DNA from: Chloroflexota bacterium | GTDB lineage: Bacteria; Chloroflexota; Limnocylindria; QHBO01 | NCBI GenBank assembly: GCA_005879775.1 | Contig: VBJX01000023.1 | Location: 1-32,037, forward strand | Direction of reading: 5' to 3' | Length of the DNA: 32,037 nt | Shown: positions 1 through 32,037 of the stretch, piece by piece | Layout: every line of letters begins with the position of its first letter | How positions within the stretch are numbered: position 1 is the first letter of the stretch | Made by a program: the position numbers and the translations under genes | Notes under the pieces: generated by a model | Seen by the model: only the letters and a program-made list of their open reading frames with translations | What the model was told of the DNA's origin: nothing | The model's database searches: none

Positions 1-1154
1 AGCTCGGACCGGCGAGCGTTGTGCTCGGCGGGCGTTACCAGGCCCGCGTCCCGCAGCTGGTCAATCTCACGCAGCTGCTCTGTCTGGTGCTCCGGAAGCT
101 CGCGCCGGGCGTGGCTGCGGCGATCGAGCGAGATGGTGGTGATCGCCGACGTGATCGCGCTGAAGAGCCCCAGGCTGATCAGCACGAAGAGGCTCGCGAA
201 GAGCTGACCGTGCTGCGCGGCCACGAGGAAGAGAGCGGAGCTGACCGCGGCGGCCGCCCAGACGGGGACGAGCCAGGTGAGGCTGCGGTGGCTTCGAAGC
301 TGCGGGGCCGGCTTGGGAGCCGTCGGGACGGATGCCGTCGCGAACGGTGCCACAGCAACCGCCGGCGCGGCTGCGGCCTGCCGGGTTCCGCCGGCCGCCG
401 CCCCAATGCGGCCTCGAACGCGTCGAACTCGGCCGGCAACCTGCCCGACAGCGGCGGTGGTGCGAGCCACGGCCGGGCCGAGCACCAGGAGCCAGAGGAG
501 GCGCAGAACGCGCGCAAGGCGGAGTAGCGGAACAAGGGCGACCAGATCGACGAGGTGCGTGAAGAAGTGGGTTCGTCGATCCTCGGCGGCCGCCAGGCGC
601 GATCCGTATTCGGCGACGAAGACCGCGGTCAGGAACCAGCCTGCATCGACGCCGACGCGCTCCACCGATCCGCCAAGCCGACTGGCGGCCAGGCCGACGA
701 GCGTCGAGACGACGGCCAGGACCGACATCGCCTCCTCCCAGCGGACCTCGTGGGCGCCGATGAAGGCCACGTAGGCCGCTCGCAGCTTCGGCAGCGCCGG
801 CTCCCGGGGGGCCCGCACGGCGGGCGGTGCAGGCGCCGGGGCGGCTTCGACGTTGACGACGGCACCGAGCTCGTGGGCGGGTGTGCCGCACTTGCTGCAG
901 ATCCGCGCGTCCGCATCCATCGGCTGCCCGCAGGTGAGGCAGAACGAAGTCGCAGCCGCGGCCTGGGGAGCGAGGGCCGCCTCGGCCTCCGACTCCTCGA
1001 CGGGTTGCTCGACGGCTTTCGCCACCGTGTCGAACGCGACAGCGGGCGCGTCGGGCTGCGGCGCATGACAGCGGTAACAGCGCGCGTCCGACTCGCGGTT
1101 CGCACACCAGCACTCGCGACAGATCCAGCCGTTCTCGAAGGTAGGCACCGGCAT
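1..1154 (-). CDS. Membrane protein with two N-terminal zinc ribbons, a voltage-sensor-like (S2-S4 type) segment and a C-terminal SHOCT-like motif. The 3' end runs off the window.
   Basis: This is the third minus frame. It is absent from the ORF track because it has no stop inside the window, and it is open from ATG 1154-1152 to the window edge. GGAG lies just upstream. Hand translation: MPVPTFENGWICRECWCANRESDARCYRCH...FCLTCGQPMDADARICSKCG...WFLTAVFVAEYGSRLAAAEDRRTHFFTHLVDLVALVPLLRLARVLRLLWLLVL...two more TM helices...EQLREIDQLRDAGLVTPAEHNARRSEL. Third codon positions are G/C-rich. Confidence 0.75.
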   Translation of the reverse strand, partial: MPVPTFENGWICRECWCANRESDARCYRCHAPQPDAPAVAFDTVAKAVEQPVEESEAEAALAPQAAAATSFCLTCGQPMDADARICSKCGTPAHELGAVVNVEAAPAPAPPAVRAPREPALPKLRAAYVAFIGAHEVRWEEAMSVLAVVSTLVGLAASRLGGSVERVGVDAGWFLTAVFVAEYGSRLAAAEDRRTHFFTHLVDLVALVPLLRLARVLRLLWLLVLGPAVARTTAAVGQVAGRVRRVRGRIGAAAGGTRQAAAAPAVAVAPFATASVPTAPKPAPQLRSHRSLTWLVPVWAAAAVSSALFLVAAQHGQLFASLFVLISLGLFSAITSAITTISLDRRSHARRELPEHQTEQLREIDQLRDAGLVTPAEHNARRSE

Positions 1155-1308
1155 GAGCTCCAGATTCGCGCCACATCGCCCGTCATCGGGCGCCTGCGCA
1201 CGTTCGAGCCTAGTGATCAGGGCTCTCCTGTCGATGACTGGAAAGTACCGGGCCTCCGCAGTCGATGTGCGCATGACGGTTCTGATTGGTGTTCTATAGT
1301 CGGAAGCG

Positions 1309-1800
1309 ATGGCGACCCGCGACGCCTACGAAGTGCTCCACGTTCATCCTCGGGCCGACCCGCTGGTGATCAAGGCCGCATACCGAGTCCTGGCGGCCAT
1401 GTTCCACCCCGATCATGACCCCTCGCCCACCGCTGCCCAGCGCATGGCGGAGCTGAATGCGGCGTATGCACTGGTCCGCGACCCCGAGGCGCGCCGGGTC
1501 TACGACCGCAGCCGCCAAGCACCCGCGCCACCGCCTTCGCCCATCATGCAGCCGGCGGCCGCGACCGCACCTGCCGGGCGACGAATGGGCGGTCCGACGG
1601 TGGAGAGCCCGGTTGTCGACTTCGGCCGTTACGCCGGCTGGCGGCTGGCTGACCTGGCTCGCTCCGATCCGGACTACCTGCGTTGGCTCAGCCGCCACTC
1701 GTCTGGGATCCGCTATCGGCGCCAGATCAGCGAGCTGCTCAACCAGGTGGCGGACAAGCCGGCTGCGCAGCCTGCCAAGAAGAACTGGAGGGGCCGATGA
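1309..1800 (+). CDS. J-domain (DnaJ-like) protein with a C-terminal DUF3820-like module
   Basis: ORF 1309..1800. The N-terminus DAYEVLHVHPRADPLVIKAAYRVLAAMFHPDH carries the HPD motif. The C-terminus VVDFGRYAGWRLADLARSDPDYLRWL resembles the FGKYKG...YLRWL (DUF3820 / exonuclease X C-terminal-like) motif. Confidence 0.85.
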   Translation: MATRDAYEVLHVHPRADPLVIKAAYRVLAAMFHPDHDPSPTAAQRMAELNAAYALVRDPEARRVYDRSRQAPAPPPSPIMQPAAATAPAGRRMGGPTVESPVVDFGRYAGWRLADLARSDPDYLRWLSRHSSGIRYRRQISELLNQVADKPAAQPAKKNWRGR

Positions 1801-2213
1801 GCTTCAACACCGAGGACTTCCCCGCTCCGAGCGAAGGATTCGTTGTCGCACATTTCCTGGTCGTCTCCGACCAGGATCGATCGCGCGAGTTCTATCGGTC
1901 AATCTTTGACGGCAAGGTGCTCTTCGAGCGCGACCCGGTGATCCTGAAGGTCGCCAACTCGTGGCTGATCCTCAATGAGGGCGGCGGCCCGACCGATGAC
2001 AAGCCGAGCGTCACGCTGGAGACGCCCACCGACCCGGATCGGGTCAGCGCCTTCCTGAACATCCGGGTGGCCGACATCGCCAAGGCCTACCGGGAGTGGT
2101 CGGCCAAGGGGGCGCACTTCCTGACCGAGCCGAAGGACCACGGTCGCGAGATCCGCGCCTACATCCGCGACCCGGACGGGCACCTCATCGAGGTCGGCGA
2201 GGCTCGCTTCTAA
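1797..2213 (+). CDS. VOC / glyoxalase-bleomycin resistance family protein
   Basis: Internal ATG of ORF 1683..2213 overlaps the upstream stop (ATGA at 1797-1800), with GGAGGGG at 1787-1793. The protein MSFNTEDFPAPSEGFVVAHFLVVSDQDRSREFY...IRDPDGHLIEVGE is typical of the VOC fold. Confidence 0.85.
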   Translation: MSFNTEDFPAPSEGFVVAHFLVVSDQDRSREFYRSIFDGKVLFERDPVILKVANSWLILNEGGGPTDDKPSVTLETPTDPDRVSAFLNIRVADIAKAYREWSAKGAHFLTEPKDHGREIRAYIRDPDGHLIEVGEARF

Positions 2214-2217
2214 GGGT

Positions 2218-2292
2218 TGGCTGGGGCGGAAGGATTCGAACCTTCGATCTCCTGATCCAGAGTCAGGCGCCTTACCACTTGGCCACACCCCA
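2218..2292 (-). tRNA. tRNA-Gln (anticodon CUG), CCA encoded
   Basis: The reverse complement folds as a 75-nt cloverleaf: TGGGGTG TG GCC AAGTGGTAA GGC G CCTGA CTCTGGA TCAGG AGATC GAAGG TTCGAAT CCTTC CGCCCCA G CCA. It has U1:A72 and G73 as in bacterial tRNA-Gln, and the anticodon loop is CT-CTG-GA. Confidence 0.92.
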
Positions 2293-2331
2293 GCGCCGGC
2301 CGATCTTATCAAACCAAGGCGGCCGGGCCCG

Positions 2332-2724
2332 TCAGCGGTGGTTGTAGAGCTCCACCTGCCAGCGCCACTCGGTCCCGTCGGGAGCGTTCCACCAGGCGAT
2401 CAGGGTGCCCACCTCGCCACCGGGCAGGATCACCAGCGAGCCAAGGTCATCGGCGGTCGGCCAGCGGTCCTCGCGCACGATGCCACCGTCGGCGATCGAG
2501 AGGCGGGTCATCGGCAGGTAGGGACCCTCCCGCGTGGTCGATCCGCGCGCGACGAGCCTCTCGTCGAAGGTTCGCACCGTGACCTCAAGCTTCTTGGGGG
2601 CGCTGTGCACCCAGAGGAGATCGGTCGGGTCCAGGCGTCCGCGGGCGAAAGGCAGCCCGGTCGCGCCGCCACCCGGATACCACAGCTCCCAGGTCTGGAG
2701 CGGCTTGGGGTCGATCATCGGCAT
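2332..2724 (-). CDS. Hypothetical protein (130 aa)
   Basis: Only the C-terminal 130 codons of the 710-aa track ORF 2332..4464 look like real protein (MPMIDPKPLQTWELWYPGGGATGLPFARGRL...GTLIAWWNAPDGTEWRWQVELYNHR). The rest is antisense to the amidase gene. The start could be 2724 or 2718. Confidence 0.6.
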   Translation of the reverse strand: MPMIDPKPLQTWELWYPGGGATGLPFARGRLDPTDLLWVHSAPKKLEVTVRTFDERLVARGSTTREGPYLPMTRLSIADGGIVREDRWPTADDLGSLVILPGGEVGTLIAWWNAPDGTEWRWQVELYNHR

Positions 2725-2790
2725 CGGGTGGCCATGGTAGACGAACCCATCGCCATAGGTCCGGGCGGCGGTAGCCCGTACGGACCGCTG

Positions 2791-2809
2791 CCTCCGCGGG
2801 CCGCGGAGG
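2791..2809. promoter_or_regulatory. 19-bp GC-rich perfect palindrome in a divergent intergenic region
   Basis: CCTCCGCGG-G-CCGCGGAGG lies between the divergent hypothetical genes starting at 2724 (-) and 2860 (+). Confidence 0.3.
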
Positions 2810-2859
2810 GCTACCTTCACAGGGCTGATGACCTGGCACCAAAGGACAGAAGGGGACCG

Positions 2860-3228
2860 ATGACGCAGACAGTCGGAACGCGCGAATGGCGTCGGTACGG
2901 GTTCGGTGGACCGCCGGAGCCATGGGAGCACGGCGCCCAGCGCGACCTCGATCGGCTGGCGACCTCCTACTACCTCGAGATCATCGAGCTGCGCGGCGCG
3001 GCCCTGGCTGCGCATCTGGATGAGGAGCTGTGGCTGCGGATCGAGGAGCTGAGCACCACGGCCACCCGTCACAAGCACGAGATCGACTACACGCTGCGTC
3101 ACTGGGCGACCCCCGCCGAGCGCGCGCGACTCACCGATCGGCTCGGCTCCCTGATGCGAATCAGCCGCCGACTTCACTCCGTCGTGCACGGCTCGGATGA
3201 TCCGGAGCCGCAGCCCGAAGCCGCCTGA
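2860..3228 (+). CDS. Hypothetical helical protein (122 aa)
   Basis: Internal ATG 2860 of ORF 2338..3228 is preceded by GAAGGGGA. The sequence MTQTVGTREWRRYGFGG...LEIIELRGAALAAHLDEELWLRIEEL has protein-like composition. I recognised no family. Confidence 0.6.
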   Translation: MTQTVGTREWRRYGFGGPPEPWEHGAQRDLDRLATSYYLEIIELRGAALAAHLDEELWLRIEELSTTATRHKHEIDYTLRHWATPAERARLTDRLGSLMRISRRLHSVVHGSDDPEPQPEAA

Positions 3229-3279
3229 CCGTCGGGGCCCCTGCCGCAACCGGGCGGTGGCTGTAGGCTGCACAGGCCG

Positions 3280-5085
3280 ATGCGCCACCCGAGACTCGCC
3301 TATCTCCTGCCTGCCGGCCTCCTGATCGCCAGCCAGCTTCTCTCGCCGGAGCTCACAACGGCCCTCCCGACAGAGCTGCCGCCCAGCGCCGGCGGAGGGT
3401 CGATCCGCGTCGTCGCCCGCGACGTCGAGACCTCGGTCGAGCACGAACGTGTGGTCGCACTGCCGATGGCCGCCACGCACGTGGCCATCCACTGGCACGG
3501 CGCCCCCACCGCCACCCTGACGATTGCCTTTGGCAGCGCAGCGGGTCAGTTCGGGCCGGAGATGCCAGTCGAACTCGACGAGGACGGGCAGCAGCCGTCC
3601 GACGGAGACACCTTTGGCAGCGTGATGTGGGCCGCCGGAGCCAGGCTGGTGCGGGTCACCTCCGACCAGCCGATTGAACAGCTCACCGTTGAGGCGATCC
3701 AGAGCACCGGACCCGCCGCCAATGGAGACGGCGCCTCGATCGAGGCGGCCATGACGCAATCGCCCGTCATCACCCGGGCCCAGTGGGGAGCCGACGAGTC
3801 GTACCGTTTCGACGCCGCGGGGCACGAGCACTGGCCACCGAGCTTCAACCCGCTTCAGAAGTTCTTCATCCACCACACCGCCGGCCGCAACGGCGACCCG
3901 AATCCGGCGGCGACGGTGCGGGCCATCTACTACTACCACGCGATCACTCGGGGCTGGACGGACATCGGCTACAACTTCCTCATCGACGAAGCCGGCCACA
4001 TCTACGAGGGCCGCCACGCGCGCGACTACGCCCCCGGCGAAGTTCCGACCGAGGAGGACCTGGCTGGCAACGTGGTGCGGGCCGGCCACGTCAAGGACTT
4101 CAACGACGGGTCGATGGGGATCGCATTGCTCGGCACCTTCGAGACGCAGCAGCCCACTGCCGCGGCGCGCGCGGCGCTCCAGCGCCTGCTGGCGTGGGAA
4201 TCTGAACGCCACGGGATCGATCCGCAGGGCTACGGCCTGTACACCAATCCGGTGACGGGGCTGCAGAAGAGCCTGTGGAACATCTCCGGCCACCGCGACG
4301 GCCAGGCGACCTCCTGTCCGGGGGCGGCCTTCTACGCCACCCTGCCGGCCCTGCGCGACGCGGTCGCGGCGAAGATCGCCGCCGTCAGCGGCCCACTGGT
4401 TGACCACACCGCGCCGCACGTCTCTTCGTTGCTGCCGATGTCCCCCACGCCCACCGGCAGCCACACCATCAGCTTCGGCCTGATCTTCAGCGAGCCGGTG
4501 AGCGGGCTGACCAGGTCAGACTTCACCGTGTCGGGAACGTCGTCCGGCTGGAGCGTGGTGGGCGTCACTGGAGCCGGTGCCGTCTACGCCGTCGACCTCC
4601 AGGGGGTTCAGCCGACCATTGGCTCGGTCGTACTCAAGCTCGGGAGGAACAAGGTCACCGATCTGGCCGGGCTGCCGGGGCCCGGCACGGCGGCACAGGC
4701 GACCGCCACCTTTGCGGTGGATCATACCTCGCCATCGGTCGCGCTCTTCCCGACCATCAACCTGGCGGCAAGTCCCGCCTGGGTGGACGTGACGCTCACC
4801 TTCAACGAGCCAATCCGCGGCCTCTCGCCCCAGGACCTGGTGCTGGGCGGCTCCTCCAACACGGCCACGCCCTGGGCGATCAGCGCCGTGGCCGGCTCCG
4901 GGGCTCACTACGCCGTGACCATCACCCGCACCTCTCCGGCCACGGGGAAGCTGACCATCTACCTGCCGGCGGGCAGGGTGCAGGACCTTGCCGGCAACCC
5001 GAGCCTGAAGTCGAACACCCTCTCGATCGCCATCAGCGGCGGCAGCAGCGTGTTGACCTCATCCCATCTGCTGCTGCTTCTCTGA
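3280..5085 (+). CDS. Secreted N-acetylmuramoyl-L-alanine amidase (Amidase_2/PGRP domain) with two C-terminal Ig-like repeats
   Basis: Signal-like N-terminus MRHPRLAYLLPAGLLIASQLL. Amidase_2 signatures are present: FIHHTAG...ITRGWTDIGYNFLIDEAGHIYEGR...SMGIALLGTF...ISGHRDGQATSCPG. Two DHT(A/S)P...F(S/N)EP(V/I)...DLAGxP modules follow. Confidence 0.9.
   Translation: MRHPRLAYLLPAGLLIASQLLSPELTTALPTELPPSAGGGSIRVVARDVETSVEHERVVALPMAATHVAIHWHGAPTATLTIAFGSAAGQFGPEMPVELDEDGQQPSDGDTFGSVMWAAGARLVRVTSDQPIEQLTVEAIQSTGPAANGDGASIEAAMTQSPVITRAQWGADESYRFDAAGHEHWPPSFNPLQKFFIHHTAGRNGDPNPAATVRAIYYYHAITRGWTDIGYNFLIDEAGHIYEGRHARDYAPGEVPTEEDLAGNVVRAGHVKDFNDGSMGIALLGTFETQQPTAAARAALQRLLAWESERHGIDPQGYGLYTNPVTGLQKSLWNISGHRDGQATSCPGAAFYATLPALRDAVAAKIAAVSGPLVDHTAPHVSSLLPMSPTPTGSHTISFGLIFSEPVSGLTRSDFTVSGTSSGWSVVGVTGAGAVYAVDLQGVQPTIGSVVLKLGRNKVTDLAGLPGPGTAAQATATFAVDHTSPSVALFPTINLAASPAWVDVTLTFNEPIRGLSPQDLVLGGSSNTATPWAISAVAGSGAHYAVTITRTSPATGKLTIYLPAGRVQDLAGNPSLKSNTLSIAISGGSSVLTSSHLLLLL
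4402..5010 (+). repeat. Tandem duplication of a roughly 105-aa Ig-like (SbsA/Big_5-type) module inside the amidase gene
   Basis: Repeat 1 is DHTAPHVSS...FSEPVSGLTRSDFTV...YAVDL...VTDLAGLPG. Repeat 2 starts at 4720: DHTSPSVAL...FNEPIRGLSPQDLVL...YAVTI...VQDLAGNPS. Confidence 0.6.
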
Positions 5086-5097
5086 CCCGCCGGTACG

Positions 5098-6060
5098 GTG
5101 GGCACCGCGGCGCGCCTCGGCCTTGCCGGGATCGCCCAGCCGACGCCGCTCGAGGGTTCGCCACTCCTTGCCGCTGAGGGCGGCGTCGCCGAGGTCCGGC
5201 TGAAGTTGGAGATGCTCCAGCCAACGGGTGCCTTCAAGATCCGCGGCGCCCATAACAAGGTGGCGCTCGTCGCCGCACAGCAGCCCGATGCCGAGCTGGT
5301 CACCGCCAGCAGTGGCAACCACGGCATCGCGGTGGCCACCGCGGCTGCGCGCCACGCCATGCCGCTCACGGTCCTGGTCGGCGCATCGGTCTCGCCGTCC
5401 AAGCTGGAGCGCCTGCGGGCGCTCGAATCGGACCTGTGCGTGGTCGAGATCTTCGGACGAGACAGCGACGACGCCGAGGCGGAGGGCAGGCGGCGGGACA
5501 CCGCCGGGATGGCGGTCTACGTGGCTCCCTATAACGACGCCGACGTCGTCGCCGGGCAGGGGACGGTCGGGGTCGAGATCCTCGACGAATGGCCAGCCTG
5601 CGACGCCATCGTGGTGCCGATCGGCGGGGGCGGGCTCATCTCCGGCATCGGGCTATGGGCCAAGGCGGTGAATCCGAGCCTGCGCCTGGTCGGGGTCCAG
5701 CCATCGGCCTCCCCTCCGATGTATGCCTATTTCGAGTCGGGCTCGACCAAGCCGATGCCGATCGCACCCACCCTGGCCGATGGCGTGGCAGGCAACATCG
5801 AGCGCGACAGCATCACCTGGCGCATGTGCCGCCAGCTGGTCGATGAGGTGGTGGTCGTCGATGAGGGGCAGATCGCCGATGCCATGCGCTGGATCATCGA
5901 CGCGCATCACCTGGTGGTCGAGGCCTCGGCTGTCCTGGGGATTGCCGCGCTGCGCGCCCGGCTGGGCGGGCTGGCGGGTCGTCGCGCAGCCGTGGTCGTG
6001 ACGGGGCGAAACGTCGACGGCGCCACGCTGCGGTCGGTGCTGGAAGAGAGCGAAGGGTAG
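5098..6060 (+). CDS. PLP-dependent threonine/serine dehydratase family enzyme
   Basis: LKLEMLQPTGAFKIRGA contains the PLP lysine motif, and SSGNHG and GGGGLISG loops are present. GTG 5098 is the first possible start after the in-frame stop at 5083-5085. Confidence 0.85.
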   Translation: MGTAARLGLAGIAQPTPLEGSPLLAAEGGVAEVRLKLEMLQPTGAFKIRGAHNKVALVAAQQPDAELVTASSGNHGIAVATAAARHAMPLTVLVGASVSPSKLERLRALESDLCVVEIFGRDSDDAEAEGRRRDTAGMAVYVAPYNDADVVAGQGTVGVEILDEWPACDAIVVPIGGGGLISGIGLWAKAVNPSLRLVGVQPSASPPMYAYFESGSTKPMPIAPTLADGVAGNIERDSITWRMCRQLVDEVVVVDEGQIADAMRWIIDAHHLVVEASAVLGIAALRARLGGLAGRRAAVVVTGRNVDGATLRSVLEESEG

Positions 6061-6070
6061 TATCGCGGGC

Positions 6071-6706
6071 ATGACCGCACCCCAGGGTCCGGCGCGCCGC
6101 GGGAGCTCCGGCGCCGTGGTGCTGGGCGCCGTCCTGATCGCCCTGGGCCTCATCTTCTTCGTCGGCCAGCAGCTGAATGTCGACCTGGCCGACGCGGCCT
6201 GGCCCTTCTACGTGATTGCCCCGGGACTGGCCCTGGTGGCATTCGGCCTGACCCAGGCGCGGGGATCCGGCCTGGCGATCGCCGGCAGCATGGTGACCAT
6301 GATCGGCCTCGTCCTGCTCTACCAGAACGCGACCGACCACTGGGAGAGCTGGGCATACGCGTGGGCGCTGGTGGCGCCGGGTGGCAGCGGGATCGGGATG
6401 CTCCTGTACGGCACGCGGAGCGGCGACGCCAGGATGGCGCGCGACGGGTTCTTCACCATCGTCACCGCCATCGGCCTCTTCGCCGCCGGCCTCGTCTTCT
6501 TCGAGGGGATCCTCGGCATCTCCGGCGAGCGGCTGCCCCTGCCGCAATGGGCGCTGCCGGTGGCGATCATCGTCATCGGCCTGCTGCTCCTGCTGCGTGG
6601 CTTCACCGCTCGGCGCGTCTTCGCAGAGCCTTCCCCGTCATCGCCATCGGTGGCGGAACCGCCGGACTCGGAAGAGGAGCCCGCCCAGAGCCCGCCCGCA
6701 ACGTGA
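6071..6706 (+). CDS. Integral membrane protein (about 5-6 TM helices) with a Pro/Ser/Glu-rich tail
   Basis: ORF 6071..6706 contains repeated hydrophobic helices (VVLGAVLIALGLIFFV, FYVIAPGLALVAFGL, and others). G/C third-position bias is strong. Confidence 0.7.
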   Translation: MTAPQGPARRGSSGAVVLGAVLIALGLIFFVGQQLNVDLADAAWPFYVIAPGLALVAFGLTQARGSGLAIAGSMVTMIGLVLLYQNATDHWESWAYAWALVAPGGSGIGMLLYGTRSGDARMARDGFFTIVTAIGLFAAGLVFFEGILGISGERLPLPQWALPVAIIVIGLLLLLRGFTARRVFAEPSPSSPSVAEPPDSEEEPAQSPPAT

Positions 6707-6742
6707 CCGGTCGAGGATCGGCGCCCCTATCCTTAGCGGGTC

Positions 6743-9700
6743 ATGACCAGCCAGGATCCGCCTGAGGAGTCGCCGGTCGAGCGCGCCCTGGAGAGCGTGA
6801 ACGCCGGCTACGTGGCGGAGATGCGGGAGCGCTTCCTGCAGGACCCGGCCTCGGTCGACGACGAGTGGCGGGCGCTCTTCGAGCCGCGCATCAGCGGCCC
6901 GGAGACCCAGGCGATTGCCGGTTCCGCCGAGGGGGCGGGCGCCGACGGAGGATCGACCACCGGGACCGAGGCGACCATCAGCGAGCTCCCGGCCGGTGCG
7001 ACGCCGCTGGCCGGAGCCGCCGCACGGCTGGCATCGAACATGACGGCATCCCTGGCCGTGCCCACCGCCACCAGCTTCCGGGAGATGGAGGTTTCCGTCC
7101 TCGATGCCCGGCGCCGGGAGCTGAACGAGCAGCTCGCGCCGCGCAAGCTGACGTTCACTCATCTCATCGGCTGGGCGCTGGTGCGCGCCGCGAACGAGCA
7201 GCCCGCCATGAACCATCACTTCAACGAGGCCGATGGAAGGGCGTTTCGGGTCGACCCGGGTGCATTGAACCTGGGGCTGGCAGTCGATGTCGAGCGTCCC
7301 GACGGCAGCCGGACCTTGATCGTGCCGGTGGTGCGGAGGGCCGACAGCCTCGACTTCCCGGCTTTCCACGCTCGATGCGACGAGCTGATCGAGCGCGCCC
7401 GCGCCGCACGCCTGGCCCCTGACGACGTGAGCGGAGCCACGATCACCCTCACCAACCCCGGGACCCTGGGGACGACCGCATCGGTGGCGCGTCTGATGCC
7501 CGGGCAGGGCGCCATCCTGGCAACCGGCGCGATCCGCCAGGCAGGTGGCCGGCGCCTGATGACCATCAGCTCGACATATGACCACCGCATCATCCAGGGA
7601 GCCGAGTCCGGCGCCTTCCTGCGGCGCATCGAGCAGCTGCTCGGCGGCGCTGACCGCTTCTACGAGGAGATCGCCGCCTCACTGAGCGTCGGGCTCGGCC
7701 GGGTCCCTGAGTCTGGGCCCGATGCGGACCTCCGCGCGGTCGCCGCCGGCATGGCGCTCGTATCGGCCTACCGCTCGCACGGGCACCTGGCAGCGCAGCT
7801 GGATCCGCTGGGGAGCGCCCCTCCCGGCGATCCGTCGCTCGATCCGGCGTCGCTGGGGCTGAGCGAAGAGGCCATGGCCCGGATCCCGTCGGACCTGCTG
7901 CGCATCAGCGTCCCCGGCGCAACCCTGGCCGAGGCGCTTCCCGCGCTGCAGGCAACCTACTGTGGGTCGGTCGCTTACGAGGTGGAGCACATCGGCAGCC
8001 ACGAAGAGCGAGTCTGGCTGCGGGAGCGGATCGAGTCGGGAGCCCACCGGCAGCCCTTCTCCAAGGAGGCGCAGGGAGCGCTCCTGCGGCGGCTGAGCGA
8101 AGTGGAGGGGCTGGAGCGCTTCCTGCACAAGGCCTACCTGGGCCAGAAGCGCTTCAGCATCGAGGGGCTGGACATGATGGTCCCCATGCTCGAGCAGATC
8201 CTCTCCGATGCCCGGGCGGCTGGAGCACGCGACGGGGTGATCGGCATGGCGCACCGCGGCCGGCTGAACGTGCTGGCGAACGTGGTGGGGGTGAGCAAGG
8301 AGGCGCTCCTCGCCGAGTTCGAGGCCGGACGGGCCGGCACGGATGCCAAGGTCCCGCGCGGCGGCCTCGACGACGTCAAGTATCACCTCGGCTCGTCAGG
8401 CAGCTACGAGACCATTGCAGGCGCAATCGAGGTCACCCTGTCTCCCAACCCGAGCCACCTCGAGGCAGTCAACCCGGTGGTGGAAGGGCGCGCGCGGGCA
8501 CAGCAGTCGGACCGCAGCGGGCCGATGGTCAAGGTCGACCCCGACCGGACACTCCCCATCCTGATCCACGGCGACGCCGCCTTCGCCGCCCAGGGCGTCG
8601 TGGCCGAGACCTTCAACCTTGCGCGCCTGGCCGGCTACACGACCGGCGGGACCGTCCACCTGATCGCCAACAACCAGATCGGCTTCACCACCGAGCCCGG
8701 CGACGCACGATCAACCGACTACTCGAGCGACCTGGCGAAAGGCTTCGACGTCCCGATCGTCCATGTCAACGGCGACGATCCGGAGGCCTGCCTGGCGGCC
8801 GCCCGCCTGGCGATGATGTACCGCGAGCGATTCCACGCCGACGTCGTGATCGACCTCGTCGGCTACCGGCGCTACGGGCACAACGAGGGCGACGAGCCGG
8901 CGTACACCCAGCCGATCACCGCCGCCGCGATCGCGAACCACCCCAGCGTGCGCGAGCGGTATCGGTCGATCCTGGTGGAGGCCGGGGCAGTCTCGGCTGA
9001 AGAGGCGGATGGCTGGGCGACGGAGGTCGCCCAGGATCTGGCCGCCAGGCAGGCCGCCGTCCGCAAGGGCCATGAAGAGCCGCAGCTCGACCGGGGATCG
9101 GAGGCGATCGAGATCGAGGAGGGGGGCGAGCCGGTCACCGCGGTCGAGGAGGCCACCCTGCGGCGCCTGAACGATGAGCTGCACAGCTGGCCAGAGGGCT
9201 TCAACGTCAATCCGAAGCTTGCCAGGCAGATCGAGCGGCGCCGCGTTGCGCTCGACGGCTCGGAAGCCAGGATCGAGTGGGGCCATGCCGAGTCGCTGGC
9301 CCTCGCCTCGCTGGTGGTGCAGGGGGTGCCGGTGCGCCTCACCGGACAGGACACGGTGCGTGGCACCTTCAGCCAGCGACATGCAGCCCTCCACGACGCG
9401 AAGACCGGAAACGTCCACGTGCCGATCCAGAAGCTGTCGGGAGCGGCCGCAAGCATGGAGCTGCACAACAGCCCGCTCTCAGAGTACGCGTGCCTCGGCT
9501 TCGAGTACGGCTACGCGGTCACTGCCCCCGAGGCGCTCGTCATCTGGGAGGCGCAGTACGGGGACTTCGTCAACGGCGCCGAGATCATCATCGACCAGTT
9601 CCTGATCGCCGGGCTCGCCAAGTGGCGGCAGAGCTCGCGCCTGACCCTCCTCCTGCCCCACGGCTATGAGGGCCAGGGGCCTGAGCATTCCTCGGCGCGA

Positions 9701-10309
9701 CTCGAGCGCTTCCTGGCGCTGGGGGCAGAGGGCAACATCCGGGTCATCTACCCCACCACCCCGGCCCAGTACTTCCACCTGCTGCGGCGGCAGGGGCTGC
9801 ATGGCGACCTGCGGCCGCTGGTGGTGATGACCCCAAAGTCGCTACTGCGGCTGCCGCAGTCGGCCTCGAGCCTGGCTGAGTTGAGCGAGGGCGTCTTTGC
9901 ATCGGTTCTGGATGACCCACGCACCGCCTCGCCGGAGGCTGCCGACGCGGTCCGGCGCGTGATCCTGTGCAGCGGCAAGATCTACTACGACCTCACCACC
10001 GCGCCGTTGCGCGACGAGCAGGCCGACCTGGCGATCGTGCGTGTCGAGCGCCTCTACCCGTTCCCCGACGAGCAGCTGGAGCCGGTCCTGGCCCGCTATC
10101 CGAAGGCCGAGCGGGTCGCCTGGGTGCAGGAGGAGCCGCGCAACATGGGCGCACGCAAGTTCGTGCTGCCCAAGATCCGCCACCTCGTCCCGTTCCGCAC
10201 CCCACTGGGCGACATCAGCCGGCCGGAGCGCTCCCGTCCGGCGGAAGGCTATCCCGCCTCACACCTCGAGGAGCAGGCCCGCATCGTGCGCGAGGCGCTC
10301 ACCAGCTAG
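6743..10309 (+). CDS. kgd: Multifunctional 2-oxoglutarate dehydrogenase E1 fused to an E2-like acyltransferase domain (Kgd/OdhA type)
   Basis: 1188 aa. The N-terminal SVNAGYVAEMRERFLQDPASVDDEWRALF is the 2-oxoglutarate dehydrogenase N motif. An internal 2-oxoacid acyltransferase catalytic region ends with STYDHRIIQGAESGAFLRRIEQLL. An E1 ThDP region follows (RFSIEGLDMMVPML, GMAHRGRLNVLANV, HGDAAFAAQG). Confidence 0.95.
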   Translation: MTSQDPPEESPVERALESVNAGYVAEMRERFLQDPASVDDEWRALFEPRISGPETQAIAGSAEGAGADGGSTTGTEATISELPAGATPLAGAAARLASNMTASLAVPTATSFREMEVSVLDARRRELNEQLAPRKLTFTHLIGWALVRAANEQPAMNHHFNEADGRAFRVDPGALNLGLAVDVERPDGSRTLIVPVVRRADSLDFPAFHARCDELIERARAARLAPDDVSGATITLTNPGTLGTTASVARLMPGQGAILATGAIRQAGGRRLMTISSTYDHRIIQGAESGAFLRRIEQLLGGADRFYEEIAASLSVGLGRVPESGPDADLRAVAAGMALVSAYRSHGHLAAQLDPLGSAPPGDPSLDPASLGLSEEAMARIPSDLLRISVPGATLAEALPALQATYCGSVAYEVEHIGSHEERVWLRERIESGAHRQPFSKEAQGALLRRLSEVEGLERFLHKAYLGQKRFSIEGLDMMVPMLEQILSDARAAGARDGVIGMAHRGRLNVLANVVGVSKEALLAEFEAGRAGTDAKVPRGGLDDVKYHLGSSGSYETIAGAIEVTLSPNPSHLEAVNPVVEGRARAQQSDRSGPMVKVDPDRTLPILIHGDAAFAAQGVVAETFNLARLAGYTTGGTVHLIANNQIGFTTEPGDARSTDYSSDLAKGFDVPIVHVNGDDPEACLAAARLAMMYRERFHADVVIDLVGYRRYGHNEGDEPAYTQPITAAAIANHPSVRERYRSILVEAGAVSAEEADGWATEVAQDLAARQAAVRKGHEEPQLDRGSEAIEIEEGGEPVTAVEEATLRRLNDELHSWPEGFNVNPKLARQIERRRVALDGSEARIEWGHAESLALASLVVQGVPVRLTGQDTVRGTFSQRHAALHDAKTGNVHVPIQKLSGAAASMELHNSPLSEYACLGFEYGYAVTAPEALVIWEAQYGDFVNGAEIIIDQFLIAGLAKWRQSSRLTLLLPHGYEGQGPEHSSARLERFLALGAEGNIRVIYPTTPAQYFHLLRRQGLHGDLRPLVVMTPKSLLRLPQSASSLAELSEGVFASVLDDPRTASPEAADAVRRVILCSGKIYYDLTTAPLRDEQADLAIVRVERLYPFPDEQLEPVLARYPKAERVAWVQEEPRNMGARKFVLPKIRHLVPFRTPLGDISRPERSRPAEGYPASHLEEQARIVREALTS

Positions 10310-10323
10310 GGGTTGCGCCCGGC

Positions 10324-11046
10324 CTACGCCGTGTCCGGCGCCGGCGCGGTGGAGCCTCCGAAGAGCCGGACAGCGATCCCCAGCAATAAGCCGACCACAA
10401 CGGTCGCCAGCGGGGTGATCGAGCCGAGCGGCAGGAACGCCAGGGTTACGAGCAGGATGGCGGCGCCAAGTCCAAACAGGAGGCCACCCACGACCGCCCC
10501 GGGCCAGGAGCCTCGCCAGCCATACCAGGCCAGCAGCAGCCCGACCAGCAGGATCACGATGCCGGCCCAGAACGGGATCGTGGCCAGCGGGTCGCCGTTG
10601 ACCTTCATCCAGCCGCTGCCATCGCACGCCCCGCCGGTCCCCGAGATTGCCCCACTGACGTAGTAGAGGCCGGTGAAGCGGAACGGTACGTTGGCGCCGA
10701 CATCCACCGTCCCGTCGCCGTTCGTATCGCCCGCCTCGTTCGCGTCGCTGCCGCTCAGCGTGGTCGGCAGCCGAAAGATGTCGACGTGCCAGCGGTGATT
10801 GGTGATCACCAGCCCACCCATTGTGCCGTTCCATTCGACGGTGCCGGCCCAGTCGATGAGGAACGGATTGTCCTGGGTCGAATCGGGTGCGCCACTGGCC
10901 GCGGAATCGATCTGAATCTTGTTGGCGTCCAGCGAGGTGAGCGCCAGTGTGCAGTTCGTGAGACCAAAGGCGCCCGCGCTGGCCGGCAGGGCGAGGAGCG
11001 CTGCCGGGATCGCGAGGGTCGCGAGGAGTCGCATGACGGGTCGCAT
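10324..11046 (-). CDS. Secreted/membrane-anchored hypothetical protein (signal peptide plus C-terminal TM helices)
   Basis: ATG 11046 has GGGAGG 8 nt upstream. The N-terminus is MRPVMRLLATLAIPAALLALPASAGA and the C-terminus has about 3 hydrophobic helices. Confidence 0.65.
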   Translation of the reverse strand: MRPVMRLLATLAIPAALLALPASAGAFGLTNCTLALTSLDANKIQIDSAASGAPDSTQDNPFLIDWAGTVEWNGTMGGLVITNHRWHVDIFRLPTTLSGSDANEAGDTNGDGTVDVGANVPFRFTGLYYVSGAISGTGGACDGSGWMKVNGDPLATIPFWAGIVILLVGLLLAWYGWRGSWPGAVVGGLLFGLGAAILLVTLAFLPLGSITPLATVVVGLLLGIAVRLFGGSTAPAPDTA

Positions 11047-11141
11047 GGGCGTTGCCTCCCATCGGCGTGTCCACGATCCTACGCCGCCCGGCCGGGAGGC
11101 GCCAACCGAGCCAGAGCTCTTGATGCGGTACCCTGCCGCGC

Positions 11142-12359
11142 ATGCTGCGCGATGCCCTCGCCGCCTTCCAACCCGAGCAGATCGAGTTCATCGCGAATCC
11201 CTATCCGGCCTACGACGAGCTGCGGCGCGCCGGCCGCATCCACTACGACGAGCGGACCGACCATTGGCTGGTGACCCGCCACGCCGATGTCAACGCGCTC
11301 CTGCGCGATCGACGCTTCGGCCGCACCTACCTCCAGGTGGCCACCCACGCCGAGATGGGACGTCCGGAGGAGACCGACTGGCACGCGCCCTTCTGGCACG
11401 TGATCCGCAACGGCATGCTCGATCGCGAGCCGCCCGATCACACCCGTCTGCGCAGCCTCGTCTCCAGGGCGTTCACGCCAAAGCGCGTGGCCGAGCTGCT
11501 GCCAACCATCCAGGGGATCGTCGACCGCCTCGTCGACGAGGGGATGGCCGTCGGAGAGTTCGATCTGCTGGCGACGGTGCTGGAGCCGCTTCCGGTGACC
11601 GTCATCGCCGAGCTGCTCGGCGTGCCGGAGGCGGATCGCCACCTGCTGCGCCCCTGGTCCGCCGAGATCTGCCTCATGTACGAGCTCAATCCTTCCGACG
11701 ACTATGCCCGCCGCGCGGTGCGCGCCAGCATCGAGTTTGGCGACTACCTGCGCGAGCTCTCTCGCTCGCGTCGCGCCCACCCGGGCGCGGACCTGATCAG
11801 CGCGCTCGGCCAGGTGGTGGACGGAGGGGACCGGCTGACCGAGGACGAGCTGATCGGCACCTGCGTTCTCCTCCTCAACGCGGGGCACGAGGCGAGCGTC
11901 AACGGCTCCGGGAACGGCTGGTGGGCGCTCTTCCGCAACCCGGCTCAGCTGGCGCTGCTGCGCGGGGAGCCGCCGATCCTGCCGACGGCCATCGAGGAGC
12001 TGCTTCGCTTCGACACTCCCCTCCAGCTGTTCGAGCGCTGGGTGCTTGAGGAGTCGGAGATCTGCGGTGTCACGGTGCCGAAGGGAGCCGAGCTGGGGCT
12101 TCTCTTCGGGTCTGCCAACCGCGACCCCGATGTCTTCGCCGATCCGGATCTGCTCGACCTGCGGCGAGAGCCGAACCCGCACATCAGCTTCGGCGCCGGA
12201 GTTCACTTCTGCCTCGGCGCACCGCTCGCCCGGCTCGAGATGCAGGTCGCCTTCGAGACGATCCTGCGCCGGATGCCGCGTCTCGAGCTGGTCGCCGAGC
12301 CGGAATGGAAGCCGACCTACATCATCCGCGGCCTCCGCTCGCTTCCTGTCCGCGCGTGA
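11142..12359 (+). CDS. Cytochrome P450
   Basis: Heme-binding loop FGAGVHFCLGAPLA, an EELLRF (ExxR) motif and an I-helix-like LLLNAGHEAS are present. Confidence 0.92.
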   Translation: MLRDALAAFQPEQIEFIANPYPAYDELRRAGRIHYDERTDHWLVTRHADVNALLRDRRFGRTYLQVATHAEMGRPEETDWHAPFWHVIRNGMLDREPPDHTRLRSLVSRAFTPKRVAELLPTIQGIVDRLVDEGMAVGEFDLLATVLEPLPVTVIAELLGVPEADRHLLRPWSAEICLMYELNPSDDYARRAVRASIEFGDYLRELSRSRRAHPGADLISALGQVVDGGDRLTEDELIGTCVLLLNAGHEASVNGSGNGWWALFRNPAQLALLRGEPPILPTAIEELLRFDTPLQLFERWVLEESEICGVTVPKGAELGLLFGSANRDPDVFADPDLLDLRREPNPHISFGAGVHFCLGAPLARLEMQVAFETILRRMPRLELVAEPEWKPTYIIRGLRSLPVRA

Positions 12360-12931
12360 TCGACCAGCGTCCGCGCTGTCCGTGGGGCAGCGGCGACCCC
12401 CTCAACCTGGCGTACCACGACACCGAATGGGGCGTGCCGATCCACGATGATCGGCACCTGTTCGAGCTGCTCAGCCTGGAGGGGGCGCAGGCCGGACTGT
12501 CGTGGACGACGATCCTCCGCAAGCGAGACGGCTATCGGCGCGCGTTCGAAGCGTGGGAGATCGAGCGGATCGCGGCCTACGGGCCGGACGACGAGGCTCG
12601 CCTGCTCGCCGATCCGGGGATCATTCGCAATCGCGCCAAGGTGCGGGCCGTCATCGGCAACGCGAGGGCCTACCTCTCGCTGGCCGATGCGCCGGACGCC
12701 TTCGACCGATACCTGTGGTCGTTCGTCGATGACGCACCAGTCGTCAACGCGTGGACGACGATGGGAACGGTCCCGGCCGAGACCGATGCCTCCCGCTCCC
12801 TCTCCCGCGACCTGAAGCGTCGCGGGTTTGCCTTCGTGGGACCCACCATCGCCTACGCCTTCATGCAGAGCGCCGGCCTGGTCAACGACCACCTGGTGAG
12901 CTGTTTCCGCCATGCCGAGCTGGCAGGGTAG
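12356..12931 (+). CDS. tag: DNA-3-methyladenine glycosylase I
   Basis: RCPWGSGDPLNLAYHDTEWGVPIHDDRHLFELLSLEGAQAGLSWTTIL matches the Tag family. GTG 12356 overlaps the P450 stop (GTGA) and gives a Tag-sized 191-aa product. The track start at 12305 would add a non-homologous extension. Confidence 0.9.
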   Translation: MIDQRPRCPWGSGDPLNLAYHDTEWGVPIHDDRHLFELLSLEGAQAGLSWTTILRKRDGYRRAFEAWEIERIAAYGPDDEARLLADPGIIRNRAKVRAVIGNARAYLSLADAPDAFDRYLWSFVDDAPVVNAWTTMGTVPAETDASRSLSRDLKRRGFAFVGPTIAYAFMQSAGLVNDHLVSCFRHAELAG

Positions 12932-12952
12932 GGCTCCCTATACTCGGGCGAC

Positions 12953-13882
12953 ATGTCGCCCATCGCCTCGGTCGAGGTGCCGGCCAGCAGTGCCAACCTG
13001 GGAAGCGGAGCCGGCTGCTTCGCCGCGGCCCTGAGCCTGAAGCTGCGCGCCGAGCTCTTCCCGGGGGATCAGGCCGGCATCCTGCTCGACAGCCGGGGAG
13101 AGGGAGCTCCCGGCCCTGACGACGACCCGGACGACAACCTGCTGATGCGCGCCTTCCGCGAGGGGCTGCGCGCCGCCAGGGGTGCCGGGCAGGGGGCGGG
13201 GGCCTGGCGGATCGAGGTGAGCAGCATGATCCCGGCCGCTCGAGGCCTGGGGAGCAGCGCGGCGGCGATCGTGGCCGGGCTGCTGCTCGGGGCGGCCGCC
13301 GGCCGGCAGGCGCCGAGCGCCGACGAGCTGCTGGCCCTGGCGGCGGCCCTGGAGGGTCACCCCGAGAGCGTGGCGGCGGCGCTCTACGGCGGAATCACGC
13401 TGGCGGTCGCGCAGGGGATCGGCGAGGCGCCGGTCCTGCGCCGGTTCCGAGTCCCCGAGGCCTGGATCCCGGTCCTGTTCGTCGCAGCCACGACCTCGAA
13501 CTCGCGGCCGCCAACGCCTGGCGCGGTGAGCGTCGACGAGGCGGAGCGCGCCCTGGCCCGTGCCGCGCTGCTGGCCACCGCGGTGATCACGTCGGATGCC
13601 GGCCTCCTGAACACGGCCATGGACGACCGCCTCCGGCAGCCGCAGCGCCTGCTGAGCATGCCGGGAACGGGCGAGCTGATCCAGCTGGCGCAGCAGCGCG
13701 GGGCCGCGGGGGCGGCCCTCTCGGGTGGAGGGCCGAGCGTGCTGGCCATCTGCGATTCTCCGATCAGCGCCCACTCGGTCGAGAAGGCGTGGAACGCAGC
13801 GGGCCTGCCAGGCATGGCGACACGGCTGCGCTTCGACACCGGAGGGGCGCGCCTTCACGCCGGCGTTGCGGCCGAGCGATGA
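12953..13882 (+). CDS. thrB: Homoserine kinase (GHMP kinase)
   Basis: VEVPASSANLGSGAGCFAAAL and the GHMP motif IPAARGLGSSAAAIVAGL are present, and the size (309 aa) fits. Confidence 0.85.
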   Translation: MSPIASVEVPASSANLGSGAGCFAAALSLKLRAELFPGDQAGILLDSRGEGAPGPDDDPDDNLLMRAFREGLRAARGAGQGAGAWRIEVSSMIPAARGLGSSAAAIVAGLLLGAAAGRQAPSADELLALAAALEGHPESVAAALYGGITLAVAQGIGEAPVLRRFRVPEAWIPVLFVAATTSNSRPPTPGAVSVDEAERALARAALLATAVITSDAGLLNTAMDDRLRQPQRLLSMPGTGELIQLAQQRGAAGAALSGGGPSVLAICDSPISAHSVEKAWNAAGLPGMATRLRFDTGGARLHAGVAAER

Positions 13883-15846
13883 GCCTCGTCACCCTGGCCG
13901 GGATCGCCAAGAGGCACGGCACCCAGCACCTCTTCGACGGTGTGAGCCTGCAGGTTCCGACCGGGCGGCGCATCGCCATCGTGGGACCAAACGGTGCCGG
14001 CAAGACGACCCTGCTCGAGATCATCACCGGTGACCAGGAGGCCGACGTCGGCAGCGTGGCGCGCGCCAAGGACCTGGTGATTGGCTACCTGCGCCAGGAG
14101 GTGGCCCAGGCACAGGGTCGCAGCGTGCTGGCGGAGGTGGTCGCCGGCGCCGGCGCGGTGTCGGGCATTGAACGACGCATGCGCCATATCGAGGCGGAGC
14201 TGGCCGAGTCCGGCGCGGAGGACGGGCTGCAGGAGCTGATCGACGAGTACGGTCGGCTGCAGCACCGCTTCGAGCAGCTCGGCGGCTGGTCGCTGGAGGC
14301 CGAGGGGCGCCGCATCCTCGGCGGGCTCGGCTTCGCCGCAGCCGACATCGACCGCGACATCGGCCAGTTCTCCGGAGGCTGGATGATGCGGGTGGCCATC
14401 GCCAGGCTGCTGCTCGCCAACCCGGATCTGCTGCTCCTCGACGAGCCGACCAACCACCTCGACCTGGCATCGGTCGAGTGGCTGCAGGAATTCCTTGCCG
14501 AGTACGCAGGCGCGATCGTGCTCGTCAGCCACGACCGCGACTTCATCAACGCCGTCGTGAACCGGGTGGCGGAGCTGAACCACGGCCAGCTGACCGAGTA
14601 TGTCGGCGACTTCGCCGACTTCGTCGAGCAGCGCGACGAGCGGATCGCCCAGCTCGAGATGCTCGCCAAGTCGCAGGGCCGGACCATCGCCCGCATCGAG
14701 CGCTACATCGAGCGATTCCGCTACAAGAAGGACAAGGCAAGGCAGGTCCAGAGCCGGATCAAGCAGGTGGCGCGCATCGAGCGGATCGAGGTGCCGACCA
14801 ACCGCACCAAGTCGGTCAGGTTCCGCTTCCCCCAGCCGCCGCGCAGCGGCCGGGTGGTCATCACCCTGGATGGGATCGTCAAGCGCTACGGCCCCCACAC
14901 CGTCTACGACGGCCTCGACCTGGTCCTGGAGCGTGGCCAGAAGGTGGCCCTCATCGGCCCGAACGGAGCCGGCAAGAGCACCCTCCTGAAGATCCTGGCC
15001 GGCGTGCTGGAGTTCGAGGGCGGGAAGCGCGAGCTGGGCAGCAACGTGCGAGTCGCCTACTTCGCGCAGCACCAGATCGATGCCCTGAACCCCGCCAACA
15101 CTGTCTTCGAGGAGCTGGCGGGGGCCGCCACGCGAATGAGCACCGCCGAGATGCGCCGGCTGCTGGGCGCCTTCCTCTTCTCCGGCGACGCGATCGAGAA
15201 GAAGGTCGAGATCCTCTCCGGGGGCGAGCAGACGCGCCTGGCGCTGGCCAAGCTGATGGCCGATCCGGCGAACCTGCTCTGCCTGGACGAGCCGACCAAC
15301 CACCTGGACATCGCCTCGCGCGACGTGCTTGAGGATGCGCTCAACGCGTTTCCGGGCACGATCGTGCTCATCACCATCATCGAGGTCAACGCTGGCGAGG
15401 CGACCCTCTACCCGGGCGACTTCGAGTACTACGCCGCCAAGCGTGGGCTCGACATCGAGACCCGCGGCGCCGTTGAGGGAGTCGCCACCCCGCGCGGACT
15501 CGAGGCACCGCGCCCTCGGCCCCGTGAGTCGGCGGCTGCCGCGGCGCGCCGCAAGCGGGCAGAGGCCGAGGAGCGCAACCGCCGCTATCGCCGCACGCGC
15601 GACCTGCGGGCGGCCCTCGAACGCGTGGAGGCCACCGCACGGGCCAACGATGCGGAGCTGGCCGACATCGGTGCCAGGCTGGCAGATCCGGCAACCTACG
15701 CCGACCATGCCGCATTCCGGAACCTGATCGAGCGGCACAACACCGCCCGGGAGCGGGGCGACGAGCTGGCCGTCGAATGGGCCAGGCTCACCAGCCAGCT
15801 GGAGGAAGCCGAGAAGGAGGAGGCGCTCACGGGGCCGGCCCGATGA
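13879..15846 (+). CDS. ABC-F family ATPase (two NBDs, C-terminal coiled coil). NBD2 lacks the H-loop segment.
   Basis: ATG 13879 overlaps the thrB stop (ATGA). NBD1 has GPNGAGKTT, FSGGWMMRVAIARLL, LLLLDEPTNHLD and VLVSHDRDF. NBD2 has GPNGAGKST, LSGGEQTRLALAKLM and LLCLDEPTNHLD, but then GTIVLIT-IIEVNAGEA follows. The tail is Arg/Glu-rich. Confidence 0.9.
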   Translation: MSLVTLAGIAKRHGTQHLFDGVSLQVPTGRRIAIVGPNGAGKTTLLEIITGDQEADVGSVARAKDLVIGYLRQEVAQAQGRSVLAEVVAGAGAVSGIERRMRHIEAELAESGAEDGLQELIDEYGRLQHRFEQLGGWSLEAEGRRILGGLGFAAADIDRDIGQFSGGWMMRVAIARLLLANPDLLLLDEPTNHLDLASVEWLQEFLAEYAGAIVLVSHDRDFINAVVNRVAELNHGQLTEYVGDFADFVEQRDERIAQLEMLAKSQGRTIARIERYIERFRYKKDKARQVQSRIKQVARIERIEVPTNRTKSVRFRFPQPPRSGRVVITLDGIVKRYGPHTVYDGLDLVLERGQKVALIGPNGAGKSTLLKILAGVLEFEGGKRELGSNVRVAYFAQHQIDALNPANTVFEELAGAATRMSTAEMRRLLGAFLFSGDAIEKKVEILSGGEQTRLALAKLMADPANLLCLDEPTNHLDIASRDVLEDALNAFPGTIVLITIIEVNAGEATLYPGDFEYYAAKRGLDIETRGAVEGVATPRGLEAPRPRPRESAAAAARRKRAEAEERNRRYRRTRDLRAALERVEATARANDAELADIGARLADPATYADHAAFRNLIERHNTARERGDELAVEWARLTSQLEEAEKEEALTGPAR

Positions 15847-16817
15847 ACCGGCGTCCTGCCCCTCAGCTGCTCGGGGCAGGGCTGATCGTGCTGGCGGCCG
15901 CGAGCTTCGGGACCCTGGGACCCGTCTCTCGATACGCGGACCAGGCCGGCGTCTCGAGCCTGACCCTGGTCACCTGGCGAGCGGGGGTGGGGGCCATCTG
16001 CGTGCTCGCCTTCCTGGCCCTGCGGAGCATGGGCGGACACCGGTCGAGCAGGCCATGGAGCTCGCTTCCGGTCCGCGACCGGTGGCTGGTATGCGCCGCC
16101 GCGGTCACCAATGCCGCCCTCAACCTGGGGGTCTTCGTCGCATTCCTGCGGATTGGCATCGCGCTGACCCTGCTGATCTTCTACCTCTACCCGGCACTGG
16201 TGGCCGTGGCCAGCGTGGCATGGTTTGGTGAGCGGCTGGATCGCCGGCGCTGGACCGCGCTGGCGGTCTCGCTGATCGGCGTGCTGCTGGTCGTGGCCGG
16301 GGCCGGACCGCTGAACCAGCTCGACCTGGCGGGGATCGGGCTGGCCTTCATGGGCGCCCTGGCGCAGACGTTCTATGCGCTTGCCGCGCGCCACGGATTC
16401 GGCGCGATCCCCGGGCCGCAGGCCGCGTCGATCACGATGGGTGGCGCGGCGCTCGTCTACCTCGCCGTCGCCCTGGCGATCGGACGCCTTGCTGACGTGA
16501 TCCAGCCACTCGCCTCCTTCGCAGCCCTGTGGCCGGTGCTGCTGGCCGGGACGGTGGGTGCGGGCCTGGCGACCGTCTGCTTCATCACCGGCATCAGGCT
16601 GCTCGGCGCGCCGCGTGCGACGATCCTGGCAACTCTCGAGCCGGTGGTCGGCGTGGGGCTGGCCGCGCTGCTCTTCGGCGAGCCTCCGACCGCGCTACAG
16701 GTCCTCGGCGGGGCGCTCATCGTCTCGGCCGGCGTCCTGCTCCAGTTCCGACGATCCGAGGTCGTGGAGCATGAGGCGCTGCCCGAGCAAGACGCAGCGG
16801 TGGACCCGGCCGCCTAG
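15843..16817 (+). CDS. DMT superfamily (EamA-like) transporter
   Basis: ATG 15843 overlaps the ABC-F stop (ATGA). The protein has about ten hydrophobic helices in the two-repeat EamA pattern. Confidence 0.85.
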   Translation: MNRRPAPQLLGAGLIVLAAASFGTLGPVSRYADQAGVSSLTLVTWRAGVGAICVLAFLALRSMGGHRSSRPWSSLPVRDRWLVCAAAVTNAALNLGVFVAFLRIGIALTLLIFYLYPALVAVASVAWFGERLDRRRWTALAVSLIGVLLVVAGAGPLNQLDLAGIGLAFMGALAQTFYALAARHGFGAIPGPQAASITMGGAALVYLAVALAIGRLADVIQPLASFAALWPVLLAGTVGAGLATVCFITGIRLLGAPRATILATLEPVVGVGLAALLFGEPPTALQVLGGALIVSAGVLLQFRRSEVVEHEALPEQDAAVDPAA

Positions 16818-17935
16818 TTGGGCAGGATGCGGATCACCTTGTCATCGACGCCGTTTGAGGTCGTGAGGAAGAGCCGCTTCCGGAGGCCCAGGACGGACGC
16901 CCGCAACCGACCCCATCGGTTGTCATACAAGGTCTGCTGGTAGGTCGCGGTGGTGCCTGCGGGGTTGATGGTGTAGCGCCGCAGATCGGACTCCTTCAGC
17001 TGCGAGACGAAGAGCTGGCCGGCGAACCCGTGCCAGCGCGCCCCGGTCACGAACGTCCCGCCCGAGTTGGCAATGGTGGAACCGCCCGACGCCCACACCG
17101 GGTCAGTAAAGGTCGGGGATCCGGAACAGGTCATGAATGCCTGGCCGAAACCAGTGACGCAGGGCCATCCGTAGTTGAGGCCGGGACGAATCCAGTTGAT
17201 CTCGTCGTTCACATCGGGGCCGTGCTCGATCGCATAGACGCGACCCGTTCCCGGCTGGAAGGCGATCCCCTGCGGGTTGCGGTGGCCCATCGAGTAGACG
17301 TAGCTGCGCTGGCTCGTGCCAGGCATGATGGGGTTGTCGGCGGGCACGCCGCCATTGCGCGTGATCCGCAGGATCTTGCCGTTCAGGGCGGTCGGATCCT
17401 GGGCGGCCATGGCATCGCCGGCGTCACCCATCGAGAGCCAGATCCGATGATCGGGACCTTCTTCCACCGCACAGCCATCGTGGAACGTGTTGGCGTGCAT
17501 CCCGAGGCCGATCAGGGTGCGGTCGTGCTCCAGGTGCCAGTCGGTGGTGACCTTGTAGCGGATCAGCTGGTTCAGCCACTGGCCGTTGACCGTGCGCGAG
17601 ACGCAGATGTAGACGAGCCGGTTGGCGTTGAAGTCATGGTCGACCGCGATCCCCATGACGCCTGCCTCCCCATCTGACTGGACGTTGGGGAGAGTCGTGG
17701 TGGCGAGCAGGGTGGCGCCGATCCCGCCTCCGGCGTAGACGCGAACTCGCCCCGGGCGCTCGGTCACGAACATCTGGCTGGTCGGCGCGAAGGCGATGTC
17801 CCAGGGGTTCACGAGGCCAGACTGGACGACGTGGGCCGACAGGGTCGGGGCGGCCGCGAGGGCGCCCGATGGGAAGAGGGCGGAGACAAAGAGGAGCGCG
17901 GCGGAAATGGTGAAGGCGGGCAGGCGCCGAGTCAT
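16814..17935 (-). CDS. Secreted PQQ-dependent sugar (glucose/sorbosone) dehydrogenase-like beta-propeller
   Basis: Internal ATG 17935 has GGAGG 6 nt upstream. Signal peptide MTRRLPAFTISAALLFVSALFPSGALAAAP. Family motifs are present: SGLVNPWDIAFAP...FVTERPGRVRV and GHRNPQGIAFQPGTGRVYAIEHGPDVNDEIN...GLNYGWP. Confidence 0.85.
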   Translation of the reverse strand: MTRRLPAFTISAALLFVSALFPSGALAAAPTLSAHVVQSGLVNPWDIAFAPTSQMFVTERPGRVRVYAGGGIGATLLATTTLPNVQSDGEAGVMGIAVDHDFNANRLVYICVSRTVNGQWLNQLIRYKVTTDWHLEHDRTLIGLGMHANTFHDGCAVEEGPDHRIWLSMGDAGDAMAAQDPTALNGKILRITRNGGVPADNPIMPGTSQRSYVYSMGHRNPQGIAFQPGTGRVYAIEHGPDVNDEINWIRPGLNYGWPCVTGFGQAFMTCSGSPTFTDPVWASGGSTIANSGGTFVTGARWHGFAGQLFVSQLKESDLRRYTINPAGTTATYQQTLYDNRWGRLRASVLGLRKRLFLTTSNGVDDKVIRILPN

Positions 17936-18031
17936 CGAGAACCTCCTGTGCGAGGGCAGCTGTCGCTCCCGAAGTCTGCCACCACCGCCCCGGTGCGCGC
18001 AGGCACTCGCGAACTTGGTCAATTCATCTGG

Positions 18032-18937
18032 ATGACTGCGCGCTACCCTCGCCGGGTGCCGGCCGACAATCCGACTGCGGACTCAACGCTGCGGAACATC
18101 CGCGCGGCCCTGCTCGGCTGGTATGCGGCCGGGCACCGTGACTTTCCGTGGCGGCACACCGTCGACCCCTATGCGGTACTGGTCAGCGAGGTGATGCTGC
18201 AGCAGACGCAGGCGACTCGCGTTGCCCAGCGCTTTCCGGGATTCATGCGGCGCTTCCCGACGGCTGACGCGCTGGCCGCGGCAAGCGAAGGAGAGGTCCT
18301 GGCCGCCTGGTCCGGGCTGGGCTACAACCGGCGTGCCCTGGCCCTGCGCAGAACCGCGGCAATCGTGACCGCTGGAGGCTGGCCCGCCGGAGTCTCTGCC
18401 CTCGAGACGCTGCCCGGCATCGGACCGTACACCGCCCGAGCCCTGGCCAGCCTCGCCTTCGGTGAGCCAGAAGGGGTGGTCGACACCAACGTCCGCCGCT
18501 GGCTCGTGCGACGCTTTGGCGTGGAACCGGCCACCGCTGCGCGGGATCTCCAGGTCCTCGCCGACCAGCTGGCACGCACAGGTGACACGGCCGATGCCGC
18601 CAGCTGGACCCATGCCACGATGGAGTTCGGGGCTGCCGTCTGCACATCCCGGACACCACGCTGCGCTGACTGCCCGATCGCGGTGGGCTGCCCCTCCCGC
18701 GAGAAGGCCGGGCTCGTGCCGGTCCCTCGCCAGGCCCCCTTCCGGGGATCGGTCCGCGCTCGACGCGGGGCAGTCCTTCGCGCCCTGAGCCGGGCAGCGG
18801 GCCACAGCCTGGCAATGGCCTCGGCGCGTCGTCACTGCCCCGGCGGTGACGGCTGCGCCTCGGCGGCCGGGAGGGGGTGGCGGCTACAATCGGCCGGTGA
18901 GCACCGCCACGACCGGCCTGAGGGTGAAGATCACTGA
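18032..18937 (+). CDS. mutY: A/G-specific adenine DNA glycosylase (MutY-type HhH-GPD with a 4Fe-4S cluster loop)
   Basis: LLGWYAAGHRDFPWR...DPYAVLVSEVMLQQTQATRV...LPGIGPYTARALASLAFG...VDTNVRRWL...CTSRTPRCADCPIAVGC gives the C-x6-C-x2-C-x5-C pattern. ATG 18032 gives a 301-aa product. Confidence 0.85.
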   Translation: MTARYPRRVPADNPTADSTLRNIRAALLGWYAAGHRDFPWRHTVDPYAVLVSEVMLQQTQATRVAQRFPGFMRRFPTADALAAASEGEVLAAWSGLGYNRRALALRRTAAIVTAGGWPAGVSALETLPGIGPYTARALASLAFGEPEGVVDTNVRRWLVRRFGVEPATAARDLQVLADQLARTGDTADAASWTHATMEFGAAVCTSRTPRCADCPIAVGCPSREKAGLVPVPRQAPFRGSVRARRGAVLRALSRAAGHSLAMASARRHCPGGDGCASAAGRGWRLQSAGEHRHDRPEGEDH

Positions 18938-18941
18938 CCAG

Positions 18942-19394
18942 ATGCCATCGGTCGGCCAGCGGGCGACGGACGGCTACCTGCTCAACCTGCGCACCTTTGT
19001 GGGCAGGCAACCGGCGATCTTCCTCTTCTTCGGCGGCCCCTCGCTGAAAGGCGCCCCGCGCGAGCGCGGGGACGCGCTGGCCAACGCGCTGAAGGAGGCC
19101 TTCGCGCGCCTGGGCAAGCTCGGCGTGGCGGTCGTGGGAGTCACCACCGACAACGAGAAGCAGCAGGCCGACTACGTCGCCGAGCTGGGACTTCCCTATC
19201 TCCTCTTCTGCGACGAGCGCCGGATCGCCGTCGAGCTGCTCGGCATCCCGACCACCTCGGATCGCGGCAACGTCAATGCCGAGCCGACGGCGTTCGCGGT
19301 CGGCCTCGACGGCACGATCCTGGACATCGTCGAGCAGGCCGCACCCAAGGGTCTGGTCGCCCGTCTCCTCGAGGCGATCTTCCCGCCGGGTTAG
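18942..19394 (+). CDS. Thioredoxin-fold, peroxiredoxin (BCP/AhpC-TSA)-like protein lacking the peroxidatic cysteine
   Basis: ATG 18942 lies 5 nt after the mutY stop. GRQPAIFLFFGG...LGKLGVAVVGVTTDNEKQQADYVAELGLPYLLFCDE...AFAVGLDGTI follows the BCP layout, but the TPGCT position reads PSLKGAPRERGD. The start is uncertain; GTG 18897 is an alternative. Confidence 0.65.
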   Translation: MPSVGQRATDGYLLNLRTFVGRQPAIFLFFGGPSLKGAPRERGDALANALKEAFARLGKLGVAVVGVTTDNEKQQADYVAELGLPYLLFCDERRIAVELLGIPTTSDRGNVNAEPTAFAVGLDGTILDIVEQAAPKGLVARLLEAIFPPG

Positions 19395-19416
19395 CCGATC
19401 GCCCCCGGTGCCGCCC

Positions 19417-20901
19417 TCAGGCTGAGAGGCGCGCCAGGGCGAGCTCGATGCGCGCCAGCGTCCGCTCGCGCCCCAGCAGCTCCATCGAGCCGAAGAGCGG
19501 CGGCGAGACGGTGCGCCCGGTGACCGCCACCCGGATCGGTCGGAAGAAGTCGCCGGCCTTCCAGCCATGGGCATCCGCCGCCGCGCGGCACAGCGATTCG
19601 AGCTCCTCGGAGGCGAAATCGGGCTCGGTCACCCCGGCCAGCGTGTCGCGCGCGATGCTCAGCGCCGGTGCGGTCTCCGCCGCGCTCCGGCCCTTGGGCA
19701 CCAGGAGGTCGGCCTCGTACATCGCGCCGACCTGCGCATCGGACTCGGTCAGGAAGGCGGCCAGCTCGGTGGCATCGGCCAGGCGCACGAGGCGCTCCTT
19801 GAGGAGCGGCGCCAGCCGCAGCAGCGACCGGTCGTCGAGGATTGCCGGCAGGTAGGGGCGCAGGCGCAGCGCCAGCTGCGCATCGGTCAGGGCCCGGATG
19901 TAGACCCCGTTGAGGTAGTCGAGGCGATCCTTGTCGAAGACTGCCCCGGCCTTGTGCACGTCGCCGATCTCGAAGCGCTCGGCCAGCTCGCCAATGGAGA
20001 AGATCTCCTCCTCGGTCCCCGGCGACCAGCCGAGGAAGGCGAGGAAGTTGACCATCGCCTCTGGCAGGTAGCCCTGCTCGCGATAGGCGGTGATCGCGGT
20101 CTGCTCCTTGCGCTTGCTCATCTTCGAGCGGTCCGGGTTGAGGATCAGCGGGATATGTCCGAAGCGCGGCTCCCGGTAGCCGAGCGCGCGCAGCAGGGCG
20201 ATGTGCTTGGGCGTATTCGACAGGTGGTCCTCGCCGCGCACGACGTGGGTGATCGCCATCGCCTGGTCGTCGACCACCACCACGAAGTGGTAGAGCGGCA
20301 TCCCGTCGCCACGCACGACCACGAAGTCGCCGAGCAGGGAGTTGTCGAACTCGACCTCGCCGCGGATCAGGTCGTCGAAGCGGATCGTCTCGGCCGGGAC
20401 GCGGAAGCGGATCGCCACCTTGCGGCCTTCCGCGGCGAAGCTGGCGCGGTCCGCATCGGTCAGGCGCAGGCAGCGCCCGTTGTAGCGCGGCGGCTCGTGG
20501 TTGCGCTCCTGCTCGCGGCGCACCGCCTCGAGCTCCTCGTGCGTGCACCAGCAGTGGTAGGCGTGACCCGATTCCAGCAGGCGCGCCGCCTCGCCCGCAT
20601 ACAGCTCCATGCGCTGGCTCTGCCGATAAGGAGCATGTGGCCCGATATCCTCGCCTCCCGCGACCTGTGGCCCCTCGTCCCAGCTGATTCCCAGCCAGTG
20701 CAGGTTGTCGATGATGTCGCGCTCCCATTCGGGAGTCCCACGGGCAACGTCGGTGTCCTCCACGCGCAGGACATAGGTGCCGCCCACGTGCCTCGCAAAC
20801 AGGTAGTTGTAGAGGCTGGTGCGTGCCGTCCCGATGTGCAGAGGACCGGTTGGGCTGGGGGCCATCCGAACGCGGACGCGGGCCGTCTCAGGGGTGCTCA
20901 T
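19417..20901 (-). CDS. gltX: Glutamate--tRNA ligase
   Basis: RMAPSPTGPLHIGTARTSLYNYLFA contains the HIGH motif and KMSKRK is the KMSKS motif. 494 aa. Confidence 0.95.
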   Translation of the reverse strand: MSTPETARVRVRMAPSPTGPLHIGTARTSLYNYLFARHVGGTYVLRVEDTDVARGTPEWERDIIDNLHWLGISWDEGPQVAGGEDIGPHAPYRQSQRMELYAGEAARLLESGHAYHCWCTHEELEAVRREQERNHEPPRYNGRCLRLTDADRASFAAEGRKVAIRFRVPAETIRFDDLIRGEVEFDNSLLGDFVVVRGDGMPLYHFVVVVDDQAMAITHVVRGEDHLSNTPKHIALLRALGYREPRFGHIPLILNPDRSKMSKRKEQTAITAYREQGYLPEAMVNFLAFLGWSPGTEEEIFSIGELAERFEIGDVHKAGAVFDKDRLDYLNGVYIRALTDAQLALRLRPYLPAILDDRSLLRLAPLLKERLVRLADATELAAFLTESDAQVGAMYEADLLVPKGRSAAETAPALSIARDTLAGVTEPDFASEELESLCRAAADAHGWKAGDFFRPIRVAVTGRTVSPPLFGSMELLGRERTLARIELALARLSA

Positions 20902-21518
20902 CGGCCGCCCGATGGTAGCAGCAGCCTCTCCACGACCGGCCGGATCGCGTCGACCCAGCGCGCGTACTGCGCGCCGCTGGGATGCAGTCCGTCGTCCGCG
21001 AGCATCGAGCGCTCGGCAGCTGCGTCCCGCGAGATGGCGAAGATCTCCGACACGAATGCGATGCCCTTGTCTGCGGTGGTGGCACCCAGGATCTCGTTGA
21101 AACGGGCGATTGCCGAGCTCTGCCGCGACCGATCGCCGAACCAGGCACCTGCCGGCGTGACCGTGTAATCGGGTGAGGCCACAGCGAGGATTCTCTCGGG
21201 TGGTACTCGCACGAGAAGATCACCCAGGATCCGAACGGCACTTGCGCGGTACTCGGCCTCGGATGCCCCGCGGACGACGTCATTGCCCCCGATCTGGAGC
21301 GTCACGAAGTCCGGTCGGAGGTCACCCATGGCAGGCAGCTCGAAGCGCACGAGGTCGTCGCTCGCATACCCGTTGACCCCGAGGTTGGCGATCAGCTCGA
21401 GCTGCGACACCTGGGCGACAAGCTGGCTCGGCCAGCTGTCAGGGGGGCGGACGGACGTGCCGATCGTGTACGAGTCCCCGAGCGCGACGTAGCGCAACGC
21501 CGCAGCTCGGTCCGTCAC
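20898..21518 (-). CDS. SGNH/GDSL hydrolase family protein
   Basis: Block I YVALGDSYTIG, block III IGGNDV and block V DGLHPS are present. The GTG start overlaps the upstream stop (GTGA), and the stop overlaps the gltX start. Confidence 0.85.
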   Translation of the reverse strand: MTDRAAALRYVALGDSYTIGTSVRPPDSWPSQLVAQVSQLELIANLGVNGYASDDLVRFELPAMGDLRPDFVTLQIGGNDVVRGASEAEYRASAVRILGDLLVRVPPERILAVASPDYTVTPAGAWFGDRSRQSSAIARFNEILGATTADKGIAFVSEIFAISRDAAAERSMLADDGLHPSGAQYARWVDAIRPVVERLLLPSGGR

Positions 21519-21889
21519 CGGGCGAGCGTCGGGTTGCCCTTGGCGGTGTTCAGCTTGACGGCCTGGCGGACGAGGTTCCGAATCGCTTCGTCCGGGATCG
21601 TGTCGACGGACGTGACCTTCACGTGTCGCATCCGATCACCATCGCCCTCGAGGACGCCATCGGGGTCGTCAAGCTCGGCGCCCCGCCAGAAGCCGAGATT
21701 GACGTGGTTCTTCTCGGCCTTCATCCAGATCATCGGTCCATTCCATTCCCAGACCGGCTGGCTCCACTTGATCGAGACCGCCGAGTGGGGTGCTGCCTCG
21801 CCAACCAGCTCACGGAGCCGCTTCATGGCATCGGTGCGCCAGTCGTCGAAGGCGGCCATGTATTCGTCAGCCGTCCGCTGCAGGGTCAT
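21515..21889 (-). CDS. DUF1801 (YdhG-like) domain protein
   Basis: 124 aa. SIKWSQPVWEWNGPMIWMKAEKNHVNLGFWRGAEL is typical of DUF1801. GGAGG lies 12 nt upstream of ATG 21889. Confidence 0.8.
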   Translation of the reverse strand: MTLQRTADEYMAAFDDWRTDAMKRLRELVGEAAPHSAVSIKWSQPVWEWNGPMIWMKAEKNHVNLGFWRGAELDDPDGVLEGDGDRMRHVKVTSVDTIPDEAIRNLVRQAVKLNTAKGNPTLAR

Positions 21890-21916
21890 CTCTCAACCTG
21901 GCCTCCGCCTGCGTGC

Positions 21917-21937
21917 GAACACACTCTACCGGTGTTC
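21917..21937 (-). promoter_or_regulatory. Inverted repeat GAACAC-N9-GTGTTC enclosing a -10-like TAGAGT upstream of the DUF1801-SGNH-gltX genes
   Basis: The minus strand reads GAACACCGGTAGAGTGTGTTC. TAGAGT (complement of 21923-21928) is followed by a leader carrying GGAGG before ATG 21889. Confidence 0.35.
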
Positions 21938-21959
21938 ACGCTGGCGGTCGACGGGCGCC

Positions 21960-23000
21960 TCAGGCGAGCTTGATCGCCGGACGGACGACGCCGACGCTGA
22001 CCCCGCGCGGATCGACGATCGGCGGCGCTGCGTAGGCCGACAGCCCCTCGAGAGCCGCGGCATCCAGGATGCCGAGCTGGCGCAGGCTTTCGCACGCGCT
22101 CACGTCGCGCGCGCGATGTGCGCCGTCGCCGTCCTCGATCTTGATCGCCACGCCAGCGGTACCGTGATGGCGCCCGCGCGAAACGGCGAGGAGGCCCAGC
22201 GCCTGCACGCCCTCGGCACCCGCTTTCGAGACGAGCCTCCCCGGCGCGGCTCGCATCAGGGCGGTGTCGAGGCGGCGTCGCTCGCCGGCGACCAGCTCGG
22301 GGTGCGCCATCATCGCGTCGCGAATCCGGGCCAGCGAGGTGCGCAGCGCGGCGTCGGCAACTCCCATGGGATCGGCGAGGCGTGCATAGGCGAGTGCCAG
22401 GCTTCGAAGTGGCATTCCGAAGGTGACCACGCCGCAGCCATCGGTCGCTGTCACGATTGCCGACGCGTCAACGCCGCCGAGCGTGGCAACCGTCTCGAGG
22501 GCAAGCACCTGGATCGGGTGATCGGGCTGCCAGTAGGTCTCGACCGGCCAGCCGGCCGCCTTGGCGTGGAGGGCCATGGCCGCGTGCTTGCCCGAACAAT
22601 TGTGGCGCAGAGGGGTGAGCGGCTCGCCATCGCGGATCAGGCGCTGTGCCGTCTCGGTGTCATAGGGGGGATGCATGCCGCAGGCAAGCACGTCGCGGGT
22701 GAGCCCCCCGGCGCGCAGCACGGCCTGGACCGTCCGCACGTGGCGATCCTCGCCGGAGTGCGAGGCGGCCATCACCGCCAGCGCCTCGACCGGTGCGGGG
22801 AAGTCGTACGCGTCGAAGCGCCCGGAGGCGACGAACGGGGCGAGCTGGAACGGCTTGGCGGAAGAGCGGATGAACGCGAACTCGTCGGGGTCGCCGTAGG
22901 AGGCGATCAGCTCGCCGGATGGGGCAACCACCGCGATCGAGCCACGGTGGCGCGACTCGACACGTTCCCCTCGGGTGACCTCGACGATCAGGCGGGCCAC
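21960..23000 (-). CDS. Asparaginase II family protein
   Basis: LIVEVTRGERVESRHRGSIAVV...IRSSAKPFQLAPFV...AASHSGEDRHV...LRHNCSGKHAAM matches the thermolabile L-asparaginase II family. I prefer GTG 23000 because family members start just before the VEVxRG block. GTG 23093 would overlap the bactofilin gene by 71 nt. Confidence 0.8.
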   Translation of the reverse strand: MARLIVEVTRGERVESRHRGSIAVVAPSGELIASYGDPDEFAFIRSSAKPFQLAPFVASGRFDAYDFPAPVEALAVMAASHSGEDRHVRTVQAVLRAGGLTRDVLACGMHPPYDTETAQRLIRDGEPLTPLRHNCSGKHAAMALHAKAAGWPVETYWQPDHPIQVLALETVATLGGVDASAIVTATDGCGVVTFGMPLRSLALAYARLADPMGVADAALRTSLARIRDAMMAHPELVAGERRRLDTALMRAAPGRLVSKAGAEGVQALGLLAVSRGRHHGTAGVAIKIEDGDGAHRARDVSACESLRQLGILDAAALEGLSAYAAPPIVDPRGVSVGVVRPAIKLA

Positions 23001-23022
23001 GCCGACGCGTGACCTGGGCGGA

Positions 23023-23652
23023 TCAGGAGCCGCCGGCGGAGCCGGACGCGGGCTGACGGTCGGCGGCGGGCGCGGCCTCGCGCTCCTTGCCACCGAAGAT
23101 GCTCCCCTGGCCGGACTGCGCCGACTGCGATCCCTTGCCCGGGGCAGGGGTGGCAGGCTCGGCGGCCGGTGTCGCCGGAGCAGCGGAAGTTGCGCGACCC
23201 TCGGGGGTCATGATCACCCCGCCCTCGAAGTGGGCGCCCTCACGCACCACGAGGACCTGGGCCTTGACGCTCCCCTTGACGCGTCCGGTGGAGCCGATCT
23301 CGAAGCGGCCACCACAGTTCACGTCGCCCTCATAGTCGCCATTGATGATCACGTTGGCGGCGGTGATGGCGCTGCGCACCTTGGCCTGCGGACTGATGAT
23401 CAGCGTCCCGGAGCACTCGATCTCGCCGTTCGCCTCGCCCTCGATCCGCAGGTCGCGATCGCTGACGTACTTGCCATTGAACCGGGCGTGCGGATCGATC
23501 ACGCTCTCGTTGCCAGGATCGCCGTGGCGATAGTCCATCGAGTTCTGGGCCATCTCGACCTCATTGGGAAAGCTGTCCGGATATAGGCTGCCGACGACGT
23601 CCTCACGCAGCTCGGAGTCTGGCTTGCTGTCTCGCTTCGTACCGAAGACCAC
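23023..23652 (-). CDS. Bactofilin (polymer-forming cytoskeletal protein) with a low-complexity Ala/Pro/Gly tail
   Basis: Beta-helical repeat pattern LRIEGEANGEIECSGTLIISPQAKVRSAITAANVIINGDYEGDVNCGGRFEIGSTGRVKGSVKAQVLVVREGAHFEGGV. GTG 23652 has AGGAAGGAG 7 nt upstream and gives the N-terminus MVFGTKRD. The alternative ATG 23553 has only GAGG. Confidence 0.8.
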   Translation of the reverse strand: MVFGTKRDSKPDSELREDVVGSLYPDSFPNEVEMAQNSMDYRHGDPGNESVIDPHARFNGKYVSDRDLRIEGEANGEIECSGTLIISPQAKVRSAITAANVIINGDYEGDVNCGGRFEIGSTGRVKGSVKAQVLVVREGAHFEGGVIMTPEGRATSAAPATPAAEPATPAPGKGSQSAQSGQGSIFGGKEREAAPAADRQPASGSAGGS

Positions 23653-23788
23653 TGCTGGGCTCCTTCCTCTGCGTCGCGGGGCAGAAACGCCGGCACATGC
23701 GCGACGAATCGGTGCAGGGACGGATAGCCTAGCAGCACAGCACAATTCGAGGTAGTGGGCACCAGGGGCCGCGTAGAATCGGTCGCCG

Positions 23789-24565
23789 ATGGAGCTCGCC
23801 GCGCGCTACCCGAACCTGCATGTCAGCCGCCACCCGCTGGTGCTGCACAAGCTCAGCCTGCTGCGCGATCGGACCACCGAGCCCAAGAAGTTCCGAGAGC
23901 TGGTGCGCGAGCTCTCGTGGCTGCTCGGCTACGAGGCGATGGCCGATCTGACCACCCAGCCGCTGGACGTCGAGACGCCGCTGGAAACGACTGCCGGAGC
24001 GGAGCTGGAGCCCAAGGTGGGCCTCGTGCCGGTCCTGCGCGCGGGGCTGGGCATGGTGGACGCCATGCTCGAGCTGATGCCATCGGCCGAGGTGTGGCAC
24101 ATCGGGCTCTACCGCGACGAGCGCACCCTCAAGCCGGTCGAGTACTACAACAAGCTGCCCGATGCCGCCACGGTGCAGGTCTGCCTCATCCTGGACCCGA
24201 TGCTGGCAACGGGCGGATCGAGCGCGGCGACCGTCGACATCCTCAAGCAGTGGGGCGCTGCCCGCATCAAGCAGGTGAGCCTGATCGCGGCGCCGGAAGG
24301 AGTGGCCACCCTCTCCTCCGCGCATCCCGACGTGGACATCCACGTCGGCGCCGTCGACCGGGCGCTGAACGAGCGCGGCTACATCGTTCCAGGGCTGGGT
24401 GACGCGGGGGACCGCCAGTTCGGCACATTCGCCGGGCCCGCCTCGGAACCCGGACATGCGATCGGCGATGAGGCGGCCGAGGTCGTGCGACGCCTGCAGC
24501 GCAGCCTGGCCGGAGAAGATCGTGGACAAAGCAGTGTCCCGAAGGAACCGCCGCCGGACCGTTGA
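23789..24565 (+). CDS. upp: Uracil phosphoribosyltransferase with a roughly 45-aa C-terminal extension
   Basis: [13 protein letters not shown]..., the PRPP loop [11 protein letters not shown], and [16 protein letters not shown] (the normal family C-terminus) are present. 45 more codons then precede the stop. Confidence 0.9.
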
Positions 24566-24591
24566 TGCAATCTCGGGTGCCGTTGGCTGCC

Positions 24592-24610
24592 CCTTCGGGA
24601 CGACCGAAGG
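24592..24610. terminator. Perfect 7-bp stem / 5-nt loop hairpin between convergent upp and the sORF
   Basis: CCTTCGG-GACGA-CCGAAGG lies 27 nt after the upp stop. It has no U-tract. Confidence 0.35.
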
Positions 24611-24674
24611 ATAGGCGCCGGGCCTCGGGGAGGGCAAGCCCACTTATCCCCGAAGTTCCAAGAAAGCCGGAGAG

Positions 24675-24710
24675 TTGTCCACAGCTCATCCCCGGATCGG
24701 CTGCGGACAA
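24675..24710 (-). terminator. Hairpin downstream of the sORF (11-bp stem, 14-nt loop)
   Basis: Minus-strand RNA: UUGUCCGCAGC-N14-GCUGUGGACAA, containing one G-U wobble. The same position is an A-C mismatch in a plus-strand transcript. The hairpin starts 24 nt after the sORF stop, and a U-rich stretch (CUUUCUU) begins 9 nt after the stem. Confidence 0.4.
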
Positions 24711-24733
24711 TAGTGGCAGTGGGCCTCAGGCAG

Positions 24734-24784
24734 CTAGCAGCAGTCGCCGGGGCAGCAGTCGGGATCGCAACACCCTCGTGGCAT
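24734..24784 (-). CDS. Candidate 16-aa polycysteine peptide MPRGCCDPDCCPGDCC (metallothionein-like sORF)
   Basis: The minus strand reads AAGGAGGTGA (24800-24791), a 6-nt spacer, then ATG CCA CGA GGG TGT TGC GAT CCC GAC TGC TGC CCC GGC GAC TGC TGC TAG. A consensus TATAAT and a 22-bp palindrome lie just upstream and a hairpin lies downstream. The ORF is below the size cutoff of the supplied track. Confidence 0.55.
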   Translation of the reverse strand: MPRGCCDPDCCPGDCC

Positions 24785-24816
24785 TCGGTCTCACCTCCTT
24801 TCGTTTGGCAACACCG

Positions 24817-24840
24817 ATTATATTGACATACGTCAATATA
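24817..24840 (-). promoter_or_regulatory. Promoter/operator of the polycysteine sORF: consensus -10 TATAAT overlapped by a 22-bp palindrome
   Basis: On the minus strand, TATAAT is the complement of 24822-24817. The palindrome TATATTGAC-ATAC-GTCAATATA spans 24819-24840, with 9-bp perfect arms and 10 of 11 symmetric pairs. The 30 nt at 24811-24840 contain only 9 G/C. Confidence 0.5.
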
Positions 24841-24853
24841 GACACCCGACGAT

Positions 24854-24882
24854 AGAGCGGTCGATCAGAGATTAGCCGCTCT
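24854..24882 (-). terminator. Hairpin just downstream of the GT-C gene stop
   Basis: AGAGCGG-N15-CCGCTCT (7-bp stem) lies 24 nt after the stop at 24906 and upstream of the sORF promoter. It has a large loop and no U-tract. Confidence 0.3.
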
Positions 24883-24905
24883 GGCTACCCCGCTTCTAAT
24901 CGCCT

Positions 24906-26462
24906 TCAGCACGGCCCAGCAGGGGCAGTAGCGCGCTCGTTCGGCGGCAGGTGTGTCGGATTCTCCAGGTCATAAACCCACATGCGCGGCGTCTGACAGA
25001 GCAACGGAGCGCGTGGGTCCAGGAAGGCCCGGACCGTGTCCACCCCGCGAAGGTCCGCGGTCACGATGAAGTAGTGGATGCCATCTCGCATCGCCGCCGC
25101 GAGGCGTTGGTCATCCTCACCGTCGATGCCTTGGAGATGAGTGAATTCCCTGTCGCCTGACGTCGGCCATGGCGATACCAGCAGCCCGGAGTAGTACATC
25201 AACGGGAAGCTTTCGTTGTAGCTGTAACCGATCACCGGGTTGCCGCGCCCGAGCCTTTCCCCGATCGCTGCAAAGGTCGGAGCGTCTACCTCGTACGCGT
25301 CACTCGCAGGGAATACGTCGACGGGAACAGTCAGGTACGCGACAGGGCCGGTTGCGAGGAGCGCGGCAAACATCAGCGACGCGATGGCTGGATGCGAGGA
25401 GCGAAACGTCCGAACCGTGGCGCCTGCGAACGCCGCCAGCCCGATCGCGGCCAGGGCGAGAAGTGGCACCTGGTAGTAATCGTGGGTCATGGTGTGCCAC
25501 GTGAAAGCGAGTGACGTCACCAGATATCCCGCGAGGAACCCCGCGACCAGCCGCCAGAGCCTCGGGGTGAGCCAAATACCCACGGCGGCGAGCGGTAAGG
25601 CGGTCCAGCCGACGACGTGGACCACGTTGCGCGCCCAGCCAAGATAGTAGTCCGTCGTCAGCAGCAAGCTGGGGATGACCTTCGCGTGGACCTGCCCCTG
25701 CAGAAACAGGGTCCCGTAGGCAACGGCCGGCAGGGCGACCAGACCGATGAGCGCTGCAAGGCGCCAGCGGCGCTGGCGATCTGACCATATCGATCCGCGT
25801 TCACTGGCCGTGGCGACGACAACGCCGATGATCGGGAGAATGAGGGGTCCAGGCTTGACCAGGGCGGCCAGTCCTGCGAGGACGGCCATGACCAAGAGGT
25901 TCCGGCGGCTCGCGAGGACATCGTTGCGCACGCCGAACCAGGCGGTCGCCACGAGACCCAGCATGGCCAAGCTGTCTGACTGGAAGCTCCGGCTGACGGC
26001 GATTGCGAACGGCGCAAAAAGGAAGTACGCAAGGCCGACGGAAGCTTCCAGCGATCCGACAAGGCGACGGCAAACGTCCCAGAGCAGCGCGCCAGCCATC
26101 AGCCAGGCCAGCGAGGTGAAGATGGCCGACGTCCAGGGCCGCTCAACCCCGCCCGGGAAATACGTGAGCGCGGTCAGCGTCTGCAGGATCGGCGGTTCAA
26201 TAAAGCGTCCTGATCCGGCCTGCAACCAGACCCGCTGCCACTGAGCCAGTGCATCAGGGTGCAGCGCGAACCAGATGGTTCGGGCCGCGTTCGCGGAGTC
26301 ATACTCAAGGGTGGGTCGAAAGGTGTGGGTCCAATCGTGCAGGACGGACATCCGCAGCACCACCCACACGACGGACAGGCCAAGAGCGGCAAGCGCGCCG
26401 ATCGCAGGCGCCGAATTGATCCGGGCCGCGCGGCCGATTTCTTGGCCCCGCGTTATCCGCAT
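24906..26462 (-). CDS. Polytopic membrane protein, GT-C fold glycosyltransferase-like (family 39/83, ArnT/PMT_2-like), with a C-terminal soluble domain
   Basis: Internal ATG 26462 of ORF 24906..26765 has GGGAG 9 nt upstream. There are about 11-12 hydrophobic helices, an acidic first loop (TLEYDSANAA) and a roughly 120-aa hydrophilic C-terminal domain. The family call rests on architecture and composition rather than a strong motif. Confidence 0.65.
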   Translation of the reverse strand: MRITRGQEIGRAARINSAPAIGALAALGLSVVWVVLRMSVLHDWTHTFRPTLEYDSANAARTIWFALHPDALAQWQRVWLQAGSGRFIEPPILQTLTALTYFPGGVERPWTSAIFTSLAWLMAGALLWDVCRRLVGSLEASVGLAYFLFAPFAIAVSRSFQSDSLAMLGLVATAWFGVRNDVLASRRNLLVMAVLAGLAALVKPGPLILPIIGVVVATASERGSIWSDRQRRWRLAALIGLVALPAVAYGTLFLQGQVHAKVIPSLLLTTDYYLGWARNVVHVVGWTALPLAAVGIWLTPRLWRLVAGFLAGYLVTSLAFTWHTMTHDYYQVPLLALAAIGLAAFAGATVRTFRSSHPAIASLMFAALLATGPVAYLTVPVDVFPASDAYEVDAPTFAAIGERLGRGNPVIGYSYNESFPLMYYSGLLVSPWPTSGDREFTHLQGIDGEDDQRLAAAMRDGIHYFIVTADLRGVDTVRAFLDPRAPLLCQTPRMWVYDLENPTHLPPNERATAPAGPC

Positions 26463-26562
26463 GCTGCCCCACTCCCGCCTTCGAGATCGTGCGCGCCGAC
26501 GGCGCCAGTGTAGGGTTTCAGACGTCGGAGGCGCGCAGTGCGGAAAGCTGCCGGGCTCATCA

Positions 26563-26586
26563 TCTATAGAGACGGGTAGATATAGA
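26563..26586. promoter_or_regulatory. Imperfect inverted repeat in the arsR / GT-C divergent promoter region, related to the sORF palindrome
   Basis: TCTATAGAGAC-GG-GTAGATATAGA. The core half-sites TATAGAGAC and TATATCTAC (reverse complement of the right arm) each match TATATTGAC at 7 of 9 positions. The octamer ATATAGAC occurs at both loci (24836-24843 and 26580-26587). Confidence 0.4.
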
Positions 26587-26596
26587 CCTCGGCCGA

Positions 26597-26602
26597 TATA
26601 CT
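26597..26602 (+). promoter_or_regulatory. Candidate -10 (TATACT) for a leaderless arsR transcript
   Basis: TATACT is followed by 7 nt (CAGAGCG) and then ATG 26610. There is no purine-rich SD. Confidence 0.4.
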
Positions 26603-26609
26603 CAGAGCG

Positions 26610-26903
26610 ATGAAATCGAACGATCCCGACATCCTCCTCCTCTCCGCCCTGGCCGACCCCACCCGTCTGTCCATCGTGAGGCAGCTCGGCACCCAGCCCG
26701 GCGCCGTCTGCGCCTGCGACTTCACCGAGTGCTGCGCCGTCACCCAGCCGACGATCTCGCATCACCTGAAGGTCCTGCGTGACGCGGGGGTCCTCACCAG
26801 CCGGCGAGAGGGGACGAACATCTACTACGAGTTCGCGCCCGGCTTCGTCGAACGCTTCCGGGGGCTGGGGGCGAGCCTCACGGGGTTGGTCCAGCTGGCC
26901 TAG
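26610..26903 (+). CDS. ArsR/SmtB family metal(loid)-sensing transcriptional repressor
   Basis: 97 aa. It has LSALADPTRLSIVRQL, a CxCD sensing motif (AVCACDFTECC) and the recognition helix TQPTISHHLKVLRDAGVL. TATACT lies 7 nt upstream of the ATG and there is no SD, so the gene is a leaderless candidate. Confidence 0.9.
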   Translation: MKSNDPDILLLSALADPTRLSIVRQLGTQPGAVCACDFTECCAVTQPTISHHLKVLRDAGVLTSRREGTNIYYEFAPGFVERFRGLGASLTGLVQLA

Positions 26904-26975
26904 GGACTATCGGCCGGGGCGAGGGCTACCCCGCGCTGCGGTACACTCGGATGCGGCTCATCCTTGGGAGGCTCG

Positions 26976-27961
26976 ATGCCCGCGTCGCATGTCACCGTGG
27001 CCGTCACCGGCGCCGCCGGACAGATCGGCTACGCGCTCGTCTTTCGGATCGCGTCCGGCCAGATGTTCGGCCCCGAGACGACCGTTGACCTGCAGCTCCT
27101 GGAGCTTGAAGTCGCGCTTCCGTCCCTCGAGGGGGTCGCCATGGAGCTCGACGACTGCGCCTTCCCGCTGCTGCGGCAGGTGGTGCGTACCGCGAGCCTC
27201 GACGAGGCGTTCGACGGGATCAACTGGGCGCTCCTGGTCGGCGCCGTGCCGCGCAAGGCAGGCATGGAGCGCAAGGATCTGCTGACCGTGAACGGAGGCA
27301 TCTTCACCGAGCAGGGACAGGCCATCGAGCGCAACGGGGCCGATGACGTCCACGTGCTCGTGGTCGGCAACCCGTGCAACACGAACTGCCTGATCGCGGG
27401 CGCCAATGCGCCCCGAGTCCCCCACGAGCGGTGGTTCGCGATGACCATGCTCGACGAGAATCGGGGCAAGGCGCTGCTGGCTCACCGGTCCGGGACGGAG
27501 GTCGCGGGGGTCGGCGACCTGGCGATCTGGGGCAACCACTCGAGCACCCAGTTCCCCGACTTCTACCACGCCACCATCGGTGGGCGACCGGCCCCCGAAG
27601 TGATCGGCGACGAGGCATGGCTGCAGGGCGAGTTCATCACCACCGTTCAGCAGCGGGGCGCTGCCGTGATCGCTGCCCGCGGACAGTCGAGCGCGGCGAG
27701 CGCGGCCAATGCGGTGATCGACACGGTGCGGGAGATCACCCAGCCCAGCGGTCGGGTCTTCAGCGCGGCTATCCCGGCGCCGGCCAGCGGTGGCTACGGA
27801 ATCCCCGAGGGCCTGGTCTTCGGCTACCCGCTGCGTGCTACAGCCCCTGGCCAGGTCGAGATCGTGCCCGGCATCGACCACGGGGAGTGGGCACAGGAGC
27901 GGGTCGATGCAACCTGCAATGAGCTGCTCGAGGAGCGCGAGGCCGTGAAGGAGCTGATCTG

Positions 27962-27962
<1 letters not shown>
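26976..27962 (+). CDS. mdh: Malate dehydrogenase (NAD-dependent, LDH-unlike type)
   Basis: [27 protein letters not shown]...[13 protein letters not shown]...[14 protein letters not shown] 26976 has GGGAGG 5 nt upstream, whereas the TTG 26964 start in the track lies inside that SD. Confidence 0.93.
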
Positions 27963-29269
<1,307 letters not shown>

Positions 29270-29339
29270 GTGCCCTCCCCCGGCCGAGTCGCATTTCTGA
29301 CAGACACGCCCGGTCCCGTTCGGGCATAACTACCCGGAC

Positions 29340-30119
29340 ATGCGCCTGACCGTCCTGGGCCGCAGCCCGGCCCGCCCCAATCCGGGAGAAGCCTGCGCCG
29401 GCTACGTCCTCGAGGGGGGCAATTCGCGGATCCTGATGGACGTCGGTCCAGGGGTGGTGGCCCAGCTCCTGCGGCGCAACACGCCCGATGAGCTCGACGC
29501 GGTGGTGATCAGCCACATGCACACCGACCACTGCCTGGACCTCGTCACGCTGCGCTACAGCTATCCGTGGATCGACGTGGCCAAGCATCGCCTCACGGTG
29601 ATCGTGCCTCCGGGGTCGATGGGTCAGCTCTCCGAGCTGGCCCTCGGATCGGGCTATGCCAACTTCTTCGACAAGAGCTTCATCTTCGTGGAGCACGACG
29701 GGAAGCGGCCGATCGAAGTGGGTGACCTGCGATTGGAGCCTGAGGAGATGCAGCACTACGTGCGCACCTGGGGCTTCCGGATCACCGCCAAGGGGCCGGG
29801 CGAGGAGGCGAATCGGGTCCTTGCCTACTCGGCTGACAGCGGCCCATGCGAGGCGCTCCCCCGGCTTGCCGACGAGGCCGATCTGTTCCTGTGCGAGGCG
29901 GCGCTGCGCTCGCTTCGGGAGGACGACCCCGAGCCCCAGAGCCGAGGGCATCTGCTTCCGCACGAGGCGGCCGAGACGGCGCTCATCGCGGGCGCGCGCA
30001 GCCTGCTGCTGACCCACATCCCCATGCAGGATGGCGGCGCCTGGGCCCTCGAAGAGGCTCGCGCGGTCTACGACGGGACGGTCGAGATCGCCGAGCCGCT
30101 GCGCACCTACGAGGTCTGA
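29340..30119 (+). CDS. MBL-fold metallo-hydrolase
   Basis: VISHMHTDHCLDL contains the HxHxDH motif. The beta-lactamase-fold layout fits and the product is 259 aa. Confidence 0.85.
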   Translation: MRLTVLGRSPARPNPGEACAGYVLEGGNSRILMDVGPGVVAQLLRRNTPDELDAVVISHMHTDHCLDLVTLRYSYPWIDVAKHRLTVIVPPGSMGQLSELALGSGYANFFDKSFIFVEHDGKRPIEVGDLRLEPEEMQHYVRTWGFRITAKGPGEEANRVLAYSADSGPCEALPRLADEADLFLCEAALRSLREDDPEPQSRGHLLPHEAAETALIAGARSLLLTHIPMQDGGAWALEEARAVYDGTVEIAEPLRTYEV

Positions 30120-30652
30120 TCGGGGCCCGATACGACCCTGGCGGCGGCGATGTACCGGTCAGCCGACCAGGTGGCGAGCGACCAGATGCCGGCCAGGATG
30201 ACTGACATCCCCAGCAGCACGAGCGCGGCCGCCGGGGCACCCGGGCCGAGCCCGAAGCCCATCGCATAGGCCACCAGCGCCGCGCCCGCGAGCACGATCC
30301 CGATCATGACCGCTCCGATCTTGAGCGCAGTGGTCAGGAACCACGCCAGCGAGTGACCCTGCGCCCGCCCGGTCAGCCACAGGACCGTCGGTCCGGTTGC
30401 CCCGTACATGGCGACGTAGAGCCCCGGAGCGCCGAACAGGTCACCGATTCCCAGCCGCGTCGCCAGGAAGAGCGCCGAGAATAGCCAGGCGGCAAGCAGC
30501 GCACTGCCGGCCCCGATTCCGATCAGCCAGACCAGCAGCAGAGTCGCGGTGCCGCCGGAGAGCCGCTCCACGAGCTCGCCGTCACGACCCTCGACAAGCT
30601 CGGTGGGACCGTCCCCGGGGAGCTCCGGTGGATCGCGTGGCTGCTCGGCCAC
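30107..30652 (-). CDS. Integral membrane protein (hypothetical)
   Basis: GTG 30652 lies 3 nt after the upstream stop. An acidic N-terminus is followed by about 5 TM helices. The gene overlaps the MBL gene convergently by 13 nt. Confidence 0.65.
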   Translation of the reverse strand: MAEQPRDPPELPGDGPTELVEGRDGELVERLSGGTATLLLVWLIGIGAGSALLAAWLFSALFLATRLGIGDLFGAPGLYVAMYGATGPTVLWLTGRAQGHSLAWFLTTALKIGAVMIGIVLAGAALVAYAMGFGLGPGAPAAALVLLGMSVILAGIWSLATWSADRYIAAARVVSGPDQTS

Positions 30653-30655
30653 CGT

Positions 30656-31810
30656 TCAGCCCTGGGCGGCGGCCAGGGCCGCGTCCAGGTCGACGATCAG
30701 GTCGTCGACCGCCTCGATCCCCACCGAGAGGCGAATGAGCGAGGCCGGCACCTCCAGCGGCGAGCCGGCCGCCGAGGCATGGGTCATGGCCGCCGGCAGC
30801 TCGATCAGCGACTCGACGGCGCCGAGCGACTCGGCCAGGGTGAAGAGGCGCGTGGCGGCCACGACGCGTCGGGCGAAGGCCTCGTCGCCGGCGGGCTCGA
30901 AGCTGACCATCGCCCCAGGCAGTCGCATCTGGCGCTCGACGAGCTCGCGCTGCGGATGGTCGGGCAGGCCGGGGTAGTGGACTCTTGCGACCCCGGGTCG
31001 GGTCCCGAGCCATGCGGCAATCTGGGCGGCGTTGGCGCAAGCCCGCTCCATGCGGATCGCCAGGGTGCGCAGCCCGCGCATCACCAGCCAGCAGTCGAAG
31101 GGCGATGGAACCGCCCCCGCAGCGTTCTGGTGGAACGCGAGCCGCTCGGCCAAGTCGTCGCGACGAGTCGCGACGAGTCCGCTGATCACGTCGGAGTGGC
31201 CGCCCAGGTACTTGGTGGCCGAGTGCAGGACGAGGTCCGCCTCAAGCTCAAGCGGACGCTGCAGGAACGGGGTGGCGAAGGTGCTATCGACCACGGATAG
31301 CGCCCCGGCTGCGGCCGCCAGGCGGGCGACGGCGCTGATGTCGACCACTTTGAGCAGCGGGTTGGTGGGGGTCTCGATCCAGACCATGCGCGCCGGCGCG
31401 TTGCCGGCCAGAGCTGCCGCCACGGCCTCGAGATCGCGCAGGTCGACCGCATCGGTCTGAATCCCGTATCGGCCCCAGACGCCCGAGGCCAGCCGCCAGG
31501 TGCCGCCGTAGGCATCATCGGAAAGGAGGATCCGGTCGCCCGGGTCGAGGAGATAGAGCAGGTTCTGGGTGGCGGCCAGCCCGGATGCGTAGGCGAAGCC
31601 CCGGGTGCCGCCCTCGAGGGCCGCGATGGCGCTCTCCAGCGCTCGCCGCGTGGGATTGTCACTTCGACCGTACTCGAAGCCGCCGCGGGTCTCCCCAACG
31701 GCGTCCTGCTTGAAGGTGGTGCTCATCTCGATCGCCGGCGAGACGCCCCCAGTGAGCGGATCCGGGTCCGCTCCGGCGTGGACGGCGAGCGTCTCGAACT
31801 GGTCAGTCAT
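30656..31810 (-). CDS. Cys/Met-metabolism PLP-dependent enzyme (cystathionine gamma-synthase/gamma-lyase/beta-lyase family)
   Basis: MTDQFETLAVHAG... and HSATKYLGGHSDVISG (PLP lysine motif) are present. 384 aa. Confidence 0.9.
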   Translation of the reverse strand: MTDQFETLAVHAGADPDPLTGGVSPAIEMSTTFKQDAVGETRGGFEYGRSDNPTRRALESAIAALEGGTRGFAYASGLAATQNLLYLLDPGDRILLSDDAYGGTWRLASGVWGRYGIQTDAVDLRDLEAVAAALAGNAPARMVWIETPTNPLLKVVDISAVARLAAAAGALSVVDSTFATPFLQRPLELEADLVLHSATKYLGGHSDVISGLVATRRDDLAERLAFHQNAAGAVPSPFDCWLVMRGLRTLAIRMERACANAAQIAAWLGTRPGVARVHYPGLPDHPQRELVERQMRLPGAMVSFEPAGDEAFARRVVAATRLFTLAESLGAVESLIELPAAMTHASAAGSPLEVPASLIRLSVGIEAVDDLIVDLDAALAAAQG

Positions 31811-31830
31811 GTCGCGCGCGCTCCCGGAGC

Positions 31831-32037
31831 TCAGCTGTCTCGAAGCCTGGCCAGCGAGGCGAAGACCACGATGACGATGTACGCCACGCCCGCCGCCGTA
31901 GCTGCTGCCAGGGGCCCGCTATCCGCAGCAAGCCCGTTTGCCAGCCCGGGGAGATTCGAGCCGATGATCGAGACCCCAATCACGGCGGAAACGATGAGGC
32001 CCACCAGCGGCGACCAACGGGCCCAGCTCGGAGCGGC
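31831..32037 (-). CDS. C-terminal fragment of a membrane protein (the 5' end lies outside the window)
   Basis: The minus frame is open from the window edge to TGA at 31833-31831. Hand translation: AAPSWARWSPLVGLIVSAVIGVSIIGSNLPGLANGLAADSGPLAAATAAGVAYIVIVVFASLARLRDS. It is not in the track because no start lies in the window. Confidence 0.45.
   Translation of the reverse strand, partial: AAPSWARWSPLVGLIVSAVIGVSIIGSNLPGLANGLAADSGPLAAATAAGVAYIVIVVFASLARLRDS

What the first reader, a model, noticed from the sequence alone, without database searches (positions are those of the whole stretch)
24700..26903. Compact accessory cassette (ArsR sensor, GT-C membrane glycosyltransferase-like gene, polycysteine sORF) between core genes upp and mdh
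Housekeeping genes flank this stretch. Inside it lie, divergently, an ArsR/SmtB sensor and a 518-aa polytopic GT-C-like protein, followed on the same strand by the sORF with its own promoter. The stretch looks more A/T-rich than its surroundings: a 60-nt line in the GT-C gene (25201-25260) has 36 G/C, against 42 in a kgd line (7021-7080). ArsR-family sensors normally sit next to efflux pumps, arsenate reductases or metallothioneins. Pairing with an ArnT/PMT-like envelope glycosyltransferase plus a 16-aa thiol peptide is not an arrangement I recognise. Possible readings are (a) metal(loid) buffering by the peptide plus envelope remodelling, (b) glycosylation or export-linked handling of the peptide, or (c) coincidental adjacency.
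Basis: inference. Interest (0 to 1): 0.7.

Follow-up and report, generated by a model that had tools for sequence, protein, structure and literature searches.

The report
ArsR-controlled polycysteine micro-peptide, split by inserted gene
The window holds a conserved pair, an arsenic-type ArsR repressor and a 16-residue peptide that is more than one-third cysteine and probably binds arsenite; the membrane glycosyltransferase gene lying between them is a recent, unrelated insertion.

Summary
All three elements are present as described: arsR (26610-26903, +), an ArnT-like GT-C gene (24906-26462, -) and the sORF MPRGCCDPDCCPGDCC (24784-24734, -). They lie between upp and mdh, in the lowest-GC stretch of the window.

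They are not one cassette. Fourteen contigs with the same upp/mdh synteny have the sORF directly divergent from arsR and no GT-C gene. These include the closest relative (upp 96%, ArsR 90% identical). None of about 170 related arsR loci, other than the window's own contig, has the GT-C gene. None of the GT-C homologue neighbourhoods examined has arsR. The GT-C gene sits in a 1.7-kb insert flanked by a duplicated operator segment.

The conserved unit is arsR plus the sORF. SD-led peptides of 13-21 aa (38% Cys, Asp/Gly-rich, mostly ending in CC) accompany this ArsR clade in 43 other loci. The clade's palindromic operator (ATATTGAC-N4-GTCAATAT) occurs perfectly in front of the window's sORF.

The clade sits next to arsM and arsC. 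Most neighbouring ArsM proteins carry a similar Cys-rich tail, and four tail-less ones are followed by such a sORF.

My best reading is an ArsR-repressed, arsenite-induced thiol peptide that buffers or hands over As(III), analogous to SmtB/SmtA. That function is inferred, not shown.

The parts
23789..24565 (+). upp (uracil phosphoribosyltransferase), the left housekeeping flank; convergent with the sORF
   Evidence: Pfam UPRTase E 5e-74; NCBIfam upp equivalog above its cut-off
24675..24710 (-). Hairpin (11-bp stem) about 25 nt after the sORF stop, followed by CUUUCUU; likely terminator of a roughly 150-nt sORF transcript
   Evidence: Fold. A GC-rich hairpin follows the sORF in most related loci: mean MFE of the 60 nt downstream is -28.1 against -21.1 kcal/mol for background, p = 7e-10.
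24734..24784 (-). Polycysteine sORF, MPRGCCDPDCCPGDCC plus stop (16 aa, 6 Cys in three vicinal pairs)
   Evidence: Sequence. It is the only SD-led Cys-rich sORF in the 32-kb window. Orthologues in L169 (MPRPCCDPDCCPGDCC), L170/L171, L004 and L092.
24792..24801 (-). Shine-Dalgarno AAAGGAGGTG of the sORF
   Evidence: The same strong SD (GAAAGGAGGTGA-like) precedes nearly all related sORFs.
24817..24822 (-). TATAAT, candidate -10 of the sORF promoter, inside the operator
   Evidence: Read from the sequence. The equivalent position in relatives reads TATGAT or TATCAT. This is an inference.
24820..24839 (.). Operator site 1: perfect palindrome ATATTGAC-ATAC-GTCAATAT
   Evidence: 0 mismatches, 0 expected in shuffles. 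The same motif lies within 130 bp upstream of arsR in 97 of 102 related loci: 135 sites near arsR against 4 elsewhere in 704 kb.
24836..24870 (.). Left copy of the duplicated segment (ATATAGAC-ACCCGA-CGATAGAG...TCAGAG), which includes a degenerate operator site 2
   Evidence: Alignment A1. blastn against L169 and L171 places the junction at 24843-24854.
24844..26579 (.). Window-specific insert of 1736 bp, absent from all syntenic relatives; carries the GT-C gene and its 5' region
   Evidence: Window 24109-24843 matches L169 1-715 and window 26580-27277 matches L169 708-1406. The same breakpoints appear against L004 and L092. This stretch holds the lowest GC of the window.
24906..26462 (-). GT-C fold, ArnT/PMT_2-like polytopic membrane glycosyltransferase gene (518 aa); a passenger of the insert
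   Evidence: Pfam PMT_2. Fold match to ArnT 5f15, then STT3, PglB and ALG enzymes. Best homologue only 53% identical, in unrelated contexts. GC3 0.78.
26564..26583 (.). Degenerate copy of operator site 1 (CTATAGAGACGGGTAGATAT, 5 mismatches)
   Evidence: Aligned with site 1 of the relatives in A1. The similarity is weak, so homology is uncertain.
26580..26607 (.). Right copy of the duplicated segment. It contains operator site 2 (ATATAGACCTCGGCCGATAT, 26580-26599), which overlaps the arsR -10-like TATACT (26597-26602)
   Evidence: 3 mismatches to the operator pattern. Aligned in A1. TATACT-N7-ATG suggests a leaderless or near-leaderless arsR mRNA (inference).
26610..26903 (+). arsR: ArsR/SmtB repressor with the invariant alpha-3 motif C34-A-C36-D-F-x-x-C41-C42
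   Evidence: All four Cys are 99-100% conserved across the window protein and its 120 closest homologues. Neighbours in related loci are arsM and arsC.
26964..27962 (+). mdh (malate dehydrogenase), the right housekeeping flank
   Evidence: NCBIfam PRK05442, 466 bits against a cut-off of 271

Best explanation
The functional unit is a two-gene module: an As(III)-type ArsR repressor and a tiny polycysteine peptide gene, both under the repressor's palindromic operator.

In the ancestral state, kept by every syntenic relative, the two genes are divergent. They are 72-120 bp apart and share two overlapping operator sites whose outer halves coincide with the -10 boxes of the two promoters.

In the window's lineage a 1.7-kb segment carrying an ArnT-like GT-C glycosyltransferase gene landed inside this intergenic region, duplicating about 30 bp or more of it. 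The sORF kept a perfect site 1 with its own -10, SD and terminator. arsR kept site 2.

Proposed mechanism (inferred). Without arsenite, ArsR occupies the operators and shuts off both genes. As(III) binds the CxC...CC site, ArsR leaves the DNA, and the 16-aa peptide is made in quantity. Its three vicinal Cys pairs bind As(III), up to two As per peptide at three thiolates each. The peptide would act as a cytosolic buffer and/or as a carrier that hands As(III) to ArsM or an exporter, and it would feed back on ArsR by lowering free As(III).

The GT-C gene is a passenger with no demonstrated link to this function. It may have picked up a weakened copy of the ArsR-controlled promoter.
For: Shown by computation.

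(1) Co-occurrence. SD-led polyCys sORFs of 13-21 aa lie next to this ArsR clade in 38 loci from the two collection scans plus L169-L173. They are found in 20 of 34 loci where ArsR is at least 65% identical, 10 of 51 at 55-65% and 2 of 43 below 55%. In about 1 Mb of fetched loci only one unrelated hit was found. None was found in 78 kb of GT-C homologue loci or in the rest of the window.

(2) Shared operator. The motif is within 130 bp of arsR in 97 of 102 loci, and a perfect copy lies in front of the window's sORF.

(3) Arsenic context. ArsM scores 284-291 bits against a cut-off of 263 for NF008823, and LMW-PTP ArsC-like genes flank the clade. arsM is within 3 kb in 73 of 160 loci and arsC in 69. 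The four ArsR cysteines are invariant.

(4) An independent gene rather than a leader. The sORF occurs as a stand-alone unit convergent with arsC or upp (10 loci plus the window), ahead of DUF47-PiT or ChrA (11 loci), straight after arsR (3 loci) and straight after arsM (4 loci). A hairpin follows it nearly everywhere.

(5) Peptide-level constraint. Codon differences between close relatives are 66 synonymous to 54 non-synonymous. Composition is 38% Cys, 16% Asp and 15% Gly, with 5 hydrophobic residues in 662. Thirty of 38 peptides end in CC.

(6) Link to ArsM. Of the ArsM neighbours at least 60% identical to the reference, 47 of 59 end in a Cys-rich tail (...GCCGGSGCC*). The four ArsMs that end at ...TKPA* are each followed 8-44 nt later by an SD-led polyCys sORF. 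The statistic covers only three of these four, because L120 fell below its 60% identity filter: 3 of 12 tail-less against 0 of 47 tailed, p = 0.007.

(7) GT-C as an insert. It is absent from 14 syntenic contigs, including L169 (upp 96% aa). The breakpoints are clean at 24843/26580 with a flanking repeat, and GC3 is low.

A 2025 paper states that no sequestration gene is known within ars operons (PMC12093948).
Against: No expression, translation or metal-binding data exist for any member. All hosts are uncultured MAGs or metagenome contigs.

All comparison loci were fetched through arsR, so the reverse association (how often such sORFs occur without arsR) is tested only on small controls.

The inducer is inferred from neighbours. 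A four-Cys alpha-3 site could also sense Cd, Pb, Zn or Hg.

The window itself has no arsM or arsC within 32 kb.

The four sORF-after-ArsM loci belong to one subclade, so they may reflect a single event. Their peptides (CDCPCGPDCPC type) do not resemble the fused tails in sequence. The pattern therefore suggests functional replacement, not proven gene fission.

In the 11 loci where genes follow the sORF, a hairpin just after a Cys-rich ORF could still act as an attenuator.
Confidence: 0.55

Rival explanations
1. Cysteine-responsive leader peptide. The polycysteine sORF is a cis-acting attenuator like the mycobacterial polycysteine sORFs. Ribosome pausing at Cys codons, for example when arsenite drains thiol pools, would change formation of the hairpin just downstream and so control downstream genes.
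For: Runs of Cys codons. A stable hairpin begins 5-25 nt after the stop in most loci. In 11 loci DUF47-PiT or ChrA follow on the same strand. There is a precedent in mycobacteria (bioRxiv 10.1101/834739).
Against: In the window and 10 other loci nothing follows on that strand; the next gene is convergent (upp or arsC). In 7 loci the sORF is the last cistron, after arsR or arsM. It has a strong SD and a 5' UTR rather than being leaderless. There are no cysteine-metabolism neighbours. No conserved RNA structure lies between the sORF and DUF47 (consensus -6 kcal/mol). The C-terminal CC and the Asp/Gly composition are conserved, which a pure stalling tract does not require.
Confidence: 0.12
2. True three-part cassette. 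The GT-C enzyme and the peptide work together under ArsR, either as envelope remodelling under metalloid stress or as glycosylation or export of the peptide.
For: The GT-C gene now sits divergent from arsR, where the sORF sits in relatives. It lies about 100 bp from an operator copy (26580-26599), so some ArsR control is conceivable.
Against: The GT-C gene is present at this locus only in the window's own contig. Its homologues never neighbour arsR or a polyCys sORF. The operator site 1 copy and the -10 on its side are degenerate. The peptide has no signal sequence or hydrophobic residues. GC3 marks the GT-C gene as compositionally foreign.
Confidence: 0.07
3. A mini-metallothionein for a soft metal (Cu(I), Cd, Zn or Hg) rather than arsenite, with ArsR acting as a CadC/SmtB-like metal sensor.
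For: Cys-rich, acidic peptides bind many thiophilic metals. The ArsR alpha-3 site has four Cys, as in Cd/Pb/Zn-sensing CadC-type sites. The divergent repressor-peptide layout is that of smtB/smtA (own knowledge). SmtB and CadC are among the PDB sequence matches.
Against: The neighbours are arsM, arsC, phosphate and chromate oxyanion transporters. No P-type ATPase or CDF gene turned up among the neighbour clusters whose families were checked, but only a handful of clusters were annotated, so this is not a full survey. The peptides lack His. The ArsM tails are similar in character.
Confidence: 0.15
4. The sORF is not translated. The conserved feature would be only the promoter, operator and 5' region of a divergent transcript, and the ORF a by-product of GC-rich sequence.
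For: No direct evidence of translation. GC-rich genomes throw up Cys- and Gly-rich frames (for example, spurious hits inside genes).
Against: The ORF is intact in all 44 loci in which it was found (the window's plus 43 others), with a strong SD at the right spacing and a stop right after the terminal Cys. Peptides differ in sequence and length but keep the same composition. There is an excess of synonymous changes. Background frequency is about 1 per Mb.
Confidence: 0.05

Closest known systems
SmtB-SmtA of Synechococcus (ArsR/SmtB repressor divergent from a metallothionein gene)
   Same: An ArsR/SmtB-family repressor and a Cys-rich metal(loid)-binding peptide gene are transcribed divergently from a short intergenic region with inverted-repeat operators, so that induction yields a sequestering thiol peptide. 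The layout is from my own knowledge; SmtB appears among the PDB sequence matches.
   Different: The peptide is 13-21 aa rather than 56 aa. It has no His and no SmtA/BmtA fold or Pfam match. The context is arsenic (arsM, arsC) rather than zinc. In the window the pair is split by a 1.7-kb insert.
Mycobacterial polycysteine leaderless sORF attenuators (Canestrari et al., bioRxiv 10.1101/834739)
   Same: Unannotated ORFs of a few codons dominated by Cys in high-GC Gram-positive-type genomes.
   Different: Those are leaderless, sit first in cysteine-metabolism operons and act in cis through ribosome stalling. The sORFs here have a strong SD and an ArsR operator. They often have no downstream gene and are found in four different positions relative to ars genes.
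ArsD arsenic metallochaperone and Cys-rich C-terminal tails of ArsM
   Same: Vicinal Cys pairs serve as As(III) ligands, for hand-over to a partner (ArsA for ArsD; own knowledge). ArsM neighbours of this ArsR clade end in ...GCCGGSGCC*, much like the free peptides' ...GDCC* and ...GGCC*.
   Different: ArsD is a folded protein of about 120 aa, and the peptides match no family. The role of the ArsM tails is itself untested.
Phytochelatins and synthetic (Glu-Cys)n peptides
   Same: Short, acidic, Cys-repeat peptides such as MRSDCDCDCDCGECC..., a chemistry suited to As(III) and Cd (PMC9917255 abstract, seen).
   Different: Phytochelatins are made enzymatically from glutathione with gamma-Glu linkages. 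The peptides here are ribosomally encoded alpha-peptides under a dedicated repressor.
ArnT / PMT_2 GT-C glycosyltransferases (for the inserted gene only)
   Same: Polytopic GT-C fold with a C-terminal soluble domain. The top structural match is ArnT 5f15, and Pfam PMT_2 scores above threshold.
   Different: About 15% identity to ArnT. There is no PDB match by sequence and no NCBIfam model. Donor and acceptor are unknown, and there are no conserved neighbours.

Membership tests
ArsR/SmtB metalloregulators | Winged helix-turn-helix of the HTH_5/ArsR type | tested here: met
   Pfam HTH_5 43.8 bits (cut-off 22); NCBIfam NF033788 85.6 bits (cut-off 55)
ArsR/SmtB metalloregulators | Palindromic operator overlapping its own promoter (autoregulation) | tested here: met
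   An 8-4-8 palindrome lies within 130 bp upstream of arsR in 97 of 102 related loci. The window has sites at 26580-26599 and 24820-24839. Actual binding was not tested.
Type 1 (R773) As(III)-sensing ArsR | Cys32-x-Cys34-x-x-Cys37 As(III) site in helix alpha-3 (as described in PMC11868830) | tested here: inconclusive
   C34-A-C36-D matches the CxCD core. The third ligand position (+5) is Phe/Thr, and an invariant Cys41-Cys42 pair lies at +7/+8. This makes it a variant of the type 1 site.
Type 1 (R773) As(III)-sensing ArsR | Derepression by As(III)/Sb(III) | not testable with these tools
   Only inferred from arsM and arsC neighbours.
GT-C glycosyltransferases (PMT_2 / ArnT-like) | Polytopic GT-C fold and a PMT_2 profile match | tested here: met
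   PMT_2 39.3 bits (cut-off 26.1). Model pLDDT 82.8. Matches to ArnT, STT3, PglB and ALG enzymes at E from 1e-7 to 1e-4.
GT-C glycosyltransferases (PMT_2 / ArnT-like) | Catalytic acidic residue in the first extracytoplasmic loop; lipid-phosphate sugar donor | not tested
   E107 is invariant in the 11-sequence alignment, but its position in the fold was not examined.
Bacterial metallothioneins (SmtA/BmtA, MymT) | Sequence or profile membership | tested here: not met
   Six related 20-21-aa peptides had no Pfam or NCBIfam hit even at E <= 10. The window's 16-aa peptide is too short for those tools.
Bacterial metallothioneins (SmtA/BmtA, MymT) | Small, Cys-rich, no aromatic residues, metal-thiolate binding | tested here: inconclusive
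   The composition criteria are met: 38% Cys and 5 hydrophobic residues in 662. Binding is not testable here.
Mycobacterial polycysteine attenuator sORFs | Leaderless mRNA starting at the sORF AUG/GUG | tested here: not met
   A strong SD, AAAGGAGGTG, lies 9 nt upstream, and the -10-like box is about 35 nt upstream.
Mycobacterial polycysteine attenuator sORFs | First cistron of an operon whose downstream genes it controls (cysteine metabolism) | tested here: not met
   In the window the next gene (upp) is convergent. This holds for 10 other loci, and no cysteine-metabolism genes are nearby.
SmtB/SmtA-type repressor-thionein divergon (a working analogy, not a sequence family) | Divergent repressor and thiol-peptide genes sharing one operator region | tested here: met
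   Met in 32 of the 43 other sORF loci. In the window the two genes are 1.8 kb apart because of the insert, and each keeps an operator copy.

The most novel reading that the evidence does not exclude
The sORFs are an unannotated, multi-phylum class of ribosomally made, phytochelatin-like As(III) carriers. They occur in Chloroflexota/Limnocylindria, with single examples in a Gaiellaceae MAG and an Acidobacteriota MAG. At 13-21 aa they would be the smallest gene-encoded metallothionein-type peptides and the first dedicated sequestration or chaperone component of ars regulons. They would work in trans as a detachable version of the Cys-rich tail of ArsM, capturing As(III) and presenting it for methylation or export, while tuning ArsR induction through feedback.
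Probability: 0.35. Interest if true: 0.8.

Novelty: new variant of a known kind. Interest (0 to 1): 0.6.

Why it matters
Arsenic resistance operons are among the best-studied bacterial detoxification systems. Even so, a 2025 paper states that no gene for intracellular sequestration is known within them (PMC12093948).

A repressor-controlled, genetically encoded thiol peptide of 13-21 residues would add a new component to that system. Gene callers miss it because it is below their length limit. It would also show that metallothionein-like function can be reached with a peptide no longer than a phytochelatin.

It could explain the unexplained Cys-rich tails of many ArsM enzymes. It would also supply very small natural As(III)-binding tags and a matched ArsR/operator pair for biosensors and bioremediation.

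For genome annotation, the case shows how a single inserted gene can make a conserved two-gene module look like a novel three-gene cassette.

Tried and rejected
(1) A second class of apparent sORFs (MLPVAEAGGCCGGSGCC and similar, about 0.9-1.1 kb from arsR) turned out to be the C-terminal tails of full-length ArsM genes. They were removed from the sORF count.

(2) Greedy longest-ORF calling and clustering of neighbours gave mostly antisense artefacts in these 70%-GC loci. I replaced it with tblastn using verified representatives.

(3) Searching the large protein collection with the peptide alignment is not possible, because the query must be at least 40 aa. Pfam and NCBIfam gave nothing for the peptides.

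(4) Rfam on the whole window found only a tRNA at 2221-2292 and nothing in the region.

(5) No conserved RNA structure lies between the sORF and the downstream DUF47 gene.

(6) The generic sigma-70 scan found only a weak TCGACC-18-TATATT match and no classical terminators. The promoter elements given here were read by eye from alignments.

(7) I looked for a remnant sORF on the arsR side of the insert. The 36-aa ORF at 26453-26563 is not Cys-rich.

(8) Plasmid collection: the best ArsR matches are only 51% identical (Streptomyces, Arthrobacter) and have no polyCys sORF nearby. No cultured carrier was found.

(9) Four literature searches for an ArsR- or ars-linked small Cys peptide and one on Cys-rich ArsM tails found no description.

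(10) The 12-nt repeat TGGCTACCCCGC / GGGCTACCCCGC (24882 and 26923) was judged a likely chance match.

Full report
**1. What is in the window**

- arsR (26610-26903, +, 97 aa) matches Pfam HTH_5/HTH_20 and the NCBIfam ArsR/SmtB metalloregulator model above its cut-off.
- On the opposite strand is a 518-aa polytopic protein (24906-26462). It matches Pfam PMT_2 above threshold. An AlphaFold model built on 11 homologues (pLDDT 82.8) resembles ArnT best (5f15, E 1.3e-7, TM 0.58), followed by STT3, PglB and ALG-type GT-C enzymes.
- Downstream on the same strand lies ATG CCA CGA GGG TGT TGC GAT CCC GAC TGC TGC CCC GGC GAC TGC TGC TAG, which encodes MPRGCCDPDCCPGDCC (24784-24734). AAAGGAGGTG lies 9 nt upstream. 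An 11-bp-stem hairpin at 24710-24675 and a CUUUCUU tract follow it.
- upp (23789-24565) and mdh (26964-27962) flank the stretch.

The compositional claim also holds. The GT-C gene has GC 0.651 and GC3 0.780, against GC3 of 0.87-0.93 for upp, mdh, arsR and kgd. The lowest-GC 1557-bp window of the whole 32 kb starts at 24650 (0.636; mean 0.690, sd 0.019).

**2. Where the window comes from**

The closest ArsR and GT-C relatives are from uncultured Chloroflexota, mostly the class Candidatus Limnocylindria. The window's own contig was recovered as L084.

**3. The co-occurrence test: the GT-C gene fails it**

The best GT-C homologue is only 53% identical. I fetched eight loci for six GT-C homologues, which fall into about four kinds of neighbourhood. 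None contains arsR, and none has a polycysteine sORF.

Conversely, I fetched 160 loci through ArsR (80 from genomes and 80 from metagenomes) and six more for the closest ArsR proteins. The GT-C gene appears only in the window's own contig.

Fourteen contigs share the window's synteny on at least one side (asparaginase II - bactofilin - upp ... arsR - mdh - citrate synthase): L004, L014, L090, L092, L099, L100, L101, L102, L106 and L169-L173. In all of them the sORF lies directly upstream of arsR and divergent from it, with no GT-C gene.

The closest is L169 (upp 96% and ArsR 90% identical at the protein level). It aligns with window 24109-24843 and 26580-27277 through overlapping coordinates 1-715 and 708-1406. 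The 1736 bp from 24844 to 26579 are therefore window-specific.

The octamer ATATAGAC is present at both junctions. The repeat can be extended to about 30 bp: ATATAGAC-N6-CGATAGAG...TCAGAG on the left and ATATAGAC-N6-CGATATAC-TCAGAG on the right. The same breakpoints appear against L004 and L092.

Together with the low GC3, this identifies the GT-C gene as a recent insertion into the sORF-arsR intergenic region. Loss in every other lineage is formally possible but much less parsimonious.

**4. The co-occurrence test: arsR and the sORF pass it**

I scanned all arsR loci for ORFs of 10-40 codons with an SD, at least 4 Cys and at least 25% Cys. This gave 39 sORFs, one of them in the window's own contig. 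Two further hits were ArsM C-termini and one was unrelated.

Five more sORFs come from the closest relatives: MPRPCCDPDCCPGDCC, MLRPCCDPDCCPGDCC (in two contigs) and MVRICCDPDCCDDCC (in two contigs).

No such ORF occurs elsewhere in the 32-kb window or in 78 kb of GT-C homologue loci.

Frequency falls with ArsR distance: 20 of 34 loci at 65% identity or more, 10 of 51 at 55-65%, and 2 of 43 below 55%. The two distant cases are a Gaiellaceae MAG and an Acidobacteriota MAG.

The peptides have these properties:
- 13-21 aa long, with 4-9 Cys;
- 38% Cys, 16% Asp and 15% Gly;
- only 5 hydrophobic residues in 662;
- mean net charge -2.3;
- 30 of 38 end in CC.

Between close relatives, 66 codon differences are synonymous and 54 non-synonymous. 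With the conserved SD and stop position, this indicates selection on a translated product.

No Pfam or NCBIfam family matches them.

**5. The operator**

Upstream of arsR nearly every locus has ATATYGAC-N4-GTCRATAT-like palindromes. A match with at most 3 mismatches lies within 130 bp of arsR in 97 of 102 loci. There are 135 such sites near arsR against 4 elsewhere in 704 kb.

Loci without the sORF usually have one site. Loci with the divergent sORF have two overlapping sites. By inspection, the outer halves coincide with -10-like hexamers: TATACT 7 nt before the arsR ATG, which suggests a leaderless arsR mRNA, and TATGAT, TATCAT or TATAAT facing the sORF.

In the window the pattern occurs twice and nowhere else, with 0 expected by chance:
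- a perfect copy at 24820-24839 in front of the sORF, overlapping TATAAT;
- a 3-mismatch copy at 26580-26599 in front of arsR.

Both sides of the insert align with the single ancestral intergenic region (alignment A1). Each copy has kept the site next to its gene and let the other decay.

The copy that now faces the GT-C gene has 5 mismatches and a weakened -10. ArsR control of the GT-C gene is therefore possible but doubtful.

**6. Which metal(loid)?**

The ArsR clade is embedded in arsenic genes. An arsenite methyltransferase lies within 3 kb in 73 of 160 loci (NF008823, 284-291 bits, cut-off 263). An LMW-PTP arsenate-reductase-like gene does so in 69 of 160. It matches Pfam LMWPc and scores 129 bits on the arsC_pI258 equivalog, below its cut-off of 174.

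In several syntenic relatives an arsC sits between upp and the sORF. The window lacks it and has no arsM or arsC anywhere in its 32 kb.

The four cysteines of the motif C34-A-C36-D-F-x-x-C41-C42 are 99-100% conserved across the window protein and its 120 closest homologues. C34 and C36 correspond to Cys32 and Cys34 of the R773 type 1 As(III) site described in PMC11868830. The third ligand is displaced to a CC pair, which makes this a variant of that site.

**7. Leader peptide or product?**

The sORF occurs in four arrangements:
- stand-alone, divergent from arsR and convergent with arsC or upp (10 loci plus the window);
- divergent from arsR and followed by DUF47-PiT or ChrA, often then PstS (11 loci; families checked);
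- immediately after arsR on the same strand (3 loci);
- immediately after arsM (4 loci).

A cis-acting leader needs a fixed downstream target, and this sORF has none. There is also no conserved structure between the sORF and DUF47. A GC-rich hairpin follows the sORF almost everywhere (mean -28.1 against -21.1 kcal/mol, p = 7e-10), as expected for a self-contained small transcription unit.

These properties differ from the mycobacterial polycysteine attenuators, which are leaderless and head cysteine-metabolism operons. An attenuator role in the 11 operonic loci cannot be fully excluded.

**8. Link to ArsM**

Of the ArsM neighbours at least 60% identical to the reference, 47 of 59 end in a linker plus a Cys-rich tail such as ...GCCGGSGCC* or ...CGCGSGGCC*.

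In L029, L116, L119 and L120 the ArsM stops at ...ATKPA*. It is followed 8-44 nt later by GAAAGGAGGTGAGC and a polyCys sORF such as MPVCDCDCGPNCPCDC or MTSCDCPCGPDCPCGG. In one search, which excluded L120 because it fell below the 60% identity filter, 3 of 12 tail-less ArsMs have such a sORF after them against 0 of 47 tailed ones (p = 0.007).

These four loci are related to one another, and their peptides do not resemble the fused tails in sequence. The observation therefore suggests functional equivalence, with a free peptide substituting for a tail, and not proven gene fission.

**9. Interpretation**

The best-supported model is an ArsR-repressed, arsenite-induced thiol peptide. It parallels the SmtB/SmtA repressor-metallothionein pair (my own knowledge of that system) but is scaled down to phytochelatin size and placed in an arsenic regulon.

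The shown steps are:
- conservation of the pair;
- the shared operator;
- the arsenic gene context;
- the coding signature;
- the status of the GT-C gene as an insertion.

The inferred steps are:
- ArsR binding and release by As(III);
- translation of the sORF;
- As(III) binding by the peptide, for which three vicinal Cys pairs could hold two As at three thiolates each;
- hand-over to ArsM or to exporters.

Rival readings (a soft-metal thionein, a Cys attenuator, a genuine three-gene cassette, an untranslated ORF) are listed with their tests in the rival explanations.

**10. Novelty and limits**

Four literature searches for ars- or ArsR-linked small Cys peptides found nothing. A 2025 paper states that no sequestration gene is known within ars operons.

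I therefore rate the arsR-sORF module as a new variant of a known kind, the repressor-plus-thionein pair. The three-gene "cassette" is an artefact of an insertion.

The limits are these:
- All evidence is comparative.
- All carriers are uncultured.
- Every comparison locus was fetched through arsR, so the reverse association is tested only on small controls.
- The peptides are too short for the protein-database tools.

Noticed in passing
L036:5069-5911 (-), L017:6306-7121 (+) and about 45 other loci: ArsM (arsenite methyltransferase) genes next to this ArsR clade almost all end in a flexible linker plus a Cys-rich tail (...GCCGGSGCC*, ...CGCGSGGCC*). A naive sORF scan mistakes these tails for separate peptides. 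Their function appears to be undescribed.
   Followed up: partly
L017:2904-5912 (-), L020:4113-5927 (-), L021, L112, L113, L141: In many relatives the ArsR operator and sORF head a same-strand string of oxyanion-transport genes: DUF47/PhoU_div - PiT (PHO4) - sometimes ChrA - PstS - PstC/A-like permease. This suggests that ArsR also controls phosphate/arsenate discrimination. L096 has DUF47-PiT divergent from arsR without a sORF.
   Followed up: partly
window 26597-26612: TATACT lies 7 nt before the arsR ATG and there is no SD. The same holds in the relatives. arsR is therefore probably expressed from a leaderless mRNA, in contrast with the very strong SD of the sORF.
   Followed up: no
window 24428-24565: upp carries a C-terminal extension of about 45 aa beyond the UPRTase domain. 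Its GC3 is atypically low (0.674, against 0.911 for the core). The extension is largely shared by relatives: L004 aligns to residue 243, and L014 and L169-L171 align through residue 258.
   Followed up: no
L004:5405-5824 (+), also L014, L090, L099-L101, L106: Most syntenic relatives have an LMW-PTP arsC-like gene between upp and the sORF. The window, L092, L102 and L169-L171 lack it, so this locus gains and loses ars genes readily.
   Followed up: partly
L016:4770-5035, L007, L103, L108, L113: In one subgroup the sORF sits 250-300 bp from arsR, and a further ORF of about 50 codons (MNLLTEMLASAREADMQ... in L016) lies between the operator and the sORF.
   Followed up: no
L172:477-1907, L173, L174: In the relatives whose ArsR is 84% identical, arsR is followed by NUDIX hydrolase and BrkB-family (Virul_fac_BrkB) genes before mdh. 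This is another lineage-specific insertion at the same locus.
   Followed up: no
L083:2649-2759 (-): A Mycobacterium sp. locus contains an ORF ending ...AGCCCCCCSC, possibly one of the mycobacterial polycysteine attenuator sORFs. It is unrelated to arsR by position (3.2 kb away).
   Followed up: no
window 2221-2292 (-): A tRNA gene (Rfam RF00005, 70.7 bits), the only Rfam hit in the window.
   Followed up: no

Follow-up and report, generated by a model that had tools for sequence, protein, structure and literature searches.

The minus strand of the window, a stretch of 32,037 nucleotides from a Chloroflexota bacterium, carries a very short open reading frame (sORF) rich in paired cysteines. 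Comparison with related loci indicates that this sORF is a real gene and belongs to an unannotated family of peptides of 11-26 aa, composed almost entirely of vicinal Cys pairs and Asp/Glu/Pro/Gly turns and ending in CC-COOH. Sequence comparison establishes that the gene exists, that it is conserved at the coding level, that it is linked to arsR and further ars genes, and that an operator is shared. We propose, with a probability of roughly 0.6, that the sORF encodes an ArsR-repressed, arsenite-inducible thiol peptide, which would act as an As(III) buffer or chaperone. The sORF, its translation signals and the neighbouring upp gene are the following:

24734..24784, minus strand: polycysteine sORF of 16 codons plus TAG, encoding MPRGCCDPDCCPGDCC (direct read and frame translation)
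24784-24782 and 24736-24734, minus strand: ATG start of the sORF and, after 15 further codons, its TAG stop
24800-24791 (24791..24800), minus strand: Shine-Dalgarno (SD) sequence AAGGAGGTGA, separated from the ATG by a spacer of 6 nt (GACCGA)
23789-24565, plus strand: upp (UPRTase), convergent on the sORF

The minus strand reads aAAGGAGGTGAgaccgaATG CCA CGA GGG TGT TGC GAT CCC GAC TGC TGC CCC GGC GAC TGC TGC TAG, and MPRGCCDPDCCPGDCC therefore contains three vicinal Cys pairs, with CC directly before the stop. An earlier reading made from the DNA alone (the sequence-only reading) had described the SD, the 6-nt spacer, the ATG with its 15 codons and the TAG, as well as the use of TGC in five of the six Cys codons, and direct inspection gives the same result on each point. 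It had also placed the sORF correctly within a gap of 340 bp between the stops of upp (24565) and of a GT-C gene (24906), 1.8 kb from an ArsR/SmtB gene (26610-26903); no minus-strand gene follows in the window, and the product stands alone. An N-terminal extension is ruled out because an in-frame TGA lies within the SD (GGTGAG). The 10-mer SD occurs only once across the window, and among window sORFs of 8-80 aa the polycysteine sORF is the only one with at least four Cys and at least 20% Cys. An antisense ORF on the plus strand (24562-24855, 97 aa) was considered and rejected, as it has no Pfam match and its context is not conserved. Rfam gave no match in or near the region, either at the gathering threshold or at E<=5.

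The DNA of the sORF had been described as about 2.5 copies of a 15-nt unit, which was taken to suggest repeat expansion. Repetition of GCAGCAGTCG at 24737 and 24752 is visible by eye, but Tandem Repeats Finder reported no array, even at a score of 30, and an expansion is at most weakly favoured. The apparent 15-nt repeat most plausibly reflects the periodicity of the CC-x3 codons, rather than an independent repeat array.

Relatives of the sORF were collected with a strict pattern (GGAGG, 4-10 nt, ATG, 1-6 codons, CC-x3-CC-x3-CC and a stop) in which the spacer residues were left free. This pattern gave one distinct noise match in the viral collection and at least 120 matches in metagenome contigs, 49 of them in frame among the matches listed. 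Approximately 40 in-frame peptides of 14-19 aa were found among these listed matches, on contigs of 64-74% G+C that come mostly from soil metagenomes; examples are MAPDECCPAECCPGDCC, MTDPCCPPDCCPPDCC, MKVDPCCPPDCCPPGCC, MATSCCDEACCPEGCC and MTGCCEDGCCGGPCC. Although the pattern did not constrain the spacers, P, D, E, G and A make up nearly all of their residues. One match (L223) is 99% identical to the window and represents the same population. The strictness of the pattern matters: a loose version, CC-x2-[DE]-CC-x2-[DE]-CC, drew matches in over 120 viral contigs, with off-frame tandem repeats behind nearly every one, and the addition of an SD and an ATG still gave noise, specificity being reached only once a stop was required directly after the last CC. 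CC-x3-CC periodicity by itself carries little meaning.

The matches listed include about 35 distinct DNA variants of the sORF, all of which keep the reading frame, the Cys pairs and the terminal CC-stop. Their Cys codons vary synonymously (188 TGC and 25 TGT), spacers have two, three or four residues and N-termini one to six residues, and the frame is kept every time. Between the window and the related locus L273, which have an overall nucleotide identity of 84%, the sORF shows two synonymous differences and a third codon that is wholly replaced (Gly to Pro). As judged from these variants, the pattern of substitutions and indels is the signature of selection acting on the peptide rather than on the DNA or RNA. 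A pattern search of this kind had been suggested by the sequence-only reading; the frame and the Cys pairs, which it wanted to see kept where codons change synonymously, are indeed kept in the roughly 35 variants.

Because the upstream divergent gene encodes an ArsR protein in many of the pattern matches, a search was also run from the side of the repressor. ArsR homologues were chosen without regard to the sORF, and their flanks were then scanned for any short Cys-rich ORF. The two queries, the ArsR of the window and that of L212 (Actinomycetota-type), listed 4,524 and 7,697 homologues, and 12 distinct loci were checked, with the following results (ArsR identity is to the window ArsR unless otherwise given):

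L273, ArsR 90%: sORF MPRPCCDPDCCPGDCC
L274-276, ArsR 84%: sORF MVRICCDPDCCDDCC
L277-279, ArsR 75%: sORF MNHPCDDPDCCKDGDCC
L280, ArsR 74%: sORF MTNPCCDPDCCKDGDCC
L282/283 (Limnocylindria MAGs), ArsR 73%: sORF MLRRACGCDCDCGDCGPDCCPTGPCC
L285/286, ArsR 72%: sORF MRFDDCCGDACDCVPGCC
L293/L294 (Actinomycetota MAGs), ArsR 85% / 80% to L212 ArsR: sORF MDPDCCPPGCC
L295, ArsR 68% to L212 ArsR: sORF MQDPISPPDCCPPDCC
L281, L284, L287 (arsR-arsM operons), ArsR 69-72%: no sORF

A Cys-pair sORF divergent from arsR is thus present in nine of the 12 distinct loci, from Chloroflexota and Actinomycetota, so that the synteny with arsR which had been put forward for checking holds in loci chosen by ArsR. The scan demanded no SD, and these sORFs are nevertheless preceded by strong ones, GGAGGTGA or GGAGATGA. 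In the closest relatives (L273, L274, L277 and L280) the sORF lies 72-80 nt from the start of arsR. Since the window-type and L212-type ArsR proteins share only 37% identity, the association covers two ArsR subfamilies as well as two phyla. The three loci without a sORF indicate that it is an accessory gene. Taken with the coding conservation, the linkage to arsR supports what the sequence-only reading had suspected, namely a real, stand-alone polycysteine peptide gene tied to ArsR.

The region between the sORF and arsR contains a candidate regulatory site, which is listed here with the promoter-like elements and the repressor gene of the window:

24819..24840: perfect 9-4-9 AT-rich palindrome TATATTGAC-N4-GTCAATATA, predicted ArsR operator (inverted-repeat search)
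24817..24822, minus strand: TATAAT, -10-like hexamer of the sORF overlapping the edge of the palindrome (direct read), a putative promoter element
26597..26602, plus strand: TATACT, -10-like hexamer of arsR, 7 nt before the ATG, a putative promoter element
26610..26903, plus strand: arsR, encoding a 97-aa ArsR/SmtB repressor with the motif C-A-C-D-x4-CC (NCBIfam HTH_metalloreg, 1.5e-24)

The palindrome lies 35 nt upstream of the sORF ATG and is unique in the window, where none is expected by chance. The sequence-only reading had made no mention of it. The same palindrome or close variants lie between sORF and arsR in L273, L274, L277 and L280, followed in these loci by GAC-N7-GATATACT-N7-9-ATG of arsR; GATATACT is conserved in the window, L273, L277 and L280. 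Loci with arsR only, lacking the sORF, have TATATTGAC-N4-ATCGATATACT upstream of arsR. In loci of the Actinomycetota type, ATATTGACA-N3-GTCGATA / ATATCGAC-N3-CATCGATA is present once or twice and overlies good -35 and -10 elements. A degenerate motif was found within 160 nt upstream in 17 of the 44 non-identical sORF upstream regions, whereas 234 kb of other sequence from these loci contain it twice. From this distribution it is reasonable to regard the palindrome as the ArsR operator, to which the repressor would bind. The promoter of the sORF can be placed in two ways. L273 has TATACT where the window has TATAAT, and the -35 element of this proposed promoter is weak; a consensus promoter scan favours TCGACC-18-TATATT at 24864-24835 instead, which also overlaps the palindrome. 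In silico, the sORF shows two features of an ars cluster or ArsR regulon: it is physically linked to arsR and ars genes, and its predicted promoter is overlapped by an inverted-repeat operator.

Homologues of the window ArsR at 66-90% identity carry JGI names of arsenite-responsive repressors, and the predicted arsenic specificity of both ArsR subtypes is assigned by motif, source annotation and neighbours. In the window, the sORF and arsR are not directly adjacent, and the comparison with L273 accounts for the distance between them:

24844..26579: insertion of 1,736 bp relative to L273, carrying the GT-C gene and parting the sORF and operator from arsR
about 24906-26462, minus strand: CDS of the GT-C/PMT_2 gene (PMT_2 domain)
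24836-24843 (left) and 26580-26587 (right): 8-bp direct repeat ATATAGAC flanking the insertion

By blastn, positions 1-715 of L273 correspond to 24109-24843 of the window and positions 708-1406 to 26580-27277, L273 708-715 aligning with both copies of ATATAGAC. The insertion is also present in L223. These alignments indicate that it has split an ancestral divergent sORF-arsR pair. Synteny of the sORF with the GT-C gene, proposed for checking along with that of arsR, is not conserved: the gene is a recent insertion in comparison with L273, and its closest homologues are only 49-53% identical and have no sORF beside them. After the insertion the sORF retains the intact palindrome, and arsR keeps its -10 with only a degenerate half-operator upstream. 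Regulation in the window may thus differ from that in the relatives, the full operator being gone from the arsR side. More distant relatives (L277, L280, L282, L155 and L263) have arsC between upp and the sORF, which is absent in the window and in L273. A tblastn search across the 32 kb found no homologue of ArsC, ArsM, ACR3, aquaporin or ArsI, and arsR plus sORF in the window is, on gene content, a minimal module.

Regarding the wider neighbourhood, Pfam was run on 98 deduplicated ORFs located within 1.8 kb of the pattern-scan sORFs. Among the matches listed there are 13 ArsR HTH_5 domains, 11 LMWPc (ArsC-type arsenate reductase), five MIP (aquaglyceroporin) and two ArsM-like methyltransferases, and at least one ars gene is visible in 31 of the 38 loci, despite the short contigs. 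The arrangement varies: the sORF may diverge from arsR, follow arsC (the MTGCCEDGCCGGPCC group) or follow arsR (L240). In L189 the sORF, MTACCDCDCCGGDCC, is translationally coupled to a tail-less arsM by an ATGA overlap. The tails in question are found in L281, L284, L285 and L287, where ArsM ends in CC-x4-CC-stop; the tail sequences in related loci are ...AGCCGGGGCC*, ...AGCCGGSGCC*, ...AGCCGSTGGCC* and ...GCGCGCGSGGCC*. ArsM tail and free sORF are, by the likeness of their sequences, in a fusion/fission relationship, which ties the motif to arsenite handling. With arsR adjoining in relatives, and arsC, arsM and MIP enriched nearby, the predicted link to arsenic is stronger than the sequence-only reading could see.

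The sORF is commonly the last or the sole gene of its unit, and the gene that follows is in most cases convergent; the genes found downstream on the same strand are a mixed set (AI-2E transporter, esterase, MFS, GlmM and others). Because the next gene is usually convergent and the downstream genes share no identity, the sORF is interpreted as an end product and not as a leader for one given gene. No arsA was seen among the neighbours examined, and P-type ATPase, CDF or mer genes do not recur among them. RiPP maturation enzymes (radical SAM, cyclodehydratase, MNIO, protease/transporter) are absent from the top neighbour Pfam families and from the scanned flanking genes, and the sORF thus lacks the adjacent maturation enzymes of a RiPP precursor. 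All members of the family come from uncultured organisms. Of cultured actinobacteria, five plasmid-borne ars loci were examined and contain no sORF, and a blastn search of two sORF regions against PLSDB matched arsC only, with no sORF.

A conserved sequence follows the gene on its 3' side:

24536..24700, minus strand: conserved structured element directly 3' of the sORF, kept in L273, L277, L280, L155 and L263

The minus strand of this element folds better than the plus strand (-42 versus -33 kcal/mol), and in L277 and L280 the element forms a long hairpin followed by a T-run. It has no Rfam match and is only a candidate part of the sORF unit. A hairpin at 24675-24710 was also considered as a terminator of the sORF and was rejected, as only one of its arms is conserved among the relatives.

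The mechanism that we propose would operate as follows. When arsenite is absent, an ArsR dimer would occupy the palindrome TATATTGAC-N4-GTCAATATA, overlapping the -10 of the sORF promoter. As(III), or MAs(III)/Sb(III), would bind to the cysteine site of ArsR, which would then leave the DNA, and the sORF would be transcribed and efficiently translated from its near-perfect SD. In As(III)-sensing ArsR proteins three Cys coordinate the metalloid, and two suffice for MAs(III) (PMC11868830). The thiolates of the peptide would in turn bind As(III), in line with the metal(loid) binding that the sequence-only reading had considered: its six Cys could form two three-sulfur sites of the type CC-x(3-4)-C, as employed by ArsD and AfArsR, or, alternatively, CC-x3-CC-x3-CC could offer three dithiol sites for organoarsenicals. 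Sites for As(III) in ArsD and AfArsR are characterised by vicinal Cys pairs (PMC12607644, PMC11868830); ArsD has such pairs at Cys12-13, 112-113 and 119-120, and its transfer site consists of Cys12, 13 and 18 (PMC12607644). The peptide would thereby serve as a cytosolic arsenite buffer, or as a chaperone handing arsenite to ArsM or to efflux. Direct exchange of As(III) between the peptide and ArsR or ArsM is a further possibility, which could tune the induction threshold or feed methylation. Inside the cell, so short a peptide (16 aa) carrying six free thiols may become oxidised or lack stability.

Four other explanations have been weighed against this one. That the sORF is a functionless chance product of a short GC-rich repeat is effectively refuted by the comparative data. 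CC-x3-CC does arise easily off-frame in 15-nt tandem repeats, as in the viral contigs found with the loose pattern, but chance would not account for conservation in two phyla with synonymous variation, in-frame indels, constant strong SDs, an arsR partner and a shared operator; moreover, none of 300 dinucleotide-preserving shuffles of the window yielded an ATG-initiated sORF of 8-30 aa with three CC pairs. Binding of another soft metal (Cd, Pb, Hg, Cu(I), Zn or Bi) by a metallothionein-like peptide, with the ArsR/SmtB partner sensing that metal, has more in its favour and is still unlikely. ArsR/SmtB proteins with N-terminal Cys and CxC also include sensors of Cd, Pb and Zn, the matches to specific NCBIfam subfamilies, CmtR among them, are all sub-threshold, and Cys-rich peptides bind many thiophilic metals (general chemistry). 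The enriched neighbours, however, are specific for arsenic (LMWPc arsenate reductase, ArsM-type methyltransferase and MIP), genes for a P-type ATPase, CDF or mer are not recurrent, and vicinal Cys pairs are typical of the As(III) sites of ArsD and AfArsR (PMC12607644, PMC11868830).

The remaining two explanations keep the arsenic context and give the peptide another role. A regulatory leader peptide, in which ribosomes pausing at the Cys codons (through scarce Cys-tRNA or thiols, or an As(III)-bound nascent chain) attenuate downstream ars genes, would fit the minority of loci where arsC follows the sORF after 34-119 nt on the same strand (L192, L199 and L171) or where MIP follows it (L254). 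GC-rich hairpins after many sORFs and the precedent of polycysteine attenuators (bioRxiv 10.1101/834739) point the same way. In the window and at most loci, however, the next gene is convergent or unrelated (upp, or an opposite-strand arsC 7-20 nt away), the same-strand downstream genes have no common identity, and the sORFs are led by an SD rather than being leaderless. A pure pausing device would need neither non-Cys positions restricted to D/E/P/G nor an invariant CC-stop, and the same motif is found as a protein tail of ArsM; we regard a leader as improbable. An equally small likelihood is given to a thiol/redox helper, which would shuttle reducing equivalents to ArsC/ArsM or shield their catalytic cysteines. 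Such a helper is suggested by the frequent adjacency of arsC or arsM, by the coupling to arsM in L189 and by the equivalent ArsM tails, but neither arsC nor arsM lies near arsR and the sORF in the window and in L273, vicinal disulfides are poor redox couples and under strain, and 16 aa are too short for a thioredoxin-like fold. An ArsR-controlled peptide that buffers or delivers As(III) remains the preferred interpretation.

Genes of this kind are invisible to standard gene callers because they are shorter than the cut-offs of these programs. Searches of Pfam and NCBIfam (both at E<=10) and of PDB with family variants of 20-26 aa gave no match, and the full-text literature covered, to which most subscription journals do not belong, contained no description of such a peptide that we could find. 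Arsenic resistance is among the best-studied detoxification systems. Should the peptide prove to bind arsenite, arsenic resistance would gain a new component of very small size, and because the family is common in soil metagenomes, a role in soil arsenic retention and methylation is possible. The fission between ArsM tail and free peptide suggests a mechanism of As(III) hand-off. A natural, minimal sequence predicted to bind As(III), together with a matched repressor and operator, could be used in biosensors and bioremediation, and the sORF lends itself to a clean test of what ultra-short bacterial ORFs do; it is relevant both to arsenic biology and to the small-ORF field. The chances are about even that no smaller gene-encoded metal(loid)-binding peptides are known, that the family is a ribosomally made "phytochelatin" against arsenite, and that it forms with ArsR a self-contained two-gene sensor-sponge module, widespread in uncultured soil Actinomycetota and Chloroflexota, with an ars gene that every annotation pipeline has missed.

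Among known systems, smtB-smtA of Synechococcus has the same layout: the genes of an ArsR/SmtB repressor and of a bacterial metallothionein diverge, and the short intergenic region between them contains an inverted-repeat operator. SmtA has about 56 aa, folds around a Zn4Cys9His2 cluster and binds Zn and Cd. The likeness to the sORF lies in the divergent ArsR-family repressor, the small Cys-rich product and the operator between them, a logic of sensor plus sponge; the divergent repressor and a shared operator can be recognised from the relatives, the pair being split in the window by the GT-C insertion. The difference lies in the product, since the sORF peptides have 11-26 aa, Cys pairs with acidic/Pro/Gly turns, no His and an arsenic gene context, and the 16 aa of the window peptide do not match the roughly 50-60 aa and the Cys/His cluster profile of SmtA/BmtA. 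No bacterial metallothionein known to us comes closer to the sORF product in size than a factor of three to four. MymT binds Cu(I), has about 53 aa and is controlled by a copper-sensing repressor (in part from PMC11672702); it is distinct both in length and in the type of regulator, which for the sORF is ArsR in an ars context. ArsD, encoded in ars operons (PMC12607644), shares the vicinal Cys pairs, whose metalloid binding is predicted for the sORF, and its C-terminal CC-x5-CC resembles the CC-x3-CC of the sORF. However, ArsD folds into a protein of about 120 aa and docks on ArsA; the sORF product, with 16 aa, is too short for that fold, no arsA was seen among its neighbours, and it does not qualify as an ArsD. 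The ArsM tails are tethered to an enzyme, whereas the window peptide is free-standing, with no arsM within 32 kb.

The mycobacterial polycysteine sORFs are leaderless, precede cysteine-metabolism operons and act in cis via ribosome pausing (Canestrari et al., bioRxiv 10.1101/834739). Like the family described here, they are unannotated, very short and Cys-dense, and occur in high-GC Gram-positive lineages. The present sORFs differ from them in being SD-led, linked to ArsR, mostly terminal or monocistronic, and patterned as CC-x3-CC rather than as Cys runs; neither a leaderless start nor a position as first cistron of a cysteine-metabolism operon is seen. Phytochelatins are short, acidic, Cys-rich chelators of As(III) that are made enzymatically and have gamma-Glu linkages. 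With these and with synthetic (Glu-Cys)n peptides the sORF product has in common that it is short, acidic and Cys-rich, and it differs from them in being, as predicted, ribosomally made and gene-regulated. The tetracysteine tag CCPGCC, unlike the natural sORF product, is an engineered sequence; it binds biarsenicals, and CCPGDCC of the window and CCPPGCC of its relatives come close to it. Taken together, the comparison suggests a system whose kind is known, in which an ArsR/SmtB repressor controls a Cys-rich sink for its ligand; it would be new in that the sink is far smaller, is linked to arsenic and had not been annotated before.

The genes around the arsenic-related module of the window belong to a backbone, bactofilin - upp - [ars module] - mdh - citrate synthase - MBL hydrolase, which is shared between positions 23023-29269 and the related loci L277 and L282. 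Among the Chloroflexota contigs, the interval between upp (the UPRTase gene) and mdh is variable, and arsC, the short ORF for the Cys-pair peptide (sORF), the repressor gene arsR, NUDIX and GT-C may each be present or absent. This variation inside a syntenic backbone marks the interval as a hot spot, small in extent, at which genes turn over. The features concerned are as follows.

24429-24565: C-terminal extension of upp, 45 aa past the canonical end of the UPRTase domain
24536-24700, minus strand: non-coding element of ~165 nt, also in L273, L277, L280, L155 and L263
24836-24843 and 26580-26587: copies of an 8-bp direct repeat, ATATAGAC, on both sides of the GT-C segment
24844-26579: inserted segment of 1,736 bp, defined by comparison with L273, carrying a GT-C/PMT_2 glycosyltransferase gene
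26595-26612: region containing the -10-like TATACT of arsR
L282:2731-2919 and L283:2614-2787, minus strand: small ORF of 57-62 aa, beginning MSLNHFLLADATHADRLRTADEARARR...
L285, about 2716-3000: similar small ORF
L281:1310-2128, L284:3307-4119, L285:3316-4125 and L287:3305-4120: ArsM with a CC-x4-CC-stop tail, adjoining window-type arsR

The GT-C segment is absent from L273, the closest relative, and its insertion in the window separates the full predicted operator from the arsR promoter. The direct repeat around it looks like a target-site duplication; the termini form only a weak inverted repeat (ACCCGaCgaTAGAG vs ACCCGtCtcTATAGA), and no transposase is found within the segment. Since TATACT ends only 7 nt ahead of the arsR ATG, a distance common to the window and its relatives, the arrangement points to an arsR mRNA with little or no leader. 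In Limnocylindria-type loci, the 57-62-aa ORF is placed between arsR and the Cys-rich sORF; no Pfam match is on record for it.

On the upp side, the 45-aa extension is probably real, as it is kept at the protein level in L273. The ~165-nt element lies 3' of upp in all relatives, with either arsC or the sORF next to it, and shows strong conservation: it includes the invariant blocks CTGTGGACAA and TCGGGGATAAG together with a 65-nt hairpin, which in L277 and L280 is followed by a T-run. Folding is better on the minus strand, where there are G-U pairs and compensatory change at five pairs. Nothing in Rfam matches the element, which could be a terminator or else an sRNA of unknown type.

Paired cysteines also occur outside free peptides, CC-x4-CC-stop being the C-terminal end of the ArsM methyltransferases beside window-type ArsR genes. 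The ArsM of a Mycobacterium avium plasmid has no such tail. The ArsM of L189 is likewise tail-less, and its stop overlaps the start of a free CC-peptide sORF (ATGA), an overlap by which the two are predicted to be translationally coupled.

What the first reader, a model, noticed from the sequence alone, without database searches (positions are those of the whole stretch)
24817..24840. AT-rich 22-bp palindrome overlapping a consensus TATAAT directly upstream of the polycysteine sORF
TATATTGAC-ATAC-GTCAATATA (24819-24840) has 10 of 11 symmetric pairs. It sits in a 30-nt patch with only 9 G/C, in a genome where the core-gene line I counted was about 70% G+C. On the minus strand its proximal arm overlaps a perfect -10 hexamer TATAAT (complement of 24822-24817). 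That would place a transcription start about 25 nt before the sORF ATG, just upstream of the SD. ArsR/SmtB repressors classically bind AT-rich imperfect inverted repeats (12-2-12 type) that overlap the -10 or the start site of the genes they control. Repressor occlusion of this promoter is therefore the simplest reading. The -35 region is weak (GTGTCT), so the promoter may rely on the -10 alone.
Basis: partly seen in the sequence, partly recalled or inferred. Interest (0 to 1): 0.7.

Follow-up and report, generated by a model that had tools for sequence, protein, structure and literature searches.

The report
ArsR operator guarding a polycysteine micro-gene
The AT-rich palindrome is very probably the DNA site where an arsenic-type ArsR repressor sits on the promoter of a 16-codon, cysteine-packed gene; the switch is an ordinary kind, but the tiny gene it controls may be an undescribed arsenic-binding peptide.

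Summary
TATATTGAC-ATAC-GTCAATATA (24819-24840) is a 9-4-9 palindrome in the lowest-GC 30-mer of a 69% G+C window. On the minus strand it overlaps a TATAAT, upstream of an SD-led sORF (MPRGCCDPDCCPGDCC).

- The window comes from a Chloroflexota (Ca. Limnocylindria) genome.
- All 47 orthologous arsR genes carry the same motif, ending about 9 nt before a leaderless arsR start.
- A weight matrix built only from other genomes scores the window palindrome at 36.9 bits. It finds just three further sites in 32 kb: one adjacent, and a pair at the window's own arsR promoter.
- In 13 Limnocylindria loci a polycysteine sORF lies next to arsR; in 11 it starts directly beside a double operator whose outer ATATs supply both -10 boxes, and in two a small ORF lies between them.
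- The sORF-side site is present in 11/11 loci with the sORF and absent in 9/9 without it.

The window is a split version of this arrangement. A 1.7-kb glycosyltransferase gene sits inside the operator, and each promoter kept its own site. Of the 47 loci, 44 also carry arsM and/or arsC, so the regulator is arsenic-type.

Binding and the transcription start are inferred, not measured. The operator is a new member of a known kind. The peptide may be a new ars component.

The parts
24819..24840 (.). Operator site O1: 9-4-9 palindrome TATATTGAC-ATAC-GTCAATATA, the predicted high-affinity ArsR dimer site
   Evidence: Sequence. It scores 36.9 bits with a weight matrix built only from other genomes, whose training sites score 26-38 bits; the maximum in 50 shuffles of the window is 10.6. 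The arms are conserved and the spacer is free in the orthologues.
24835..24856 (.). Weakened second operator site, AATATAGAC-ACCC-GACGATAGA. It shares ATAT with O1, lies 16 bp out of register and covers the -35 region of the sORF promoter
   Evidence: 19.2 bits. It aligns with the arsR-proximal site of intact double operators.
24817..24822 (-). -10 hexamer TATAAT of the sORF promoter; its first four bases are the outer ATA(T) of O1
   Evidence: The equivalent hexamer is TATGAT, TATAGT, TATCAT, TATTAT, TATGCT or TATAAT in orthologous loci.
24840..24845 (-). Weak -35 position, GTGTCT, 17 nt upstream of the -10
   Evidence: No -35 consensus is conserved at this position in the orthologues, from direct reading.
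24791..24800 (-). Shine-Dalgarno sequence AAGGAGGTGA
   Evidence: It is conserved in front of every orthologous sORF.
24734..24784 (-). Polycysteine sORF encoding MPRGCCDPDCCPGDCC*
   Evidence: Orthologues have in-frame length changes and all end in Cys, 12 of 15 in CC-stop. There are three synonymous changes against one non-synonymous change in the Cys core relative to L197.
24675..24710 (-). Hairpin 24 nt after the sORF stop; a possible terminator, followed by CUCUCCGGCUUUCUU
   Evidence: Inverted repeat. The fold is -24.5 kcal/mol with z = -2.3.
24906..26462 (-). PMT_2-family membrane glycosyltransferase gene lying between the two operator copies
   Evidence: Pfam PF13231, E = 1e-9. It is absent from all related loci except the 99.8%-identical strain L125. 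The insert is bounded by ATATAGAC at 24836-24843 and 26580-26587.
26563..26584 (.). Weakened copy of the sORF-side site at the arsR promoter, TCTATAGAG-ACGG-GTAGATATA
   Evidence: 15.8 bits; alignment.
26579..26600 (.). arsR-proximal operator site, GATATAGAC-CTCG-GCCGATATA
   Evidence: 21.6 bits. It holds the same position, ending about 9 nt before the start codon, as in most of the 47 orthologues.
26597..26602 (+). -10 hexamer TATACT of arsR, 7 nt before the ATG, which implies a leaderless mRNA
   Evidence: the arrangement is conserved.
26610..26903 (+). arsR: a 97-aa ArsR/SmtB-family repressor with four cysteines in helix alpha-3 (CACDFTECC)

Best explanation
The palindrome is the main operator of the local arsenic-type ArsR repressor, placed on the promoter of the polycysteine sORF.

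Proposed mechanism (inferred):
- Without inducer, an ArsR dimer occupies TATATTGAC-N4-GTCAATATA.
- A second dimer may occupy the weaker overlapping site 16 bp upstream.
- Together they cover the -10 (TATAAT) and the -35 region and keep RNA polymerase off.
- When a thiophilic metalloid, most likely As(III), binds the four-cysteine cluster in helix alpha-3, ArsR leaves the DNA.
- A short SD-led mRNA starting near 24810 is then made and translated into the 16-residue peptide.
- The same protein represses its own leaderless gene through the sister site at 26579-26600.

Ancestrally the two promoters were back to back inside one 38-bp double operator. In this strain a glycosyltransferase gene was inserted into that operator. 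Each promoter kept the site that overlaps its own -10, while the other site decayed.

Shown: the motif, its conservation, its positions, its co-occurrence with the sORF, and the arsenic gene context.
Inferred: protein binding, the inducer, the transcription start, and what the peptide does.
For: 1. Motif learned elsewhere. A symmetrised weight matrix from 20 arsR-upstream sites of other genomes gives exactly four hits of at least 12 bits in the 32-kb window. They are 24819 (36.9), 24835 (19.2), 26563 (15.8) and 26579 (21.6). The maximum in shuffles is 10.6.
2. Link to arsR. All 47 Limnocylindria arsR orthologues carry the motif overlapping a TATAnT -10. It ends about 9 nt before the start codon in most, and 9-18 nt in all. 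Related motifs lie within about 2 kb of, or next to, ArsR genes in Actinomycetota that share the recognition helix QPT[IV]SHHLKVLR.
3. Link to the sORF. Polycysteine sORFs lie next to arsR in 13 Limnocylindria loci and in one Gaiellaceae and one Acidobacteriota locus.
4. Site tracks sORF. The sORF-side site scores 25-35 bits in 11/11 loci with the sORF. It scores -31 to 15 bits in 9/9 loci without it. By my arithmetic, Fisher's exact p is about 6e-6, ignoring phylogenetic relatedness.
5. Footprint-like conservation. The arms carry 1.6-1.7 bits per position and the four central bases 0.1-0.2 bits. Against L197 (ArsR 92.8% identical) the arms differ at 1 of 18 positions and the spacer at 4 of 4.
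6. -10 overlap. The overlap with TATnnT recurs in 9 of the 11 loci, and an SD follows in all.
7. Arsenic type. Of the 47 loci, 44 have arsM and/or arsC adjacent. ArsM scores above the NCBIfam cut-off (289 against 263).
8. Precedent for the geometry. The ArsR-family protein Rv2034 footprints an 8-4-8 palindrome over its own promoter (PMC3338718).
Against: - No binding, expression or start-site data exist for this uncultured lineage.
- arsR lies 1.77 kb away with a gene in between. Here, adjacency supports the link only through comparison with other genomes.
- Clade-1 and clade-2 ArsR operators are nearly the same, so a paralogous ArsR elsewhere in the genome could be the real or an additional binder.
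- No recognisable -35 is present.
- The sORF might also be read through from the glycosyltransferase gene, because no convincing terminator separates them.
- The related loci are phylogenetically related, so the counts overstate independence.
- The inducer is inferred only from gene neighbourhood. The window itself has no arsM or arsC.
Confidence: 0.8

Rival explanations
1. The palindrome is an operator, but for a different protein. This could be a paralogous ArsR encoded elsewhere in the genome (for example the 109-124-aa clade that pairs with arsM) or an unrelated regulator.
For: The clade-2 operator consensus is almost identical to clade 1, and a clade-2 matrix scores the window site at 33.7 bits. 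Only 32 kb of the genome is visible.
Against: The motif is tied to clade-1 arsR starts at a fixed distance in 20 of 20 loci. The window's own arsR promoter keeps a copy. In the closest relative, L197, the sORF and this arsR share one operator. No other regulator gene is conserved next to the motif.
Confidence: 0.1
2. The palindrome is a functionless relic: a copy of the arsR autoregulatory region left next to the sORF when the glycosyltransferase gene was inserted.
For: The locus has clearly been rearranged, and both operator copies contain a decayed half.
Against: The decay is selective. The site overlapping the sORF -10 is perfect (36.9 bits, at the top of the family range), while its neighbour has dropped to 19 bits. 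The mirror image holds at arsR. In unrearranged loci the sORF-side site exists only when the sORF does.
Confidence: 0.05
3. The palindrome acts as an RNA hairpin. It would be either a terminator for the upstream glycosyltransferase mRNA or a 5' structure of the sORF mRNA.
For: It lies 65 nt after the glycosyltransferase stop codon, and a 9-bp stem can form (-9.7 kcal/mol, z = -2.3).
Against: The stem is A/U-rich and weak, and no U tract follows. Identical motifs occur where no upstream gene exists and on both sides of divergent promoters. The pattern of conserved arms with a free spacer and no compensatory changes is that of a protein site.
Confidence: 0.03
4. The sORF is not a peptide gene but a cysteine-sensing leader like those in mycobacteria, and the palindrome merely belongs to its promoter.
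For: Polycysteine sORFs that attenuate downstream cysteine genes are known (bioRxiv 10.1101/834739). In L014, L017 and L018 genes follow on the same strand, as chrA does in L004, L010 and L013.
Against: - The sORF has a strong SD and is not leaderless.
- In the window, L001, L011, L197 and L122 it faces a convergent gene and is followed by a hairpin, so nothing lies downstream to attenuate.
- The neighbours are arsenic genes, not cysteine genes.
- This rival concerns the sORF's role. It would not change the operator reading.
Confidence: 0.07

Closest known systems
smtB-smtA operator-promoter of Synechococcus PCC 7942 (SmtB repressor with a divergent metallothionein gene)
   Same: An ArsR/SmtB repressor gene is divergent from a small cysteine-rich metal-binding gene. 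Two inverted repeats in a short intergenic region cover both promoters, and derepression is driven by the ligand. This rests on established knowledge; a related case is AzuR/NmtA (PMC8790569).
   Different: - The repeats here are 9-4-9 and overlap by 4 bp, rather than separate 12-2-12 sites.
- The controlled product is 13-25 residues, against 56.
- The gene context is arsenic (arsM, arsC), not zinc.
- In the window the pair has been split by an inserted gene.
Rv2034 (ArsR family, M. tuberculosis) autoregulatory site
   Same: It is a 20-bp 8-4-8 palindrome footprinted from -30 to +3 of the regulator's own promoter, and binding is strongest with both arms and the 4-bp spacer (PMC3338718).
   Different: The half-site is unrelated (CCGTAAGT against ATATTGAC). 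Rv2034 is not a metal(loid) sensor of the CxC type, and no tandem overlapping second site was described.
As(III)-responsive ArsR repressors: R773 type 1, AfArsR type 2, CgArsR type 3, ArArsR (PMC11868830)
   Same: The window protein is a small homodimeric winged-helix repressor controlling ars genes. It has a CxC in helix alpha-3, as in the R773 type 1 site. The closest solved relatives include CgArsR 6j0e and AfArsR 6j05.
   Different: - The window protein has CAC plus a vicinal CC five or six residues later. R773 has C32, C34 and C37 (alignment from my memory of the R773 sequence).
- It scores below the cut-off of the R773-type NCBIfam model (54 against 97).
- It has no N- or C-terminal cysteine site.
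Mycobacterial polycysteine leaderless sORFs (Cys 'ribulon')
   Same: They are very short ORFs dominated by Cys codons and missed by annotation (10.1101/834739).
   Different: Those are leaderless, sit upstream of cysteine-metabolism operons and act by ribosome stalling. This one has a strong SD, is under an ArsR operator, lies among arsenic genes and is often a stand-alone gene.

Membership tests
ArsR/SmtB-family operator | AT-rich dyad-symmetric site of about 20-26 bp | tested here: met
   The site is 22 bp with 9-nt perfect arms. The geometry is 9-4-9, like Rv2034's 8-4-8, not the classical 12-2-12.
ArsR/SmtB-family operator | Same motif at the regulator's own promoter (autoregulation) | tested here: met
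   A site at 26579-26600 overlaps the arsR -10. The same holds at 47 of 47 orthologues.
ArsR/SmtB-family operator | Overlaps the -10, -35 or start site of the controlled promoter | tested here: inconclusive
   It overlaps a consensus TATAAT, and the overlap is conserved. The promoter is predicted only; no mapped start site exists.
ArsR/SmtB-family operator | Co-occurrence of the site with the regulated gene across genomes | tested here: met
   The sORF-side site is present in 11/11 loci with the sORF and absent in 9/9 without it. It is also present in the independent metagenome loci L197 and L122.
ArsR/SmtB-family operator | Bound by the ArsR dimer and released by the inducer | not testable with these tools
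   This needs EMSA or footprinting with and without As(III), Sb(III), Cd and similar ligands.
As(III)-sensing ArsR (sensu stricto) | Three-cysteine As(III) site | tested here: inconclusive
   Four Cys in alpha-3 (CAC[DE]F[TS]xCC) are conserved in 47 orthologues and in the window protein. The positions differ from the described types, and binding was not tested.
As(III)-sensing ArsR (sensu stricto) | Genomic linkage to ars genes | tested here: met
   arsM and/or arsC lie adjacent in 44 of 47 orthologous loci. Neither is in the window itself.
Bacterial metallothionein (SmtA/BmtA, MymT) | Sequence membership of the sORF product in a described metallothionein family | tested here: not met
   Eight orthologous peptides of 20-32 aa give no Pfam or NCBIfam hit at E up to 10. 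The window peptide is too short to scan.
Cysteine-responsive polycysteine leader sORF | Leaderless, and followed in the operon by cysteine-metabolism genes whose RBS it controls | tested here: not met
   A strong SD is present. A convergent gene and a hairpin lie downstream in the window and four relatives. The neighbours are arsenic genes.

The most novel reading that the evidence does not exclude
The operator reveals an undescribed member of the ars regulon: a gene-encoded, ArsR-controlled polycysteine micropeptide of 13-25 residues, usually ending in CC. It would sequester or hand over As(III) inside the cell, as a bacterial counterpart of eukaryotic chelation by phytochelatins or metallothioneins.

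Support:
- It is conserved next to arsR in at least 13 Limnocylindria loci and in single Gaiellaceae and Acidobacteriota loci.
- The same CCDPDCC module occurs fused to the N- or C-terminus of ArsM. It also occurs in a second sORF family downstream of arsC.
- Reviews state that chelation of As(III) is a eukaryotic strategy (PMC11868830). They also state that no sequestration gene is known in ars operons (PMC12093948).
Probability: 0.4. Interest if true: 0.75.

Novelty: new member of a known kind. Interest (0 to 1): 0.5.

Why it matters
- It gives a testable operator consensus, TATATyGAy-N4-rTCrATATA, often in 16-bp overlapping pairs. This applies to an ArsR clade that runs the arsenic methylation and reduction genes of Limnocylindria, an abundant and uncultured soil and freshwater Chloroflexota class. 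The consensus allows regulon prediction in MAGs.
- It shows an unusually compact design: two divergent promoters whose -10 boxes are the outer arms of a 38-bp double operator.
- The window is a natural dissection of that design. After a gene was inserted, each promoter kept only the site over its own -10.
- The operator flags the polycysteine micro-ORF as a regulated gene rather than noise. That opens the question of whether bacteria encode arsenic-chelating micropeptides.

Tried and rejected
It returned mostly chance matches inside unrelated genes. Only L125, L197 and L122, plus a few ars-linked contigs, were useful.
Pfam and NCBIfam scans of the longer orthologous peptides found nothing.
3. 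A literature search for the literal half-site strings together with ArsR gave only noise. I found no paper describing this operator or ars-linked polycysteine sORFs. The library covers open-access papers only.
4. A search for arsC or arsM remnants in the window found none.
5. The terminator reading of the palindrome was rejected: the hairpin is weak and has no U tract.
6. A MerR-type reading, using TTGACA inside the palindrome as a -35, was rejected. No -10 lies at 17-20 bp on either strand, from direct reading.
7. DnaA-box-like repeats at 24675-24710 are not enriched (7 against 3.4 expected), and there is no GC-skew switch.
8. Rfam finds nothing around the element, even at E up to 5.

Full report
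**1. Observation**

The stretch 24819-24840 reads TATATTGAC-ATAC-GTCAATATA. Its two 9-nt arms are perfectly complementary, which is 10 of 11 pairs when read as 11+11.

The pattern occurs once in the window. It occurs in none of 100 dinucleotide shuffles, even with three mismatches allowed. The surrounding 30-mers hold 9 G/C and are the lowest-GC 30-mers of a window that is 69.1% G+C.

Palindromes as such are not rare here: ten perfect 9-nt-arm palindromes against 3.3 expected. This is the only AT-rich one.

On the minus strand the order of elements is as follows:
- GTGTCT at 24845..24840
- a 17-nt spacer
- TATAAT at 24822..24817
- 16 nt
- AAGGAGGTGA at 24800..24791
- ATG at 24784
- MPRGCCDPDCCPGDCC, with the stop codon at 24736..24734

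**2. Surroundings**

| Feature | Coordinates | Strand | Evidence |
|---|---|---|---|
| ArsR-family protein, 97 aa, the only one in the window | 26610-26903 | + | |
| PMT_2-family membrane glycosyltransferase | 26462..24906 | - | |
| upp, converging on the sORF | 23789-24565 | + | |

The glycosyltransferase gene lies between arsR and the palindrome. The rest of the neighbourhood is housekeeping: asparaginase II, bactofilin, malate dehydrogenase and citrate synthase.

**3. Related loci**

A genome scan with the ArsR protein returned 80 loci. The 47 best are all Chloroflexota of the class Candidatus Limnocylindria, with 50-73% ArsR identity.

All of these proteins share the four-cysteine alpha-3 motif CAC[DE]F[TS]xCC and the recognition helix QPT[IV]SHHLKVLR. 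They fall into two groups:
- a short clade of 95-107 aa (L001-L020, together with the window protein)
- a longer clade of 109-124 aa (L021-L047)

**4. The motif belongs to arsR**

Upstream of every one of the 47 genes lies TATATTGAC-N4-GTCGATATA or a close variant. In most it ends about 9 nt before the start codon, and 9-18 nt in all. Its last bases form a TATAnT -10, so arsR is leaderless.

I built a symmetrised weight matrix from 20 such sites, none of them from the window. Information is 1.6-1.7 bits per arm position and 0.1-0.2 bits in the four central positions.

| Window position | Score (bits) | Location |
|---|---|---|
| 24819 | 36.9 | sORF promoter |
| 24835 | 19.2 | sORF promoter, adjacent |
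| 26563 | 15.8 | arsR promoter |
| 26579 | 21.6 | arsR promoter |

These are the only hits of at least 12 bits in 32 kb. The training sites score 26-38 bits, and the best score in 50 shuffles of the window is 10.6.

So the motif marks exactly two places in the window: the sORF promoter and the arsR promoter. At each place there is a pair of sites 16 bp out of register.

Related sites lie within about 2 kb of, or directly next to, ArsR genes of Actinomycetota and other phyla that share the recognition helix.

**5. The motif also belongs to the sORF**

A scan for short Cys-rich ORFs found a polycysteine sORF within about 1.3 kb of arsR in 15 of the 80 loci. Only two such ORFs occurred elsewhere in about 830 kb. 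Two further metagenome contigs, L197 and L122, add to the set.

In L001, L002, L010, L011, L014 and L017-L020 the sORF is directly divergent from arsR. The 60-110-bp intergenic region contains ATATyGAy-N4-GTCAATAT-nGAy-N4-rnCGATAT-ACT. This is two 8-4-8 palindromes sharing the central ATAT.

The outer ATAT on the sORF side continues into TATGAT, TATAGT, TATCAT, TATTAT or TATGCT. A GGAGG-type Shine-Dalgarno sequence follows 11-42 nt later in the nine directly divergent loci. The outer ATAT on the arsR side gives TATACT.

The sORF-side site is specific to loci with a divergent sORF:
- At the position 16 bp upstream of the arsR-proximal site, the matrix scores 25-35.5 bits in 11/11 short-clade loci that have the sORF.
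- It scores -31 to 15 bits in 9/9 short-clade loci that do not.

By my arithmetic, Fisher's exact p is about 6e-6, but the loci are phylogenetically related.

**6. The window is a split version of the same unit**

- L001 is collinear with the window at 78% nucleotide identity on both sides. There the sORF and arsR are 62 bp apart, GTG to ATG.
- L197, whose ArsR is 92.8% identical, has MQRSCCDPDCCPGACC directly divergent from arsR. It has a double operator, the same TATAAT, and no glycosyltransferase gene.
- The two homology blocks of L197 meet at the 8-bp ATATAGAC. This sequence is present at both window junctions (24836-24843 and 26580-26587) and brackets a 1,736-bp insert.
- The glycosyltransferase gene occurs only in the window and in L125, a 99.8%-identical strain.

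Each window junction aligns with a whole double operator, but the decay is selective:
- Next to the sORF, the site over the sORF -10 is perfect, and the arsR-side site has dropped to 19 bits. Its former TATACT now reads TAGAGC.
- Next to arsR, the site over the arsR -10 is kept, and the sORF-side site has dropped to 16 bits.

This is what selection for promoter occlusion predicts. It argues against the palindrome being a mere relic.

I cannot tell whether the operator was duplicated at insertion or whether the insert arrived by recombination between two operator-bearing regions.

**7. Which ligand**

In 44 of the 47 loci, arsM and/or an LMW-PTP arsC lies next to arsR. arsM is immediately downstream of arsR in the short clade and divergent from it in the long clade. 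In the long clade the arsR-arsM intergenic region again carries a double operator in most loci.

The identifications rest on these scores:

| Protein | NCBIfam model | Score | Cut-off |
|---|---|---|---|
| ArsM | NF008823 | 289 and 283 | 263 |
| ArsC | thioredoxin-type arsenate reductase (best hit) | 129 | 174 (below cut-off) |

The regulator is therefore an arsenic-type ArsR. Its cysteine pattern differs from the described As(III) sites (PMC11868830), and the R773-type model is not reached (54 against 97). The window itself has no arsM or arsC. The sORF, and possibly the glycosyltransferase gene, are the only local targets.

**8. The sORF is probably translated**

- A strong SD at the right distance is conserved in front of the nine directly divergent sORFs and the window's.
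- Lengths vary in frame from 13 to about 25 codons, and every peptide ends in Cys, most in CC-stop.
- Between the window and L197, the Cys core shows three synonymous changes and one non-synonymous change.
- In the window, L001, L011, L197 and L122 the sORF faces a convergent gene. In the window it is followed by a -24.5 kcal/mol hairpin. It is therefore a stand-alone gene there, not a leader.
- No protein family matches the peptides.

The CCDPDCC module also occurs at the N- or C-terminus of ArsM proteins. It occurs as well in a second sORF family, MLTTLPYDSELRCCDPECCDPDCCDSDCC, downstream of arsC in unrelated metagenome contigs. Vicinal cysteine pairs are the As(III) ligands of ArsD (my own knowledge).

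An As(III)-binding role is therefore plausible but untested.

**9. Mechanism**

The best-supported model is classical ArsR/SmtB repression, at about 0.8 confidence for the operator role.
- A dimer on the 9-4-9 palindrome, perhaps with a second on the overlapping weaker site, occludes the -10 and -35 of the sORF promoter.
- Metalloid binding to the alpha-3 cysteines releases the repressor.

The closest described architecture is smtB-smtA. The closest described site geometry is the 8-4-8 palindrome of Rv2034.

The rivals are a paralogous or unrelated binder, a relic, an RNA hairpin or terminator, and a cysteine-attenuator leader. Their evidence is listed in the separate rival-explanations section of this report.

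**10. Verdict**

- the geometry is 9-4-9, not 12-2-12
- the operator has two sites
- the regulator is arsenic-type
- the 1.8-kb separation from arsR results from a gene insertion

The operator is a new member of a known kind. The more novel lead is the regulated polycysteine micro-gene.

Noticed in passing
window 24525-24690 (also L197:1004-1179, L122:2258-2431, L001:5217-5347, L011:5201-5318): A non-coding-looking block between upp and the sORF is much better conserved than the flanking genes. A 66-nt stretch, GTCCCGAAGGGGCAGCCAACGGCACCCGAGATTGCATCAACGG.CCGGCGGCGGTTCCTTCGGGAC, is nearly invariant in five genomes. RNAalifold favours the minus strand (-46.5 against -35.2 kcal/mol), with G-U-compatible changes and four compensatory pairs. 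Rfam gives no hit even at E up to 5. In L001 and L011 arsC separates the block from the sORF, so it is an independent element and a candidate unannotated structured RNA. Only five sequences are available, so the evidence is weak.
   Followed up: partly
window 24844-26579, with ATATAGAC at 24836-24843 and 26580-26587: The PMT_2 glycosyltransferase gene is a lineage-specific 1.7-kb insertion into the arsR-sORF double operator. It is flanked by an 8-bp direct repeat and by a decayed operator half on each side. It is absent from L197 (ArsR 92.8% identical), L001, L011 and L122. Whether it is now ArsR-regulated is unknown.
   Followed up: yes
L129, L143, L179, L187, L093 (ArsM termini); L163:2753-2833, L164:6439-6999, L185:617-1177: The CCDPDCC motif of the sORF also occurs in the N-terminal or C-terminal tail of ArsM proteins. 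It is also found in a second polycysteine sORF family, (M)LTTLP[FY]DSEL.CCDP.CC..DCC, encoded downstream of arsC in high-GC metagenome contigs that lack this operator motif.
   Followed up: partly
window 26597-26612 and the same position in L001-L047: arsR appears to be leaderless. In the short clade TATACT, TATAAT or TATAGT lies 6-10 nt before the ATG or GTG; in the long clade the hexamer is more degenerate (TACAGT, TACCAT). No Shine-Dalgarno sequence is present.
   Followed up: partly
window 23789-24565: The upp ORF is 258 aa, but the UPRTase domain ends at residue 213. The 45-residue tail overlaps the conserved block described above, so the annotated stop may be fortuitous.
   Followed up: no
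L004:3520-3760 and L013:4776-5038: In two loci a further small ORF lies between the double operator and the polycysteine sORF. It reads MDLTTELLVASHQADLRRAARARR... in L004 and MNLLTEMLASAREADMQREARARR... in L013. In these loci the sORF has no palindrome of its own and is presumably co-transcribed.
   Followed up: no
L014, L017, L018 (about 2700-5800); also L004, L010, L013: In three loci the ArsR-controlled sORF is followed on the same strand by DUF47/PhoU-like and PiT phosphate-transporter genes, then chrA in L017 and L018. In L004, L010 and L013 chrA follows directly. This is a possible arsenate/phosphate link.
   Followed up: no
window 24675-24710: There is an inverted pair of DnaA-box-like 9-mers: TTGTCCACA, and TTGTCCGCA on the other strand. 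They also form the hairpin after the sORF. Such boxes are not enriched in the window (7 against 3.4 expected), and no GC-skew switch is present.
   Followed up: partly
L080:2649-2741: A Mycobacterium locus carries an ORF ending in CCCCCCSC about 3.3 kb from its arsR homologue. It may be one of the mycobacterial cysteine-attenuator sORFs rather than a relative of the element studied here.
   Followed up: no
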